Positions 1-64,000 of a DNA stretch of 64,000 nt are shown piece by piece (the stretch's first letter is position 1; each line of letters starts with the position of its first letter). The notes beneath the pieces are model-generated. The model had not been told where the DNA came from. It was given only the letters and a program-made list of their open reading frames with translations, and searched no databases. A program made the translations under genes and the position numbers. The DNA lies in contig CBDBGH010000003.1 in assembly GCA_965205265.1 (NCBI GenBank), forward strand, positions 4,288,001 to 4,352,000, given 5' to 3'. The stretch comes from Alphaproteobacteria bacterium (lineage in GTDB: Bacteria; Pseudomonadota; Alphaproteobacteria; Bin95).

Positions 1-315
1 CATGCCGACAAGGATATCCGTGCCCGCACCACCAAACAGGTAGTCATCGTCCAGCCCGCCAACGAGAACATCGTTGCCATTGCCGCCGTAGAGCCAGTCG
101 TCGCCTCGACCACCCCAGAGCGTGTCGTTGCCGTCCTCGCCGTAGATCCGGTCGCGGCCGTTGCCACCCCAGAGCGTGTCATTGTCACCTTTACCCCAAA
201 TTGTGTCGCGGTTTCCCCAGCCGTCAATCTCGTCGCGCCTTGGAGTGCCATGGAGATCGTTTTTCTCGTCGTCTCCATTGATTCTACCGTTACCGGGGGT
301 CGGTTCGTTGGCCAT
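1..315 (-). CDS. RTX/hemolysin-type calcium-binding repeat protein, 5' part (runs off the window edge)
   Basis: Manual translation [10 protein letters not shown]...[37 protein letters not shown] has GGxGxDxLx nonapeptides; SD-like AGAGGA upstream; not in the ORF track because it has no stop in the window. Confidence 0.85.
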
Positions 316-565
316 GGCCTATTTTCCTCTGCTGTTGTGATGGGGCTGACGCCCGGAACGATGCCAGCTTCGCGAACAACGCGCAACCGAGCATCACCTG
401 CTCCTTGCATCCCCGGCCGATCCATAGCCGGGCCGGAACGTCCGGTCAACGCCGGAGCCGCCGGAGCCGTCGTTGACTCATGTCCCAAGTTTCCGAAACC
501 ACGAGCGTGGCCGATGTCTTTCCTTGCCGACACACTGAAATTTCTGCGCAGACCTGGAGCAGCTA

Positions 566-1852
566 TTACCCGTATAAGCTGTTGCCAATGGCGTTCATAT
601 CGAAATATTCTGCATGGACATAGTCGAAGTTGAAATCCTCCCCGGTGATCTGCGACGCCTGTATTCCAACCAAGGTGACGGATCCGCTGTCCCAGGTGAT
701 CACGGTGTTCTCGCCCGACTGGCTGATCGTGAGATCCTCAAACTTCGTTTTGAGCGCTTCACCAACAATCGACGCCGGAACTGATTTAAATGCCAAAATG
801 TCCGTCCCGTCCTCGAAATCCTCAATCGTCGCATGGCCGCCGTAATGCATCCAGGATTTTCTCGCGAGGACGAAAATATCGCTGCCCGCGCCGCCGTGGA
901 GCGTATCATGGCCGCCTGGGCCAACAGTAAGAATGCCGTCTGGGCCATAAGTACGAATGCCGTCTGGGCCAACAGCAAGAATGTCGTTGCCCTCACCGCC
1001 ATGGAGCGTGTCGTTGCCCTCGCCGCCGTAGAGCCAGTCGTTACCTGCGCCACCGTAAAGGGTGTCGTTGCCCTCGTCGCCCCAGATCCCGTCCATGCCG
1101 TCGCCGCCTCTGAGCGTGTCGTTGCCGTCGCCGCCTTCGAGGCGATCATTGCCGTTGCCACCCTCCAACGTGTCGTTGCCGGCGCCGGCATGGAGTTCGT
1201 CGTTGCCGGCGCCGCCGTACAGCTTGTCGTTACCCTTGCTGCCATTCAGGTCGTCGTCGCCGCCACCGCCGTAGAGGGTGTCGTCGCCGTATTCGCCGGC
1301 CAGCCAGTCGTTGCGCTTGCCGCCGTATATCTTGTCGTTGCCGTCGCTGCCAAGGATAACGGCGTCGAAGTTGCTCCAGCCGCCGCCGATGCCTCCGTCA
1401 GTGTCGTAGTCGACATGCCAGGTGAAGCCCCTGGGCAGCGCGAAGTCGTCCCCATCGAGGGTGTCCGCCGACACACCTGTCAGCCTGATGGTGTCGCCAT
1501 CGCCGTAGCGAACAAGGGCATCGGCGCCGTCCTGCTCAATGACCAGCCCCGCGAACCCGCCCGCCTCGCCGTCGATGCGAATCGTGTCGCCGTCTTCAAA
1601 GTCGGCAATGGTGTCGTGACCGTCCCCTGCCCTGAACACGAAGGTGTCGTCGCCCAGGCCGCCCCTCATCCAGTCGTCACCGTGTCCGCCGTTCAGAGTG
1701 TCGTTGCCCTTGCCGGCCCTCAGCGCGTCGGCGCCCATGCCGCCGTTAAGAATATCGTCACCTTTGCGGCCCTTCAGGGTGTCGTCGCCGTCCCCACCGT
1801 CGAGGGTATCGGCGCCCGTGCCGCCGCGAAGCTTGATGCCTTCAACCGTCAT
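566..1852 (-). CDS. RTX calcium-binding repeat protein (probable T1SS substrate)
   Basis: Many GGxGxDxLxG repeats, two 'DTFVF..GHDTIADF' modules, SD GGGGAG upstream. Confidence 0.9.
   Translation of the reverse strand: MTVEGIKLRGGTGADTLDGGDGDDTLKGRKGDDILNGGMGADALRAGKGNDTLNGGHGDDWMRGGLGDDTFVFRAGDGHDTIADFEDGDTIRIDGEAGGFAGLVIEQDGADALVRYGDGDTIRLTGVSADTLDGDDFALPRGFTWHVDYDTDGGIGGGWSNFDAVILGSDGNDKIYGGKRNDWLAGEYGDDTLYGGGGDDDLNGSKGNDKLYGGAGNDELHAGAGNDTLEGGNGNDRLEGGDGNDTLRGGDGMDGIWGDEGNDTLYGGAGNDWLYGGEGNDTLHGGEGNDILAVGPDGIRTYGPDGILTVGPGGHDTLHGGAGSDIFVLARKSWMHYGGHATIEDFEDGTDILAFKSVPASIVGEALKTKFEDLTISQSGENTVITWDSGSVTLVGIQASQITGEDFNFDYVHAEYFDMNAIGNSLYG
911..982. repeat. 3 x 24-bp imperfect tandem repeat inside the RTX gene (ILxVGPDG-type 8-aa units)
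   Basis: gccgcctgggccaacagtaagaat / gccgtctgggccataagtacgaat / gccgtctgggccaacagcaagaat. Confidence 0.85.
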
Positions 1853-1974
1853 TGTTCATTCTCCCCTTGGTGAAGCCGCCGCGACGCGACGGCGTCCCCG
1901 GCCCCGATCCGCGCCCGACAGCCGGCCGTCAAGTAATCGATATAAGCCCCAAATGTTTCCCCGGCTGCCCCTGC

Positions 1975-1989
1975 GGGGGGGGGGGGGGG
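1975..1989. repeat. G15 homopolymer ~125 bp upstream of the RTX gene
   Basis: Direct reading ctgc-G15-t. Confidence 0.9.
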
Positions 1990-2293
1990 TAAACGCCACT
2001 CTGTCTGCCATGTCGACACTCCCAATAATGGTACGTAGGCGCACACCGACGCACCGCGCAAGAAACTGCCCTTGCGCTCGCACGACGAGTTTGGCTACCC
2101 ACCGTCCTTCAATCATGGCCGATTCAGAAGCCGATTGCAAACCACATGGAGAAATGGGTGACGTAAGAATTCCTGACTTCGACGGTTGGGCTGACTTCTG
2201 ACCGATCTCGCGTCTGGAGTTTTCAGTAAAGCCAATGAGTTGGCAGTTGCGGTGCGGTCAAGCTGCGTTGTAGTGCCTAGTAAATCTTTGAGA

Positions 2294-2328
2294 CTGTCAA
2301 TGCCTCCGCCACGCGCTACACTCCCCCC
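2294..2328 (+). promoter_or_regulatory. Putative transposase promoter, probably leaderless (same in every copy)
   Basis: CTGTCA-17 bp-TACACT, then 6 nt (CCCCCC) to the ATG; no SD. Confidence 0.5.
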
Positions 2329-3984
2329 ATGTTCGTGCGCATCAAGACCTCCCCCAACAGCCCGCGACGCTCGGTCCAGATCGTCGAGGCCGTGCGCGAC
2401 GGCGGCAAGGTCCGACAGCGCATCGTCCGCCATGTCGGCGTGGCCATGGACGAGGACGAGCTCGAGCGCCTGAGGCAGCTCGGCGAGTACGTCAAGGCGA
2501 AGCTGGAGGACGAGCGTCAGCCGGCATTGTTTGCGCCCGAGAAGATCGCTGAGCAGGCGATCCGTGTCGGCCGCCGGGGGGACGGCAAGGAGGAACTCCC
2601 GGTCGACCTCAAGCAGCTTGAAGAGGAGCAGCGCCTGATCACAGGCATCCACGAGGTCTATGGCGAGATCTACCGGCTGCTGGGCCTCGACGCGCTGCTG
2701 CCGCGCTCGCGCTACCGGGCCTCCCATGACGCGCTGTTCCATGTGGTGATGGCGCGGGTAGCCAACCCCGACAGCAAGCGGGGCAGCGTGCGCCGGCTCG
2801 AGGAGGACTTCGGCGTGAGTCTTCCGCTCGAGAAGGTCTACCGGATGATGGATCAGCTCGACGCGACGGTGATCGAGCGACTGCGCACGCGCGTCGGCGA
2901 GGCGAGCCGGTCGCTGCTGCCGGAGCCGGTCGCGATCCTCTTCTTCGATTGCACCACGCTCTACTTCGAGACGGCCGCCGAGGACGAGCTTCGCCAGCAC
3001 GGCTTCAGCAAGGACGGCAAACACAAGGACTCGCAGGTTCTGCTGGCGCTGATGGTGACGCGCGAAGGGCTGCCGATCAGCTACGAGGTCTTCCCCGGCG
3101 CCACCTACGAGGGACACAGCATGGTCCCGGTCCTGCAGGACATGCAGCGCCGCCACCAGGTGGAGCGCACGGTATGCGTGGCCGACCGGGGCATGCTGAG
3201 CGCCGACAACCTCGACGCCATGGACGCCATCGGCGGCGAGTATGTCGTCGGCGCGCGGCTGCGCAAGCTGCCGCTCGCGCTGCTGGGGCAGGTTCTCGAC
3301 CCCGGGACCTATGCCCCGCTGGAGGGCTCACAGGACCGCCGGGTCGGCGAGTGGGAGTACAAGGGCCGTCGCCTGATCGTCGTCTTCTGCCCCCAGCGCG
3401 CACGCAAGGACGCGCACGAGCGCCGCCATCAGGTGGAACGCCTGCTCGACAGGCTGGCCCGCAGCGACAATCCCAGGGAACTGCTCTCCAATCACGGGGC
3501 GAAGCGCTTCATCGCCGTCGAGGGCGACGCACGGCTCACGGTGAACCCGGAGAAGATCGCCGAGGCCGCACGATGGGACGGGCTCACCGGCGTCATCACC
3601 AATCTGCGCGACGCGCGCGTCACCGAAGTGATGGCTCACTACCAGGGGCTCTGGCAGGTCGAGGAGAGCTTCCGGATCACCAAACACGACCTGAAGATAC
3701 GTCCCATCTGGCACTGGAACCCGGACCGGATCCGCGCTCACATCGCCATCGCCTTCCTGGCCTTCGCCTGCGTTCGACACCTTGCGTACCGCGTCGCCAT
3801 CCAGAAGCGGCGGATGTCCCCGGAGGTCATCCGCTCCGCCCTCGTCCACCGCCAGTGCTCCCTGCTGCGCTGTCGGCAATCGGGCAACCGCTACGTCATC
3901 CCCTCGAAGCCGACACCGGCGGCGGAGCAGATTTACGCAACCATGGGGCTGCCCCTGACGATCACCCCGTATCAACTCGCCTGA
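2329..3984 (+). CDS. IS1634-family DDE transposase (551 aa)
   Basis: Motifs FFDCTTLYF, GFSKDGK, VADRGM, YQGLWQVEESFRITK and RIRAHIAIAF typical of IS1634/IS1549. Confidence 0.93.
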   Translation: MFVRIKTSPNSPRRSVQIVEAVRDGGKVRQRIVRHVGVAMDEDELERLRQLGEYVKAKLEDERQPALFAPEKIAEQAIRVGRRGDGKEELPVDLKQLEEEQRLITGIHEVYGEIYRLLGLDALLPRSRYRASHDALFHVVMARVANPDSKRGSVRRLEEDFGVSLPLEKVYRMMDQLDATVIERLRTRVGEASRSLLPEPVAILFFDCTTLYFETAAEDELRQHGFSKDGKHKDSQVLLALMVTREGLPISYEVFPGATYEGHSMVPVLQDMQRRHQVERTVCVADRGMLSADNLDAMDAIGGEYVVGARLRKLPLALLGQVLDPGTYAPLEGSQDRRVGEWEYKGRRLIVVFCPQRARKDAHERRHQVERLLDRLARSDNPRELLSNHGAKRFIAVEGDARLTVNPEKIAEAARWDGLTGVITNLRDARVTEVMAHYQGLWQVEESFRITKHDLKIRPIWHWNPDRIRAHIAIAFLAFACVRHLAYRVAIQKRRMSPEVIRSALVHRQCSLLRCRQSGNRYVIPSKPTPAAEQIYATMGLPLTITPYQLA

Positions 3985-4050
3985 CCGTCGACGAAGCACG
4001 GCTCGAAGAAATGCCGGATGTAGTGCCTAGCCGAAATGAGAACCAGGCAA

Positions 4051-4063
4051 TATCAACTACTTA
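4051..4063 (+). promoter_or_regulatory. IHF consensus site next to the IS right TIR (also in copies 2 and 3)
   Basis: TATCAACTACTTA matches WATCAANNNNTTR exactly. Confidence 0.6.
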
Positions 4064-5104
4064 TGCGAATCAACCGTCGAAGTCAGGACGCTGTTCACCT
4101 CCTTGAAGTCGCGTTGGTGGGCCAGATAGGCGTCGATCGCCCTGCTAGTATCCGGCGAGAACTGAATCGTCCCGAAGCCCGATGTCTGTCCTATCGCGTT
4201 GTAACGGATGCTCTCCTGGTCCGGGGCGATCGTGCCGGCGGGCAGTTGCAGCCGGTTGTATTGGCTGGAGCCGTGCACGTACAGGCTGGTGGTGCCGAGA
4301 TAGACGAGCGTGCTGTCGCGTGTGACCCGCTGGTTCTTCATCTGCGACGAGATGATGGACGGACTGGCATACCGGCGTCGGTAGTCGGCGCTGACCTGCG
4401 GGCTGAGCATCAGCAGCGCAACCAGCTTGCCCCCAAGTATTCGATTGTAGGGCGCGATCGCGCCGCAGGTGGTGATCTCGAGCAGATTGGCGCCGGCCCG
4501 CCGCCCCTTCAGCGCCTCCAGGACGATGTTGACCGCGCTTCTTACCTTGTCCTTTCCGAGCGCCGCAGGCGCGCGCTCTGGATCTGTCAGCTCTTGCCTG
4601 TGTTCGGCGATGACGAGCCGGGCCGACAGCAGACGCGACAATGCCGAAGCCCGCTTTCTGGCCACGAGTTGCTTCCGAGCGATGTGCATGCGCGCGTCGG
4701 CGGACGCCTTGGGCTCGAGCCTGAGGATGTCGTCATCGACCGGAGGCGCCGCCTCATCGTCCCAGAGATCGGCTTCGAACCGGTCCTTCTCTGACCCCGC
4801 AACCTCCTTGAGCAGGGTCTCGCGCAACTCCGAGAACTCCTGACCGCGCTGTACCAACCGACCGATAACCGCATGGTCGGGAGATTCAACTTCTTCCGCC
4901 GTGACCAGATTGGTCCACTCGATTTCCGCAAGCGACCTCTCAACCTGTCGCTCCAGCCATCCGACTTCCTCCTCAAGCGCCGCCTTGCCCCTCACGGCGG
5001 CACCGGTGAACCGTTCGACGATCGCCGCAAAATGCCAGCCGATGTATCGCTCGCGCCCCTCGCCCATTTCGAGGGGACAATTGTTGAGCGCAGCGATGCC
5101 GATG

Positions 5105-5289
5105 ACGGGATGCGCCGGGTGCGCGCCGTCTCTGACGAGGTAAAGGAGCTGCCGTCCCGGCGTCGGCACCTGGGGAATCGACCAGCTGTACCGAAAATAG
5201 CGCCAGATCTCGCGCAGACGGCGTCCGGTGGTCTGATCCACGCTCATGTCAGCTTCCTGGAGGTACGGCTTGATGGCGACGCTCAAGGC
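5105..5289. repeat. 185-bp target-site duplication, left copy (partner 7206-7390)
   Basis: Identical by visual comparison, acgggatgcgccggg...cgctcaaggc, abutting both IS ends. Confidence 0.93.
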
Positions 5290-7205
5290 CCTGACTTCGA
5301 CGGTTGGGCTGACTTCTGACCGATCTCGCGTCTGGAGTTTTCAGTAAAGCCAATGAGTTGGCAGTTGCGGTGCGGTCAAGCTGCGTTGTAGTGCCTAGTA
5401 AATCTTTGAGACTGTCAATGCCTCCGCCACGCGCTACACTCCCCCCATGTTCGTGCGCATCAAGACCTCCCCCAACAGCCCGCGACGCTCGGTCCAGATC
5501 GTCGAGGCCGTGCGCGACGGCGGCAAGGTCCGACAGCGCATCGTCCGCCATGTCGGCGTGGCCATGGACGAGGACGAGCTCGAGCGCCTGAGGCAGCTCG
5601 GCGAGTACGTCAAGGCGAAGCTGGAGGACGAGCGTCAGCCGGCATTGTTTGCGCCCGAGAAGATCGCTGAGCAGGCGATCCGTGTCGGCCGCCGGGGGGA
5701 CGGCAAGGAGGAACTCCCGGTCGACCTCAAGCAGCTTGAAGAGGAGCAGCGCCTGATCACAGGCATCCACGAGGTCTATGGCGAGATCTACCGGCTGCTG
5801 GGCCTCGACGCGCTGCTGCCGCGCTCGCGCTACCGGGCCTCCCATGACGCGCTGTTCCATGTGGTGATGGCGCGGGTAGCCAACCCCGACAGCAAGCGGG
5901 GCAGCGTGCGCCGGCTCGAGGAGGACTTCGGCGTGAGTCTTCCGCTCGAGAAGGTCTACCGGATGATGGATCAGCTCGACGCGACGGTGATCGAGCGACT
6001 GCGCACGCGCGTCGGCGAGGCGAGCCGGTCGCTGCTGCCGGAGCCGGTCGCGATCCTCTTCTTCGATTGCACCACGCTCTACTTCGAGACGGCCGCCGAG
6101 GACGAGCTTCGCCAGCACGGCTTCAGCAAGGACGGCAAACACAAGGACTCGCAGGTTCTGCTGGCGCTGATGGTGACGCGCGAAGGGCTGCCGATCAGCT
6201 ACGAGGTCTTCCCCGGCGCCACCTACGAGGGACACAGCATGGTCCCGGTCCTGCAGGACATGCAGCGCCGCCACCAGGTGGAGCGCACGGTATGCGTGGC
6301 CGACCGGGGCATGCTGAGCGCCGACAACCTCGACGCCATGGACGCCATCGGCGGCGAGTATGTCGTCGGCGCGCGGCTGCGCAAGCTGCCGCTCGCGCTG
6401 CTGGGGCAGGTTCTCGACCCCGGGACCTATGCCCCGCTGGAGGGCTCACAGGACCGCCGGGTCGGCGAGTGGGAGTACAAGGGCCGTCGCCTGATCGTCG
6501 TCTTCTGCCCCCAGCGCGCACGCAAGGACGCGCACGAGCGCCGCCATCAGGTGGAACGCCTGCTCGACAGGCTGGCCCGCAGCGACAATCCCAGGGAACT
6601 GCTCTCCAATCACGGGGCGAAGCGCTTCATCGCCGTCGAGGGCGACGCACGGCTCACGGTGAACCCGGAGAAGATCGCCGAGGCCGCACGATGGGACGGG
6701 CTCACCGGCGTCATCACCAATCTGCGCGACGCGCGCGTCACCGAAGTGATGGCTCACTACCAGGGGCTCTGGCAGGTCGAGGAGAGCTTCCGGATCACCA
6801 AACACGACCTGAAGATACGTCCCATCTGGCACTGGAACCCGGACCGGATCCGCGCTCACATCGCCATCGCCTTCCTGGCCTTCGCCTGCGTTCGACACCT
6901 TGCGTACCGCGTCGCCATCCAGAAGCGGCGGATGTCCCCGGAGGTCATCCGCTCCGCCCTCGTCCACCGCCAGTGCTCCCTGCTGCGCTGTCGGCAATCG
7001 GGCAACCGCTACGTCATCCCCTCGAAGCCGACACCGGCGGCGGAGCAGATTTACGCAACCATGGGGCTGCCCCTGACGATCACCCCGTATCAACTCGCCT
7101 GACCGTCGACGAAGCACGGCTCGAAGAAATGCCGGATGTAGTGCCTAGCCGAAATGAGAACCAGGCAATATCAACTACTTATGCGAATCAACCGTCGAAG
7201 TCAGG
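5290..7205 (+). mobile_element. IS1634-family element, copy 2 (1916 bp)
   Basis: Same TIRs and identical transposase protein. Confidence 0.93.
5447..7102 (+). CDS. IS1634-family transposase
   Basis: Identical translation to 2329-3984. Confidence 0.93.
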   Translation: MFVRIKTSPNSPRRSVQIVEAVRDGGKVRQRIVRHVGVAMDEDELERLRQLGEYVKAKLEDERQPALFAPEKIAEQAIRVGRRGDGKEELPVDLKQLEEEQRLITGIHEVYGEIYRLLGLDALLPRSRYRASHDALFHVVMARVANPDSKRGSVRRLEEDFGVSLPLEKVYRMMDQLDATVIERLRTRVGEASRSLLPEPVAILFFDCTTLYFETAAEDELRQHGFSKDGKHKDSQVLLALMVTREGLPISYEVFPGATYEGHSMVPVLQDMQRRHQVERTVCVADRGMLSADNLDAMDAIGGEYVVGARLRKLPLALLGQVLDPGTYAPLEGSQDRRVGEWEYKGRRLIVVFCPQRARKDAHERRHQVERLLDRLARSDNPRELLSNHGAKRFIAVEGDARLTVNPEKIAEAARWDGLTGVITNLRDARVTEVMAHYQGLWQVEESFRITKHDLKIRPIWHWNPDRIRAHIAIAFLAFACVRHLAYRVAIQKRRMSPEVIRSALVHRQCSLLRCRQSGNRYVIPSKPTPAAEQIYATMGLPLTITPYQLA

Positions 7206-7390
7206 ACGGGATGCGCCGGGTGCGCGCCGTCTCTGACGAGGTAAAGGAGCTGCCGTCCCGGCGTCGGCACCTGGGGAATCGACCAGCTGTACCGAAAATA
7301 GCGCCAGATCTCGCGCAGACGGCGTCCGGTGGTCTGATCCACGCTCATGTCAGCTTCCTGGAGGTACGGCTTGATGGCGACGCTCAAGGC
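7206..7390. repeat. 185-bp target-site duplication, right copy
   Basis: Identical to 5105-5289. Confidence 0.93.
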
Positions 7391-8178
7391 CTCGACCCTT
7401 TCCTCGCCTTCGAGCTCGCGTGCCGGCTCCAGCCTTGCCGCCAGCTCCGCTCCGTCCGCCATGAGCAGCCGCACGCTGCGCCGGCCCGAATGGTCTTCTC
7501 GTTCCATTCTGGCGATGAAGTCCAGGACGGCGGGGTGCCGCTTTTGCTCATCGACAACGGGCTGGAGCTCGCGGCGCAGGATGTCCTTGCTGGCTTTCAC
7601 CTCCGCTGTCGGGCGCCCCCGTACGCTTTCCTTGCGATTCTCCAGAGCGAAGCCGTAGCCCTGTTCGACGATGCGCCAACGCAGCCGCGCCAGATCGGAC
7701 AACACCCGAATGCACGCTTCATAGGCCAACACCTTCTCTCTGCCGCACGTCGCAGATCGACACCAGCCTATCTCTTCCTCCAATGCACGACCCATGTCGT
7801 CCGCGTCTTTACCATTACCCGAATGCTGGGCGCATGCGAGTCTCGTCGCGAACGCATGAAACCGCTCGGCGGCCTCTCCATCCAGAGGTGGATAAATCGG
7901 TACGATCATGAGCCTTCAGCGCCCGGAACCAGCCGCCTTACAGGAGAGACAAATGAATTGAACGTGAACGGGGTCATCCCGTGCAGGTGCTCGGGAGACT
8001 CTCGTTCTGTATCTCGGCCACTATTGATCCGCGATCCAACAAATCCGGTATGATTCCCGCTTTCCTTGCCCAAGCCGCCACGCCGACGCGCGCCCAGACT
8101 GCTTGAGCCGTTCTGCTCCGTGAGTTCGTTACCCGGCTCGGAGAGGCTGCCGACGAACATCGCCATCCTATCGCCATC

Positions 8179-8520
8179 TCACCGCTTCAACGCGCCTGTC
8201 ATGGCAAGCATCTCCAGTACGACATCCTCCGCCACCGGTTCTGAAGACGCTCCCCCGGTACTCACCCCCTCTCTGAGCGGCTTACCCGGCTTGAACTCCG
8301 GAACTTTGGAAGCAGCTATCTCCACAGCCTCGCCGGTACGGGGTTTGCGCCGGATGCGCACTGGACGCTTTCTCGTGCCGAATCGGGCGCTCCGCAAGGC
8401 GTCGCCGCTCGCGAGAGCCTCACCGGTCGCGTCGAAGACGCCCTCGACCGCATCCCTCACCGCGGTCTTGCTCATGCGCATTCGCATGGCCAGACGCCCG
8501 GAGAGTTCCGACTTGTTCAT
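8179..8520 (-). CDS. HU/IHF-family DNA-binding protein, degenerate
   Basis: MNKSEL...FGT..R..R.PRTGEAVEIAASKVPEFKPGKPL; shortened beta region, RNP replaced by RKP. Confidence 0.75.
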   Translation of the reverse strand: MNKSELSGRLAMRMRMSKTAVRDAVEGVFDATGEALASGDALRSARFGTRKRPVRIRRKPRTGEAVEIAASKVPEFKPGKPLREGVSTGGASSEPVAEDVVLEMLAMTGALKR

Positions 8521-8760
8521 CCCCGCGCTCCCGTCCGGATCAAGAGGGTTCCGTCGCAAACTGAGTAGCATGTTGCTTCGGCCGATGCGATATCGCCGCG
8601 AGCCAGGCGAGCCCTCCCGGGGACGATCAGCCCCGAAGCTGTCCACTCACGCCTGTCGGCATTCGACCCTCTCCAGGCACGCCGGCATCCAGCCATGCCG
8701 CTCCCGAAGCTGCCAAGCCTCATGCCTCGGCCAGCAACGAATCGCCGGTCATCGCGCCTT

Positions 8761-9435
8761 CTAAGGGGCTCCCGGTTCAACGTGCCTCAACTCGATTCCG
8801 AACTCGGCCGGGCTCTCGCGATAATGCAGCCCGTCATCGTCGATGAAGGCGAGCCAGTACTCTGACGCTGGCTCGGCCCGCACCGAGACCGCCGGGCCTC
8901 CGCCGACTCCCGTCAGACGGGAGTCTTGTTCATCAACGTACAAGGACAGCTCGCGCCGCACACCGAGGACCTCCCGCAGGAAGTTCTTCCCGAACTTTCC
9001 GCTCTTGCATTCGATCGCCAGGTAAATCTGGTCGTACCGGGGATAACCTATCGCCGACCCCTCAACCAACACGATATCCAACTCATGATATGCGCTTCGA
9101 TCGGTACCGGGATTCCCGGATCGCAGAACACCCTGGGTCTGAAACTCAATGTTGACGAACAATCGAAGCCCGGTCCCGTCGGGTGCGGCCACCAAAAAGT
9201 GCGGATCGTTGAGGTGGATCAGTCCGGGCGCTCCCTTGAATTTCAGCGTGTCCTTCGTCAGCGCGATTACAAAGCCCCGTCGCTTCAGATCCGTCAGCAG
9301 GTACGCAAGCACGTACAACTCGTAGAGCTTGCCTTGCGACAAACCCGACAGAAGCTCCTCATCGACGTCCGTGATCGTCTTGAACTCTTCGAATATGGCC
9401 TGAATTTCCTTTTCCGCCTCCTCCCTTTCCATCAC
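8761..9435 (-). CDS. Hypothetical protein with PD-(D/E)xK restriction-endonuclease-like motif
   Basis: ELDIVLV...LAIECKS spacing fits D...(D/E)xK. Confidence 0.6.
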   Translation of the reverse strand: MMEREEAEKEIQAIFEEFKTITDVDEELLSGLSQGKLYELYVLAYLLTDLKRRGFVIALTKDTLKFKGAPGLIHLNDPHFLVAAPDGTGLRLFVNIEFQTQGVLRSGNPGTDRSAYHELDIVLVEGSAIGYPRYDQIYLAIECKSGKFGKNFLREVLGVRRELSLYVDEQDSRLTGVGGGPAVSVRAEPASEYWLAFIDDDGLHYRESPAEFGIELRHVEPGAP

Positions 9436-9839
9436 GCGTCTCTCCCCCTCCCTATACCTTCCTCGCCCAAACGCTTGATGAGTTCCTTAACTCTGACGCG
9501 CAGCGCATGCAGCTCGGGGGCATCGCGAAAGCTGAACGACGCTCCCTCGCCCTCCTCGGTGGTGGGAACAAACACCGCATCCTCCAGCCTTCCGTCTGCG
9601 ATCGACTCGTTGACGGTATCCACGGCGCTTTGAAACGTTACCCGGTCGAGAACGGCGAGATGTCGCTCAAATGCGACGAGCATTTCGGTCAGCTGACGAT
9701 CCGGCGGCAACGCACGCGGCCCGCCCGCCTCCGAATCCCACACCGTATAGCGCTCCCTGTCGGCCAGTTCTCCGACACCCGCTGCCCGCAACAGCCCGGA
9801 GGTCTGCTCAATCAGTTCCTCGAACTCTTCCGGTTCCAT
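9432..9839 (-). CDS. Hypothetical acidic helical protein, translationally coupled to the nuclease-like gene
   Basis: 135-aa ORF with 4-bp overlap with the next gene. Confidence 0.65.
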   Translation of the reverse strand: MEPEEFEELIEQTSGLLRAAGVGELADRERYTVWDSEAGGPRALPPDRQLTEMLVAFERHLAVLDRVTFQSAVDTVNESIADGRLEDAVFVPTTEEGEGASFSFRDAPELHALRVRVKELIKRLGEEGIGRGRDA

Positions 9840-9993
9840 CGCCGTTCCATTCGCTCCTGTTACGGTCGCGCGAAGTGAATCCTAGCCGCTCCGACAACCG
9901 CAGAGTTGGCAGCCCAAACGTTATCCACGACCGCGCCACATCCAGAAACACGTCACCGGAAGCAGCGTCCAATCGCTCCAACACCTCCGAGCG

Positions 9994-10860
9994 TTACGCG
10001 GGGCGTTTGGAGTTTGTCACATACCTCTGCCCGGTAAGCGACGCTCGATAGAGACCGTCGTCAAGGAAATGCAGGAAGGACTTGATCTCACGCCGCTCGG
10101 TGGGCATGACGATCTTGCCGTCCACCACAGTCACGGGCATGTCGACAGCCGCCGCAGCCTCCTGGATCCGATCAACGCCGTAGGTCTCCAGTGTCTCGCT
10201 ACCCGTGATCGCATGAACCAGTCGCCGCACGGTCTGGTCGGCCTGCCCAAGAAAGTCCTCCGGCCTCGCCACCTCGAAGCTCGCGTGATCCGCAAAATTC
10301 CGAATCTCCTGATCCGTTGCGGCCCTGTAGATGCCGGACAAATCGACAATGGCTCTCATCTTGTGAAAGCTCTTGAACTTCAGCCGTCCTTCCTCAGCTA
10401 TGCACGTCAACGAGGAATCGAAGGTAAACGCGGAATCGCTGAGGCGGCGAAACGCGTTTCCATGCTGCAGAAGAGAAAAGCGGCGCGAGAGCACCTGCCG
10501 ACCGGAAAACTGCTGGATCAACACCTTCGTCGCTCCGTCGTCCACGATCCCAGTGAACAATGCCCGAATGCCTTCCTGATCGAAGCGTCCAGTGTCCAGG
10601 TCGGGAATCGCGACCGCGTTGGCTTCGATAGTCTCGAAAAACACACGCGCCTCATCGGGCGTATCGACGACCAGAACCTCGTTGTCATCGGGTTTCCAGC
10701 TGCCGTCGAATTCGACCTCCTCCTCCACCCCTCTTCGGAATTGCTCTTCCTGCTCGCGAAAAACGTTCTCGACAGCTCCCTGCACGTCATTGTCCAGACG
10801 CACGCGCTTGGCGACCAGACGACCGTTTACCCGGCACGCGCCGAACAGATTCTGAGGCAT
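9994..10860 (-). CDS. kwaB: Kiwa anti-phage protein KwaB-like (DUF4868)
   Basis: Start MPQNLF overlaps the kwaA stop; C-terminal 'IKSFLHFLDDGLYRASLTGQRYVTNSKR' is typical; gene context. Confidence 0.75.
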   Translation of the reverse strand: MPQNLFGACRVNGRLVAKRVRLDNDVQGAVENVFREQEEQFRRGVEEEVEFDGSWKPDDNEVLVVDTPDEARVFFETIEANAVAIPDLDTGRFDQEGIRALFTGIVDDGATKVLIQQFSGRQVLSRRFSLLQHGNAFRRLSDSAFTFDSSLTCIAEEGRLKFKSFHKMRAIVDLSGIYRAATDQEIRNFADHASFEVARPEDFLGQADQTVRRLVHAITGSETLETYGVDRIQEAAAAVDMPVTVVDGKIVMPTERREIKSFLHFLDDGLYRASLTGQRYVTNSKRPA

Positions 10861-11384
10861 TACTGGCTTTCCTCCAAGTCTATCACGATGTACTCCGTCA
10901 ACTGACCCACTGTGATTGCCTCCGTGGCATTCCGAAGATGCTTCCTGGTGATAAGCACGTAGGTAACGCCTTCCTTGGTATTGACCTTGTAGAAGTGCCA
11001 ACCGATCAATCCCAGGAGCGGGTTGAAGTGATAGGTATACCCCGTCGCAACGACCACACCGAAGATGAGCAGGGCCGGAATCCACACTTGCCAGTTGAAT
11101 GACGCGATATCGTCAGTGAACAACGGCAGCAGATAAAGCAGCAGAAAGGCGATGTTCTCGCGATCGGCGGCTTCCACCGCAACCGCTTCGAACGTCATGC
11201 GTTCCAGGTTCTTTCTCGCGTAACGCAGCAGGAACACACACAGCAGGACAAGACCCGCGCATCCCGCCAACAGCAGTACGGCCAGGCACTCCTTGTCTTC
11301 CTGGTAAGCGACCCAAGCGTATGTCAATAGTACGGGTGCGACCGCCGTGCTGGTCAGCAATAGTCTGGCCACCCTGCTCAGCAT
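10860..11384 (-). CDS. kwaA: Kiwa anti-phage membrane protein KwaA-like
   Basis: ~4 hydrophobic segments, FLLLYLLPL and HFNPLLGLIGWHFYKV motifs, upstream of the KwaB-like gene. Confidence 0.75.
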   Translation of the reverse strand: MLSRVARLLLTSTAVAPVLLTYAWVAYQEDKECLAVLLLAGCAGLVLLCVFLLRYARKNLERMTFEAVAVEAADRENIAFLLLYLLPLFTDDIASFNWQVWIPALLIFGVVVATGYTYHFNPLLGLIGWHFYKVNTKEGVTYVLITRKHLRNATEAITVGQLTEYIVIDLEESQ

Positions 11385-11558
11385 GCACCTTCGCTCCCCC
11401 GGGCGGGCGCCTTCTTGCACGGCGTCCGCTCACCCTCCACTTCCTCCCGCCTCCCGCAGCCGTCGGCGCGTGCCCAACGCCGCCGCCCGCGAATCCCGTA
11501 GTATCGCCAGGTTACAGCGTCGACAGCCGTCGGTTCCCTGTGCCTAACAACTTTCGCC

Positions 11559-11945
11559 TCACGCCTTGCGCCGGACACGAGCATATTCCTTCACAAAGTG
11601 CATCAGGACCTTGTCGAGCTTCGGCCTGTCCCAGTGGTAGCTCTGCGGCCGCACGAATTCGGTCCATGCCACGAAATCAGGGTCCTCGCCCTTCACGAAG
11701 AAGGTGTGGAGCTTGTTGACGATCTCGCGCATCAGATCGCGCATCTCGTTCTCGTCGAACCGCGACACCTCCGGCCAGGGAATGCGCCGGCCTTCGGCGT
11801 CGACCACGACGACGCCCGAATAGTCGCCGGTCCGCGTGATTGGCGTCGCCCCGCGGTGCAGCGTTTCGAGCATCGATTGCCTAACGCACACCAGCGCCAG
11901 GATTCTGACAAAGGCCGGAACCCTCCGGCGTGCCTTCGCTTCCAT
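11559..11945 (-). CDS. Conserved hypothetical protein
   Basis: C-terminal part of ORF 11559-12989; protein-like 'LETLH.G.TP.TRTGDYS..IPWPEVSRF..EMRDLM'. Confidence 0.6.
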   Translation of the reverse strand: MEAKARRRVPAFVRILALVCVRQSMLETLHRGATPITRTGDYSGVVVVDAEGRRIPWPEVSRFDENEMRDLMREIVNKLHTFFVKGEDPDFVAWTEFVRPQSYHWDRPKLDKVLMHFVKEYARVRRKA

Positions 11946-12269
11946 GGCGGCTTCCAATCCCCTCTGTCTCGCATTGCCCGCAACACCGTAGCCCGACCGC
12001 CCACGCAACTCACGACCGGCAGTTAGCACTCCGGCACAGCGCCTCGCAACAACACCCGCGCCGCGCCTCCCGTTCCCTCCCGCCGGTCCCGGCGCAGCCG
12101 GCCCGGCAGTTTCACCGTCGGTGTCCCGCCGCGCGCTTCCGGTCTCACACCGGCCGCGATCGCCACCCCCTGTCCGTGACGCGCCGGCAGGAGGCGGTGG
12201 CCGGCCTCGGCGGGGCGCATTCCGGGGCCGCGGAGCGGCCTCTCGCGCCACCGCCGGGGAGACCGATCC

Positions 12270-13181
12270 ATGCCCAGCCGCATCGCCGACATTCCCGTGC
12301 CGCCCCGGTGCCGCCAGATGATCCGCGCCGGCGCCCTCGTCGTCATCAATCACAGCGGCGGCAAGGACAGCCAGGCGATGACGATCCTGCTGTCCCGCAT
12401 CGTGCCCGCCGGCCAGCTCATCGCCGTCCACGCGCCGCTCGCCGAAGTCGAATGGGAGGGCGTCGTCCCGCATATCGAGGCGACCCTGCCTGCCGGCATG
12501 CCGCTCGTCATGGCGCGGGTTTCGTCCGGCGAGACCCTGCTCGAACGGGTGGAGGAACGCGGCCTCTGGCCCTCGAATTCGGCGCGCTGGTGTACCTCGG
12601 ATTTTAAGTCCGGACCGATCCAGAGGGAGTTGCGCCGGTATCTGAAGGCCCATCAGCGCTTCGGCGGGCGGCTCGTCAACTCCATGGGCATGCGCGCCGA
12701 GGAGAGCCCGGCGCGCGCACGGAAGACGCCGTGGCGGCGCAACGACCGGATGAGCGTCGCGGGCCGCGAGGTCTTCGACTGGCTGCCGGTGTTCGGCCTC
12801 TCGACAGAGGACGTCTTCCGCGTCATCCGCGACGCCGGTCAGGCGCCGCACTGGGCCTACGCCGCCGGCATGTCGAGGCTGAGTTGCAGCTTCTGCATCC
12901 TGGCATCCCGCGCCGATCTGCGCCGGGCGGCCGAACTTCGCCCGCAGCTCTACCGCACCTACGCGGAGATCGAGCGCCGCATCGGCCACACCCTGTCGCC
13001 CTCCGCCGTTCCCCTGCCGGAACTGACGGGCATTTCGCCGTCCGAGGCCGGCGACGGCCAGGACGCGCTGGGTCTCGGCGGCCTCCGATCCCGGCCTGCG
13101 CCGGAACGGCAGCGCCTCGCACGGCGCACCGGCGTCAAGCCCCGGTGTTCACGGAGCGGAGCGGAGCCAAGGGCCGGGTGA
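12270..13181 (+). CDS. PAPS-reductase-family (PP-loop) protein, mobile-element type
   Basis: SGGKDS PP-loop, RWCTSDFK, GMRAEESPAR, RLSCSFC. Confidence 0.85.
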   Translation: MPSRIADIPVPPRCRQMIRAGALVVINHSGGKDSQAMTILLSRIVPAGQLIAVHAPLAEVEWEGVVPHIEATLPAGMPLVMARVSSGETLLERVEERGLWPSNSARWCTSDFKSGPIQRELRRYLKAHQRFGGRLVNSMGMRAEESPARARKTPWRRNDRMSVAGREVFDWLPVFGLSTEDVFRVIRDAGQAPHWAYAAGMSRLSCSFCILASRADLRRAAELRPQLYRTYAEIERRIGHTLSPSAVPLPELTGISPSEAGDGQDALGLGGLRSRPAPERQRLARRTGVKPRCSRSGAEPRAG

Positions 13182-13239
13182 CGAACGGGCGCCCGGAGGG
13201 GGCGGCCCGCGCCGCCTCGCCGCCATCCGGAGCACGCCC

Positions 13240-14265
13240 ATGACCCTTCACGACACCATCTCTGCCGACTACACGCTGCGCCCGAGCGAGCTCGCCGATG
13301 TGCTCGCCACCCTGGTCAAGGCCCGCCAGCCGACTCTGGTCTGGGGACCGCCGGGCGCGGCAAAGTCGATGATCGCGCGGCAGGTCGCCAGCGACCACGG
13401 CTACAACTACGTCGACATCCGCGCGCTGCTGCTCGACCCCGTCGATCTGAGGGGCATCCCCTGGCGCGACGAGGACGGCCGCACGCGCTGGGCGCCGCCG
13501 GTGTTCCTGCCGCCCACCGCCAGCACCGCCCTGTGGCTCCTCAACCTCGAGGAGCTCGCCTCCTGCGTGCCGATGGTCCAGGCCGCGCTCTACCAGCTCA
13601 GCCTGGAGCGCAAGTGCGGCGAGTACGAGTTGCCCGAGGGCGCCTCGATCATCGCCTGCAGCAACCGCGAGAACGACCGCGGCATCGTCCACCGCATGCC
13701 GACGCCGCTCGCCAACCGCTTCGTCCATCTGGAGATCCGGGTCGACGCCAGGGACTGGCTTGCCTGGGGCGCCGCGAACGGGATCGCCCCGGAGGTGCTG
13801 TTCTTCATCGAGCTGGAGCCGGAGCTGCTGCACGACTTCGATCCCCAGTCGAAGGAGCACGCCTTCCCGAGCCCCCGCAGCTGGGAGTTCGCTTCCAACA
13901 TCGTCAAGAACCGCAACGGGCTCGATCCTGAGGTCGAGCGGGCGCTGTTCCGGGGCACGGTGGGCGAGGCCGCGGCGGTCGAGTTCACCTCGTTCCTGAA
14001 GGTGTGGCGCGAGCTGCCCCACCCGAGGGCCGTCCTCGACGACCCCGGCAACGCCGACATCCCGGAGAACGCCAGCACGCTGATGGCGCTCTGCGGCTCG
14101 CTCTACCGGATGGCTTCCGACGTCAACCTGGACGCCATCGTCACCTACGCCACCCGGCTCCGGCGCGAGGTCGGCGAGTCGCTGGTCGGCGCCTGCGTGC
14201 GCCGCGAGCCCGCGCTCCAGCGCTCGCCCGCCTTCATCCGCTGGGCCGCCGCCAAGACGCAGTGA
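13240..14265 (+). CDS. MoxR-like AAA+ ATPase
   Basis: Variant Walker A GPPGAAKS, variant Walker B LNLEEL, PLANRF, PSPRSW. Confidence 0.85.
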   Translation: MTLHDTISADYTLRPSELADVLATLVKARQPTLVWGPPGAAKSMIARQVASDHGYNYVDIRALLLDPVDLRGIPWRDEDGRTRWAPPVFLPPTASTALWLLNLEELASCVPMVQAALYQLSLERKCGEYELPEGASIIACSNRENDRGIVHRMPTPLANRFVHLEIRVDARDWLAWGAANGIAPEVLFFIELEPELLHDFDPQSKEHAFPSPRSWEFASNIVKNRNGLDPEVERALFRGTVGEAAAVEFTSFLKVWRELPHPRAVLDDPGNADIPENASTLMALCGSLYRMASDVNLDAIVTYATRLRREVGESLVGACVRREPALQRSPAFIRWAAAKTQ

Positions 14266-14329
14266 TGGAGGAACCCGCCGCCCCTGGCGTCCCCGTGTGA
14301 ACGCTTCGCTAACCCGAGAGGAGGAACCG

Positions 14330-15244
14330 ATGGACCTCAACCGCGACGCCATGCTGGTCGGCCTGCACATCGCCGCCTGGTCCGGCCGGCTGTACGACCG
14401 CCAGGCGAGCGACCATGTCGCCGTCGCCCACGACGCCTCGACCGGCGCCGGGCGCTACAACAAGCGCCTGCTGCCCAAGGCCGCCTTCGCCGCGCTCACC
14501 GCCACCATGAGCGAGGCGAGGACCAGGCACTACGCCAACTCGCTGCCCTGGGACGACAAGGGCGCGCGGCTACTCACCGTCGCCAACTACGAGCACTACA
14601 CGGAACTGATGGACGGGTTCCGGGAACGCGTGGTGCTCCAGCGCGCCCGCTTCATCGAGGACTACGACGACTACATCGACCAGGCCCGGCTCGACCTCGG
14701 CAAGCTCTTCCGCATCGAGGACTACCCGTCCAAGGAAGACCTCCAGGGCAAGTTCGCCATCCGCTACCGTATCACGCCGGTGCCGGACGCGGACCATTTC
14801 ATCGCGCAGCTCGCCTCGGAAGACACCGAGCGGGTGAAGCGCGACATCGAGAGCCACGTCGAGGAACAGCTCCACGGCGCGGTGGGCGACCTCTACCGCC
14901 GCTTCGGCGAAGCGATCGAGCGGGTCTCGGAGCGGCTGCGGGAGGACGACGACGGCAAGCCGCTGGTGTTCCGCGACACAATGATCTCGAACATCCGCGA
15001 CCTGGTGGACGTGGTGCCGCGCCTCAACATCTTCGGCGACCAGACCCTGGCGCAGCTGTGCGCGCAGGTGAAGGAGAAGATCGCGAGCGTCGAGCCGGAC
15101 GCGCTCCGGCCGTCGAAGACCTTCGACCCGGCGGCCCGCGCCCAGGTCAAGCGCGACGCCGACGACCTCGCGGAGAAGTTCGCGGGGTATTTCGGGCGAC
15201 GCGCGGAAGAGCCCGCCGAAGAGCCGGTGCGGGAGGCCGCGTGA
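14330..15244 (+). CDS. DUF3150-like helical protein
   Basis: LV.L.I..WSG N-terminus, LPW...G.RLL, DYP; strong SD GAGGAGGA; lies between the AAA and vWA genes. Confidence 0.6.
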   Translation: MDLNRDAMLVGLHIAAWSGRLYDRQASDHVAVAHDASTGAGRYNKRLLPKAAFAALTATMSEARTRHYANSLPWDDKGARLLTVANYEHYTELMDGFRERVVLQRARFIEDYDDYIDQARLDLGKLFRIEDYPSKEDLQGKFAIRYRITPVPDADHFIAQLASEDTERVKRDIESHVEEQLHGAVGDLYRRFGEAIERVSERLREDDDGKPLVFRDTMISNIRDLVDVVPRLNIFGDQTLAQLCAQVKEKIASVEPDALRPSKTFDPAARAQVKRDADDLAEKFAGYFGRRAEEPAEEPVREAA

Positions 15245-16668
15245 TGGCCGCCCGCGTGCTCAACGAGTCCGCGCTCCGTGTGAGCGACTGCGTGACGGAG
15301 CTGCTGCGCAAACAGCCCTTCTTCGGCAGCCTGGTGCTGCGCCTGCCGCTCCGTCCCGATCCCACCCGCGAGACGCTGGCGACGGACGGGCACGAGATCC
15401 GCTACTCGCCGCAGTGGGTGGCGGAGACCGAGGCGCATCTCATCGAGACGGCCATGGCGCGGGTGGTGATGGCGTGCGCGCTCAAGCACCACACGCGGCG
15501 GGGCGAGCGCGATCCCGAGCGCTGGCAGATTGCCTCGCAGCTCGTCACCCATGCGCTCATTCGCGACGCCGGGTTCACGCTGCCGCCCGACGCGGAAGCC
15601 TGGGACGATCTCAGCGTCGAGCAGGCCTATGACCGCCTGCTGACGCCCGGGGACGGCGATTCCGGAGACGACGGCGACGCATCCTCCGGCACCGCCGGTG
15701 CCGGCACGCCCGCCGCCGGGGAATCCTCACCGGACGGCGATGACGACGGCACGGGGGATCCGTCCGACGCCACCGATGACGGCGACGGCCAGGATTCGAG
15801 CGATGCTCAAGACGGCGACGCCGAAGCTGACGGCGGGGATGCCCGGACGTCGCACGACGCCAATGCCGATGCCGAGGGTCAGGGCGAGGATGACCCGTCC
15901 GATGCCCCGCCGAGCCACGATCCCTCCGGCACCGGAGAGGTCATGGACGCCGGCGCACGGGCGGGCGATAGCCACGATCCCGCCGAAACGCCGGTGGACG
16001 TCGCCGCCGAGGAGCAGGCCTGGGACGAGGCGATGCACCAGGCCCTCAACATCGCCCGCGCCGAGGGCAAGGCGCCGGGCCGGGTCGAGGAGACGGTGAA
16101 GGGCGCCCATGCGAGCACGCTGGACTGGCGAACGCTGCTGCGGCGCTACATGACCGACGCGGCGAAGAGCGACTATTCCTGGAGCCTGCCCAACCGGCGC
16201 TTCATCGACTCCGGGCTCTACCTTCCCTCGATCCGTTCGGAGGGGATGGAGACGATCGCCGTCATTGTCGACACCTCGGGCTCCCTGCCGGTCGCGACGC
16301 TGGCCGCGTTCTGGGCCGAGTTACGCGAGATCGCGGTCGAGACCCGCCCCGAGCGCGTCGTCCTGCTCCAGGTCGACGCCGCCGTGCAGGACGCATCCGA
16401 GTACGCACCCGACGAGCTGCCCGAGGAGATCGTCGTCAAGGGACGCGGCGGCACCGACTTCCGGCCCGGATTCGAATGGCTCGACGAGCACGGAATCCAA
16501 CCGGCGGTATGCCTGTATTTCACGGACATGGAGTGCTCCAGCTACCCCGAGACCGAACCGAATTTCGGAGTCGTCTGGGTCAACTGGAGCGACCCGCCCG
16601 AGGACTGGAACCGCGAGCCCTGGGGCGAGCGCATCGACATCGCCCCCGCCGGGAGCGCCGCACCGTGA
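15244..16668 (+). CDS. DUF2201-type protein: peptidase-like N domain, acidic linker, vWA domain
   Basis: PFFG.L, T.ATDG, MIDAS DTSGS, GRGGTDF, YFTD; HExxH absent. Confidence 0.85.
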   Translation: MAARVLNESALRVSDCVTELLRKQPFFGSLVLRLPLRPDPTRETLATDGHEIRYSPQWVAETEAHLIETAMARVVMACALKHHTRRGERDPERWQIASQLVTHALIRDAGFTLPPDAEAWDDLSVEQAYDRLLTPGDGDSGDDGDASSGTAGAGTPAAGESSPDGDDDGTGDPSDATDDGDGQDSSDAQDGDAEADGGDARTSHDANADAEGQGEDDPSDAPPSHDPSGTGEVMDAGARAGDSHDPAETPVDVAAEEQAWDEAMHQALNIARAEGKAPGRVEETVKGAHASTLDWRTLLRRYMTDAAKSDYSWSLPNRRFIDSGLYLPSIRSEGMETIAVIVDTSGSLPVATLAAFWAELREIAVETRPERVVLLQVDAAVQDASEYAPDELPEEIVVKGRGGTDFRPGFEWLDEHGIQPAVCLYFTDMECSSYPETEPNFGVVWVNWSDPPEDWNREPWGERIDIAPAGSAAP

Positions 16669-16889
16669 GCCGGGCCATCCATGGCGCCCCGGCCGAGGCG
16701 CTCAGGCAGGCGCTGAAGGCGCTCGCCGAACTCGCCTTCTGGATCTCGTGGACCGCCGATCCCGACCTCCATCCCGACGTCCCGGTCAGCGCGCGCTGCA
16801 TGCGCGACGCAGCGGCGGCGCTCCGCAAGGCCGCGCGCCTGCTCGACGAAGCCGCCGACAGGGCGGACCCGACATCGACGGCCCGCTGA
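16665..16889 (+). CDS. Small hypothetical protein
   Basis: GTG start overlaps the vWA stop (GTGA); helical composition. Confidence 0.45.
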   Translation: MSRAIHGAPAEALRQALKALAELAFWISWTADPDLHPDVPVSARCMRDAAAALRKAARLLDEAADRADPTSTAR

Positions 16890-17237
16890 GGCCGGCGCAG
16901 CCCGGGCGCGACGGCGCGCGCATCGCTTCGGCTTCCTCCGCCGGCCATGCGCTGCCGCGAGGCGGAGGCCGGCGCAGGGCGGGCGAACCGTCGATAAAGG
17001 AGGACTGCCATGATCTGGCCACCGGCCCCGCCCGGTGAGCCTGCTGTCGCCCCGACCCTGATCCAGTTTGCCCGGAACACGGCCCCGCACCGCCGTCCCG
17101 CCGCCTCGCCTCGCCCCTTTCGGCAACGCCGCCGGGAGGCGGAGCGGAGCAGAGGTCCGGGCGGCGCGGACGGGGCGGCGGGAGCCGTTCCCGGCGCCAC
17201 GCTTTCTTCTTTCCCACACACCACCAGGGAGGTTCGC

Positions 17238-19646
17238 ATGAACTTCATCGCCCCCAGGGCCGAGCCGATCATCCGGGAGATCCCGCTCTCCATGCTCGCG
17301 CTCGCGCCCGAGAACGTCCGCAAGACCCCGCCCGATCCGCAGGCCGACGCCGAGCTCAAGGCCTCGATCGCGGCCTTCGACCTGCTGGAGAACCTGGTCG
17401 TCCGCCCGGATCCCGGATCGGGTCCGGGACAGGCTCCGGATGCCGACGGCATCGAACGCTACGCCGTGGTCGCCGGCGGGCGACGCCTCAAGGCCATGCA
17501 GGCGCTGGTCGAGGACGGCGTGCTGGATGCCGCCCATCCCGTGCCCTGCCAGGTCAGGTCCGGCGACGCCGCGACCGCCGAGCTCTCGCTCGCCGAGAAC
17601 GTCATCCGTATCCCCATGCACCCGGCCGACCAGGTGACCGCCTTCGCCGAGCTGGTCGACGCCGGCCAGCCGGTTCCCGCCATTGCCGCGCGCTTCGGCG
17701 TTTCCGAGCGGCTGGTCGAGCAGCGGCTGCGGCTCGGCAACGCCGCCCCCGAGCTGCTGGACGCCTACCGCGCCGGTGAGATCGACCTGGAGACGCTCAA
17801 GGCCTTCGCGGTGACCGCCGACCGCGCCCGCCAGACGGCGGTGTGGGAGCAGGTCTCCGGACAGGGCTACCGGCCCGCGGCCTGGCAGGTGAAGCGCATG
17901 CTGACCGAGGAGCGGGTGCCGGCGAACGCCGCCGTCGCCCGGTTCGTCGGGGTCGAGGCCTACGAGGCCGCCGGCGGCCAGGTGCTGCGCGACCTCTTCG
18001 CCGACGAGCACGAGAACGGCGTCTGGTTCGAGGACCCGGCGCTGCTGGAGACGCTCGCCATGGCGAAGCTCCGGGCCGCCGCGGACGAGCTGGCGACCCG
18101 CTGGAAGTGGGCCGTGCCGATGATCGAGACCGCGTGGAGCGACACCGCCTCCTACGGCCGCGTCGAGCCGCAGCCCGGCACGCCGACGGACGAGGAGAAG
18201 GCCGAGATCGACCGTCTGAGCGCCCGCTACGACGAACTCCGCGACCTCGACGACGACGAGTGGACCGAGGCGCTGGTCGAGGAAGCCCACCGCATCGAGG
18301 CGCGGCTCGACGAGATCGAGGGCGCCGTCGAGGCCCGCGCCATGTGGCGGCGTGAGGACTTCGCCATGGCGGGCTGCATCGCCACCGTCAACCGCAACGG
18401 CTCGCTCCAGGTCATCGCCGGGCTGGTCAAGCCGGAAGACATGCCGAAGCCGGATGGGTCCGGCGACGCCACCGCGCAGGCCGGCAACGGTCACGACCCG
18501 GCCGCCGGCATCCACACCGCCGGTCAGGCCGATCGCACCGCCGCTCCGTCCGTCTCCCAGCCCATGGCGGGGCCGAGGGACCGCGAAGCCGAGGCGCGCA
18601 AGGAGGCCGGCGTCGGCATCGGCCTCGCCGACGACCAGCGCGCGATCCGCACCGCGCTGGTGAAGGCGTATCTCGCCGGGGACTTCGAGGCCTCCTTCGA
18701 CCTCATGCTGTTCCAGATGGGCCGCGCGGTGTTCACGGCGGGCTATCGCGACCACGCCCTCGACATCGCGGTCAAGGAGACCCCGGACCGGCCCAACACC
18801 CGGGTGAACGACGCCGACTTCGCGGCCTGGTCGCCCGGCGAGGCGATGCTGGAAGACCGCTCGCACCTGTCGCTCGACTGGCTGGAGATCGAGGACGACG
18901 GCGAGTCCTTCTCAGCCTTGCGGGCGCTGCCCCAGCCCGACAAGGAGGCGCTGTTCGCCGCCTGCGTCGCGCGCACGGTGAAGGGCCAGCTCGCCTTCGA
19001 GCCCCAGGCGCGCCCCGAGCTCGAAGCCACCGTCGCGAGGCTCGACATCGACTTCGCGAAGCACATCCGGCCCACGGCGGCCATGTACTGGTCGCGCATC
19101 AACAAGAGCCGCGTCCTCGACATCGCCCGCGCGGTGTTCGGCCTGGCCTGGGCGTCGGCGCGGTCGAAGTACAAAAAGCCGGCGCTGGCCGAGGCGATGG
19201 AGGCCGCCTTCGCGGCCGGCGACCCGCCGGTCGGGGTCACCGCCGCGATGCACGCCAAGGCGCTCGCCTGGGTTCCGCCGGGCTTCGCGGCGTTCGACAC
19301 CGGGCGCATCGGAAACGGGGCGGACCGCGCCGCCGACGCGGATGCGCAGCCCCGGGCCGATGCCGCCGGCGCGGACCCGGCTGCCGATACCGGGACCCCG
19401 GCCGCGGACACCGGGGTCGCGTCTGCGGCGACGGAAGCCGCTCCGCCGGCCGGCGATGACGGCCATCCCGGCAACGGCCACGCCGGACCCGCGGACCCGG
19501 CGACCGCGGCGCCGACGGACCAGGGCGGAGAGGAAGCCGACAGCGGCGAAACCGCTGCCGAAACCGCCGCGCCGCCCCCGGTGCCGGCGAACGGCCGCGA
19601 CAGCGGCGACGGGCTCGACATCCCTGAGTTCCTCCGCCGCGTCTGA
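17238..19646 (+). CDS. ParB/RepB/Spo0J-family protein, long plasmid type
   Basis: ENVRK, LLENLVV, VVAGGRRL, LAENVIR..MHPADQ, HTH; SD GGAGG (alternative in-frame start at 17010 also has a strong SD). Confidence 0.88.
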   Translation: MNFIAPRAEPIIREIPLSMLALAPENVRKTPPDPQADAELKASIAAFDLLENLVVRPDPGSGPGQAPDADGIERYAVVAGGRRLKAMQALVEDGVLDAAHPVPCQVRSGDAATAELSLAENVIRIPMHPADQVTAFAELVDAGQPVPAIAARFGVSERLVEQRLRLGNAAPELLDAYRAGEIDLETLKAFAVTADRARQTAVWEQVSGQGYRPAAWQVKRMLTEERVPANAAVARFVGVEAYEAAGGQVLRDLFADEHENGVWFEDPALLETLAMAKLRAAADELATRWKWAVPMIETAWSDTASYGRVEPQPGTPTDEEKAEIDRLSARYDELRDLDDDEWTEALVEEAHRIEARLDEIEGAVEARAMWRREDFAMAGCIATVNRNGSLQVIAGLVKPEDMPKPDGSGDATAQAGNGHDPAAGIHTAGQADRTAAPSVSQPMAGPRDREAEARKEAGVGIGLADDQRAIRTALVKAYLAGDFEASFDLMLFQMGRAVFTAGYRDHALDIAVKETPDRPNTRVNDADFAAWSPGEAMLEDRSHLSLDWLEIEDDGESFSALRALPQPDKEALFAACVARTVKGQLAFEPQARPELEATVARLDIDFAKHIRPTAAMYWSRINKSRVLDIARAVFGLAWASARSKYKKPALAEAMEAAFAAGDPPVGVTAAMHAKALAWVPPGFAAFDTGRIGNGADRAADADAQPRADAAGADPAADTGTPAADTGVASAATEAAPPAGDDGHPGNGHAGPADPATAAPTDQGGEEADSGETAAETAAPPPVPANGRDSGDGLDIPEFLRRV
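17412..17435 (-). repeat. 24-bp palindromic (REP-like) element inserted in frame in parB
   Basis: Reverse complement AGCCTGTCCCGGACCCGATCCGGG matches 29138-29161 at 23/24; flanked by CCGGAT direct repeats. Confidence 0.75.
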
Positions 19647-19752
19647 CCGCCCCGCCGCATCCCGGGATCGTCCCGCTGCTACTCCCGGTTTCCGGACCGG
19701 GACGGGCGGCGGGGCGTTTCCTTTCCGCATCCCGATCATGGAGGTTCTCCGC

Positions 19753-21516
19753 ATGGACCCCGCCGCCGCAACGCCGCCCGTACCCATCCGCGCGCGCATC
19801 CACGAGAGCGCCGTGAAGCGCGTCACCCGCATCTACGCCGCCACCCTGGCCGACATCTTCGCCGAGACCCTTCAGAACAGCCGCCGCGCCGGCGCCGCCC
19901 GCGTCCGCATTGCGGTTGCCGGTAGCGCCAACGCGCCGGACGCTGGCGAGCCGTCCTTCACCGTCACCATTTGCGACGACGGCGCCGGCATCGCCGATCC
20001 CGCCGTGCTGCTGAGTTTCGGCGAGAACGGCTGGGACGACGCGCTGGTCCGGCGCGAGGACGCCGCCGGCTTCGGCTTCGCCAGCCTGGCGCGCCGCAAC
20101 TGCGCCGTCTCTTCCCGGCCGCGCTCGACCGATGGCGAGATTGCGCCCGGCTGGCGCGTCGAACTCGCTCCGGAGCACTTTCTCGGCGAGGCCAACGCCG
20201 AGGTCCGGGCCGACGAGCAGGCCCCGTATCCGCAAGGAACGGCTATTTCGTTCCGGGCGACGGAGCATGCCGCCGCGATCCGCAGCGCGGCCGAGACCGC
20301 CGCCCGGCACTACCCGCTGCCGGTGATCTTCGAGGACCGAACCGAAGACGATTCCGCCGGTCCGGAAGAGCTGCCGCGCCGCGCCTTCCTCGACGGCGCG
20401 GTGCACGCCGAGCGATGGCGCGGTCTCGTGTTCGGCGTCTTCAGGAACCGCCATGCCGGCTACAACGACCCCGACCTCAATTTCCACGGCCTGACGCTGG
20501 CGCTCCGCCTGCCCACCGTGGAGACGGTCCACGGCGCCACCTGGACCGTGTTGGCGGACGTGGACGACTGCCCGGACCTGGAGCTGGTCCTGCCGGCCCG
20601 CAAGGAGGCGGTCGAGAACGCCTTCCTGAAAGAGATGCGCGCGGCCGCCCGGCTCAGCATCTACCGCGCCATGGCGGGCGATCCGAACCCGCGCCCGGCC
20701 TTCGAGGACTGGACGCGGGCGCGCGAGGCCGGCATCGACATCGCGCCGCCGCCGGCCGTGCTGCGCCCCTGGCGGCCCGCCATTGCCCATGTCGACGACT
20801 GGCGCGACCCACCCAAGCTCGCCGCCGTGGGCCGGCACACCCTGGTCGTGGACTGCGATCCCGAGCCCCACGAGGCCCAGGCGCTTTGGCGCGCCGCCGA
20901 ACGCAACGGCGCCGCGCCGCGCCTGTTCGAGCCCGACCGCAGGCTGGAAGGCTACGGCTGGTACGACGGGCTCCACCGGACGACCCCCATCGACGTCGAG
21001 GTCACGCTGGACGGAAAGCCGTATGCGCTGGACGACGCTCCGTTGCCGGAACGGACGGGTCCGACCGCCGCGGAGCTGCCGCCAAGGCCGGAAGCGCTGC
21101 GCATCGAACTCGTCGTGCGGGCGACGGACGGCCCGGCAGATGCGCTTTTCCTGCCCACCGATGTCGCCTTCGCCGGCGAGGCCTGGTCCCACCTCGACGA
21201 CGCCCTGCCGCTGGTGGCCGCGGACAGCGCGATCCAGCCGCACCAGCTCGCCGTGCTGCTCAGGGCCGCCTTCTTCTCGCCTTCGGACGACGTCGAGGCG
21301 GACAGCTGGGAGACCCAGCGGGACCGCTTCGACGAGGAGGCCCTGCATCTCGCGACGCGGCTGCTGCTCAGCGACGACGAGGCCTGCCGGCAGTCCATCG
21401 CCGAGGCGGTGCGGCGCGAGCTGATGTGGTTCGTCCCCCACGACCGCGCCGTCGACATCCGCATCCGCCGGCCCGACGTGACCGTGACACTCGCCGCCGA
21501 GGAGGCCGCGCCGTGA
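19753..21516 (+). CDS. GHKL/HATPase-domain protein
   Basis: ETLQNSRRAGA (N box), DDGAGI (G1), AAGFG (G2), GT motif. Confidence 0.8.
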   Translation: MDPAAATPPVPIRARIHESAVKRVTRIYAATLADIFAETLQNSRRAGAARVRIAVAGSANAPDAGEPSFTVTICDDGAGIADPAVLLSFGENGWDDALVRREDAAGFGFASLARRNCAVSSRPRSTDGEIAPGWRVELAPEHFLGEANAEVRADEQAPYPQGTAISFRATEHAAAIRSAAETAARHYPLPVIFEDRTEDDSAGPEELPRRAFLDGAVHAERWRGLVFGVFRNRHAGYNDPDLNFHGLTLALRLPTVETVHGATWTVLADVDDCPDLELVLPARKEAVENAFLKEMRAAARLSIYRAMAGDPNPRPAFEDWTRAREAGIDIAPPPAVLRPWRPAIAHVDDWRDPPKLAAVGRHTLVVDCDPEPHEAQALWRAAERNGAAPRLFEPDRRLEGYGWYDGLHRTTPIDVEVTLDGKPYALDDAPLPERTGPTAAELPPRPEALRIELVVRATDGPADALFLPTDVAFAGEAWSHLDDALPLVAADSAIQPHQLAVLLRAAFFSPSDDVEADSWETQRDRFDEEALHLATRLLLSDDEACRQSIAEAVRRELMWFVPHDRAVDIRIRRPDVTVTLAAEEAAP

Positions 21517-21992
21517 CCCGGCCCTGGACCGTGCAGGTGGGCTACAACGCGCACCACTGCAACACCGTCACGGTCGAGGCGGCGACACTCCACGAAGCCC
21601 TGGAGAAGGCCATCGCAGCCGCCAACGAGGACTCTGCCGGCTGGCGGTCGACGGACCATTGTTCCGACTCCTATGTGGATGCCTTTTGCGAAGGCGCCGG
21701 CGCCGATCCGTGGGGCGAAGGCTCGCTGCCCGTCCCCGGCCGCTTCTCCGAGCATGGCGAGCCGCCCGTGGTGACCCTGGCCGGCCCCGTCCCGCCGGGC
21801 GCCGTCCGGGTCTCCGGCGGCAGGGCGACGGTCCGTTTCGAGACCGAAGCCGGCACGATCGCGGCGGAATTGCGCGACCCGCCGCATCCGCCGACCAACA
21901 AGCCGCTGGTGACGGTCTCCGTCGGTCCCGACGGCAAGCCCCGGGTCGAGGTCGAGGGCGGCAGCGCCAGGGTGCGCATCCTCGACGGCTGA
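21513..21992 (+). CDS. Hypothetical protein
   Basis: GTGA overlap with the previous gene, SD GGAGG; protein-like 3' part of ORF 19971-21992. Confidence 0.6.
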   Translation: MTRPWTVQVGYNAHHCNTVTVEAATLHEALEKAIAAANEDSAGWRSTDHCSDSYVDAFCEGAGADPWGEGSLPVPGRFSEHGEPPVVTLAGPVPPGAVRVSGGRATVRFETEAGTIAAELRDPPHPPTNKPLVTVSVGPDGKPRVEVEGGSARVRILDG

Positions 21993-22151
21993 TCCGGCCG
22001 CCGGCCGGCCGCAACCGCCCATCCTTCCACACCGATGCCCGTCCCGCGCCGCCCGGAGCGGAGGCCGGCATGCGTCCGGACGAGGCGGGGCCGGGGCGCG
22101 GGAGCGTCCCGGTCCTGCCTGTCCGGCGTTCAGCACCAGGAGGTCCAGCTC

Positions 22152-22361
22152 ATGAAGCCTGCCGCAGTCCCCGAACCCGCCGCGGCCGCGCCGCCCCGGC
22201 CCGACGACGAGGCGCAGAAGCGCGCCATCGCCAATGTCGTCTGGACCGACCTGCTCTGGCTCATGCCGCCCGACCGCACGGTGACGATCGCCGTCACGGG
22301 CGGCGAGGTCGCGGTCGAGCTCGGCCCGCCCGGACCGGCGCCGGAGGTCCCGGCCCACTGA
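22152..22361 (+). CDS. Small hypothetical protein resembling the C-terminus of the GHKL protein
   Basis: SD AGGAGG; 'AIANVVWTDLLWLMPPDRTVTI' vs 'SIAEAVRRELMWFVPHDRAVDI'. Confidence 0.6.
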   Translation: MKPAAVPEPAAAAPPRPDDEAQKRAIANVVWTDLLWLMPPDRTVTIAVTGGEVAVELGPPGPAPEVPAH

Positions 22362-22474
22362 CCCGGCCGGGCGCCGCATCCCCGCCGCCGCGACGCCCCG
22401 TCCCGCCCGCCGGCAGCGCATCCGCCCGGCGCGCGGGGCGGGGTCTTTCCGTTCGACCCGATGGAGGACTTGCC

Positions 22475-23212
22475 ATGCCCGACGCACCGGGCTTCGACGA
22501 GATGCCGCTCTACGACGTGCCCGCCGCGCCGGCCTCCGTCAGGGAGGCCCATGCCCGCCGCCGGCTCCGGAGCCGTTTCCTGCGCGCCGGGTCCGAGGCG
22601 GTCGACGACCGCGATCTGCTCGAACTACTGCTCTCCGGGCGCCAGGCCGCGGGCGGCGCCGGGGATCTGGCCTTGGCTCTTCTGGACACCTTCGGCACGG
22701 CGCCGCGCGCGCTCGCGGCCCGACCGGACCGGCTGCGCACCGTGCCCGGTTTTTCCGAGGATGCCATCGCCGCCCTCAAGGCCGTCGAGGCGCTCGGCAT
22801 CCGCATGGCGCGGCAGGACGTGCCGGAGACCGTGCGTCCGTCCCTCGCCAGCTACGACAGGGTCATCGAATACTGCCGCGCCCTCGCGGCACACCGCGAG
22901 GTCGAGGAGTTCAGGATTTTGTACCTGAACCGCAAGAACCGCCTGATCGCCGACGAGCGCCTCCACAAGGGCTCCGTCTGCCACGCGCCGGTCTACCCCC
23001 GGGAGATCTGCATCCGCTGCCTGGAGCTTCAGGCGAGCGCGGTCGTCGCCGTCCACAACCATCCCAGCCACTGTCCCGAGCCGTCCCGGGCCGACATCGA
23101 CATGACGAAGCGCATCAAGGACGCGCTGAAGGCGATCGAGGTCACGCTGCTCGACCACCTCATCGTCACCCCGACCGGGGCCGTCAGCTTCCAGTCCCGC
23201 GGCCTGCTCTGA
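22475..23212 (+). CDS. radC: RadC/JAB-domain protein
   Basis: DRDLLELLL, EEFRILYLN, VYPREI, HNHPS..EPSRAD, LLDHLIV. Confidence 0.92.
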   Translation: MPDAPGFDEMPLYDVPAAPASVREAHARRRLRSRFLRAGSEAVDDRDLLELLLSGRQAAGGAGDLALALLDTFGTAPRALAARPDRLRTVPGFSEDAIAALKAVEALGIRMARQDVPETVRPSLASYDRVIEYCRALAAHREVEEFRILYLNRKNRLIADERLHKGSVCHAPVYPREICIRCLELQASAVVAVHNHPSHCPEPSRADIDMTKRIKDALKAIEVTLLDHLIVTPTGAVSFQSRGLL

Positions 23213-23306
23213 GCGCCGGCCCCGCCCGTCCGGCCGCGCTTCCCCCGGCGATGACGCTCTGCCCGGAGCGTTCGCCTCCGCCTCTTGCACGAACAGGAGC
23301 CCCACC

Positions 23307-23729
23307 ATGCCCGATCCCGAACCCGGCATCGAGACCGCATTCGGTCCCGTGCTCTCCGTCTATACCCGCGCCCAGGCGATCGAGGACGGCATCCTCGTCG
23401 ACGTCTCCGAAACCGCGCGCGAGGCGGGCTTCAAGATCCCCGTCGCGGTCACGCGCGCGGTCTGGGAACGGCTGGTCGCATTGCCCGATGGCTACCGGGG
23501 TTTCCAGGACGAGAGCGGGCGCCTGTGGGACGTGCTCTGGATGGCGCATTACTACGCGGTCCGCGCCTCGAACAGCGACCGCGTGAGGATGTGCGTGCTG
23601 GTGCGCGACATCCGCAAGGACCTGCGCGACAGCCACCGGCCGCCCCGCAAGCACTTCCCCATCGTGGCGATCGGCGCCGGCGACGGAGGTGGGGCCGCAA
23701 TCACCATCATGTTCCCCGAGGACGACTGA
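23307..23729 (+). CDS. DUF6573-like hypothetical protein
   Basis: YTRAQAIEDGILVDV, QDESGRLWDVL, ITIMFPED; SD AGGAG. Confidence 0.7.
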   Translation: MPDPEPGIETAFGPVLSVYTRAQAIEDGILVDVSETAREAGFKIPVAVTRAVWERLVALPDGYRGFQDESGRLWDVLWMAHYYAVRASNSDRVRMCVLVRDIRKDLRDSHRPPRKHFPIVAIGAGDGGGAAITIMFPEDD

Positions 23730-23769
23730 GCGCGCTCGGCCCTCTCCGCCCACCGAAGGCGATACCCGT

Positions 23770-24003
23770 ATGTCCGGATCCATCATCCAACGCGCCGACG
23801 CGGCGCTGAAGCACACCTGGCAGGCCCGGTTTCAGGCTCTTCCGCCGAGCGCCCGCCACGCGCTCCGCGCCGCCCTGCTCGACCTGCGCAAGGACGCGCT
23901 CTACCGCGCCGAACTCCAGTGGCGGCGCCACAAGGCCCCCATGGCCTGCTACTGGAAGGCGGTCGGCGTCTACGCGGGCCATCTCGCCCGCACCCTGCGG
24001 TAG
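23770..24003 (+). CDS. Small conserved hypothetical protein
   Basis: W.RHKAPMA.YWKAVGVYAGH motif recognised from plasmid proteins. Confidence 0.6.
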   Translation: MSGSIIQRADAALKHTWQARFQALPPSARHALRAALLDLRKDALYRAELQWRRHKAPMACYWKAVGVYAGHLARTLR

Positions 24004-24206
24004 CGCCCTCCAGCCGACCGCGCCGAACCGATCCCCGGCCGTCCGAAGGCCGCGCTCCTCTGCGCTTCGTCCCTTCCTGCCGCACCCCCGTGCGCAGCTC
24101 CGCCCGGAGTCCGGCCAGCCGGCGCCGGGCGGGCGGCCGGTGCGGCGCGGGAGGACCCGCCGCGCGCCGGACGCCCGCCAATCTCCCTCCAGCCCGGAGA
24201 CCGTTC

Positions 24207-24728
24207 ATGCTGTACAGGATCACCGGCCGCGCCACGAAGTGCGGCCCCGCCGCGATATCCGCCATCGCCGGCGTGCCGACACACGAAGCGGCCGCCGTCA
24301 TCCGCCGCCTCACCGGCCGACGCGCGGTCAACGGCGTCTACATGGACGAGCTCGCCGCCGCGCTTGCCGAGCTCGGCTGGGCGCCGGACCGTGCGCTCCG
24401 CCACCCCCAGCTCCACGAGCGCCGCTACGCCCACGACGAAGAGGCCTGGGAACGCCGCCTCTCGGAGGTTCCCTGCGAACTGCGCGCCGTCACCCTCGGC
24501 ACCTTCCTCGACCCTGCGCCCGCCGGCGCCTGGGCGATCGCGACGAGCGATCACTTCGTGGCCTACGGCGACGGCTACGTCGCCGACAACGGCGCCTTCT
24601 TCTCGCGCAAGCCGGCCTTCTGGTTCCGCGCCATTCCCGACCACGACCGCGTCGCGCTCAGGCGCGTCCGCGAGGCCGTCCGCTTCGCGCCGGTCGCCCG
24701 GCCCAACCCCGCACCGCAACGGAGCTGA
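24207..24728 (+). CDS. Hypothetical protein, possible C39/papain-like Cys-His-Asp fold
   Basis: N-terminal CGPAAIS, later HFVAY..D; SD GGAG. Confidence 0.5.
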   Translation: MLYRITGRATKCGPAAISAIAGVPTHEAAAVIRRLTGRRAVNGVYMDELAAALAELGWAPDRALRHPQLHERRYAHDEEAWERRLSEVPCELRAVTLGTFLDPAPAGAWAIATSDHFVAYGDGYVADNGAFFSRKPAFWFRAIPDHDRVALRRVREAVRFAPVARPNPAPQRS

Positions 24729-24731
24729 GCC

Positions 24732-25376
24732 ATGCCCAGGATCGTCGAGACCGCCGTCTTCACCATCGACGAGCTCTCCGGCGCCGCCAGGGAGAACGCG
24801 CGCATCTGGTATCGCCAGACCGGCCTGCACGACGAATGGTACGACTTCGTCTACGAGGACTTCGAGACCATCTGCAAGATTCTCGGCGTCACGCTTGCCA
24901 CCACACCCGTGCGCCTCTACGGCGGCGGCACCCGCGACAAGCCGCAGATCTGGTGGACGGGCTTTTGGAATCAGGGCGACGGCGCGAGCTTCGCCGGCCG
25001 GTACAGCTACGCCCGGGGCGCCACCAGGGCTATCCGCGCCCATGCGCCCAAGGACACCGAACTGCACCGCATCGCGGACGAGTTGCAAGCCGTCCAGAGG
25101 CGCAATTTCCACCAGCTTCACGCCTCGGTTCGCCAGTCCGGGCGTTACTGCCACGAGTACAGCATGGCGATCGAGGTCGAGCGCGACAGCCCGACCTGGC
25201 AGCCGCCGACCGACGATGCCGAGGACACGGTGATCGAGGCGCTGCGCGACCTGGCGCGCTGGCTCTACCGCCAACTCCGCTCGGAATACGAGCACCAGAC
25301 GTCCGACGAAACCGTCGACGAGATCGTGGCCGTGAACGAGTGGACCTTTACGGCGGACGGAAGTCGATTCGGCTGA
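24732..25376 (+). CDS. Conserved plasmid protein (family often labelled 'antitoxin of TA stability system')
   Basis: ELS..A.E.AR.WYR, GFWNQGDGASF, LARWLYRQL..EYE, NEWTFTADG. Confidence 0.7.
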   Translation: MPRIVETAVFTIDELSGAARENARIWYRQTGLHDEWYDFVYEDFETICKILGVTLATTPVRLYGGGTRDKPQIWWTGFWNQGDGASFAGRYSYARGATRAIRAHAPKDTELHRIADELQAVQRRNFHQLHASVRQSGRYCHEYSMAIEVERDSPTWQPPTDDAEDTVIEALRDLARWLYRQLRSEYEHQTSDETVDEIVAVNEWTFTADGSRFG

Positions 25377-25487
25377 CGGCGCCCGGGATTTCCGCCGAAA
25401 CTCTGCGCCTGCGCGGCGGTCATTGACAGGCCGGCGCACCGTCGGGCAGTCCACTGCCGTCCAGGTCGACGACATCGAGGGGCCCCC

Positions 25488-26372
25488 ATGCCCGATCTCT
25501 ACGCCATCAACCTGCATCTTCAGGAACGCCTGGAACGCGGCTGGCTCGACGAGGTTCCCGCCGCCGAGGCGGCCGTCTGGCTCGACGAAGCCGGCCTGCT
25601 GCGAATCCGCAAGAACGGCCTGCCGCTCCGCGACCTGTTGCGGGCCGGGCGTATCGCCGGCCAGGAACAACGCCCCAACCGGAAGAACGGTTCCTGGTTC
25701 ATCCGTCGCCTCGCGGAATCCCGCGACCCGCAGGCGATCGGGAAGGCGCGCGAACGGCTGCGCCGCTATCTCCCCATCGAGCGGGCGAACTTCCCCGCGG
25801 ACTGGCCCGTAAACCAGGGCGACCCCGTCTTCTGGCAGGAGCTCGGCAAGACGGTCGCGACCTTCGGGGAGCTGGAGCACACGCTGGCATCGACCTGCCA
25901 CACGCTCCTCGCCACGGCCGAAAGGGCGGCCGAAGTGCCGGACGCGGACGATGCGGCCCTTTCCCGGTGGTACGAACGGATAGTGCGGTCCCAGACCGAC
26001 AGCCTGTACGGCCTTACCCGAGAGCTGGACAGGGTCCTGGGTGAAGGCGGCCGGGTTCCGCACGCCGTTCGCGAAGACTTGGTCGCGCGCCTGAATGAAC
26101 TCAGGCCCTGGCGCAACGCGCTCTGCCACGGCGCATGGTTCCGCGTCGACAAGGACGGATCGGCTTCGCTTCACCACATGTACAGGCTCGAAGGCGTGCC
26201 CGTTGCGTTTCCGCCTGCGGTCACCCTGAAGGACCTCTCCGATATCCGCACCGGGACGGTCGATGTCATCTTCCGGGTTGCCGAAGCCGCTTCGGTCGCG
26301 GGCGCCGGCTTCGCGCTTACCGACATGCCGAGAATGTACGAACCGCGGAACGCCCCTCCCGACCGGAAATAG
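25488..26372 (+). CDS. Two-domain hypothetical protein with HEPN-like RxxxxH motif
   Basis: ELG..VATFGELE helix and RNALCH near the C-terminus. Confidence 0.55.
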   Translation: MPDLYAINLHLQERLERGWLDEVPAAEAAVWLDEAGLLRIRKNGLPLRDLLRAGRIAGQEQRPNRKNGSWFIRRLAESRDPQAIGKARERLRRYLPIERANFPADWPVNQGDPVFWQELGKTVATFGELEHTLASTCHTLLATAERAAEVPDADDAALSRWYERIVRSQTDSLYGLTRELDRVLGEGGRVPHAVREDLVARLNELRPWRNALCHGAWFRVDKDGSASLHHMYRLEGVPVAFPPAVTLKDLSDIRTGTVDVIFRVAEAASVAGAGFALTDMPRMYEPRNAPPDRK

Positions 26373-26408
26373 CCGCCGTCGGCCCACTCCCGATGCCGGA
26401 CCGGCTCG

Positions 26409-27233
26409 ATGCGGTACCATCCTGTCCTCACGCGCGTTACGGTTCCCCAGGGCTCCGCCGTTTCCCCAACTCCATCCGGAGCATGCGCCTGCAAGATGTC
26501 GTCATTCTCCATCGAACACATCCTGATTTCCGCCGACGGCGCGTATCTGGAACTCGTTCCCGGCTCGGACGGGGGCGTGCTGCCCGCGGTTGCGGAGGCA
26601 CTGGTCGAGCACGGCCGCTGCGTCGGCTGCGGTGCGCCACCGTCTCTGCCTCTCGCGCCCTGCCCGTGCGGCCGGAAGCCGGCGGACGGATTCCACGCCT
26701 CCTTCCATTTCCATGTGACGCCGAGCGTCTGGCGAGACCTCCTGGACCCGCTGTGCAGGAAGGACCGGCGACGCCGGACCAGCCGCAACACCCACCGGCT
26801 TCGCAAGGAGGCGATCGGGAACTCCAGGGAACCCTCGTACACGGATAAGGACATTGCCTGCCTGGGAAGGCTCCAGAACGAGCGCTGCTACTATTGCGGG
26901 GGCACCATCCGAACGGCGGCCCAGATCGAGCATCTCGATCCGTTGGCTTACGGCGGCTCGAACGGCTTCGGCAACATCATGCTCGCCTGCCCGTCGTGCA
27001 ATACCGCCAAGGGCACGCTGAGCGAACGGCAGTACTGGAAGAGGCTTGAACGATCCCTCGCCCCCGCCCGGTTCATCCGGTTGCGAGAGGCCGCGAAGCT
27101 CATGAAGCGCGCGAAACGGCACTGTTATCGCACGACAGGCACCTGCGCTTACGGGTGCACCGCCGACGTGCCGGGCGCTCCCGGGCGAATCGGCGATCCC
27201 TCGCAGGCAGGGCCATCGACCGCCGCTGGGTAA
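26409..27233 (+). CDS. HNH endonuclease with extra Zn-ribbon (start uncertain, possibly 26496)
   Basis: CYYCG..EHLDPLAYGGSN..N..ACPSCN..K; N-terminal CxxC..CxC. Confidence 0.8.
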   Translation: MRYHPVLTRVTVPQGSAVSPTPSGACACKMSSFSIEHILISADGAYLELVPGSDGGVLPAVAEALVEHGRCVGCGAPPSLPLAPCPCGRKPADGFHASFHFHVTPSVWRDLLDPLCRKDRRRRTSRNTHRLRKEAIGNSREPSYTDKDIACLGRLQNERCYYCGGTIRTAAQIEHLDPLAYGGSNGFGNIMLACPSCNTAKGTLSERQYWKRLERSLAPARFIRLREAAKLMKRAKRHCYRTTGTCAYGCTADVPGAPGRIGDPSQAGPSTAAG

Positions 27234-27604
27234 ACGGCCGAAGGCGTCGCATCGCCTAGCCGCATCGAAACCCCTAGTCGCGCGCGCGCCCTAGGTTCCG
27301 ATACCGGCATAGCCAAACCAGGCGGGCCGCGAACGCCCGACCGCATTCGCCGCGCCTCGAACCGCGACCGCGGGCCTCCCTGAAGCGGCCCGCCTCCCTG
27401 CTCCAACGCCCCGTTCCCGGCGTCGTTGCCGCCCGGGCCTCCCTCTCGGCAGCCGAGCGGCGCCCGTCGTCGAACCCATCTCCGCGCATTTCCCCATTCG
27501 GAGTTCGGCGAGCCGGCCGGAGGCGGTCCGGCGGGGCGGGGCGGGAGTCGCACTCCGCGTCCAGCCAACGCCGGTCCGATGCCCTTCAGCACGGAGACCG
27601 GCCC

Positions 27605-30600
27605 ATGCTCGACGCCCGCCCGGCGCCGGACGACCTCGCGCGTCCGCCCCTTCCCGCAACCGCCATCGATCAGCCCGCATCGCCGGCCCGTCCGATCGCT
27701 GGCGATGCCCTGTTCGCCGCGGCCCAGGCCCTGCTGCCGGTGCTGGAAGCCGGCAGGCCCCTTGATGCCGCAGCCCTGCGAGATGCCATGACGGTGGCCT
27801 TCGGCGCATCGGACGCCGAGGGCGGATGGATCTGGAAGGACGCCTACGAGGCCGCCGAGGCGGCGTGCGTGCTGTTCCTCCAGCGCTACCGAAGGGGCAT
27901 GCGCCGCACCTGCGGCGCCGGCGCCGACGGGCCGCGCCGCATGCTGGCGATGCTGGAGGCGGTCGCGGCGCTGGAGCCTTCCCACACCAGGCGCTCGGAG
28001 GAGCAGGTCCGGCTCCAGCAGTTCTCCACCCCGCTGCCGCTCGCCTATGCCGCGTTGCAGGCTGCCGCCATCCGGCCGGGCGACGTCGTGCTGGAGCCCT
28101 CGGCCGGCACCGGTATGCTGGCGGTGATGGCCGAATGTGCGCTCGGCAAGGACGTCGCCGGTCGCCTCCACCTCAACGAAATCGCGCAGACGCGGGCGCA
28201 CCTTCTGACCAGGCTGTTCCCGCAGTCCGCGGTGACCGCCTTCAACGCCGAGGCCATCGCCGACCGGCTGCGCGACGTCCGGCCCACCGTCGTGCTGATG
28301 AACCCGCCCTTCTCGGCGACGCCCGGTGTCGACCGCAGCCGGCACGACGCCGACCTCCGCCATGTCCGCTCGGCCGCCTCGATGCTGCCGCCGGGCGGCC
28401 GGCTGGTGACGATCACCTCGGCCCATTGCGTGCTGGGCGACGCCGTCGGCCGCCTCGATCCCCCGGCGCGCTGCATCTTCACCATGGCCATCGACGGCCG
28501 CGCGTATGCCCGCCGCGGCACCGGGTTCGACACCCGCCTCACCGTGCTGGAGCGCGGCGACGGACCGTGCGTCGATCTCGACGGGACGGCCCGCGCCGCA
28601 AACGCCGCCGAGCTGCTCGAAGCCGTCATCGCGCGGGTGCCGAAGCGCCAGCCGATCGCGCCCGCGCCGGTCCCGGCCGGACCCGCCCGCGACCTGTTCG
28701 GAAAGCCGGTTGCGCCGAAGCCTGCAACGCGCCGGGGTCCGAAGCCCGTATCCACGCCCGAGAGCCGCCGTTCCCATGAGTGGGGGCCGGTCTCCGAGCT
28801 GGTCGTCGAGACCGGCCCGGTCGAGCCGACTGCCGCCGATGCCGACACCGGCCCCTACGCGCCCTGGCGGCCGGGCGCCGTGCGGGTGCCGGGTGCGGTC
28901 GAGCACCCGACGCCGCTGGTCCAGTCCGCCGCCATGGCCGCCGTGCCCCATCCGGTTCCGGCGTACCGGCCGCTGCTCCCGGAGCGCATCGTCGCCGACG
29001 GCCTGCTGTCCGACGCCCAGCTTGAGAGCGTCGTCCTGGCGGGCGAGGCCCATGCCCGACACCTCGCGGCGGAATACCGTATCGGCTCCCAGTGGGAGAC
29101 CGTCCACCGCTGCAAGCTCGACGACGACGGCAACGAGAGCCTGCCCCGGACCCGATCCGGGGAGGAGGTCGACACCTCCCTCGTCACCCAGGAAGGCGAG
29201 ACCCTGTCGGAGCCGGTGCGCTTCCGCCGGGGCTGGATGCTGGGCGACGGCACCGGCTGCGGCAAGGGCCGCCAGGTGGCCGCCATCATCCTCGACAACC
29301 GCCTGCGCGGCAGGAAGCGCGCCCTCTGGCTCTCGCAGTCCGACAAGCTGCTGGAGGACGCGCGGCGCGACTGGACCGCATTGGGCGGGCTGGAGAGCGA
29401 CGTCATCCCGCTCGGCAACTTCCGGCAGGGAAAGGAGATACCCCTCGATGCCGGCATCCTGTTCGCGACCTACGCCACGCTGCGCTCGTCGTCCCGCCAG
29501 GGTCGGCCGTCGCGGCTCGACCAGATCGTCGAATGGCTTGCCGGCTCATTGGACGAGGAGGACCGCCACGCCTTCGACGGCGTGATCGTGTTCGACGAGG
29601 CCCACGCCATGGCGAATGCGGCGGGCTCGAAGTCCGAGCGCGGCGAGACCAAGCCCTCCCAGCAGGGCCGCGCAGGGCTCAGGCTTCAGAATGCGCTGCC
29701 GGACGCGCGCATCGCTTACGTCTCGGCCACCGGCGCCACGACGCTGCCCGGCCTCGCCTATGCCGGCAGGCTGGGATTGTGGGCCGCCGGCGACACGCCG
29801 TTCGAGAGGCGCACCGAGTTCGTCTCCGCCATGGAGGCCGGCGGGGTCGCCGCGATGGAGGTGGTGGCGCGCGACCTGAAAGCGCTCGGCCTCTACCAGG
29901 CAAGGGCGCTCGCCTATGACGGCATCGAGGTCGACATCCTCGAACATCCCCTCACGCCGGAGCAGCGGCGCATCTACGACGCCTATGCCGGCGCCTTCAA
30001 GGTGATCCACGCCAACATCGAGGAGGCGCTGAAGGCGACCGGCATCGTCCAGGGCGAGGACACGCTGAACAGGAACGCGAAGGCCGCCGCGCTCAGCGCC
30101 TTCGAGGGCACCAAGCAGCGCTTCTTCGGCCATCTGCTGACCGGCATGAAGTGCCCCTCGACCATCCGCGCCATCGACGCCGACCTCGCCGGTGGGCGGT
30201 CGGCGGTCGTGCAGCTGGTCTCCACCGGCGAAGCGCTGATGGAACGCCGTATCGCCGACGTCCCAGCCTCCGAGTGGGACGACCTTAACATCGACCTGAC
30301 GCCGAGGGACGCGATCCTCTCCTACCTGATGCACGCCTTCCCGGTGCAGTTGCAGGAGCCCTTCACCGACGACGGCGGCAACCTGCTGAGCCGGCCCGCC
30401 AGGGATGCCGACGGCAATCCGGTGATCTGCAAGGAAGCCGAGGACCGGCGCGACGCGCTGATCGAGAAGCTCGCGGCATTGCCGCCGGTGCCGACCGCAT
30501 TGGATCAGATCGTGCAGCATTTCGGGCACGAGGCGGTGGCGGAAGTCACGGGCCGGTCGCGCCGAGTCCTGCGCATCACGGACGCCAGGGGCGAGCGGCT

Positions 30601-32164
30601 GGCGCTGCGCTCGCGGCCGGCCTCCGCCAACCTCGCCGAGACCGCCGCTTTCATGGACGGCGAAAAGCGCATCCTGGTGTTCTCGATGGCCGGCGGCACC
30701 GGGCGCAGCTACCATGCGGACCTCGGCTGCGGAAACACCGAGCGGCGCATCCACTACCTGCTGGAGCCGGGCTGGCGCGCCGACCAGGCAATCCAGGGGC
30801 TGGGACGCACCCACCGCACGCACCAGGCCAGCGCGCCGCTGTTCCGGCCCGTCACCACCGACGTGAAGGGTGAGCGCAGGTTCATCGCCACCATCGCGCG
30901 GCGGCTCGACAGCCTGGGCGCCATCACGCGGGGCCAGCGGGATTCGCAGACCGCGATGGGCGGCAGCGACGCGGCGCTGTTCCGCGAGAGCGACAACCTT
31001 GAGAGCCCCTACGCCAAAGCCGCCTTGCGCCAGTTCTACGGCGCGCTGTGGCGCGGCAGCATCGAGGGCTGGAATCTCGAGCGTTTCGAGAAGGCCACCG
31101 GGCTCAAGCTCACCTGGGAGGGCAATCTCAAGGAGGACCTGCCGCCCATGCCGAGGTTCCTCAACCGGCTGCTGGCGCTGCCCATCGCCGAGCAGAACCA
31201 GCTCTTCGCCGAGCTGGAGAGCCGTATCGCCAGCAACATCGAGCAGGCGATCGAGACCGGCAGCTACGAGGTCGGCGTCGAGACCGTCACAGCGGACTCG
31301 CTGGTTATCGCCGGCCGGGAGACGCTCTACGAGCATCCCGGCACCGGGGCGGCCACCGAGCTGGTCGAGATCGTCCGCCGCGACAGGCTGGTGCCGCTCA
31401 CGGCGGAATCGGCGCTGGAGATCGGCGAACGCGATCCCGGCCCGGACGGCAAGCCGCGCCTCGCGGTCAACGCCCGCTCGAAACGCGCCGCCGTCATCCT
31501 GCCGGCAGCCTCGCGCATGCTCGACGATGGCGGGGTGCGGGAGCGGGTCCGGCTGATCCGGCCCGCGACCGCCGAGACCATGGCCAGCGCCGAGCTCGAC
31601 GCCTCGAACTGGCGCCGTGCCGACGAAGCTCAGTGGCGGCGCGTCTGGGACGCGGAGATCGCCGGGCTGCCGTCGCACCGGGACTCGCGCTTCTGGCTCG
31701 CCACCGGCCTCCTGCTGCCGGTCTGGGACCGCCTGCCGGAGGAGAACATGCGGGTCCGGCGGCTGACGACCGATCCCGGATCGGGGAAGCCTGCCCCGGC
31801 CTCCGAGCCGGGGGGACAGACGACGGGCGAATCCCTCATCGGGCGCGTGCTCGACGCGGAGCAGGTGCGGGCCGTGCGCCAGAGCTTCGGGCTCGGCGGC
31901 GGCCCCGCCATGACGGGGGCGGAGGCATTCGAGGCGGTCATGGGCCGCGGCAACGCGCTCGCGCTCGCCAACGGATGGCGGCTCGCGCGCCGCCGCCTGA
32001 TGGGCGCCGACCGCATTGAGATCGAGGGACCGGCCGACACCGACATGGACGCGCTGAAGCGCATGGGATGCACCGTCGAGATCGTCTCCTTCCGCGCGCG
32101 GATATTCGCGCCCAATGCCGGTGCGATGGAGCGCATCCTCGACCGCTGGCCGCTCGCAGCCTGA
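27605..32164 (+). CDS. Strawberry-notch-family methyltransferase/helicase fusion (1519 aa)
   Basis: QQFSTP, LEPSAGTG, NPPF (N6-MTase); GDGTGCGKGR, DEAH, SATG, QGLGRTHR (SF2). Confidence 0.92.
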   Translation: MLDARPAPDDLARPPLPATAIDQPASPARPIAGDALFAAAQALLPVLEAGRPLDAAALRDAMTVAFGASDAEGGWIWKDAYEAAEAACVLFLQRYRRGMRRTCGAGADGPRRMLAMLEAVAALEPSHTRRSEEQVRLQQFSTPLPLAYAALQAAAIRPGDVVLEPSAGTGMLAVMAECALGKDVAGRLHLNEIAQTRAHLLTRLFPQSAVTAFNAEAIADRLRDVRPTVVLMNPPFSATPGVDRSRHDADLRHVRSAASMLPPGGRLVTITSAHCVLGDAVGRLDPPARCIFTMAIDGRAYARRGTGFDTRLTVLERGDGPCVDLDGTARAANAAELLEAVIARVPKRQPIAPAPVPAGPARDLFGKPVAPKPATRRGPKPVSTPESRRSHEWGPVSELVVETGPVEPTAADADTGPYAPWRPGAVRVPGAVEHPTPLVQSAAMAAVPHPVPAYRPLLPERIVADGLLSDAQLESVVLAGEAHARHLAAEYRIGSQWETVHRCKLDDDGNESLPRTRSGEEVDTSLVTQEGETLSEPVRFRRGWMLGDGTGCGKGRQVAAIILDNRLRGRKRALWLSQSDKLLEDARRDWTALGGLESDVIPLGNFRQGKEIPLDAGILFATYATLRSSSRQGRPSRLDQIVEWLAGSLDEEDRHAFDGVIVFDEAHAMANAAGSKSERGETKPSQQGRAGLRLQNALPDARIAYVSATGATTLPGLAYAGRLGLWAAGDTPFERRTEFVSAMEAGGVAAMEVVARDLKALGLYQARALAYDGIEVDILEHPLTPEQRRIYDAYAGAFKVIHANIEEALKATGIVQGEDTLNRNAKAAALSAFEGTKQRFFGHLLTGMKCPSTIRAIDADLAGGRSAVVQLVSTGEALMERRIADVPASEWDDLNIDLTPRDAILSYLMHAFPVQLQEPFTDDGGNLLSRPARDADGNPVICKEAEDRRDALIEKLAALPPVPTALDQIVQHFGHEAVAEVTGRSRRVLRITDARGERLALRSRPASANLAETAAFMDGEKRILVFSMAGGTGRSYHADLGCGNTERRIHYLLEPGWRADQAIQGLGRTHRTHQASAPLFRPVTTDVKGERRFIATIARRLDSLGAITRGQRDSQTAMGGSDAALFRESDNLESPYAKAALRQFYGALWRGSIEGWNLERFEKATGLKLTWEGNLKEDLPPMPRFLNRLLALPIAEQNQLFAELESRIASNIEQAIETGSYEVGVETVTADSLVIAGRETLYEHPGTGAATELVEIVRRDRLVPLTAESALEIGERDPGPDGKPRLAVNARSKRAAVILPAASRMLDDGGVRERVRLIRPATAETMASAELDASNWRRADEAQWRRVWDAEIAGLPSHRDSRFWLATGLLLPVWDRLPEENMRVRRLTTDPGSGKPAPASEPGGQTTGESLIGRVLDAEQVRAVRQSFGLGGGPAMTGAEAFEAVMGRGNALALANGWRLARRRLMGADRIEIEGPADTDMDALKRMGCTVEIVSFRARIFAPNAGAMERILDRWPLAA
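29138..29161 (+). repeat. 24-bp palindromic element in frame in the strawberry-notch gene (SLPRTRSG)
   Basis: AGCCTGCCCCGGACCCGATCCGGG flanked by GAG on both sides. Confidence 0.75.
31775..31819. repeat. Nested palindromic elements in frame in the strawberry-notch gene
   Basis: CCCGGATCGGG..[AGCCTGCCCCGGCCTCCGAGCCGGGG]..GGACAG. Confidence 0.6.
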
Positions 32165-32319
32165 GCGGTCCGCGCGATACGTATGGCCGGCCCGCCGTCC
32201 TCCGCACAACCGTGCGCAGGGGCATGCCGCCCGCGAATCCACCCAACGACAGGCTCGCGCCGCCGTCCGCCCGGATACATATTGCCGGCCAGGCGGCGGC
32301 CGCCCGAAGGAGAGACGCC

Positions 32320-32589
32320 ATGACCGCGCAGACCCTGCCCGACGAACCCAACTTTTGCTTCGTTCCCGCCTACGACGTCGAGACCGATGTGCAGCAGATC
32401 CGCATCGTCATCGAAGGCATGGCCGGGCACGTTCCAACCGCCTTGATCGCGCTGAACCTGGACGATGCGCTGAGCATTTGCGACAAGCTGAACCGAAGGC
32501 TCGGGTACGACCGCGAGGCCTGGACCGCCATGGCCGCCGCCTCCATGCAGGCCGAGGACGACGATCCGGAGGGCGGCGCCTGGCATTGA
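32320..32589 (+). CDS. Small hypothetical protein
   Basis: SD AAGGAG, 89-aa protein-like ORF. Confidence 0.6.
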   Translation: MTAQTLPDEPNFCFVPAYDVETDVQQIRIVIEGMAGHVPTALIALNLDDALSICDKLNRRLGYDREAWTAMAAASMQAEDDDPEGGAWH

Positions 32590-32603
32590 CGTGCCGCCCC
32601 GTC

Positions 32604-32632
32604 TTGTCCGCTTATGGCGAATCCCCTATAGT
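32604..32632 (+). promoter_or_regulatory. Putative sigma70 promoter of the TA operon
   Basis: TTGTCC-17 bp-TATAGT; imperfect inverted repeat GTCTTGTC/GACAAAGAC may be the operator. Confidence 0.55.
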
Positions 32633-32649
32633 ACGGAGTCGACAAAGAC

Positions 32650-33006
32650 ATGTTGAAACCGGTCGAATGGGTCGGCTCCAGCAAGGCGGATCTGAAGCGC
32701 TTCCCGGACCCCGTGCAGAACCGCATGGGGTTTGCGATCTACCGCGCCCAGCTCGGACGTCGGCACCGGGACGCGAAGCCCCTCAAGGGGTTCGGTTCGG
32801 GCGTCGTGGAGGTGGTCGCACGCCACGACGGCGACACCTTCCGGGCCGTCTACACGGTCCGGTTCGAGACCGCCGTCTACGTCCTGCACGCCTTCCAGAA
32901 GAAGGCCCGGCGGGGTATCGCGACCCCGAAGCAGGAGCTCGACCTGGTCCGGCGCCGCCTGCGCGCCGCCGAACAGCACTATCGTGACACCCACCGCGGA
33001 GACTGA
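32650..33006 (+). CDS. higB: RelE/HigB-like (Gp49-type) toxin
   Basis: W.GSSK.DL..FP, KPLKGFGSGV.E, FRAVYTV, YVLHAFQKK; toxin-first order. Confidence 0.85.
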   Translation: MLKPVEWVGSSKADLKRFPDPVQNRMGFAIYRAQLGRRHRDAKPLKGFGSGVVEVVARHDGDTFRAVYTVRFETAVYVLHAFQKKARRGIATPKQELDLVRRRLRAAEQHYRDTHRGD

Positions 33007-33010
33007 CGCC

Positions 33011-33349
33011 ATGGAACCCGACGACACCGCCGTGGAGCGCGGCAGCGGCAACGTCTTCGCCGATCTCGGCTTTCCCGACGCCGACGCGCACCTCGTCAAG
33101 GCCGAACTGGTGAGCCGCATCGACGACATCGTGCGCCAACGCGGCATCACCCAGACCGAGGCCGCGCGGCTGCTTGGGCTCTCCCAGCCCGACGTCTCGC
33201 GGCTGCTCAGGGGCGACTTCCGCGAGTATTCGCTGGAGCGCCTGTTCCGCCTGCTCAACGCGCTCGGGCGCGACATCGACATCGTCGTCAGACAGCCCCG
33301 TTCCGCCGCCGGCGGCAGGTTGCGGATCGCCGTCACGGAAACAGCCTGA
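33011..33349 (+). CDS. higA: HigA-like XRE antitoxin
   Basis: GSGNVFADLG, TQTEAARLLGLSQPDVSRLLRG. Confidence 0.85.
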   Translation: MEPDDTAVERGSGNVFADLGFPDADAHLVKAELVSRIDDIVRQRGITQTEAARLLGLSQPDVSRLLRGDFREYSLERLFRLLNALGRDIDIVVRQPRSAAGGRLRIAVTETA

Positions 33350-33601
33350 CACCCCCTTCCTGGGGTCGGATTACCGATCCCGCCCGCTTCTGCTGCGCAG
33401 CCGGCCCGCCGTTGGCCGTTCGCTGCCTCGCTCCCGACCGATCGCTGAAGGCGTCTCGCCGGTCCGCCATCCGCCGCCCGGCCTCGCCTTCGGTCGTGCC
33501 GGCCTCGACCCGCCGCGCTGGCGTCGGCGCCGGACGAAGGGACGATCCCGGCAAGTAGCGAGCGGCATCTCGCTGCGCAGCCGGCCCGGCGCCGTCTCCG
33601 G

Positions 33602-33994
33602 TCAGCCCCTCCAGGCGAGCCACCACCACGCGAGCCAGACGGGCGCGCCGAGCGCCACGGCGCAGACCGCGATCGCGAGCGGCCCGAGCAACCCGGCCGG
33701 CAGCGCCGCCACCACCGTCGCCGCTCCAAGCGCAATCCCCGCGATCCAGGCGCCGCGCCGGTAGCCGAGCCGCCACAGCCTCCGGCATCCGAGCGCGAGC
33801 GGCAGGCCGCAGGGCACGAAGGGCGCCAGCGACAGCCCCTCCATCGCCATCGCTGCCAGCCACGGCCCGAGCGTCCCCGCCGCGGCCGCGTCCGGCCCGA
33901 ACCGCACCGCCGCCTGCGCCACGATCCCGGCCGGCAGCCAGAGCAGCGCCAGCGGCCAGAACCCGTGACGCCCGATCCATCCGCGCCCGTCCAT
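33602..33994 (-). CDS. Small membrane protein (~4 TM)
   Basis: Hydrophobic segments in the 3' part of ORF 33602-34243. Confidence 0.55.
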   Translation of the reverse strand: MDGRGWIGRHGFWPLALLWLPAGIVAQAAVRFGPDAAAAGTLGPWLAAMAMEGLSLAPFVPCGLPLALGCRRLWRLGYRRGAWIAGIALGAATVVAALPAGLLGPLAIAVCAVALGAPVWLAWWWLAWRG

Positions 33995-34131
33995 GCCGTA
34001 GCGATGCACCAGGCCGGGGCGGCGTTCAAGCGGGACCGACCGCATGTCACCGGGGAGGTGGAGGAGAGCATGCCGAGAGCGAGGCCGCTGACGGAGAGGG
34101 AGCGGCGGAATCGCAACCGGGGAGATCGGAC

Positions 34132-34668
34132 ATGGCGACATTGCGATATGCGGGGATCGGGGCGCGGGCGACACCGGCGGCCGTGCTGGGGGACATGGCG
34201 GTGATGGCGGGATGGCTGGCGCGGACCGGCTGGCATCTGTCATCTGGCGGGGCGGACGGGGCCGACAGCGCGTTTGCCGAGGGAGCGCCGACGGACCAGC
34301 GGGCGATCTGGCTGCCGTGGCGGGGCTACAACGGGCATCGCGGGCCGGACTGCCGGGTGCTGTCGGCGGCGGCGATGGCGGCGTGCATGGAGATCGCGGC
34401 GCCCCTGCATCCGGCGTGGGAGCGGTGTTCGCCGGCCGTCCGCAAGCTGCATGCCAGGAACGCGACGGTGCTTCTGGACGAGGCGCTGGACCGGCCGGTC
34501 GATGCGGTCGTGTGCTGGACTGCTGAAGGGCGCGAAGAGGGCGGCACCGGCATGGCCATCCGCATCGCCGAGGCCCGCGGCATCCCGGTGTTCAATCTGG
34601 GGACGATGACGCCGCGGGCGGTGTGCGAGCGCCTGGCCGCGATCCGCCGCGCCGTCCCTTCACCGTAG
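34132..34668 (+). CDS. SLOG/DprA-like Rossmann-fold protein, phage/plasmid type
   Basis: YAGIGAR.TP, SGGADGADSAF, ARN, GGTGMAIRIA..IPVFNL. Confidence 0.8.
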   Translation: MATLRYAGIGARATPAAVLGDMAVMAGWLARTGWHLSSGGADGADSAFAEGAPTDQRAIWLPWRGYNGHRGPDCRVLSAAAMAACMEIAAPLHPAWERCSPAVRKLHARNATVLLDEALDRPVDAVVCWTAEGREEGGTGMAIRIAEARGIPVFNLGTMTPRAVCERLAAIRRAVPSP

Positions 34669-34716
34669 AGCAGGAGGAGAGCGCCTGTCGGGCGAGTGTC
34701 CGGCAGGCCGGAGGGA

Positions 34717-36646
34717 GTGCGCCAGGCTAACTGGTGCCAGTGTAGCCGGTGAAAGTCCGGCAGGAAGGAGAAGGTGAGCCACCACTTCCACCCCGAGTCA
34801 TGGGCCGTCGCTCGCGAGGGCGGGGGTCAAGCGTTGACAGGGGCGCGTGCGGACAGGGCTATCGAGCACCGAAAGATCCTTAGTCCGGGATGCCGAGACC
34901 TTTTCCTCGGTCGAAGGCAGCATCCGACCCACCGTTATGGCGAGGGGGGTCGGAGTCCCGCGGTGTCCAAGAACCCATGCACGTACGTAAGCACTGCACC
35001 GGGACCTGGGAGGTCTCCATGCCATCCCGCTGTCGTGGCAGGATCGCAAAGGAAAGGAGTAGTCCGTAACCGATGATGAACGGCATGGAGAAGTCAGACT
35101 CGGCCATAGTAGCCGTGAAGCCGGCGAACAAAGGGGCGTCAGCCTCGGCGGAGCCGGTGGAGCCAAGGGCCGAGCCCAAGGGGAATCCGGAAGGCCAAAG
35201 CACGCGCCGGACGCAGAACCGGGAAAGCGTGTCACAGGCGGCCGACCGGATACGGCAGTTTGTACAAAGGGAACGCAAGGTGCGTCTCACGACGCTCCTT
35301 CACCATGTCACGGTCGATGCGCTTCGCTGGGCGTTCTTCGAGCTAAAGAAGAACGCGGCGGCGGGCGCGGATGGCATGACGTGGCGGATGTACGGGAAGG
35401 AACTGGAAGGCCGCTTGGCCGACCTGCACGACCGCGTGCATTCGGGAGCGTACCGGGCGACGCCATCGCGACGGGTGAACATCCCGAAGCCGGATGGCGG
35501 TACACGACCGCTCGGCGTCGCGGCCATCGAGGACAAGATCGTCCAGAAGGTCGTGGCGGAGATAATCCTGACGCCGATCTACGAGGCGGAGTTCCTGGGG
35601 TTCAGCTACGGGTTCCGGCCCGGTCGTGGGGCGCACAATGCGCTCGATGCGATCGCGGTCGGCATCGACAAGTTCAAGATCAACTGGGTGGTCGATTGCG
35701 ACATCCGCAAATTCTTCGACACGGTGTCGAGGGACTGGCTGGTCCGGTTCCTTGAACACCGCATCGCGGACAAGCGGGTCATCAGGCTGATCATCAAGTG
35801 GCTGAACGCCGGCGTCATGGAAGATGGAGAGAGGCGGGACGACCTGCGGGGGACCCCGCAGGGATCGGTGATTTCGCCGATCCTGGCGAACGTCTACCTG
35901 CATTACGTCCTCGATCTCTGGTTCCATAAGAAGTGGCGCAGCCACGAGGTCTACGGCGACGCGATCATCGTGCGGTACGCCGACGACTTCGTGGTTGGTT
36001 TCCAGCACAAGCAGGACGCGGAGCGATTTCTGGATGCCCTGAAGGAGCGGTTCGGAAGCTTCGAACTGGAACTGCATCCCGACAAGACCCGGCTCATCGA
36101 GTTCGGGCGATTTGCCCCTAGAAACCGTCGGCGACGAGGGCAGGGCAAACCGGAGACTTTCGACTTTCTGGGCTTCACGCACTACTGCACGGAGACCAGA
36201 GGCGGGCGTTTCCAGTTGGGGCGCAAGCCGGTTGCGGAGCGGATGGCCCGCACACTGAAGCGGATAAAGGAAGCGCTATGCAGCCGAATGCATGACAACG
36301 CCGAAGAAACGGCGAGGTGGCTGGGCAAGGTGCTTGACGGATGGCTGAACTACTTTGCCGTCCCGATGAGCCACCGATACCTGAGCCGCTTCGCCTCGCG
36401 CCTGAAGCGGATGTGGATCGCGATCACGCGCCGCAGATCGCAACGGGACCGCTTCGGCTGGGCACAGGTCGACAAGTTGACGACCAAGTACTGGCCCAAG
36501 GTGGAAATCCGGCACCCGTGGCCGAACCGACGACTTGCCGTCAGCGTGTATGGGAACAGCGCAACCCGAGGGAGGAGCCGGATGCCTTAGCGGGCACGTC
36601 CGGATCTGTGCGGGGGGCGCCGGGCAACCGGCGTCCCTACCGCGAT
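34717..36646 (+). mobile_element. Group II intron (bacterial class E-like), ~1.93 kb
   Basis: 5' GTGCG; domain V GAGCCGGATGCCTTAGCGGGCACGTCCGGATC; domain VI ending CCCTACCGCGAT. Confidence 0.88.
35073..36590 (+). CDS. ltrA: Group II intron reverse transcriptase/maturase, no endonuclease domain
   Basis: IPKPDG..RPLG, SYGFRPGR, GTPQGSVISP, RYADD, FDFLGFT. Confidence 0.93.
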   Translation: MMNGMEKSDSAIVAVKPANKGASASAEPVEPRAEPKGNPEGQSTRRTQNRESVSQAADRIRQFVQRERKVRLTTLLHHVTVDALRWAFFELKKNAAAGADGMTWRMYGKELEGRLADLHDRVHSGAYRATPSRRVNIPKPDGGTRPLGVAAIEDKIVQKVVAEIILTPIYEAEFLGFSYGFRPGRGAHNALDAIAVGIDKFKINWVVDCDIRKFFDTVSRDWLVRFLEHRIADKRVIRLIIKWLNAGVMEDGERRDDLRGTPQGSVISPILANVYLHYVLDLWFHKKWRSHEVYGDAIIVRYADDFVVGFQHKQDAERFLDALKERFGSFELELHPDKTRLIEFGRFAPRNRRRRGQGKPETFDFLGFTHYCTETRGGRFQLGRKPVAERMARTLKRIKEALCSRMHDNAEETARWLGKVLDGWLNYFAVPMSHRYLSRFASRLKRMWIAITRRRSQRDRFGWAQVDKLTTKYWPKVEIRHPWPNRRLAVSVYGNSATRGRSRMP

Positions 36647-37337
36647 CTGGTTCGCCTCGCTTCGGTCGACGCCGGTCGCTGCGGACCGGTCGCTGCCGGT
36701 GTTGTCCGTCATCATGCGGGAAGCGGAGGCCATGGGCCTGCGCCCCGAGGGCTCCAATCCCTGCCGGGGCATCCGCCGCTACCGCCGCAAGGGTCGCGAG
36801 CGGTTCCTCTCCGACGAGGACATCCGCCGTCTGTCCGCGCGGCTCAGGGTGCATGAAACCCGCTGGCCGCAGCAGGCGGCGCTCGTCCGGCTTCTGCTGC
36901 TGACCGGCTGCCGCAAGAGCGAACTCCTAACCCTGCAATGGTCGGATTACCGCGAGGGCCATCTGTTCCTGCGCGACAGCAAGACGGGACCGAGGACCGT
37001 ATGGCTCTCGGAACCAGCCCGGGTCGTTCTCGACGCCCTTGCCCGAAGGAACCGCTGGGTCTTTCCGGCGGAACAGGAAGATCGGCCTCGATGCACCGAG
37101 TGGCCGTCGCGCTTCTGGAACACGGTTCGCGCGGAAGCGGAACTGAACGACCTGCGCCTTCATGACTTGCGCCACTCATATGCGAGCCTGGCGCTCAGGC
37201 GGGGCGAGAACATCCTCGCCATCGGCAGGCTGCTGGGCCACCGCAAAGCGGAGACGACGCTGAAATACACGCATGCTGCCGACGCCATGATGCACGAGGC
37301 CGTCGAGACGGTCGGCTCAGTTCTGGGAGGAAACTGA
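36647..37337 (+). pseudogene. Tyrosine recombinase, N-terminus missing (begins at the intron 3' end)
   Basis: Frame WFASLRSTPVAADRSLPVLS...; LTGCRKSE, HDLRH, LLGH, Y catalytic motifs. Confidence 0.8.
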
Positions 37338-37340
37338 CCC

Positions 37341-38498
37341 ATGGCAGCCAGGGAACGCATGAAACTCACCGACGCGGCCGTCGCCCGCCTCCGTTCCCGC
37401 GAGCGAGAATACACGCTTTGGGACAGCCGCGTCCCCGGCCTCGGGGTCCGGGTCCGGCCTTCCGGGGGCAAGAGCTGGGTGCTGCTTCTCGACGCCGGCG
37501 GGCGCACGAAGCGCCTCTCTCTCGGGCCGGTTTCCGTAATGGGTGCTGCCGACGCCCGTCGCGAGGCTCTCGACCGGCTGGCCGGTCCGCCACCGCAGGA
37601 GACGGCCGGACCGGAAGACACGGTCCCGCTGTTCCGGGATTTTGTGGCGGGGCGGTGGAAGGAGGTCCACTTCGACCGCTACAAGCCATCGGGCCGCAAG
37701 ACCGCGTCCAAATATCTGAGGCGCCAGCTTCTTCCCACCTTCGGTTCGAAGCCGCTCGACCGCATTTCTCCGACTCATGTCAGGCGCTGGTTCGACCGAT
37801 ACAGCCGGACCGCGCCGGGCGGCGCCAATCGCGCCCTCAATATTCTTTGCCAGATCCTGAACTTCGCCGTCGCCTGCGGCCATGTCGAGGCCAACCCGAC
37901 CAAAGGCTTACGGAGAAACCGCCGCCCGGCGCTTACGCGGTTCCTGTCTCGCGAGGAAATCGCCCGCCTGCACGAGGTGCTGGACGCGCAGACCCGGAAA
38001 GGCAGCCGGCAGCAGGCCGACATCGTCCGCCTCCTGCTGCTCACCGGCTGCCGCAAGGGCGAGATTGTCGGCCTGCGCTGGTCCGAGGTTCACGACGGCA
38101 TGCTGGCCCTTGCCGACAGCAAGACGGGGCCGAGAAAGGTCCCGCTCAACACACAGGCTCGCGCGATTCTCAACCGGCAGCCGCGCGCGGGCAGCCCGTT
38201 CGTGTTTCCCTCACCGCGCGACCCCGCCCGGCCGCGCGGTCCCGACCTCCCGCTCTGGTATCGCGTGCGCCGCAAGGCCGGCATTGAGGACGTGCGCGTT
38301 CACGACCTGCGCCATACCATGGCCAGCCATGCGGTGATGAACGGCGTGCCCGTGCCGGTGGTCTCGCAGCTGCTCGGGCATTCCAACGTGCAAATGACGC
38401 TGCGCTACGCCCATCTCGCCGACCGTGACATCGAAGCCGCAGCCGAACGGATCGGGAAAGCCGTCGGGGTGCTGATGAACATAGGCACCGTGAAATAG
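37341..38498 (+). CDS. Tyrosine recombinase/integrase with arm-binding N domain
   Basis: WD...GLGVRV..SG.KSW; LTGCRKGE, HDLRH, LLGH..MT.RY. Confidence 0.92.
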   Translation: MAARERMKLTDAAVARLRSREREYTLWDSRVPGLGVRVRPSGGKSWVLLLDAGGRTKRLSLGPVSVMGAADARREALDRLAGPPPQETAGPEDTVPLFRDFVAGRWKEVHFDRYKPSGRKTASKYLRRQLLPTFGSKPLDRISPTHVRRWFDRYSRTAPGGANRALNILCQILNFAVACGHVEANPTKGLRRNRRPALTRFLSREEIARLHEVLDAQTRKGSRQQADIVRLLLLTGCRKGEIVGLRWSEVHDGMLALADSKTGPRKVPLNTQARAILNRQPRAGSPFVFPSPRDPARPRGPDLPLWYRVRRKAGIEDVRVHDLRHTMASHAVMNGVPVPVVSQLLGHSNVQMTLRYAHLADRDIEAAAERIGKAVGVLMNIGTVK

Positions 38499-38568
38499 CA
38501 TCTCCACCACAGGCACTCCTGCATTCGTGGGCACGGCTGTCGCACTCGTTCCCGTAATCGGCATTATG

Positions 38569-38744
38569 CGACGGTGGGTAGTCGAACGCACCTTCGCATG
38601 GCTCGGGCGCTGTCGACGGCTCGCAAAGGACAGGGAAAAATCCATCGCCTCCAGCGAGGCATGGATCAACATCGCCCACATACGCCTCACTACGCGACGC
38701 CTCGCAAGGGCCTGGAAAACTTGATGGAGTCTCGAATCAGGCTC
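38569..38744 (+). pseudogene. IS5-family (IS1031-like) transposase C-terminal remnant with right end
   Basis: RRWVVERTFAWL.RCRRLAKD; ends CAGGCTC followed by TTA. Confidence 0.8.
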
Positions 38745-40199
38745 TTAGGTAACGTGGCGGCAGTGGTGGCTGTCATCGGCATAATAAGCGCGCACGGCGT
38801 CCCGGCGCCGTCGATGGCGGCCCGATTGTTCGGCGTCCATGGCGGCCATTCGCCGGGCGCGCTTCATGAGTTCGCGCTCTGCGTCTCCCAAGTCCAGGCC
38901 GGTCAGAGCTCCGTCGCTTACCAACTCGCGCCCGGCGACCAGCAGGCTACGCACATGACGGGAAGTCGCCCGCGTCAGCACGACATCGAGTTCGTCTTCG
39001 TCCGCAATCAGGAAGTCCTCGCGCATGCCGGCATAGTCCAGCACGATAAGGTCCGCCCTCGCGCCGCGCGCAATCTCGCCGTAGTCGTCGCTGCCGTCGA
39101 TGCACCGGAAACCGTCGCGGCATGCCGCATCGAACAGGCGGCCGGGCGGAAAGGCCGGCTCGAGGCCGGTGCCGTTATGCAGACGCCAGGCGAGGCGCAG
39201 GTCTCGGAAGTAATCCTGATCGTCGTCATGCGCACAGCCGTCGAGCCCGAAGCCGAAGCGCAGCCCGTGTTGCATGAACCGCGCTACCGGCGCCATGCCG
39301 GAGCGCATTCTGAAATTGCTGGAGGTGTTGACGGCCACGGTGACGCCGCGCTCGGCCAGCAGTGCGCACTCGTCGTCGGTGAGATGCACCCCATGGGCGA
39401 GGGTCAGCCGGGGCGAGAGCAGGCCGATATCGTCAAGGAAGCAGACGATGCCCTGCGGATAGGTGGCGTCCAGCCACTCACGCTGGCGTCGCGATTCCAG
39501 CAGGTGCATGTGGACGCGGCGGTCGTTGGTCGCGGACGCCTCCGCGATGCGCTCAAGGGTAACGTCGTGGCACCATTGCGGCCCGATAGGTCCGTACTGG
39601 ACCTGGAACAGCTCGGTCTCATGCGCTTCTGCGACGGCTTCGACCTGCTCGACCAGATGAAGCGCCGGCCCACCATCCGCGATCGCAGCTTCCATGTCGG
39701 CGCGGTCGGCCGGTGGCAGGTAAGGCAGAAGCGCGCGCTGGTCGCCATACACCCATGGATTGCGGTCCCGAACGGGGCATGAGAACGCGATCCGTATGCC
39801 GACATCGGCTGCAGCGAGCGCGACCCCTGCGGCTTCCGACTCCAGGCTGTCCGCCACCAGCGAGTTGTGGCAGTGGACGGTTGCCCCGATACCGGCAAGC
39901 GCCATCCGGCCGAACGCGACAGCGGCCTCCAGGCGGGGGTCGATCGTCGCCCTGCTGAAGGACGCGATCCAGCATTCCAGCGCATCGTCGGCGCCGCCGA
40001 GCGCGGGCGGGCGTATGCCATAGCCGTGGTCATGGGCGTTGACCATTGCGGGCAGCGCGATACGTCCGTTTCGGCACGGGCCCTGGGTCTCCTCGATCCC
40101 GGAGATGCGGCCCTCTGCAAACATCAAACGAACGTCGCGAGCGGCAGGGAGATGGCCGGGGGCCGCGAGAAGACGTTCGACCTCCAGGGTCCCGGTCAT
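38745..40199 (-). CDS. Metal-dependent amidohydrolase/deaminase (SsnA/GuaD/AtzA-like)
   Basis: NAHDH, HMHLLE, LAHGVH, GLDG, G.I..GARADL. Confidence 0.85.
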   Translation of the reverse strand: MTGTLEVERLLAAPGHLPAARDVRLMFAEGRISGIEETQGPCRNGRIALPAMVNAHDHGYGIRPPALGGADDALECWIASFSRATIDPRLEAAVAFGRMALAGIGATVHCHNSLVADSLESEAAGVALAAADVGIRIAFSCPVRDRNPWVYGDQRALLPYLPPADRADMEAAIADGGPALHLVEQVEAVAEAHETELFQVQYGPIGPQWCHDVTLERIAEASATNDRRVHMHLLESRRQREWLDATYPQGIVCFLDDIGLLSPRLTLAHGVHLTDDECALLAERGVTVAVNTSSNFRMRSGMAPVARFMQHGLRFGFGLDGCAHDDDQDYFRDLRLAWRLHNGTGLEPAFPPGRLFDAACRDGFRCIDGSDDYGEIARGARADLIVLDYAGMREDFLIADEDELDVVLTRATSRHVRSLLVAGRELVSDGALTGLDLGDAERELMKRARRMAAMDAEQSGRHRRRRDAVRAYYADDSHHCRHVT

Positions 40200-41119
40200 G
40201 GTTCGTCCCCTCGATCGAGGTCGGCGCCGAACGAGGCGAGCGCACTCCGGAGATGCTCGCCCATCGCCTGCCCGGCCACGGTCGGCAGACGGTCGGAGGG
40301 CGCGACCAGGCAGAGGCGCAGGTCCGACAGGCGCTCTCCTTCCAGCGGAACCGCGACCAGTTGCCTGCTGGCCAGCTCTTCGGAGAACCCCAGCCGCGTA
40401 TAGAACGAAATCCCGACACCCCGCAGCAGAAGGCGCTTGAGCACCGCCTGGGTGTTCGAGACCGCTACCGGCTTGTGCGCCCTCTTGAACGCTTCCAGCT
40501 CGTCGCCGACGAAGGGCTGCATCGTATTGGCCGGAGCCTGGTAGATCAGGCGATGGGCGCCGCACTCGTCGAGCGTGACGGAGGTGCGCGACGCCAGCTC
40601 ATGGTCCGGTTTCATGACCACGCACATCGGACAGGCGATGTCCTCGAGCACGGTGACGCCGCGCCGCCAGGCCGGCAAGAAGGTCAAGCCGAGGTCGGCG
40701 CTCCCCTGGGAGACTGAGTGCATGGCCTCGATGGGATCGCAGGCCGTGACGCGAACCTGCACCGCTGGGTGTGCCGCAACGAATTGCGCCACCGCTTCGG
40801 GCAGGAAATGCACGGCCGGGCTGTCCAGCGTGGCGATGGTCACGTCGCCGCTGACGATGCCGCGCAGACCGTCGATATCGCCGCGCAGCCGGGCGAAGTC
40901 GTGCAGCGTGTCGCGCGCATGGCGCAGCACGAGCCGGCCGGCATCGGTCAGCCGCATGCCGTCAGGACGGCGCTCGAACAGCGGCGTGCCGAGGTGGTCC
41001 TCGAGCTTCAGAATCTGCCGGTTCACGGCGGAGGCGGAGATATGAAGCCGGTCCGAAGCACGGCGGATCGAGCCCTCTTCGGCCACCGCCTCGAAGTAGC
41101 GCAGCACCGCGGCATGCAT
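40196..41119 (-). CDS. LysR-family transcriptional regulator
   Basis: LRYF..VAEEGSIRRA..LHISASAVNRQI..LE..LG..LFER. Confidence 0.93.
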   Translation of the reverse strand: MHAAVLRYFEAVAEEGSIRRASDRLHISASAVNRQILKLEDHLGTPLFERRPDGMRLTDAGRLVLRHARDTLHDFARLRGDIDGLRGIVSGDVTIATLDSPAVHFLPEAVAQFVAAHPAVQVRVTACDPIEAMHSVSQGSADLGLTFLPAWRRGVTVLEDIACPMCVVMKPDHELASRTSVTLDECGAHRLIYQAPANTMQPFVGDELEAFKRAHKPVAVSNTQAVLKRLLLRGVGISFYTRLGFSEELASRQLVAVPLEGERLSDLRLCLVAPSDRLPTVAGQAMGEHLRSALASFGADLDRGDEP

Positions 41120-41125
41120 TCCCGG

Positions 41126-41458
41126 TCAGCCTCCATTCGACTTCCACCCGGCGACGACCGGGTGGTCCTGCCCGGTGCGAAAATCCGGACCCAGACCGCC
41201 CGGCTGACCCCAGTCGGTGACTGTATCACCGAAGAACTCGGCGTTGACGGCGGTGAAGCCGGCGGAGCCCGGCGGCAGGTCGTCCTCGTACCAGATGGCG
41301 TCCACCGGGCAGACGGACACGCAGACCGCACAGTTGATGCATTCGTCGGGCTGGATATAGAACATCCGCCCGCCCTCATAGATACAGTCCACCGGACAGA
41401 CTTCGGTGCAGACTCCATCCTTTATGTCGATACAGGCCTCGGCAATGACGTAGGTCAT
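41126..41458 (-). CDS. 7Fe (3Fe-4S/4Fe-4S) ferredoxin
   Basis: MTYVI..ACID..D..C..VCPVDCIY..I.PDECI.C..C...CPV. Confidence 0.9.
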   Translation of the reverse strand: MTYVIAEACIDIKDGVCTEVCPVDCIYEGGRMFYIQPDECINCAVCVSVCPVDAIWYEDDLPPGSAGFTAVNAEFFGDTVTDWGQPGGLGPDFRTGQDHPVVAGWKSNGG

Positions 41459-41482
41459 GGGGGCGCTCCGTCTGCCCGGGGG

Positions 41483-42250
41483 TCAGCTGCCGGACCATAC
41501 CGGCGCGCGCTTCTCCCTGAACGCGGCGACGCCTTCGTCGGCATCGCGGCTCTGCAACGCCGCGACAAGGCTCGGCAGGCGGGCATTGCGGGCTTCCGGA
41601 ACAGTCAGATGCGCGGTGTCGTTGGCCGAACGCTTGATTGCCCTGAGGCTGAGGGGCGCGCAGACGAGGATATCACGGACCCAGGCGTCGACCGCGTCGT
41701 CCAGCTCATCGAGAGGCGCGACCTGGTTGACCAGGCCGTGCTCCAGCGCCTCCGCAGCGTCGATCCGCCGGCCGGTCAGCAACAGTCCCATGGCAAGGGC
41801 CCGGGGAAGCCGGCGCGGCAGCGTGACCATACCGTCGAGCGGCAGGCGCCCGACCCGCGGCTCCGGCAGGCCGAACGACGCCGTATCCGCGGCGACGACA
41901 AGATCGCAACCGAGCACCATCTCAAATCCGCCGCCAAGCGCAATGCCATTGACTTTGGCAATGACGGGCACGGAGGGACGGCGGCCGAGCGCGAGGCCGC
42001 CGAAACCGTGGTCGCCGGTGCGGGCCCAGTAGGCCAGCCCGCCGGGGCCGTCTTCCTTCATGTCCGCGCCCGCGCAGAAGGCGCGGCCGGCGCCGGTGAG
42101 GACCGCGCAGCGAATCGCGGGATCGAGGTCGATTGCTTCCCAGGCTTCTCCGAGCGCCGCCTCGGTCGCAGCGTCCACGGCGTTCATCCGCTCCGGCCGG
42201 TTCAGCGTGATGCGGGCGACGCCGTCGGAGATATCGAACCCGACGCTCAT
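41483..42250 (-). CDS. Enoyl-CoA hydratase/isomerase family
   Basis: LNRPE..NA, AFCAGAD, GGGFE, FGLPE. Confidence 0.92.
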   Translation of the reverse strand: MSVGFDISDGVARITLNRPERMNAVDAATEAALGEAWEAIDLDPAIRCAVLTGAGRAFCAGADMKEDGPGGLAYWARTGDHGFGGLALGRRPSVPVIAKVNGIALGGGFEMVLGCDLVVAADTASFGLPEPRVGRLPLDGMVTLPRRLPRALAMGLLLTGRRIDAAEALEHGLVNQVAPLDELDDAVDAWVRDILVCAPLSLRAIKRSANDTAHLTVPEARNARLPSLVAALQSRDADEGVAAFREKRAPVWSGS

Positions 42251-43431
42251 GCGGCATCCTCGCCGGAGCGCGCAGGCGCGAGCACCTCGTCATTGTGCTC
42301 CCCTAGCGCCGGCGGCGCGCGGCGAACGGCGAACGGAGCCGCCGACATGTCGATGGGCGAGGCTACGAGACGCACCGGTCCCGCTGCCGTCGGCTCGATC
42401 TCCGCGATCATTTCGTTGCACGCGGTCTGCGGATCCTCGAGCGCATCCGCCAAGGTCATCACCGGGGCGCACAGGATATCGACGGCGCCGAGCCGCTCCA
42501 GCCAGTGCGCGGTGGTATCGGTCGCAAAGTGGTCCCGGAAAATCGCCTGCAGGTCGGACCGGTGCTCCTTCTGCCGGTCCAGGTCGGCGTATCTCGGGTC
42601 GGCGGTAAGGTCGTCGATGCCCAGCGCCGTGCAGATGTCGCGCAACGGGTGCTCCTTGAAGGCTCCGACCATGACCACGGCGCCGTCGAGGGTCTCGAAC
42701 ACGCCGGACAGCGGCATGGCGGCCCAGTTGAGTTCCCGCCCGCGCATCATCCACATCGCCGCCTCCTGCATCTGCATCGCCAGCATCGAATTGAAGAGCG
42801 ACACGGCGATCCGCTGCCCTTCGCCGGTTTTCTCGCGCTGAAGCAGCGCCATCAGAATGCCCTGGACGAGATGCATGCCGGCCGCGTAGTCGGCGAGCGC
42901 CGTCGGATAGACGGATAACGGGACCGAAGGGTCCGAGCGCCTGTGCATCGCGCCGCTCATCGCCTGGGCGAGAACGTCCTGGCCGCCCTTGCGCACATAG
43001 GGGCCGTCCAGGCCGAAGCCGGTGCCGACGGCGTAAACGATCCGTGGATTGATGCGGCGCAGGTCGTCATAGCCGAACCCCATGCGCTCCATGACACCGG
43101 GCCGGAAGTTGTTCACCACCACGTCAGAGGTCTCGACGAGCCGCAGCACCGCCGCCCGGTCTTCCTCCGTCTTCAGGTCGAGCGCGACGCTGCGCTTGTT
43201 GCGGTTGAGGCTCGCGAACACCGGGTTGTTGCCGCCATCTGGGTCTTCGCCGACGCTCCAGCGGGAGAGGTCGCCCCACCCGGCGCGCTCGATCTTGATG
43301 ACGTCGGCGCCGTAGTCGCCCAGCATCTGCGTGCAGCACGGGCCCATCATCACCTGCGTGAAGTCAAGCACCCGAACGCCTTCGAGCGGGAGCGGGCGGG
43401 CGGCGCCAGCGTTCGAATCCGGCGACATCAC
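42247..43431 (-). CDS. Family III CoA-transferase (CaiB/BaiF)
   Basis: PLEGVRVLDF, GADVIKIE, NRNKRS, NFRPG, PPALGEH. Confidence 0.92.
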   Translation of the reverse strand: MMSPDSNAGAARPLPLEGVRVLDFTQVMMGPCCTQMLGDYGADVIKIERAGWGDLSRWSVGEDPDGGNNPVFASLNRNKRSVALDLKTEEDRAAVLRLVETSDVVVNNFRPGVMERMGFGYDDLRRINPRIVYAVGTGFGLDGPYVRKGGQDVLAQAMSGAMHRRSDPSVPLSVYPTALADYAAGMHLVQGILMALLQREKTGEGQRIAVSLFNSMLAMQMQEAAMWMMRGRELNWAAMPLSGVFETLDGAVVMVGAFKEHPLRDICTALGIDDLTADPRYADLDRQKEHRSDLQAIFRDHFATDTTAHWLERLGAVDILCAPVMTLADALEDPQTACNEMIAEIEPTAAGPVRLVASPIDMSAAPFAVRRAPPALGEHNDEVLAPARSGEDAA

Positions 43432-44789
43432 GCAGCCTCCGGCACCCGGGCGTTGCCGGCCGGCACGTCGCCCGGGTCGGCGCCCTGGGCGCGCATCTGC
43501 CTCTGGACGGCGCGCACGTCCACTTCGCGGACCAGCATGCCGCCGTCGAGCGCCTGGGCGGCGGCGATGCCGGCGGCCTCGCCCATCGCCATGCAGGGCG
43601 GGATCTCGCGGCTGACCTTCTGCGCCTGCGGCGTCGCCGAGTAGTGGCGCCCGGCCACGAGGACCTGCTCCACGCCCACCGGCAGCAGGGCGCGGTAGGG
43701 GGTGTAGTAGTCACGGCCGCGGCAAACGGAGTCGTGGAAATGCACGCGCTCCATGACATCGCGCTTGGTAACCACATACTCGCCTTCGAGCAGGCGGGTC
43801 TGGCGCACGCCGGTCTGGGGAGCGAAATCCACGACATAGGCGCGCTCGAAGCCCGGAATGTGTTCGCGTGCGAATTCCAGCAATGCCTGCATGCGCCGCC
43901 GGCCCTCGAACTCCGCCGCCGTCAGGTCCGCCACCTTCATGCCGTCGAAGCCGGTCATGTGCGGGCAGTTGCACCACACCACGCCGGGGAGCGGCGTCTT
44001 CAACCACCAGTACTGCCAGGAGCCGCCGATCAGGCTCTTCGCCTGCTTGTCGAGCTCGGCGAACCGTTCAGGCTCCTCGAACTGGAAGCGTTCCGCTTCA
44101 TCGGTATCGACGCCGCCCATGCGCGAGACAGTCGTGACGATGAAGGCGCCCTCGGCGAAAGGAGCGCCGGCGCTCGCCGCGACATCCAGGTCGCCGGTGG
44201 CGTCGATGACGACTTCGGCCCGAATGGCCTGCGGCCCCTCCTTGGTTTCGACGATCACGCCTCTGGCCCGCCCGTCTTCGACGATGGCGGACTGGAACCA
44301 GCTGTGCAGGCGCAGCTCGACGCCGGCCTCCCGCACCATGTCGAGCGACGCCTGCTTGAAGCCGTCCGGATCGAAGGCTGCGGCGAAGATGACGGGGTGG
44401 GGCTTGGTGCGCGTGTGGAAGTCGAACACGCCCCAGCGGGACCACTTCCGCCAGAGCGCCTCGGTCGCCCGGATTGCGGGGTCGCGGTCCGCTTCCGGCG
44501 GATAGACGCACAGCCCTCTGGCGTGCATGCGCTCGATGACCTCCATCGCGAGGCCGCGCACCGAGATTTCCGTGTCGTTATGCATGTCGTCCAGCACCAG
44601 CACCATGCCGCCGGAGGCGAGGCCGCCGAGATAGGGATAGCGCTCGACCAGCACTGTCGGCGCGCCGTTGCGCGCGGCCGATACCGCTGCCGCGACGCCG
44701 GCCGGTCCGCCGCCCACGACCGCAACGCCGGCGGTAGCGACGACCGGCACCCGGGCCTCGGGCCGGGTCAGTGTTTCCGGAAGTGGCAT
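43428..44789 (-). CDS. FAD-dependent oxidoreductase
   Basis: VVGGGPAG, LVERY..LGG, IDATGD, GEAAG. Confidence 0.88.
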   Translation of the reverse strand: MPLPETLTRPEARVPVVATAGVAVVGGGPAGVAAAVSAARNGAPTVLVERYPYLGGLASGGMVLVLDDMHNDTEISVRGLAMEVIERMHARGLCVYPPEADRDPAIRATEALWRKWSRWGVFDFHTRTKPHPVIFAAAFDPDGFKQASLDMVREAGVELRLHSWFQSAIVEDGRARGVIVETKEGPQAIRAEVVIDATGDLDVAASAGAPFAEGAFIVTTVSRMGGVDTDEAERFQFEEPERFAELDKQAKSLIGGSWQYWWLKTPLPGVVWCNCPHMTGFDGMKVADLTAAEFEGRRRMQALLEFAREHIPGFERAYVVDFAPQTGVRQTRLLEGEYVVTKRDVMERVHFHDSVCRGRDYYTPYRALLPVGVEQVLVAGRHYSATPQAQKVSREIPPCMAMGEAAGIAAAQALDGGMLVREVDVRAVQRQMRAQGADPGDVPAGNARVPEAA

Positions 44790-44859
44790 GTGCTTGTCTC
44801 CGTCGTCTGTTCTCTATCGAGCGCCGGACGCGGGCCGGCGCGATTCCGGGTCGGTCCGC

Positions 44860-45699
44860 TCAGAAGACCGCGCCGGGCTTCCATTTCAGGATCCGCCGTT
44901 CGAGGAGGGTCGTGGTCACGAAGAACGCGACCGCCAGGCCCGCCCCCAGGATCACGGTGGCGTAGAGCAGCGGCGCGCGGAAGTTGTAGGTAGCCTCGAT
45001 GATGAGCGAGCCCAGGCCGTAGTTGGAACCGATCCACTCGCCGACGATGGCGCCGATGACGCAGGTGGTCGATGCGATCTTCAATGCCGCGAAGAGGAAC
45101 GGCAGGGAACTCTGCAGCCTGATCTTCCACAGGATTTCCCGGTCGCTGGCCGACAGCACCCGCATCAGCTCCAGCATTTGCGGGCTGACCGCCTTGAGGC
45201 CGCGCACCATGTTGACCAGGGTGGGGAAGAAGCAGATGAGCGCGGCGATGACGATCTTCGGCGCATAGCCGTTGCCGAGAATCAGCACCAGGATCGGCGC
45301 AATGGCGATGATCGGGATGGTGTTTATGAAGACCGCGATCGGGTAGAAGGCGCGCTCCGCCAGCCGGCTATGGACGAACCACACCGCCAGCACCACCGCA
45401 ATGGAGTTGCCGAGCGCGAACCCGGCAACCGCTTCGAGCAGGGTCGGCCAGAAGTTGATCCACAGGATTTCGCCCTGTTCGAAGAACACCCGGAGGACCT
45501 GGACCAGGCTCGGCGCGATGTAGCTCGGCACGCCGAACCCGGTGACGACGAGTTGCCAGAGCGCCAGCATCCCCGCCGCTGCGATGAGCGGCGGCGCATG
45601 GCGGAAGCGACGGCCGGCCGGGCGTTCGATGCGGATGGCCCGGCGGCTGCCGGCAGTCGCCGCACGGGCGCCTTTGCCTTCGATGCCCGCCATGGTCAT
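44860..45699 (-). CDS. NitT/TauT-family ABC permease
   Basis: Multiple TM segments; [20 protein letters not shown]. Confidence 0.9.
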
Positions 45700-46508
45700 C
45701 GCGCGTCCTCCAGCAGGCTGCGCAGATGAGCGGTGACTTGCACGAATTCCAGCGTGTCGCGCATGGCCAGGGCCCTCGGCTCGGCGAAGTCGATGCTCAC
45801 GAATTCGCGCACGCGGCCGGGCTGGGCCGACAGCACCAGGCACTTCTGGCCGAGGAACGCCGCCTCGGGCACCGAGTGGGTGACGAACATGATGGTGGTG
45901 CCGGTCTCCCGCCAGATGCGCAGCAGCTCCTCGTTGAGCTTGTCGCGGGTGATCTCGTCCAGCGCGCCGAAGGGCTCGTCCATCAGCAGCACGCGCGGCC
46001 GGTAAACCAGTGCCCGGGCGATGGACACCCGCTGGCGCATGCCGCCCGACAGCTCGTGCGGCAGAGCATTCTCCCGCCCTTCCAGGCCAACCAACGCCAG
46101 CAGCGCTTCGGGCTCCGCATGCTGCTCCATGGCGCCGCTTTGCCGTCCGACTTCCAGCGGCAGGCGGACATTGTCGATGGCGCTGCGCCAGGGCAAAAGC
46201 GTCGCGTCCTGGAAGACGAAGGCGAAGTCGCGCGCGCGGCGCGCCTGCTCCGGCGTGCGATCGAAGACGCGTATGGCGCCGTCCGCGATCGGAACCAGGT
46301 CCGCGATGGCGCGCAGCAAGGTTGACTTGCCGCAGCCCGACGGCCCCAGCATGGTAACGAAGCCGCCTTCCGGAACCTCGAAGCCGACCCTGTCCAACGC
46401 GGTGATGCTGCCGGCATCTGAGTCGAAGCGAACCGCCAGCTCCCGCACCGAGATTGCCGCGGCGGCGGAGGTCTCAGCCTCCGCCGCCGCGGCAGTGGCA
46501 GCAATCAT
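45696..46508 (-). CDS. NitT/TauT-family ABC ATP-binding protein
   Basis: [24 protein letters not shown]. Confidence 0.95.
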
Positions 46509-47551
46509 CCAATCTGCTTCCTCAGCGATTCCGTCGCCGCCAGGATATCGGTGGTCATGACGTCGTCCACAGTCGGCGTTGCGCCCATGAACTGCTTCAG
46601 CTTGGCATAGGTGTCGATCTGCGCCTGCCAGTTGGCCGGATTCATCGCCGCCCAGCCGTCCTTTGCCGTCGTATCGTTGAACGAGAAGCCGAGCACGGGG
46701 CCGACCGCATCAAGTTCGCTCTCACGGCTCAGGTTCTTGTACTCCGCCACCAGGTGGTCGACACCGGCCTCCGGATTCTTGCGGGCCGCCCCCCACCCTC
46801 GGGCGGACCCGGTGAGGAAGCGGGCTAGCACGTCGGCGTGGTTCGCCAGCATGTCGTCGGTGGTGTAGTACACGTTGGCGTAGAGTTGGATGCCGGCGTC
46901 CCACAGCATCATGTCGACGCGGCCGTCGCCGAGCACCTTGAGCGCGTTGGTGTTGGTCATCCAGCCCGTGACGGCGGCCGCCTGGCCGGTCATGAGCTGG
47001 TTCATGTCGCTGCCCATCTTGACCACTTCGACCCGGTCTTCGGCGATGCCGTTCTTGGCGAGCAGCGCCCGGAGCAGGATGACCGCCGTCGGCTGGGTGG
47101 CGATGGTCTTGCCGACCATGTCCTGCGGGGTGCGGATGGGGTTGTCCTCGAGTGAGAAGTAGGTGAACGGATGCTTCTGGTAGCCTGCGGCGAACGCCTT
47201 GATCGGGATGCCGGCGGAGCGGGCCAGCATCAGGGACGGGCTGGAGGAGAGCTGGCCGGTCTGCGCCCGCCCGGCTGCCACCGAGGCGACGCCGTCCACG
47301 CCGGGACCGCCAGGCGTGACCTCAAGCTCGATGCCTTCCTCTTCGTAGAAGCCCATGCGCTTGGCCACGACCTCGCCCATGATGCCGTTGCTGGCGAGCC
47401 AGCCGAGCTGCATGTTGACCTTCGCCTTGCCGGCGGCCAGCGCCTCCACTGTGACGAACGAGGACGCAGCCGCGGCTCCACCCAGGGCAGCGCCGTATTT
47501 CAGGAACCGGCGACGGCGGGGTGAAGCGGGGACATGATTGTGCGTTGCCAT
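46505..47551 (-). CDS. NMT1/THI5-like ABC substrate-binding protein with Tat signal
   Basis: RRRFL Tat motif, [12 protein letters not shown]...PGGP. Confidence 0.88.
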
Positions 47552-47629
47552 TGGTGACCTCCCTGGTGACCGCCAGACGACGATAGCCCTGCGAAGCGTT
47601 CGCGAGGATTACAATTTTTCGTTCTATGC

Positions 47630-47646
47630 GTTGCCGAATTGGCAAC
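47630..47646. promoter_or_regulatory. Putative LysR box upstream of the catabolic operon
   Basis: Perfect inverted repeat GTTGCC-GAATT-GGCAAC containing T-N11-A, ~80-95 bp upstream of the first ATG. Confidence 0.6.
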
Positions 47647-47750
47647 AGCTCGCGATGGTTATGCTCGGTCGAAATGGCCGCGCTCTGCGCGGAGATGTTC
47701 GCCAATTTGCGGATCGACGCCGAGTTCATTGCGGCCCTGAAACCCAGGCG

Positions 47751-48353
47751 TTACCCCGGATCGTCGTCCGAGGTCGAAATCCTTCGCGATCCTGTTACCC
47801 ACTCGTCGAGCTCGGCCCTCACATAGCGCACGCGGTTGCCCAAGCGGTAGTAAGGCGGGCCATCGCCCGTGACGCGATAGCGGTTCATCGTGCGCACCGA
47901 GAGACCGAGATATTCGGCCGCCTCGCGGTTGTTCAGGTATTTGGCTCGAGTAGTCGGTGCCGTTTCCTCCGAAGAGCCCCGTTCCGAATCTCCGCCATCC
48001 CCGGCACCCCCGGGGCAAGGCCATGACACGCGCTGCGACGCGCTCGTAGAGGGGATCGGCGCCGCCGGCGGTCTGGCCGAGGATGATACGCGCAAGCCGC
48101 CTCGCCTGGTCGGCGTGGTCTTGTCGTACCGGCCGATCACGACCCGTTTGTTGTGCGCCTTCCGGCCGCGGTCGCCGGTGCGGTAGTTGACGATGAAGGA
48201 CTTGGTGCCACCAGGACGGATGCACACGCCGAAGCCGGTCAGCTTGTCGTCCCAGGCGATCCAGGACTTGTCGGTCGGCTGGAGCGTATCGATGATCCGC
48301 TTGGTGAGCGTGGTGCGCGGCTTGGCCGTCCGTTTTCCGGGAGTCGGTGGCAT
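47751..48353 (-). pseudogene. Integrase arm-binding-domain remnant (frameshifted) joined to an excisionase/AlpA-like HTH
   Basis: LTKR.ID, WD..L.GFGV...GG.KSF; continuation DQARRLAR in another frame; then YLNNREAAEYLGLSVRT..GDGPPY..LG.RVRY. Confidence 0.75.
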
Positions 48354-48614
48354 GGAATTCGTTCGGTTGTCGGTTAGCGAAGCCACCCCCAATACTCACC
48401 CCGTCTACCCGGCTAACACACCGAGACCAGGAACTAAAATGCCTGGCATGACCGAATCCATGCGTGCACAGCATGACCTCGGCGGTCGAGGGCGATCCGG
48501 GGATCGAGAACCATGTGGACGCCGCGCTAGGACGCCTTTCGTGTGGAGGGTTGGCAAGGCTCGGGAGCGGTCCCGGTGGGGAGCGCGGACCGGGTTCAGG
48601 CCTGCACTTTACCG

Positions 48615-51600
48615 TCAGCTCGCTTTCGAGATCACGCCCGTGTTGACTTCTTCGAGCTTGTCGAAGATCCCCTCGATGACGTTCGATTTGTCGCTGAACA
48701 GTTCCTCCGGCCCGCCCCCGTGAATGCCGCTGAACGGCGCTTCGTAGAGGGCGGACGCCTCCATGATCCCCCTGGCGGTCAACTGGTCGATGACCATTTC
48801 GACGAAGCGGATCTGCGGCGGGTTCAGGCTGTGATCGTTCAGGAACTCCGAGAAGGCGGCCTGCGCGGCCGCGCGGTCGAGGCCCATCAGGGCGCGGACG
48901 AAGTGCGCCAGCGACGGCGCCTCGCTTCGGGCCAGCAGCCCCGTAAGCAGCGTCTTCCCATCCTCTTCGCCGACCTCGACGAGAGCCACCTCCAGCGCCG
49001 CCAGGTCGGCCTCGGTCAGGGGCTGGTTGGTCCGCAATTTGTGGATCACCAGGTGGTCCTTGTGGCTGTCCAGGTAGGTCCTCACCTTCCTCTCGTATTG
49101 GGCGCTGGTCATCTTCGGCATGGGGATCGGCTCGTCGTCCCTCACCCTCAGTATCTCGTCCTCGAAATCGGTGTAGACGATGGTCCGCTTCTTCCTGTCC
49201 AGCAACGGCACCAGCCCGCGCAGGCGCACCCGCAAGTCCTCAAGGCGGGCGAGGTTCATTCCCTCCCAGAACTCGAACTCCTGCATGGCGGCCAGATAAT
49301 CGAGTTGGGCCTTCACGGCCGGGATGGCGCTCTTCTCCTCCAGGAGCGATGCGATCTCGACCATCCGCTGCCGGCGCGTTTCGTAGGCGCCCTGATCTCC
49401 TTCCGCGAATGCGAGCTGCATGGTCAACGCCGTGAGATCGAACAATAGAGACTCGATTTCGTCCGTTTCGGTCCCGCTGGGCAGACCGGCGACGTTGCGC
49501 TGGAGGCGCTCGATGTCGTCCTCGCCGAGCCGGTTCCAGGCGCCGCGCTCCCGGTAGCGGTCCACATCCTCCAGATGCATTCGGACGATGAAGTTGTCGC
49601 GGTTCATTGCCGCGACCTCGCCGTGGAGCTCATCGGTCAGCGAGCTTGCAAGCCCGCCGCCCTCGTCCAGGTCCGGCGTTCTCTGCACACGGGCCAGCAA
49701 CTGAACGCGGGACCGGAACAGCCGCGTTCCCAGCGGAACGGCTTCTCCGCTCTCGATGCCATCCGGGTTTTCCCGGAAGAAGTCGAAGTTGAAACAGAAA
49801 TCGAAGATCCGGAAGTCCTGCTTGTCTTTGTCCGGCCCGAACAGTTCGGGACACAGCCGGGTGCCCCGGCCGATCATTTGCCAGAACTTGATCTTGGAAT
49901 AGACCGGCTTGAAGAAGACCAGGTTAGCGACTTCGGGAATGTCGATGCCCGTATCCAGCATATCCACCGAGATGGCGATGTGCGGCGCCTTGTCCTTTTG
50001 CGAGAAGTCGTCGATCAGGCTTTGGGGATACTTGGCGTAATGGTCGATGACGCGCGCGAAGTGCCCCCTGCAGTGAGGGTAGTGGTGATTGAACCGCTCC
50101 TCGATGAACTTTGCGTGCTCGTGGTTGCGGGCGAATATGATCGTCTTGGCGAGACGGTCGCCGCCGGCGACCGTATGTCCGTTCACCATCAGGTGTTGCA
50201 GCACCTTGTCGACGGTATCCTCGTTGAACAGCCAACTGTTGATTGCGGCGGCATTGACGCGGTCCGGTAACTCTCCTGGCTCCGCATCGTCCCCCCAATC
50301 GAGGCTTTCCCACTGCTCCTTTTCTTCGTCGCTGAGGGAATTGTAATCGATTCCTTCGCGAGGGAATTTCAGATCGACCTGTTGACCCCGAGGAGGGACC
50401 AGGAATCCGTCGGCCACCGCCGTTTCAAGTTCGTAGGCGTCCGTCGGCACGCCCGGCTCCAGGTCGAAGAGCTGGTAGGTATTCCGGTCCACCTGGTCGC
50501 GCGGCGTCGCGGTCAGCCCGACCAGCAGGGAATCGAAGTAGCGGAAGATCGTGCCGTACCTCCGGTAGACCGACCGGTGGGCCTCGTCGATGATCACCAG
50601 ATCGAAATGGCCGACGCCGAAACGCGCCTCGCCGCCTTTGGTCTCGTCGATCAACCCCATCATGGTCGGATAGGTGCTGACATAGACCCGGCCCTCGGTC
50701 TCCTTCTCGGTCACCAGGTTGACCGGGCTCGACTCCGGCAGGTGGGTCTTGAAGGCGTTGACGGCCTGATTGACCAGGGACACCCGGTCGGCCAGGAACA
50801 ATGCCCGCTTGATCCAGCCTGCCCGCTGAAGGAGGTCCACCAGCGCGATGGCCGTCCGCGTCTTGCCGGTGCCGGTGGCCATCACCAGCAGCGCCTTGCG
50901 CCGCGACTTGGCGAACTGGTCTCCGATGCTGGCGATGGCCCGCTTCTGGTAGTAGCGCTCGACGATGGCATCCTTCACCTGGGCGACATCGAGCGGCTGT
51001 CGCTGTTCGCGGCGGTGGATGAGGGTTGTGAGTTCGTCCTTCTTGTAGAAGCCGGCGGCGGCCCGGGGCGGGTAGGCAAGGTCGTCCCACAGAAACGTCT
51101 TGTAGCCGTTGGTGTAGAAGATGACCGGCCGTTGGCCGTGCATGGCTTCCAGGCAGTCGGCGTAGAGCTTCGCCTGCTGCTGGCCCGCCTCCGGTGCGAT
51201 TGTGGTCCTTTTCGCTTCCACCACGGCCAGCGGCTTGCCGTCGTCGCCCCAGAGAACATAGTCCGCATAGCCGACGCCTTTCTCGTTCGGCATGCCGGTG
51301 ACTTCGTACTCCCGGTCTTGGGGCCGGTCCAAGGCCCACCCGGCCCGCTGCAAGTCGAGGTCGATAAGCCGCTCGCGGGTCTCGGCCTCGTTCCAGTCGT
51401 GGGTCTCGGGGACCGTGTCGTTTTCGGCCTTGATCGCGGCGAGCTTCTCGCGGAGCGCTTCCAGCTCGCCCTCGGCTTCCTTCCTGTCTTCCTCCGCCGC
51501 GTCCCGCTCGGCCTCCAGCGCTTCGATGGCCGCGGGCTTGGCCACGGGCTCCCCCTTGGGAACCAGCGACTCGTCGTATGTCCTGCCCTGGAGTTCCTCC

Positions 51601-51992
51601 GCCCCCTTGCGCAGGTACGTGCGGCCCGCCCAGTAGGCGACGTGGAACAGCTCGCGCAGGACGGCGAGGGCGGTCTCGGGCGTCGGCGTCTTGTTGCCGT
51701 GCACGGCCACGTTGCCCGCACGCCGGATATACTCGGCCTTTTGCCATACGGCCTCGGGCGCCAGCGCTTGGAACGCCGGCTCATGAAGGTAGGCGTCCAG
51801 GTTGGTGGTCTGCGGCGGGCTCAGGGCCTTGTCGACTTTGTAGATGCGTTTCAGCAGCCGCTCCAACGCAAGCCGGGCGTGGAAGCAGGACGCCCGCGGA
51901 TCGCCATGGACGTGACGCTCCGCGTAGCTTGCGCTCTCCGCCACATGCACGAATTCCTGCTCCAGGAACGCGAAGTTGGCGGAGGTCTCCAT
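48615..51992 (-). CDS. hsdR: Type I RM endonuclease subunit (EcoAI/EcoEI-like) with DUF4145 N-terminus; full-length ORF
   Basis: ADYVL..VVEAK, QA..YA, MATGTGKT, DEAH, LTATP, QMIGRGTR. Confidence 0.93.
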   Translation of the reverse strand: METSANFAFLEQEFVHVAESASYAERHVHGDPRASCFHARLALERLLKRIYKVDKALSPPQTTNLDAYLHEPAFQALAPEAVWQKAEYIRRAGNVAVHGNKTPTPETALAVLRELFHVAYWAGRTYLRKGAEELQGRTYDESLVPKGEPVAKPAAIEALEAERDAAEEDRKEAEGELEALREKLAAIKAENDTVPETHDWNEAETRERLIDLDLQRAGWALDRPQDREYEVTGMPNEKGVGYADYVLWGDDGKPLAVVEAKRTTIAPEAGQQQAKLYADCLEAMHGQRPVIFYTNGYKTFLWDDLAYPPRAAAGFYKKDELTTLIHRREQRQPLDVAQVKDAIVERYYQKRAIASIGDQFAKSRRKALLVMATGTGKTRTAIALVDLLQRAGWIKRALFLADRVSLVNQAVNAFKTHLPESSPVNLVTEKETEGRVYVSTYPTMMGLIDETKGGEARFGVGHFDLVIIDEAHRSVYRRYGTIFRYFDSLLVGLTATPRDQVDRNTYQLFDLEPGVPTDAYELETAVADGFLVPPRGQQVDLKFPREGIDYNSLSDEEKEQWESLDWGDDAEPGELPDRVNAAAINSWLFNEDTVDKVLQHLMVNGHTVAGGDRLAKTIIFARNHEHAKFIEERFNHHYPHCRGHFARVIDHYAKYPQSLIDDFSQKDKAPHIAISVDMLDTGIDIPEVANLVFFKPVYSKIKFWQMIGRGTRLCPELFGPDKDKQDFRIFDFCFNFDFFRENPDGIESGEAVPLGTRLFRSRVQLLARVQRTPDLDEGGGLASSLTDELHGEVAAMNRDNFIVRMHLEDVDRYRERGAWNRLGEDDIERLQRNVAGLPSGTETDEIESLLFDLTALTMQLAFAEGDQGAYETRRQRMVEIASLLEEKSAIPAVKAQLDYLAAMQEFEFWEGMNLARLEDLRVRLRGLVPLLDRKKRTIVYTDFEDEILRVRDDEPIPMPKMTSAQYERKVRTYLDSHKDHLVIHKLRTNQPLTEADLAALEVALVEVGEEDGKTLLTGLLARSEAPSLAHFVRALMGLDRAAAQAAFSEFLNDHSLNPPQIRFVEMVIDQLTARGIMEASALYEAPFSGIHGGGPEELFSDKSNVIEGIFDKLEEVNTGVISKAS

Positions 51993-51993
51993 T
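51466..51993. repeat. 528-bp target-site duplication, left copy (partner 53910-54437)
   Basis: tcgccctcggc...ggtctccatt abuts both ends of IS copy 3; identical translations. Confidence 0.93.
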
Positions 51994-53909
51994 CCTGACT
52001 TCGACGGTTGGGCTGACTTCTGACCGATCTCGCGTCTGGAGTTTTCAGTAAAGCCAATGAGTTGGCAGTTGCGGTGCGGTCAAGCTGCGTTGTAGTGCCT
52101 AGTAAATCTTTGAGACTGTCAATGCCTCCGCCACGCGCTACACTCCCCCCATGTTCGTGCGCATCAAGACCTCCCCCAACAGCCCGCGACGCTCGGTCCA
52201 GATCGTCGAGGCCGTGCGCGACGGCGGCAAGGTCCGACAGCGCATCGTCCGCCATGTCGGCGTGGCCATGGACGAGGACGAGCTCGAGCGCCTGAGGCAG
52301 CTCGGCGAGTACGTCAAGGCGAAGCTGGAGGACGAGCGTCAGCCGGCATTGTTTGCGCCCGAGAAGATCGCTGAGCAGGCGATCCGTGTCGGCCGCCGGG
52401 GGGACGGCAAGGAGGAACTCCCGGTCGACCTCAAGCAGCTTGAAGAGGAGCAGCGCCTGATCACAGGCATCCACGAGGTCTATGGCGAGATCTACCGGCT
52501 GCTGGGCCTCGACGCGCTGCTGCCGCGCTCGCGCTACCGGGCCTCCCATGACGCGCTGTTCCATGTGGTGATGGCGCGGGTAGCCAACCCCGACAGCAAG
52601 CGGGGCAGCGTGCGCCGGCTCGAGGAGGACTTCGGCGTGAGTCTTCCGCTCGAGAAGGTCTACCGGATGATGGATCAGCTCGACGCGACGGTGATCGAGC
52701 GACTGCGCACGCGCGTCGGCGAGGCGAGCCGGTCGCTGCTGCCGGAGCCGGTCGCGATCCTCTTCTTCGATTGCACCACGCTCTACTTCGAGACGGCCGC
52801 CGAGGACGAGCTTCGCCAGCACGGCTTCAGCAAGGACGGCAAACACAAGGACTCGCAGGTTCTGCTGGCGCTGATGGTGACGCGCGAAGGGCTGCCGATC
52901 AGCTACGAGGTCTTCCCCGGCGCCACCTACGAGGGACACAGCATGGTCCCGGTCCTGCAGGACATGCAGCGCCGCCACCAGGTGGAGCGCACGGTATGCG
53001 TGGCCGACCGGGGCATGCTGAGCGCCGACAACCTCGACGCCATGGACGCCATCGGCGGCGAGTATGTCGTCGGCGCGCGGCTGCGCAAGCTGCCGCTCGC
53101 GCTGCTGGGGCAGGTTCTCGACCCCGGGACCTATGCCCCGCTGGAGGGCTCACAGGACCGCCGGGTCGGCGAGTGGGAGTACAAGGGCCGTCGCCTGATC
53201 GTCGTCTTCTGCCCCCAGCGCGCACGCAAGGACGCGCACGAGCGCCGCCATCAGGTGGAACGCCTGCTCGACAGGCTGGCCCGCAGCGACAATCCCAGGG
53301 AACTGCTCTCCAATCACGGGGCGAAGCGCTTCATCGCCGTCGAGGGCGACGCACGGCTCACGGTGAACCCGGAGAAGATCGCCGAGGCCGCACGATGGGA
53401 CGGGCTCACCGGCGTCATCACCAATCTGCGCGACGCGCGCGTCACCGAAGTGATGGCTCACTACCAGGGGCTCTGGCAGGTCGAGGAGAGCTTCCGGATC
53501 ACCAAACACGACCTGAAGATACGTCCCATCTGGCACTGGAACCCGGACCGGATCCGCGCTCACATCGCCATCGCCTTCCTGGCCTTCGCCTGCGTTCGAC
53601 ACCTTGCGTACCGCGTCGCCATCCAGAAGCGGCGGATGTCCCCGGAGGTCATCCGCTCCGCCCTCGTCCACCGCCAGTGCTCCCTGCTGCGCTGTCGGCA
53701 ATCGGGCAACCGCTACGTCATCCCCTCGAAGCCGACACCGGCGGCGGAGCAGATTTACGCAACCATGGGGCTGCCCCTGACGATCACCCCGTATCAACTC
53801 GCCTGACCGTCGACGAAGCACGGCTCGAAGAAATGCCGGATGTAGTGCCTAGCCGAAATGAGAACCAGGCAATATCAACTACTTATGCGAATCAACCGTC
53901 GAAGTCAGG
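51994..53909 (+). mobile_element. IS1634-family element, copy 3 (1916 bp)
   Basis: Same TIRs and transposase. Confidence 0.93.
52151..53806 (+). CDS. IS1634-family transposase
   Basis: Identical translation to the other copies. Confidence 0.93.
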   Translation: MFVRIKTSPNSPRRSVQIVEAVRDGGKVRQRIVRHVGVAMDEDELERLRQLGEYVKAKLEDERQPALFAPEKIAEQAIRVGRRGDGKEELPVDLKQLEEEQRLITGIHEVYGEIYRLLGLDALLPRSRYRASHDALFHVVMARVANPDSKRGSVRRLEEDFGVSLPLEKVYRMMDQLDATVIERLRTRVGEASRSLLPEPVAILFFDCTTLYFETAAEDELRQHGFSKDGKHKDSQVLLALMVTREGLPISYEVFPGATYEGHSMVPVLQDMQRRHQVERTVCVADRGMLSADNLDAMDAIGGEYVVGARLRKLPLALLGQVLDPGTYAPLEGSQDRRVGEWEYKGRRLIVVFCPQRARKDAHERRHQVERLLDRLARSDNPRELLSNHGAKRFIAVEGDARLTVNPEKIAEAARWDGLTGVITNLRDARVTEVMAHYQGLWQVEESFRITKHDLKIRPIWHWNPDRIRAHIAIAFLAFACVRHLAYRVAIQKRRMSPEVIRSALVHRQCSLLRCRQSGNRYVIPSKPTPAAEQIYATMGLPLTITPYQLA

Positions 53910-54436
53910 TCGCCCTCGGCTTCCTTCCTGTCTTCCTCCGCCGCGTCCCGCTCGGCCTCCAGCGCTTCGATGGCCGCGGGCTTGGCCACGGGCTCCCCCT
54001 TGGGAACCAGCGACTCGTCGTATGTCCTGCCCTGGAGTTCCTCCGCCCCCTTGCGCAGGTACGTGCGGCCCGCCCAGTAGGCGACGTGGAACAGCTCGCG
54101 CAGGACGGCGAGGGCGGTCTCGGGCGTCGGCGTCTTGTTGCCGTGCACGGCCACGTTGCCCGCACGCCGGATATACTCGGCCTTTTGCCATACGGCCTCG
54201 GGCGCCAGCGCTTGGAACGCCGGCTCATGAAGGTAGGCGTCCAGGTTGGTGGTCTGCGGCGGGCTCAGGGCCTTGTCGACTTTGTAGATGCGTTTCAGCA
54301 GCCGCTCCAACGCAAGCCGGGCGTGGAAGCAGGACGCCCGCGGATCGCCATGGACGTGACGCTCCGCGTAGCTTGCGCTCTCCGCCACATGCACGAATTC
54401 CTGCTCCAGGAACGCGAAGTTGGCGGAGGTCTCCAT
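53879..54436 (-). pseudogene. Duplicated hsdR 5' fragment: 175 aa DUF4145-like domain plus IS-derived tail
   Basis: Same N-terminus as 48615-51992; ends DLTSTVDSHK from the IS right end. Confidence 0.88.
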
Positions 54437-54437
54437 T
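53910..54437. repeat. 528-bp target-site duplication, right copy
   Basis: Matches 51466-51993. Confidence 0.93.
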
Positions 54438-54440
54438 TAG

Positions 54441-55616
54441 CTAGAGTTCCCCTTTGAAGGCGCGTGATTGCAGGGAGGCGAAGAGGGTATCGAGTTCATC
54501 CAAGTGTGCGCGCTGCTTGGCTTTTTGCCGTTCAACGGATTCGACGATGGTGGCGAAGCGGCGTTGGAGATCGATGGGTGGCTTCAGAACGAAAATTTTC
54601 TGCATCGCCTTCGCATCAAATCTGCGCGTACCATGAGCGGCGCTTGAAACCTCAGATAGTATTTGTCTCTTAAGCTGGCCTACGCACTCCAGTAAGAAAT
54701 CGACTCGATAGGCATCTGATGGATAAATTGCCTTCATGTCCTGGTTAACGGCAACCGGAACCCGGTTAATTGCCGCTGGGAACGAATGTGCGAGGATCAT
54801 CCCCCGCACCACGATCAATAGGTGGCCAGATGGCAAGAGCTTGAGATTTGTCTCCTCAAACACCGAATCGCTCACATAGTCTTGAGAGCCATAGATCTGA
54901 GAAACCTTCATGTCCTTAGGGCTAACCCAAGGAGTGGTGCCAACCCAATAATCTTCTCGCGCCTTGCTGGGAGTGGCGCCGCTTATAAACTCGCCAATGT
55001 CCACGAATTTTACAGTATCCCACCCCATTGAATTTTTGACGGGATCACCGAACATGTCGAGGAATGTCGATTGGAGGAGGGTGTCGAGTTGCGCGAGGGA
55101 CTCGCGGCGTTTAGCCCGCAGGTCGTCTGCCGCGTCCAGGATCGCCGCAATCCGCTTTTGCTCCTCAAGCGGCGGGAGGGGTAATTGGAGTTTCCTAAAA
55201 CTTGAAATATTGAAACTCGATTGGTTCACTGAATGCTTCGTAATTCGGGGTAACTGCCTCCGAAAACTAGGTGATGACAACATTCTGTATGCGTACCGGG
55301 AATCCACCTCAGCCTGATCAGCCCTAAGCACCAGGAGATTCATCCCGTGAACAAGATCCGTCGGCTCTCCCTCATAGATAGCGCACTTTCCCAAGTGTTT
55401 TGTGCTGTTGATATGGCTGATGAGGATGTCTCCAGGCTGGAGGAGCCAGTCACTGCAATCCGTCTTCGCCAAGCCCGCAAACCCAACTTTGTCAGGGTCG
55501 ATGGTGCCGTCTGCGATTGTCTCGATGCGAGTAATCGGTAGACCGCCAGCACCAGAAGATTGCCGAACTGACTTTCCGTTCCGAAGTAGAACTGCGATTT
55601 CAGAGACAGAGTTCAT
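54441..55616 (-). CDS. hsdS: Type I RM specificity subunit
   Basis: Two TRDs; PLPPLEEQKRIA, FLDMFGDP, PPIDLQRRFA; visibly lower GC. Confidence 0.93.
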   Translation of the reverse strand: MNSVSEIAVLLRNGKSVRQSSGAGGLPITRIETIADGTIDPDKVGFAGLAKTDCSDWLLQPGDILISHINSTKHLGKCAIYEGEPTDLVHGMNLLVLRADQAEVDSRYAYRMLSSPSFRRQLPRITKHSVNQSSFNISSFRKLQLPLPPLEEQKRIAAILDAADDLRAKRRESLAQLDTLLQSTFLDMFGDPVKNSMGWDTVKFVDIGEFISGATPSKAREDYWVGTTPWVSPKDMKVSQIYGSQDYVSDSVFEETNLKLLPSGHLLIVVRGMILAHSFPAAINRVPVAVNQDMKAIYPSDAYRVDFLLECVGQLKRQILSEVSSAAHGTRRFDAKAMQKIFVLKPPIDLQRRFATIVESVERQKAKQRAHLDELDTLFASLQSRAFKGEL

Positions 55617-56852
55617 GTTGTCAACATCTCCTCCAACTCCGCACGTCCCTTTGTGATTTCGTCCTCTAGCTCCGCTAGACGACCCAAGATTTCCTCCGGC
55701 GGGTCATACTCCACTGCTTCATACTCGATCTCCTTGTATCGGTTGATCGAGAGGTCGTAGTCGTTGTCAGCGATTTCATCTTTGGGCACGAGAAAACTCT
55801 GATCGGTCCGCTTGCGTTCAGCCTCGTTATTGCGGCCCCGCCAACGGGTGAGGATGTCGGCTAGATCGCTCTTGTCGGGCTCAGGCGTGCGCTTGTCGTC
55901 GAGCGAATATCCATCCGCCTGCATGTCGTAGAACCAGACGTTGTCCGTCCCCCCGGAGTTGGTCTTGGTGAACAGCAGGATGGCCGTGGAGACGCCCGCG
56001 TAGGGTTTGAACACGCCCGACGGCATGGAGATCACCGCATCGAGTTTCTGGTCCTCGACCAGAATCCTGCACAGGGCCTTGTGCGCCTTGCTCGATCCGA
56101 ACAGCACCCCGTCCGGCACGATGACGGCGGCGCGCCCGCCGGTCTGGAGCAACCGCAGGAAAAGAGCGAGGAACAGCAGTTCGGTCTTCTTGGTCTTGAC
56201 GGCCCGTTGCAAATCCTTGGCGGTCGACTCGTAGTCGAGACTGCCGGCGAAGGGCGGATTGGCGAGAACCAGGGAATACTTCTCCGCGTCGTCGTCATCT
56301 GCCTCGGCCAGCGAGTCCCGGTAGCGGATATCCGGGTTTTCCACCCCGTGCAGCAGCATGTTCATGCTGCCGATGCGCAGCATGGTGCTGTCGAAGTCGT
56401 AGCCGTGGAACGTATGATCGTTAAAGCGCCTGCGGGCACCCTCGTCCTTGTAAATGGTGTCGCTGTGGTTTTCGACGAGGTGCTCCGAGGCGGCGATCAG
56501 GAAGCCTGCCGTGCCGCAGGCCGGATCGCAGATCACGTCCTTGGGCGTGGGCGCGGTCATGTCGACCATCAGCTTGATGATGTGGCGCGGGGTTCGAAAT
56601 TGCCCGTTCTGTCCCGCCGTGGCGATCTTGCCCAGCATGTATTCGTAGAGATCGCCCTTGGTGTCCCTGTCGGCCATGTCGATGCCGTCCAACTGATCGA
56701 CTGCGCGTTTCAGTAAGTCCCGGCCGGTGATTACGGAAAGTCCCGGCCGGCGATTCCGGAAAGTCCCGGCCGGCATGACCGGGGCGATTTGAGTTCGGCT
56801 TTCGGGTGCGCCGACTCGGCGTCTACCCCCTGGCATTTTGCCGGGGGGTGGC

Positions 56853-58406
56853 ATGCCGGGACGGAAGCAGACGAGACGAACGACAGTGAAGGACGTCAGG
56901 GCGATCCTGCGGCTGAGCCATGGGCAGGGTCTGTCGGAGCGCGAGGTCGCGGGGCGGCTGAAGCTCTCCAGGGCGACGGTGTCGACCTATCTTCTTCGGG
57001 CCCGGGAGGCGGGCCTGTCGAGCTGGCCGCTGCCGGCGGTCTACGAGGACGACGCGGTGCTGGAACAGTTGCTGTTCCGGCGCATGGGCCGCCCGCCGCG
57101 GGATACGCGCCAGCCGCACTGGCCGACGGTGGCGGCCGAGCTGAAGCGCAAGGGCGTGACGCTGAGCCTGCTGTGGCAGGAATACCGGGCCGCGCATCCG
57201 GACGGCTACGGCTATACCTGGTTCTGCGACGCCTTCAGGGCCTTCGAGCGCCGCACGCATGCGAGCTGGCGCAACCGGCACGAGGCCGGCGCGGTGATGC
57301 AGACCGACTATGCCGGCCAGACGGTCGAGATCGTCGATCCCGAGACCGGCGAGATCCACGAGGCGCAGATCTTCGTCGCGGTGCTCGGCGCCTCGTCCTA
57401 CACCTTCGCGACCGCGAGCCTGACGCAGCGCCTGCCGGACTGGATCGCTGGGCAATGCGAAGCGCTGGCCTTCTTTGGGGGCGTGCCGAAAAGCATTGTC
57501 TGCGACAACCTGAAGGCGGGGGTGGCGAAGCCGCTCTGGTTCGAGCCGACGCTGAACGCGACCTTCGCGGCGCTGGCGGAGCACTACGACACCACCGTCC
57601 TGCCGACGCGGCCCCGAAAACCCCGGGACAAGGCGAAGGTCGAGGTTGGCGTGCAAGTGGTCGAGCGCTGGATCCTGGCCCGCCTCAGGAACCGGCGCTT
57701 CTTCTCCCTCGGGCAGCTCAACGCGGCGATCCGCGTCCTCCTGGACGAACTCAACGACCGGCCCATGCGCCATCTCGGCCAGAGCCGGCGCCAGATGTTC
57801 GAGGCCATCGAGCGCGCCGCGCTGGCGCCGCTGCCGAAGACCCCCTTCGAATACGCCGAGTGGAAGACCGCGAAGGTCCACCCCGACTACCATGTCGATG
57901 TCGAGCGCACCTTCTACTCGGTCCCTCACAGCCTGATCGGGCGCACGGTTCGGATCCGCCTCACCCGGCGCACGGTCGAGGTCTTCCATAGCCACAGGCG
58001 CGTCGCCGCCCATGCACGCCGGTCTCCCTATGGCGGGCATGTCACCGTTGCCGCTCATATGCCCAGCGCGCATCGCCGCTATGCCGATCGCACCCCGGCA
58101 AGCCTGATCGGCAGGGCAAGACGCATCGGCCCCAACACGGCCGTGCTGGTCGAGCGCATGATGCGCGACAGGCCGCATCCCGAGCAGGGCTATCGAAGCG
58201 CCATGGGCGTCATATCGCTCTCCCGGCGATACGAGGCCGAAAGGGTCGAGGCCGCCTGCGAGCGCGCGCTCACCATCAATGCGCTCAGCTACTCCTCGCT
58301 CACCGCCATCCTCCGGTCCGGCCTCGACCGCGCCGCGCCCGAGCGTGAGCCCCTCCTGCCCCTGCCGGCGCACGACAACATCCGCGGCCCCGCCTACTAC
58401 CGATGA
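56853..58406 (+). CDS. istA: IS21 transposase
   Basis: N-terminal HTH, QTDYAG, IVCDNLK, KAKVE. Confidence 0.93.
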
Positions 58407-58420
58407 ACGAAGGACTTCCC

Positions 58421-59197
58421 ATGCTGACACATCCGACCCTCGACCAGATGCACGCCCTTGGCCTCAAGGGTATGGCCGAAGCCTGGCGCGACATGGCCGA
58501 AAAGGGCCAGGCATCCGAACTCGACCGCGAGGAATGGCTCGCCCTCATGCTCGACCGCGAAGCCGCAACACGCGCCGACAGGCGGCTCACCAACCGCCTC
58601 CGGCTGGCCAGGCTGCGCTTCCCCGAGGCCTGCATCGAGGATATCGACTTCGATCCCGCCCGCGGCCTCGATCGCCGCAATATCCTCTCCCTCGCCCAGG
58701 GCGAATGGCTCAAGACCCACGACAATCTGATCCTGGTCGGCCAGACCGGTACCGGAAAGACCTGGCTCGCATGCGCCTTCGGACATCAGGCCGCAAGGCT
58801 CGACCGCTCTGTCCTCTATGTCCGCATGCCCCGTCTCTTCGAGGACCTCGCCATGGCCCGCCTCGACGGAAGGCTCCCCAGGCTCATCGACAAGCTCGCA
58901 AGGGTCCAGCTCCTCATCCTCGACGACTGGGGTACACACGGCCTCGCCGACCGCCAGAGGCTCGATCTCCTCGAAATCTGCGAAGAACGATACCGTCGGC
59001 GGTCCACCCTCATCACCGCACAGCTCCCCGTCGCCAAATGGCACGACCTCATCGGCGAAGCCACCGTCGCTGACGCCATCCTCGACCGGATCGTCCACAA
59101 CGCCCACCGCATCGACCTGAAAGGCGAAAGCATGCGAAGGAAAAACGCCAGGCCCGACTTGACCCCGGCCGCCGCCGCGGAAGACAATCCCGGCTGA
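58421..59197 (+). CDS. istB: IS21 helper ATPase
   Basis: [20 protein letters not shown]. Confidence 0.93.
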
Positions 59198-59829
59198 CCA
59201 AAACCAGGCGCCCGGAGCCACGCTCAAGGCCGGCCGCGACTTAATGAAATCCGCGGCCGGGACTTAGTGAAATACCCGGCCGGAATCACTGAAATCCGCA
59301 GATCGACCACGTTGGCGAGTACCCGGGCCGTGGGCATCATGAACAGCGCGTCCTTCATGTGATGGGTGTAGGTCGAGCCGCCCTCGCCGCCCGCTTCCCC
59401 ATTGCCGCCGAGGGACTTGATGAACGGGAACACCCCGTCCCGGACCGTCTCGAACATTCGCTCCGGCGCGGTCTCCTTGAAGCGGGACCAGCGGAGATGT
59501 TCCTGACCGGGCGAAAAGATGGGCTCCTCGATGGGCGTCTTCGTCCGGTTTGCCTTGGCCTCTTTCAGGGTATGCAGTTCGTCCAGGCGCTTGATGAACA
59601 ACAGGTAGGTAAGCTGCTCGATGACCGAGAGCGGATTGGAGATGCCGCCCGACCACATGGTGTCCCATATGCGGTCGACCTTCGACCTGAGTTCCCCGGT
59701 GATCATCGTTCGTTACCTTCCTTAGTTTCTTTGATTCAAGATACCTCAAATCCGGCGAAGCGTACCGCGCCGCCTGCCGCCTTCAGCGCCCTCTGCGGGC
59801 ACCCTTAGCCGATCGAAGGAGATCTCTCT

Positions 59830-59965
59830 CGGAAATGTCGTGCAGATAGATCGCCTGCAGCCCCATCAGGCGCATCAGCAGCGCGCCCCATCGGCAGCCG
59901 ACTCGCACGAGCTGGCGGCGCAGATGAAGCGGCATGCTGCGGGTGCCGTAAAACGGATACTTCAC
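59830..59965 (-). pseudogene. IS3-family transposase remnant
   Basis: PFYG.R.M...LRR....V....LMRLMGLQAIY. Confidence 0.6.
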
Positions 59966-60005
59966 GCAAGAGCTCGTCGATCCGGCGAATCGGCGTCAGC
60001 GTCGG

Positions 60006-60296
60006 TCATGGCGGCTCTTTCTTGGCGGCATTCATGATCGCGTCGATATCGACGGGCGATATGTCCTCTCTCGACGAAGGCCGGCGATCGCCGGGGTCTA
60101 TCGTCAACGGGAGGTCCAAGGCTGCAAGGGTACGGAGAACCAGACCGAGCTCGGCACGGCACTTGCCGTGCTCAATGGCCACGACCCATTGCCGCCCGAC
60201 CCCCGCTTTGCGGGCGAACTCGGTCTGGCTCAGCTTGAGCTTGCGGCGCCTGTCGCGGATGGCCAGACCGAGGTCCAGGGGAGTTCGGATCTGCAT
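60006..60296 (-). CDS. HipB-like HTH antitoxin, orphan
   Basis: IRTPLDLG.AIRDRR..L.LSQ..AR.AGVGRQW...E.GK.RAELG. Confidence 0.8.
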   Translation of the reverse strand: MQIRTPLDLGLAIRDRRRKLKLSQTEFARKAGVGRQWVVAIEHGKCRAELGLVLRTLAALDLPLTIDPGDRRPSSREDISPVDIDAIMNAAKKEPP

Positions 60297-60718
60297 GATG
60301 GTCCGATGTCGTTGGCCGGCTGTTGCCCGGCTCAGTGCTTGAACGCCGATCAGCGCCATAAGCGATTGATCGCATTCGATCGTGAAGGGTCAGAGCCCGG
60401 TGCTTAACGACACTCGCCGCCCTGCGCCGTCTGCTGGACTGGACGGCCGGCGCCGCCGAAACGCCGCCCGAGCGCTTCGGCGGCTCGATGCACTGAGCCG
60501 GGGAGCGTTCGTCACCCCGGCGAACACGTTCGCCTGCGCCAGCCGGGCCGCTGCCGCAGGGAGGAACGGCGTGCGGACTTGAGCGCGGTCAGCGCCGGCT
60601 GGTGGCAGCCAGTCGGAGGTATCCGGATTTCCGGGCCGCTTCGGTCGGGGTTGAAGGCTTCTCTATCGAACACCGATGCGTTGCCGACAAATCCACGCCT
60701 GCCGGCTGTCCGGCGTCG

Positions 60719-60747
60719 TTGACGGCGGTCGGAGCCAACCATAGTCT
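60719..60747 (+). promoter_or_regulatory. Putative sigma70 promoter of the XRE/ImmA pair
   Basis: TTGACG-17 bp-TAGTCT. Confidence 0.5.
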
Positions 60748-60809
60748 CGCCGGCCTGATCGGCGATGCCGGCCCGACCGGATATCGACACGGGGAACAGG
60801 TGTCTGGAC

Positions 60810-61148
60810 ATGAACGACCGGACCGGCTTCGGCCCGGTGATTTCCCGGCTCCGCAAGGCGAAGGGGCTGAGCCAGAAGGACCTCGCCGCGCGCATCAGGC
60901 GCGAGGACGGCGCTGCGATCTCGCCGCAATACCTGAACGATATCGAACGCGGGCGCCGCAACGCGCCTCCCGATCATCTCGTCCGTCAGTTCGCCGAGGT
61001 TCTGGAAATCGACGCGGACTACCTCTTCTCGCTTGCAAACCGGCTGCCGGAGGACCTGCGGGACGACATCCAGGCGGGACGCCTGTCGGAGGACGACATA
61101 TCCGAAGTGATGATGGCGTTCCGCCGCCGGCGTGACACCCAGGACTGA
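60810..61148 (+). CDS. XRE-family repressor (ImmR-like)
   Basis: LRKAKGLSQKDLA..ISPQYLNDIERGRR. Confidence 0.88.
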   Translation: MNDRTGFGPVISRLRKAKGLSQKDLAARIRREDGAAISPQYLNDIERGRRNAPPDHLVRQFAEVLEIDADYLFSLANRLPEDLRDDIQAGRLSEDDISEVMMAFRRRRDTQD

Positions 61149-61167
61149 CCGGGGCCGGAAATCCGGA

Positions 61168-61851
61168 ATGATCCGATTGCGTCCGAGACGAATGGTCGAG
61201 GATGCCACCGGGCGTTTCCCGGCGCGGCCGGTCTTCGGGATAACGGACATGGATCACGACTGCGAGCGGATCGTCATGGACTTCCTGATGGCTCGCCACG
61301 GACAGGTTCGTTATCCGTTGGCGACCGACGACCTTACGGCGCTGATCGAGCGGGATACGGAGGACCTCGATCTCTACGCCGATCTCCGTCGGTATGGCGA
61401 CCATGTCGAGGGCGTGACGATCTTCAACCCGGGCGGCAAGCCGAGCGTGAAGATCAGCCGGGGTCTGACGGTCAGCCGGCGCCAGGTCAACCGGTACCGC
61501 AGCACGCTCGCCCACGAATACGCCCATGTCCTGCTGCACGCCCCTCTCTTCGACGATTCTGCCGGGCGACCGGTGTCGGAGCGAACGTCCCGTGGCGTGG
61601 ACTGGATGGAATGGCAGGCCAACTATGCCGCCTTTGCACTGCTGATGCCGAAGACCGGGCTGGCACTCGCGGTCGAGGAGCATGCCGACGAGTGGGTGAG
61701 ATATGCCCCGCCGCAAGCGGCCAGCGCCGAAGGCGTGAGCATGATCCGCGCGGTGAGCCGGCGCTTCGCCGTTTCCGGCGCCGCCGCTCGTATCCGGCTT
61801 GAGCAGCACTTCTATCTCCAGATTGAACGCCGGCACCCGGAAACAGTCTGA
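61168..61851 (+). CDS. ImmA/IrrE-family Zn metallopeptidase
   Basis: R.TLAHEYAH, EWQAN..A.ALLMP, F.VS..AA.IRL. Confidence 0.88.
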   Translation: MIRLRPRRMVEDATGRFPARPVFGITDMDHDCERIVMDFLMARHGQVRYPLATDDLTALIERDTEDLDLYADLRRYGDHVEGVTIFNPGGKPSVKISRGLTVSRRQVNRYRSTLAHEYAHVLLHAPLFDDSAGRPVSERTSRGVDWMEWQANYAAFALLMPKTGLALAVEEHADEWVRYAPPQAASAEGVSMIRAVSRRFAVSGAAARIRLEQHFYLQIERRHPETV

Positions 61852-61895
61852 AAAAAAGCGCGGCAAGGGGCTTGTGGTGCCTTGCGCAGGGATGC

Positions 61896-61927
61896 TACGC
61901 AATTACGCGGATATGCGGATACGCCGA
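61896..61927 (+). repeat. Four tandem 8-bp imperfect repeats, candidate operator
   Basis: TACGCAAT TACGCGGA TATGCGGA TACGCCGA. Confidence 0.6.
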
Positions 61928-61974
61928 AATCGGTAATGATTACTGCCATTGCCGGATGCAACGGAAGGAACGCC

Positions 61975-62610
61975 ATGACGCTTTCGCTCGCAGGCTTCGA
62001 CTACTTCTTCCATGCCCAAGAGACCACGGGCGGACTGGTCCGGACCGAGTGGTCGATCGCGCCCTCCGGGGAAATGGACGAAGACCAGGCGAAGCAGGAA
62101 ATGTGGGCGCTCGCCCACGCCCACGCCGATCTGCTCGACCGGACGTTCCAAGGCCTGGTCGAGGGACACCGCTCGCCAACCCTGGCGGCCGCACCGCAAT
62201 CGACCATGTTCACCTGGACTATCCGCTACACGCTCACCGAGATCGGGCGGCGACAAATCCGCTCGCGGCTCGCGGACATGTTCGGCCTCGACCGCATCGA
62301 CGGGCGCGGCGAGTTCGAGCGGGCGCAGACATTCGAAGCGGGGATCATCCTGCATGTGATGCGTGCCATCGTCGCCGGCCACCGCGACGATGCCAAGTTG
62401 TCCCTGAAGGTCGAGCACAAGCTGGGCCATGCCGTAAACGTCTGCCTGCTGAGGCATCTGCGAGAGACCGGCGGACTGGAGATCGATGCGGCAACCGCCG
62501 CTCAGATGGACCGGCTGGAAACCCTTCTGGCTGTCGTCGACGACCGCTGGACGCCCGAGTTCCCCGTCCCGTTTGCAAACCCGGACGCCCCTGCCGCTCC
62601 GGAATCCTGA
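61975..62610 (+). CDS. Hypothetical protein
   Basis: SD AAGGA, 211-aa protein-like ORF. Confidence 0.6.
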   Translation: MTLSLAGFDYFFHAQETTGGLVRTEWSIAPSGEMDEDQAKQEMWALAHAHADLLDRTFQGLVEGHRSPTLAAAPQSTMFTWTIRYTLTEIGRRQIRSRLADMFGLDRIDGRGEFERAQTFEAGIILHVMRAIVAGHRDDAKLSLKVEHKLGHAVNVCLLRHLRETGGLEIDAATAAQMDRLETLLAVVDDRWTPEFPVPFANPDAPAAPES

Positions 62611-62634
62611 AGCCCGAAGAGGAACCTGCCTGCC

Positions 62635-63146
62635 ATGGCCGACGACAAGAAATCCCGCCCGGGCCTGATGACCCGGCTCAGGAACATCTCCCCCCGCACC
62701 AGCCTGAAATGGGCAGCCGGTATTGCCTTGCTGCTTCTCGCCAACGCCTCGTTCTCCATCATCGAGGAAGGGCATGTCGGCGTCGTCAAGCGATGGGGCA
62801 AGGCCGTCGTCCAGCTCGACCCGGGCTTCCACTTCAAGCTGCCGGTCGCCGAGACGGTCGAGCATATCGAGGTCCGTCAGCGTACCAATATCGAGTTCCT
62901 GAGCGCCGCCACGCAGGACCAGCTTCCGATCACCGCCACCGTCAGCGTCAACTGGACCGTCAATCGCGAATCGGCCATGGCGCTGTTCATTGCCTATAGC
63001 GGGCTCGATCAGTTCGAGGCCCGTATCCTCGACCCGAAACAGCGTTCGGCGGCCAAGGCGGCGCTGTCGATGTTCCCGGCCGACCGGATGATCCGCAATC
63101 GCCAGAAGGCCGTCGCCGCGATCATGACCGGCATGACAGCCGAATT
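62635..63146 (+). pseudogene. SPFH/prohibitin (band 7) protein interrupted by IS copy 4
   Basis: TM anchor, EGHVGVV.RWGK..LDPG.HFKLP; frame runs into the IS left end. Confidence 0.85.
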
Positions 63147-64000
63147 CCTGACTTCGACGGTTGGGCTGACTTCTGACCGATCTCGCGTCTGGAGTTTTCA
63201 GTAAAGCCAATGAGTTGGCAGTTGCGGTGCGGTCAAGCTGCGTTGTAGTGCCTAGTAAATCTTTGAGACTGTCAATGCCTCCGCCACGCGCTACACTCCC
63301 CCCATGTTCGTGCGCATCAAGACCTCCCCCAACAGCCCGCGACGCTCGGTCCAGATCGTCGAGGCCGTGCGCGACGGCGGCAAGGTCCGACAGCGCATCG
63401 TCCGCCATGTCGGCGTGGCCATGGACGAGGACGAGCTCGAGCGCCTGAGGCAGCTCGGCGAGTACGTCAAGGCGAAGCTGGAGGACGAGCGTCAGCCGGC
63501 ATTGTTTGCGCCCGAGAAGATCGCTGAGCAGGCGATCCGTGTCGGCCGCCGGGGGGACGGCAAGGAGGAACTCCCGGTCGACCTCAAGCAGCTTGAAGAG
63601 GAGCAGCGCCTGATCACAGGCATCCACGAGGTCTATGGCGAGATCTACCGGCTGCTGGGCCTCGACGCGCTGCTGCCGCGCTCGCGCTACCGGGCCTCCC
63701 ATGACGCGCTGTTCCATGTGGTGATGGCGCGGGTAGCCAACCCCGACAGCAAGCGGGGCAGCGTGCGCCGGCTCGAGGAGGACTTCGGCGTGAGTCTTCC
63801 GCTCGAGAAGGTCTACCGGATGATGGATCAGCTCGACGCGACGGTGATCGAGCGACTGCGCACGCGCGTCGGCGAGGCGAGCCGGTCGCTGCTGCCGGAG
63901 CCGGTCGCGATCCTCTTCTTCGATTGCACCACGCTCTACTTCGAGACGGCCGCCGAGGACGAGCTTCGCCAGCACGGCTTCAGCAAGGACGGCAAACACA
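63147..64000 (+). mobile_element. IS1634-family element, copy 4 (cut by the window edge; transposase starts at 63304)
   Basis: Same left TIR and 5' transposase sequence. Confidence 0.93.

Follow-up and report, generated by a model that had tools for sequence, protein, structure and literature searches.

The locus considered here raises the question of how an insertion sequence can enter the coding region of a gene and the gene still be found complete beside it. In the window (the whole stretch of 64,000 nucleotides that was analysed), a sequence of 528 bp occurs twice as an exact direct repeat (51466..51993 and 53910..54437, offset 2444, 0 mismatches by base-by-base extension), and beyond the ends of the repeat identity is at chance (12/50 and 13/50 nt). 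Between both copies lie 1916 bp (51994..53909, + strand; boundaries from the repeat) that make up an insertion sequence (IS) of the IS1634 family, whose termini are abutted to the base by the two copies, with no second IS outside. Read on the minus strand, the repeat extends from 1 nt before the ATG of hsdR (51992) through codon 175 and 2 nt of codon 176, and the IS ends meet the target at points 528 nt apart, one lying 1 nt 5' of the hsdR start codon and the other within codon 176. The first copy forms the 5' end of an intact hsdR plus the 1 nt before its ATG, while the second is still attached to hsdS.

Two open reading frames result from this arrangement. The full-length hsdR (48615..51992, - strand; ORF list, Pfam and PADLOC) encodes 1125 aa, with an N-terminal DUF4145 module, nuclease and helicase domains and EcoEI_R_C, and the other ORF (53879..54436, - strand; ORF list and Pfam) encodes 185 aa, namely HsdR residues 1-175, with DUF4145, followed by a 10-residue tail from the right end of the IS. 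The initial annotation had placed the repeat between 1 nt before the hsdR ATG and codon 176, with which these coordinates agree; both of the ORFs that it had claimed, the complete hsdR and the N-domain ORF beside hsdS, are present, the intact gene does follow the IS end, being now preceded by ...GAAGTCAGGA-ATG, and its figure of 2444 bp for an excised circle is arithmetically correct (1916 + 528). It is very probable that the 528-bp repeat is a target-site duplication, produced when the 1916-bp IS transposed into the first 176 codons of hsdR.

Members of the IS1634 family mostly have a variant catalytic signature in which the YREK motif lacks its R. According to the available excerpt of the review PMC2266710, members are 1500-2000 bp long and have terminal inverted repeats beginning C-----YT. 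The present element, with its 1916 bp and ends CCTGACTT..., is bounded by a perfect 17-bp inverted repeat, CCTGACTTCGACGGTTG, the left one (51994..52010, + strand) being an end conserved in related loci of other genomes and the right one (53893..53909, - strand) its perfect complement. Its transposase gene (52151..53806, + strand) encodes a DDE-type protein of 551 aa, which scores 341.3 bits against the NCBIfam profile NF033559 for IS1634-family transposases (curated cutoff 100; residues 28-542 on profile positions 1-482 of 483) and 54 bits against Pfam DDE_Tnp_1 (residues 205-478). A sequence search of solved structures gave no match for this protein at E up to 1, and no MITE derivatives of the IS were found in the genome.

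The genome carries 55 full-length copies of the IS, as found by BLAST of the element, 53 of them at 100% and 2 at 99.95% identity; since the 528-bp repeats and these 53 copies are 100% identical, the burst of the element would be recent. Exact flanking repeats of 6-573 bp surround 48 of the 55 copies, three of them exceeding 528 bp, so the repeat at hsdR is the fourth longest in the genome. For 4 of the 7 copies devoid of repeats, the absence is explained by an exchange of flanks between IS copies, and the exchanged pairs expose three further duplications (76, 100 and 172 bp). The element thus displays the trait of the long-repeat subgroup, long direct repeats whose length varies from copy to copy, and the earlier attribution of the hsdR repeat to target duplication by an IS1634-family element is strengthened by the 48 flanked copies. 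The genome-wide catalogue of duplication lengths that had been proposed in the initial annotation shows long repeats to be routine, and the objection that it had foreseen, that other copies might have only short duplications, is contradicted by repeats of up to 573 bp. Cumulative GC skew follows a weak, irregular course in this genome, reaching its lowest point at 4.30 Mb and its highest at 5.44 Mb.

The outer boundaries of the repeats share a mirror-symmetric motif. When both ends are pooled (n=96), position -1 is T in 74 boundaries, position +1 is C or G in 89 and position +2 is T or A in 69, which reads outward from the repeat as ...T|(C/G)(T/A)... and on the attacked strand as 5'-(G/C)^A. 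The polarity of the insertions is constant: the target is always duplicated, never deleted. An exponential distribution (KS p 0.53 and 0.46) and a lognormal one both fit the repeat lengths and are not distinguished, and neither a 10.5-bp helical phasing of the lengths (R = 0.014) nor their clustering was significant.

Moreover, the pattern recurs in other genomes. Of 79 related loci, 70 yielded terminal inverted repeats, and 47 of these 70 have exact flanking repeats (16-1320 bp), the remaining 23 having no flanking repeat; around the five longest (685-1320 bp), the flanks are free of any further IS. The boundary motif is again observed (T at -1 in 41/58 and C/G at +1 in 44/58 boundaries), and the conserved IS end CCTGACTTCGACGG is common to copies in MAGs that belong to several phyla and are marine or sponge-associated. 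Two single copies in genomes of the same genus (89% and 85% identical) showed no flanking repeat of at least 4 bp within 1.4 kb. A search for the empty site among 40 relatives (species representatives) did not find the hsd locus at the DNA level.

Public sequencing runs bear on the state of the site in the population. In each of the runs X1, X2 and X4, one contig joins 51465 to 53910 with no letters between, that is, in the IS-free form, and none of the contigs listed for X1, X2, X4 and X8 spans the junctions between repeat and IS at the hsdR site; in the public-run contigs 51585-51858 is uncovered, since contigs were assigned to the second copy of the repeat. Because a k=31 graph collapses the 528-bp repeat, these contigs neither prove nor disprove the insertion. 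They are compatible with a mixed population, in which the insertion is real and recent and cells with an empty site, either ancestral or recombination revertants, coexist or occur in close strains. The joined form comes from three runs of three studies, the IS-to-flank depth ratios of about 53, 27 and 5 suggest strains with unequal IS loads and an identical hsd locus, and the full identity of the repeats and of 53 of the 55 copies indicates a recent burst; the joined contigs may, however, be a graph simplification only, and with one depth figure per contig the ratio of the two forms is unreadable. Such a mixture has some plausibility, but is on the whole somewhat unlikely.

Whether the insertion had consequences for restriction depends on the rest of the operon. 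The HsdR protein aligns end to end with the PADLOC profile REase_I PDLC03047 (residues 4-1100 on 7-1087 of 1107, 584 bits), and hsdS (54441..55616, - strand, 391 aa; Pfam Methylase_S, PADLOC Specificity_I) has its stop codon 4 nt before the native hsdR ATG. The hsdM gene, in contrast, is interrupted near codon 135, a split overlooked in the initial annotation, by an IS21-family element of 2.6 kb (56702..59300, + strand; Pfam rve, Mu-transpos_C_2 and IstB_IS21; ends from other genomic copies), which contains istA (56838-58406) and istB (58403-59197) and is flanked by a 7-bp target duplication, GATCGAC (56695-56701 and 59301-59307). The 3' part of hsdM (55613..56701, - strand; Pfam N6_Mtase, PADLOC MTase_I) covers the MTase_I profile only at positions 122-490 of 491 and belongs to a listed ORF (55613-56854) whose start lies inside the IS21 element, while the 5' part (59301..59706, - strand; Pfam HsdM_N, 61.7 bits) belongs to an ORF (59224-59706) that continues into the end of that element; in silico removal of the IS21 element yields an hsdM ORF of 495 aa. 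The hsdM-hsdS-hsdR order and the full-length HsdR match are those of type I systems with an N-terminal DUF4145 in HsdR (PRK11448, PDLC03047), but here only the hsdR and hsdS ORFs are complete, hsdM being split and hsdR being parted from hsdS by the IS1634-family element. Because of the split hsdM, the 'rescued' hsdR is probably without a working partner and, the split being already there, the consequence of the insertion at the hsd locus was probably neutral.

An adaptive rewiring, by which the insertion would have given rise to a DUF4145 protein that functions on its own and would have brought hsdR under the control of an outward promoter borne by the IS, is improbable against this background, with HsdS and HsdR deprived of the methylase core and with 2.6 kb of antisense IS21 separating their genes from the operon promoter. 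The 185-aa stub does end near the point where the N-terminal module naturally stops (DUF4145 occupies residues 25-113, and the profile PRK11448 matches residues 3-177), and there are atlas clusters of DUF4145 proteins of 171-184 aa, with 28 of 30 matches in the same family at scores of 0.93-0.94. The outward-facing TTGACA that had been pointed out in the IS end is also there (minus strand, 52122-52117), but it has no acceptable -10, and a promoter scan of 51800-54700 gave 0 sigma-70-like sites on either strand, in a scan that also missed the transposase's own promoter and may be insensitive for this organism. Furthermore, the AGGA found 1 nt from the ATG is too close for a Shine-Dalgarno site, and the transposase gene is directed away from hsdR.

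An assembly artefact, with the IS and the second 528-bp copy misplaced and an uninterrupted hsdS-hsdR in the true genome, would account for the joined contigs of X1, X2 and X4, for the lack of the hsdR-site repeat/IS junction on any listed contig and for the poor motif fit of one boundary, that at codon 176, which is the fifth lowest among the 96. Nevertheless, a joined contig is expected regardless of the true structure, as k=31 De Bruijn contigs cannot resolve a 528-bp repeat beside a 55-copy element, whereas the chromosome is a contig of 5.46 Mb, free of N, in which 55 near-identical copies of 1.9 kb are resolved. At 48 of those 55 copies the arrangement is the same and the outer boundaries are sequence-specific, and independent assemblies of other genomes show the same pattern. 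An artefact is thus very improbable, because the repeat ends share a short target motif that no assembler would produce. Finally, a duplication independent of transposition (tandem duplication or unequal IS exchange), with the IS merely at the junction, can hardly be credited, for although IS-IS recombination occurs in this genome and has swapped flanks between copies, the repeats abut the IS termini exactly with no further IS outside, and identical geometry is found at 48 sites with a common boundary motif.

The target-site duplication at hsdR can be compared with those of known elements. IS1634 reportedly comes from Mycoplasma mycoides subsp. mycoides SC and is said to have been described by Vilei, Nicolet and Frey in 1999; IS1549, reportedly from Mycobacterium smegmatis, is said to be the work of Plikaytis, Crawford and Shinnick in 1998. 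For both, the available excerpt of PMC2266710 gives long variable direct repeats at insertion sites, of 8-514 bp. Long variable repeats are therefore already published for IS1634 and IS1549, and the hsdR case is an ordinary product of a known trait. The element studied here has in common with them the family (NF033559), the size class and the long direct repeats of variable length, but probably differs in lineage, and its repeats (573 bp here, about 1.3 kb in relatives) exceed the range published in that excerpt; for it, a target motif is described at the two ends of the repeats, whereas the excerpts seen for IS1634 and IS1549 contain no such statement. The earlier remark that 528 bp is at or above the longest repeats of this kind stands in so far as 514 bp, the upper value in the excerpt, is exceeded, but not within this lineage, given three longer repeats in the same genome and relatives of about 1.3 kb.

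Typical members of the family, as represented in excerpts of PMC2266710 and PMC8024623, make target duplications of 5-6 bp, such as the 6 bp of ISGka5 from Geobacillus kaustophilus. They share with the present IS the family, the DDE transposase and the terminal inverted repeats, but their duplications are short and fixed instead of long and variable. Among annotated plasmid-borne IS1634-family transposases, the best are at most 31% identical to this one, and a copy on a Sulfitobacter plasmid, with a transposase about 28% identical, has a repeat of 4-7 bp. In the available part of the 2008 review (PMC2266710), the mechanism of long duplications is described as still unmodelled, and a literature search for such a mechanism found nothing.

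On the general chemistry of DDE transposases, the 3' ends of the IS would attack one target strand each, at points separated by a 5' stagger of 528 nt, and the stretch between these points would be copied by repair or by strand-displacement synthesis. On the hsdS side, the native junction would be kept together with the 185-aa HsdR stub, while on the other side a complete hsdR ORF would result, with the IS end as its new upstream sequence. Each IS end would pick its site independently, at the common short motif 5'-(G/C)^A. In a speculative working model, the two single-end strand transfers are uncoupled and displacement synthesis takes place between them, which would give a constant duplication polarity, a broad distribution of lengths and no helical phasing.

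The initial annotation had also proposed that this mode of transposition can spare genes, a view that receives structural support from the whole set of insertions: of 48 duplications, assessed with crude gene calls, 13 leave an ORF intact and 8 disrupt one, whereas random placement would give 30.8 disruptions. In one case, a duplication of 466 bp copies the entire fxsA gene. The test of whether repeat ends coincide with gene starts, likewise proposed there, gave a marginal result on home-made gene calls (4236 genes) with imprecise start positions, 4 of 96 ends against 0.84 expected by one count and 8 of 96 against 2.7-3.5 by the other.

It is tentatively put forward, as a reading that is more doubtful than not, that the IS lineage characterized by CCTGACTTCGACGG, through uncoupled transfers at 5'-(G/C)^A and displacement synthesis, acts as a natural segmental duplicator of gene-sized stretches of up to 1.3 kb. 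If so, insertion at gene ends would proceed without knockouts and expansion to dozens of copies would be tolerated, while whole small genes (fxsA) or domains (the DUF4145 stub) would be copied. The catalogue of about one hundred duplications (51 here and 47 elsewhere, from 6 to about 1320 bp) would then provide the first quantitative constraints on a mechanism left unmodelled in the available part of PMC2266710: its boundary motif, the occurrence of duplication only, the absence of phasing and the strong depletion of disruptive insertions constrain how some DDE transposases make long duplications, and such IS elements are able to duplicate not only gene ends and domains but also entire small genes.

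An exact direct repeat of 528 bp occupies positions 51466-51993 and 53910-54437 of the window, with identity outside it at chance level, and the 1916 bp separating the two copies (51994-53909) are bounded by a perfect 17-bp inverted repeat. The enclosed plus-strand gene (52151-53806) encodes a DDE-type transposase of 551 aa, which matches NCBIfam's IS1634-family model with 341 bits (cutoff 100). The affected operon, a type I restriction-modification system (hsdM-hsdS-hsdR), lies on the minus strand: hsdS (54441-55616, minus) ends 4 nt before the ATG at 54436, from which a minus-strand stub ORF of 185 aa opens, made up of 175 residues identical to HsdR and 10 residues from the IS end, and a complete hsdR (48615-51992, minus, 1125 aa) is found on the far side of the IS, starting 1 nt from its terminus. 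The whole length of HsdR aligns with a type I R-subunit profile, and the protein carries DUF4145 at residues 25-113. The structure described in the initial annotation (repeat, IS, full hsdR and 185-aa ORF beside hsdS) proved accurate on re-examination.

The genome assembly comprises three contigs without N, the window corresponding to 4288001-4352000 of the chromosome contig, C3. The chromosome carries 55 full-length copies of the element, 53 of them at 100% and two at 99.95% identity, as well as 14 partial matches; no IS copy was found on the other contigs, C1 and C2. With the IS ends held fixed, exact direct repeats flank 48 of the 55 copies, their lengths running from 6, 8, 11, 14 and 33 to 454, 455, 466, 528, 567, 568 and 573 bp (median 136), which places 528 bp fourth by length in this genome. 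The possibility that other copies have only short duplications fails on these lengths, and the attribution of the duplication to the IS stands. Two further copies in the window (5290-7205 and 63147-64000), with duplications of 185 and 134 bp, each disrupt a predicted gene according to crude gene calls.

An assembly artefact would be the alternative origin of such repeats. One contig in each of three public sequencing runs (X1, X2 and X4, with IS-to-flank depth ratios of ~53, ~27 and ~5) joins 51465 to 53910 with no letter between. All the public runs compared consist of k=31 contigs, and k=31 graphs collapse a 528-bp repeat beside a high-copy element; these contigs show that an uninterrupted sequence path exists, which says nothing either way on the insertion in the source strain. 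The main argument for a biological origin is that assembly error would not put the far repeat ends at a motif. When all sites were oriented outward from the repeat and the 96 boundaries pooled, the last repeated base was T in 74, the first base outside was C in 63 and G in 26, and the second was T in 42 and A in 27. The motif is mirror-symmetric, and therefore each 3' end of the IS is joined to an A that, on the attacked strand, is preceded by G or C. At the hsdR copy, the ATG-side boundary shows an ordinary fit (38th lowest of 96) and the codon-176 boundary a poor one (5th lowest of 96).

Seven copies lack flanking repeats. Two of these (C3:4892940-4894855 and 5202993-5204908) each have the flanks of the other (100 and 172 bp), the signature of rearrangement by reciprocal exchange between them. 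The repeat-less copy at window positions 2172-4087 (C3:4290172-4292087) has on its right side 76 bp that recur to the left of the copy at C3:2317705, a match suggestive of recombination between two copies of the IS ~2 Mb apart. Exchange of flanks thus explains four of the seven copies, and not the other three. Active IS elements abound in the genome. One IS copy has been inserted into another of the same IS (C3:4596309-4600231, 91-bp duplication), and five others are interrupted by different elements, with overlaps of 6-13 bp in IS coordinates. The cumulative GC skew of C3 follows a weak, irregular course, the minimum lying at ~4.30 Mb (in or beside the window) and the maximum at ~5.44 Mb, an irregularity that fits a much-rearranged chromosome.

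A protein-guided scan of species-representative genomes yielded 79 related loci. Transposases 87-99% identical occur in MAGs labelled Alphaproteobacteria, and those 44-59% identical in Poriferihabitaceae, Pseudohongiella, Pseudomonadales, Paracoccaceae, Chloroflexota and Bacteroidales. The same kind of terminal inverted repeat (CCTGACTTCGACGG, or CCCGACTTCGACAG) is present in 70 of the 79 loci; permitting an end shift of up to 2 nt, exact repeats of 16-1320 bp flank 47 of these 70, and the other 23 have none. Both canonical ends, strictly fixed, were found in 50 of the 79 loci, 29 of them with repeats of 16-1309 bp, and the 58 boundaries so defined show the same motif (T at -1 in 41, C/G at +1 in 44). 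No extra IS was found in the flanks of the five loci with the longest repeats (685-1320 bp), and neither of two single copies from the same genus (89% and 85% DNA identity) has a flanking repeat. Annotated IS1634-family transposases carried by plasmids reach no more than 31% identity to this one; of the two such plasmid copies analysed, one has a repeat of 4-7 bp and the other one of 3 bp.

According to the excerpted text of PMC2266710, duplications of IS1634-family members are usually 5-6 bp, with 'long, variable-length' repeats of 8-514 bp for IS1549 and IS1634; an excerpt of PMC8024623 gives 6 bp for ISGka5. The exact repeats at two public MAG contigs, ~1307 bp at CAXXVO010000008.1 (L027) and ~1320 bp at CBDEUP010000006.1 (L047), far exceed the published 514 bp. 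The same excerpt of PMC2266710 states that no mechanistic model had yet been proposed, and no later literature on the mechanism of long duplications was found; on these sources, the mechanism class is known yet unexplained. The 51 lengths from this genome and the 47 from relatives fit an exponential distribution (KS p 0.53 and 0.46), a lognormal being equally good, with neither a 10.5-bp periodicity (R = 0.014) nor significant clustering. These features argue against a target complex that is rigid or looped and are compatible with a constant-hazard process, for example a proposed model in which the second strand transfer would occur during displacement synthesis from the first nick.

Gene context was assessed with a home-made caller on the IS-free chromosome (4236 genes, 77.6% coding). 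By these calls, 27 of the 48 duplications are intergenic, 8 disrupt a gene and 13 span a gene end leaving an intact ORF, 8 across the 5' end (hsdR included) and 5 across the 3' end; placing these lengths at random (400 rounds) gave 30.8 disruptions (minimum 22) and 7.6 intergenic sites, against the observed 8 and 27. The 466-bp duplication at the extracted locus L101 (C3:810300-814200) holds all of the 143-aa fxsA (ORFs 553-984 and 2935-3366), and therefore the insertion yielded a whole-gene duplicate; a 205-bp duplication begins 2 nt upstream of the start codon, ATG, of an istA-like gene (IS21). As to whether repeat ends coincide with gene starts genome-wide, a slight excess does exist within 5 nt of predicted starts (4/96 vs 0.84 expected; 8/96 vs 2.7-3.5 with a looser start definition), as well as of predicted stops (5/96 vs 0.83), but this enrichment is marginal and no rule.

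The hsdM ORF beside hsdS covers no more than positions 122-490 of a methylase profile with 491 positions. Upstream of this 3' part are the istA and istB genes of an IS21-family element and, past it, a 160-aa ORF with an HsdM_N domain. The element (56702-59300, ends set by other genomic copies) has a 7-bp target duplication, GATCGAC, and 23-nt terminal repeats at 56708-56776, and splits hsdM at about codon 135; its in silico excision gives a 495-aa ORF. Elsewhere on the chromosome the element is present as two more full copies and a partial one. Type I enzymes require the methylase core and, hsdM being split, the intact hsdR ORF is probably without present function. The IS21 element also stands between the operon promoter and hsdS/hsdR. 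The proposed rewiring of hsdR expression by the IS is weakened further: a scan of 51800-54700 detected no promoter-like site, a single nucleotide separates the AGGA of the IS end from the hsdR ATG, and the transposase gene is directed away from hsdR. Clusters of stand-alone DUF4145 proteins (171-184 aa) do exist, so the 185-aa stub is of natural-looking size, which is only a lead. An adaptive reading of the hsdR locus is unlikely; the 528-bp repeat is real and is what this element typically produces, the element being a new member of the IS1634 family whose target duplications are very long and variable.
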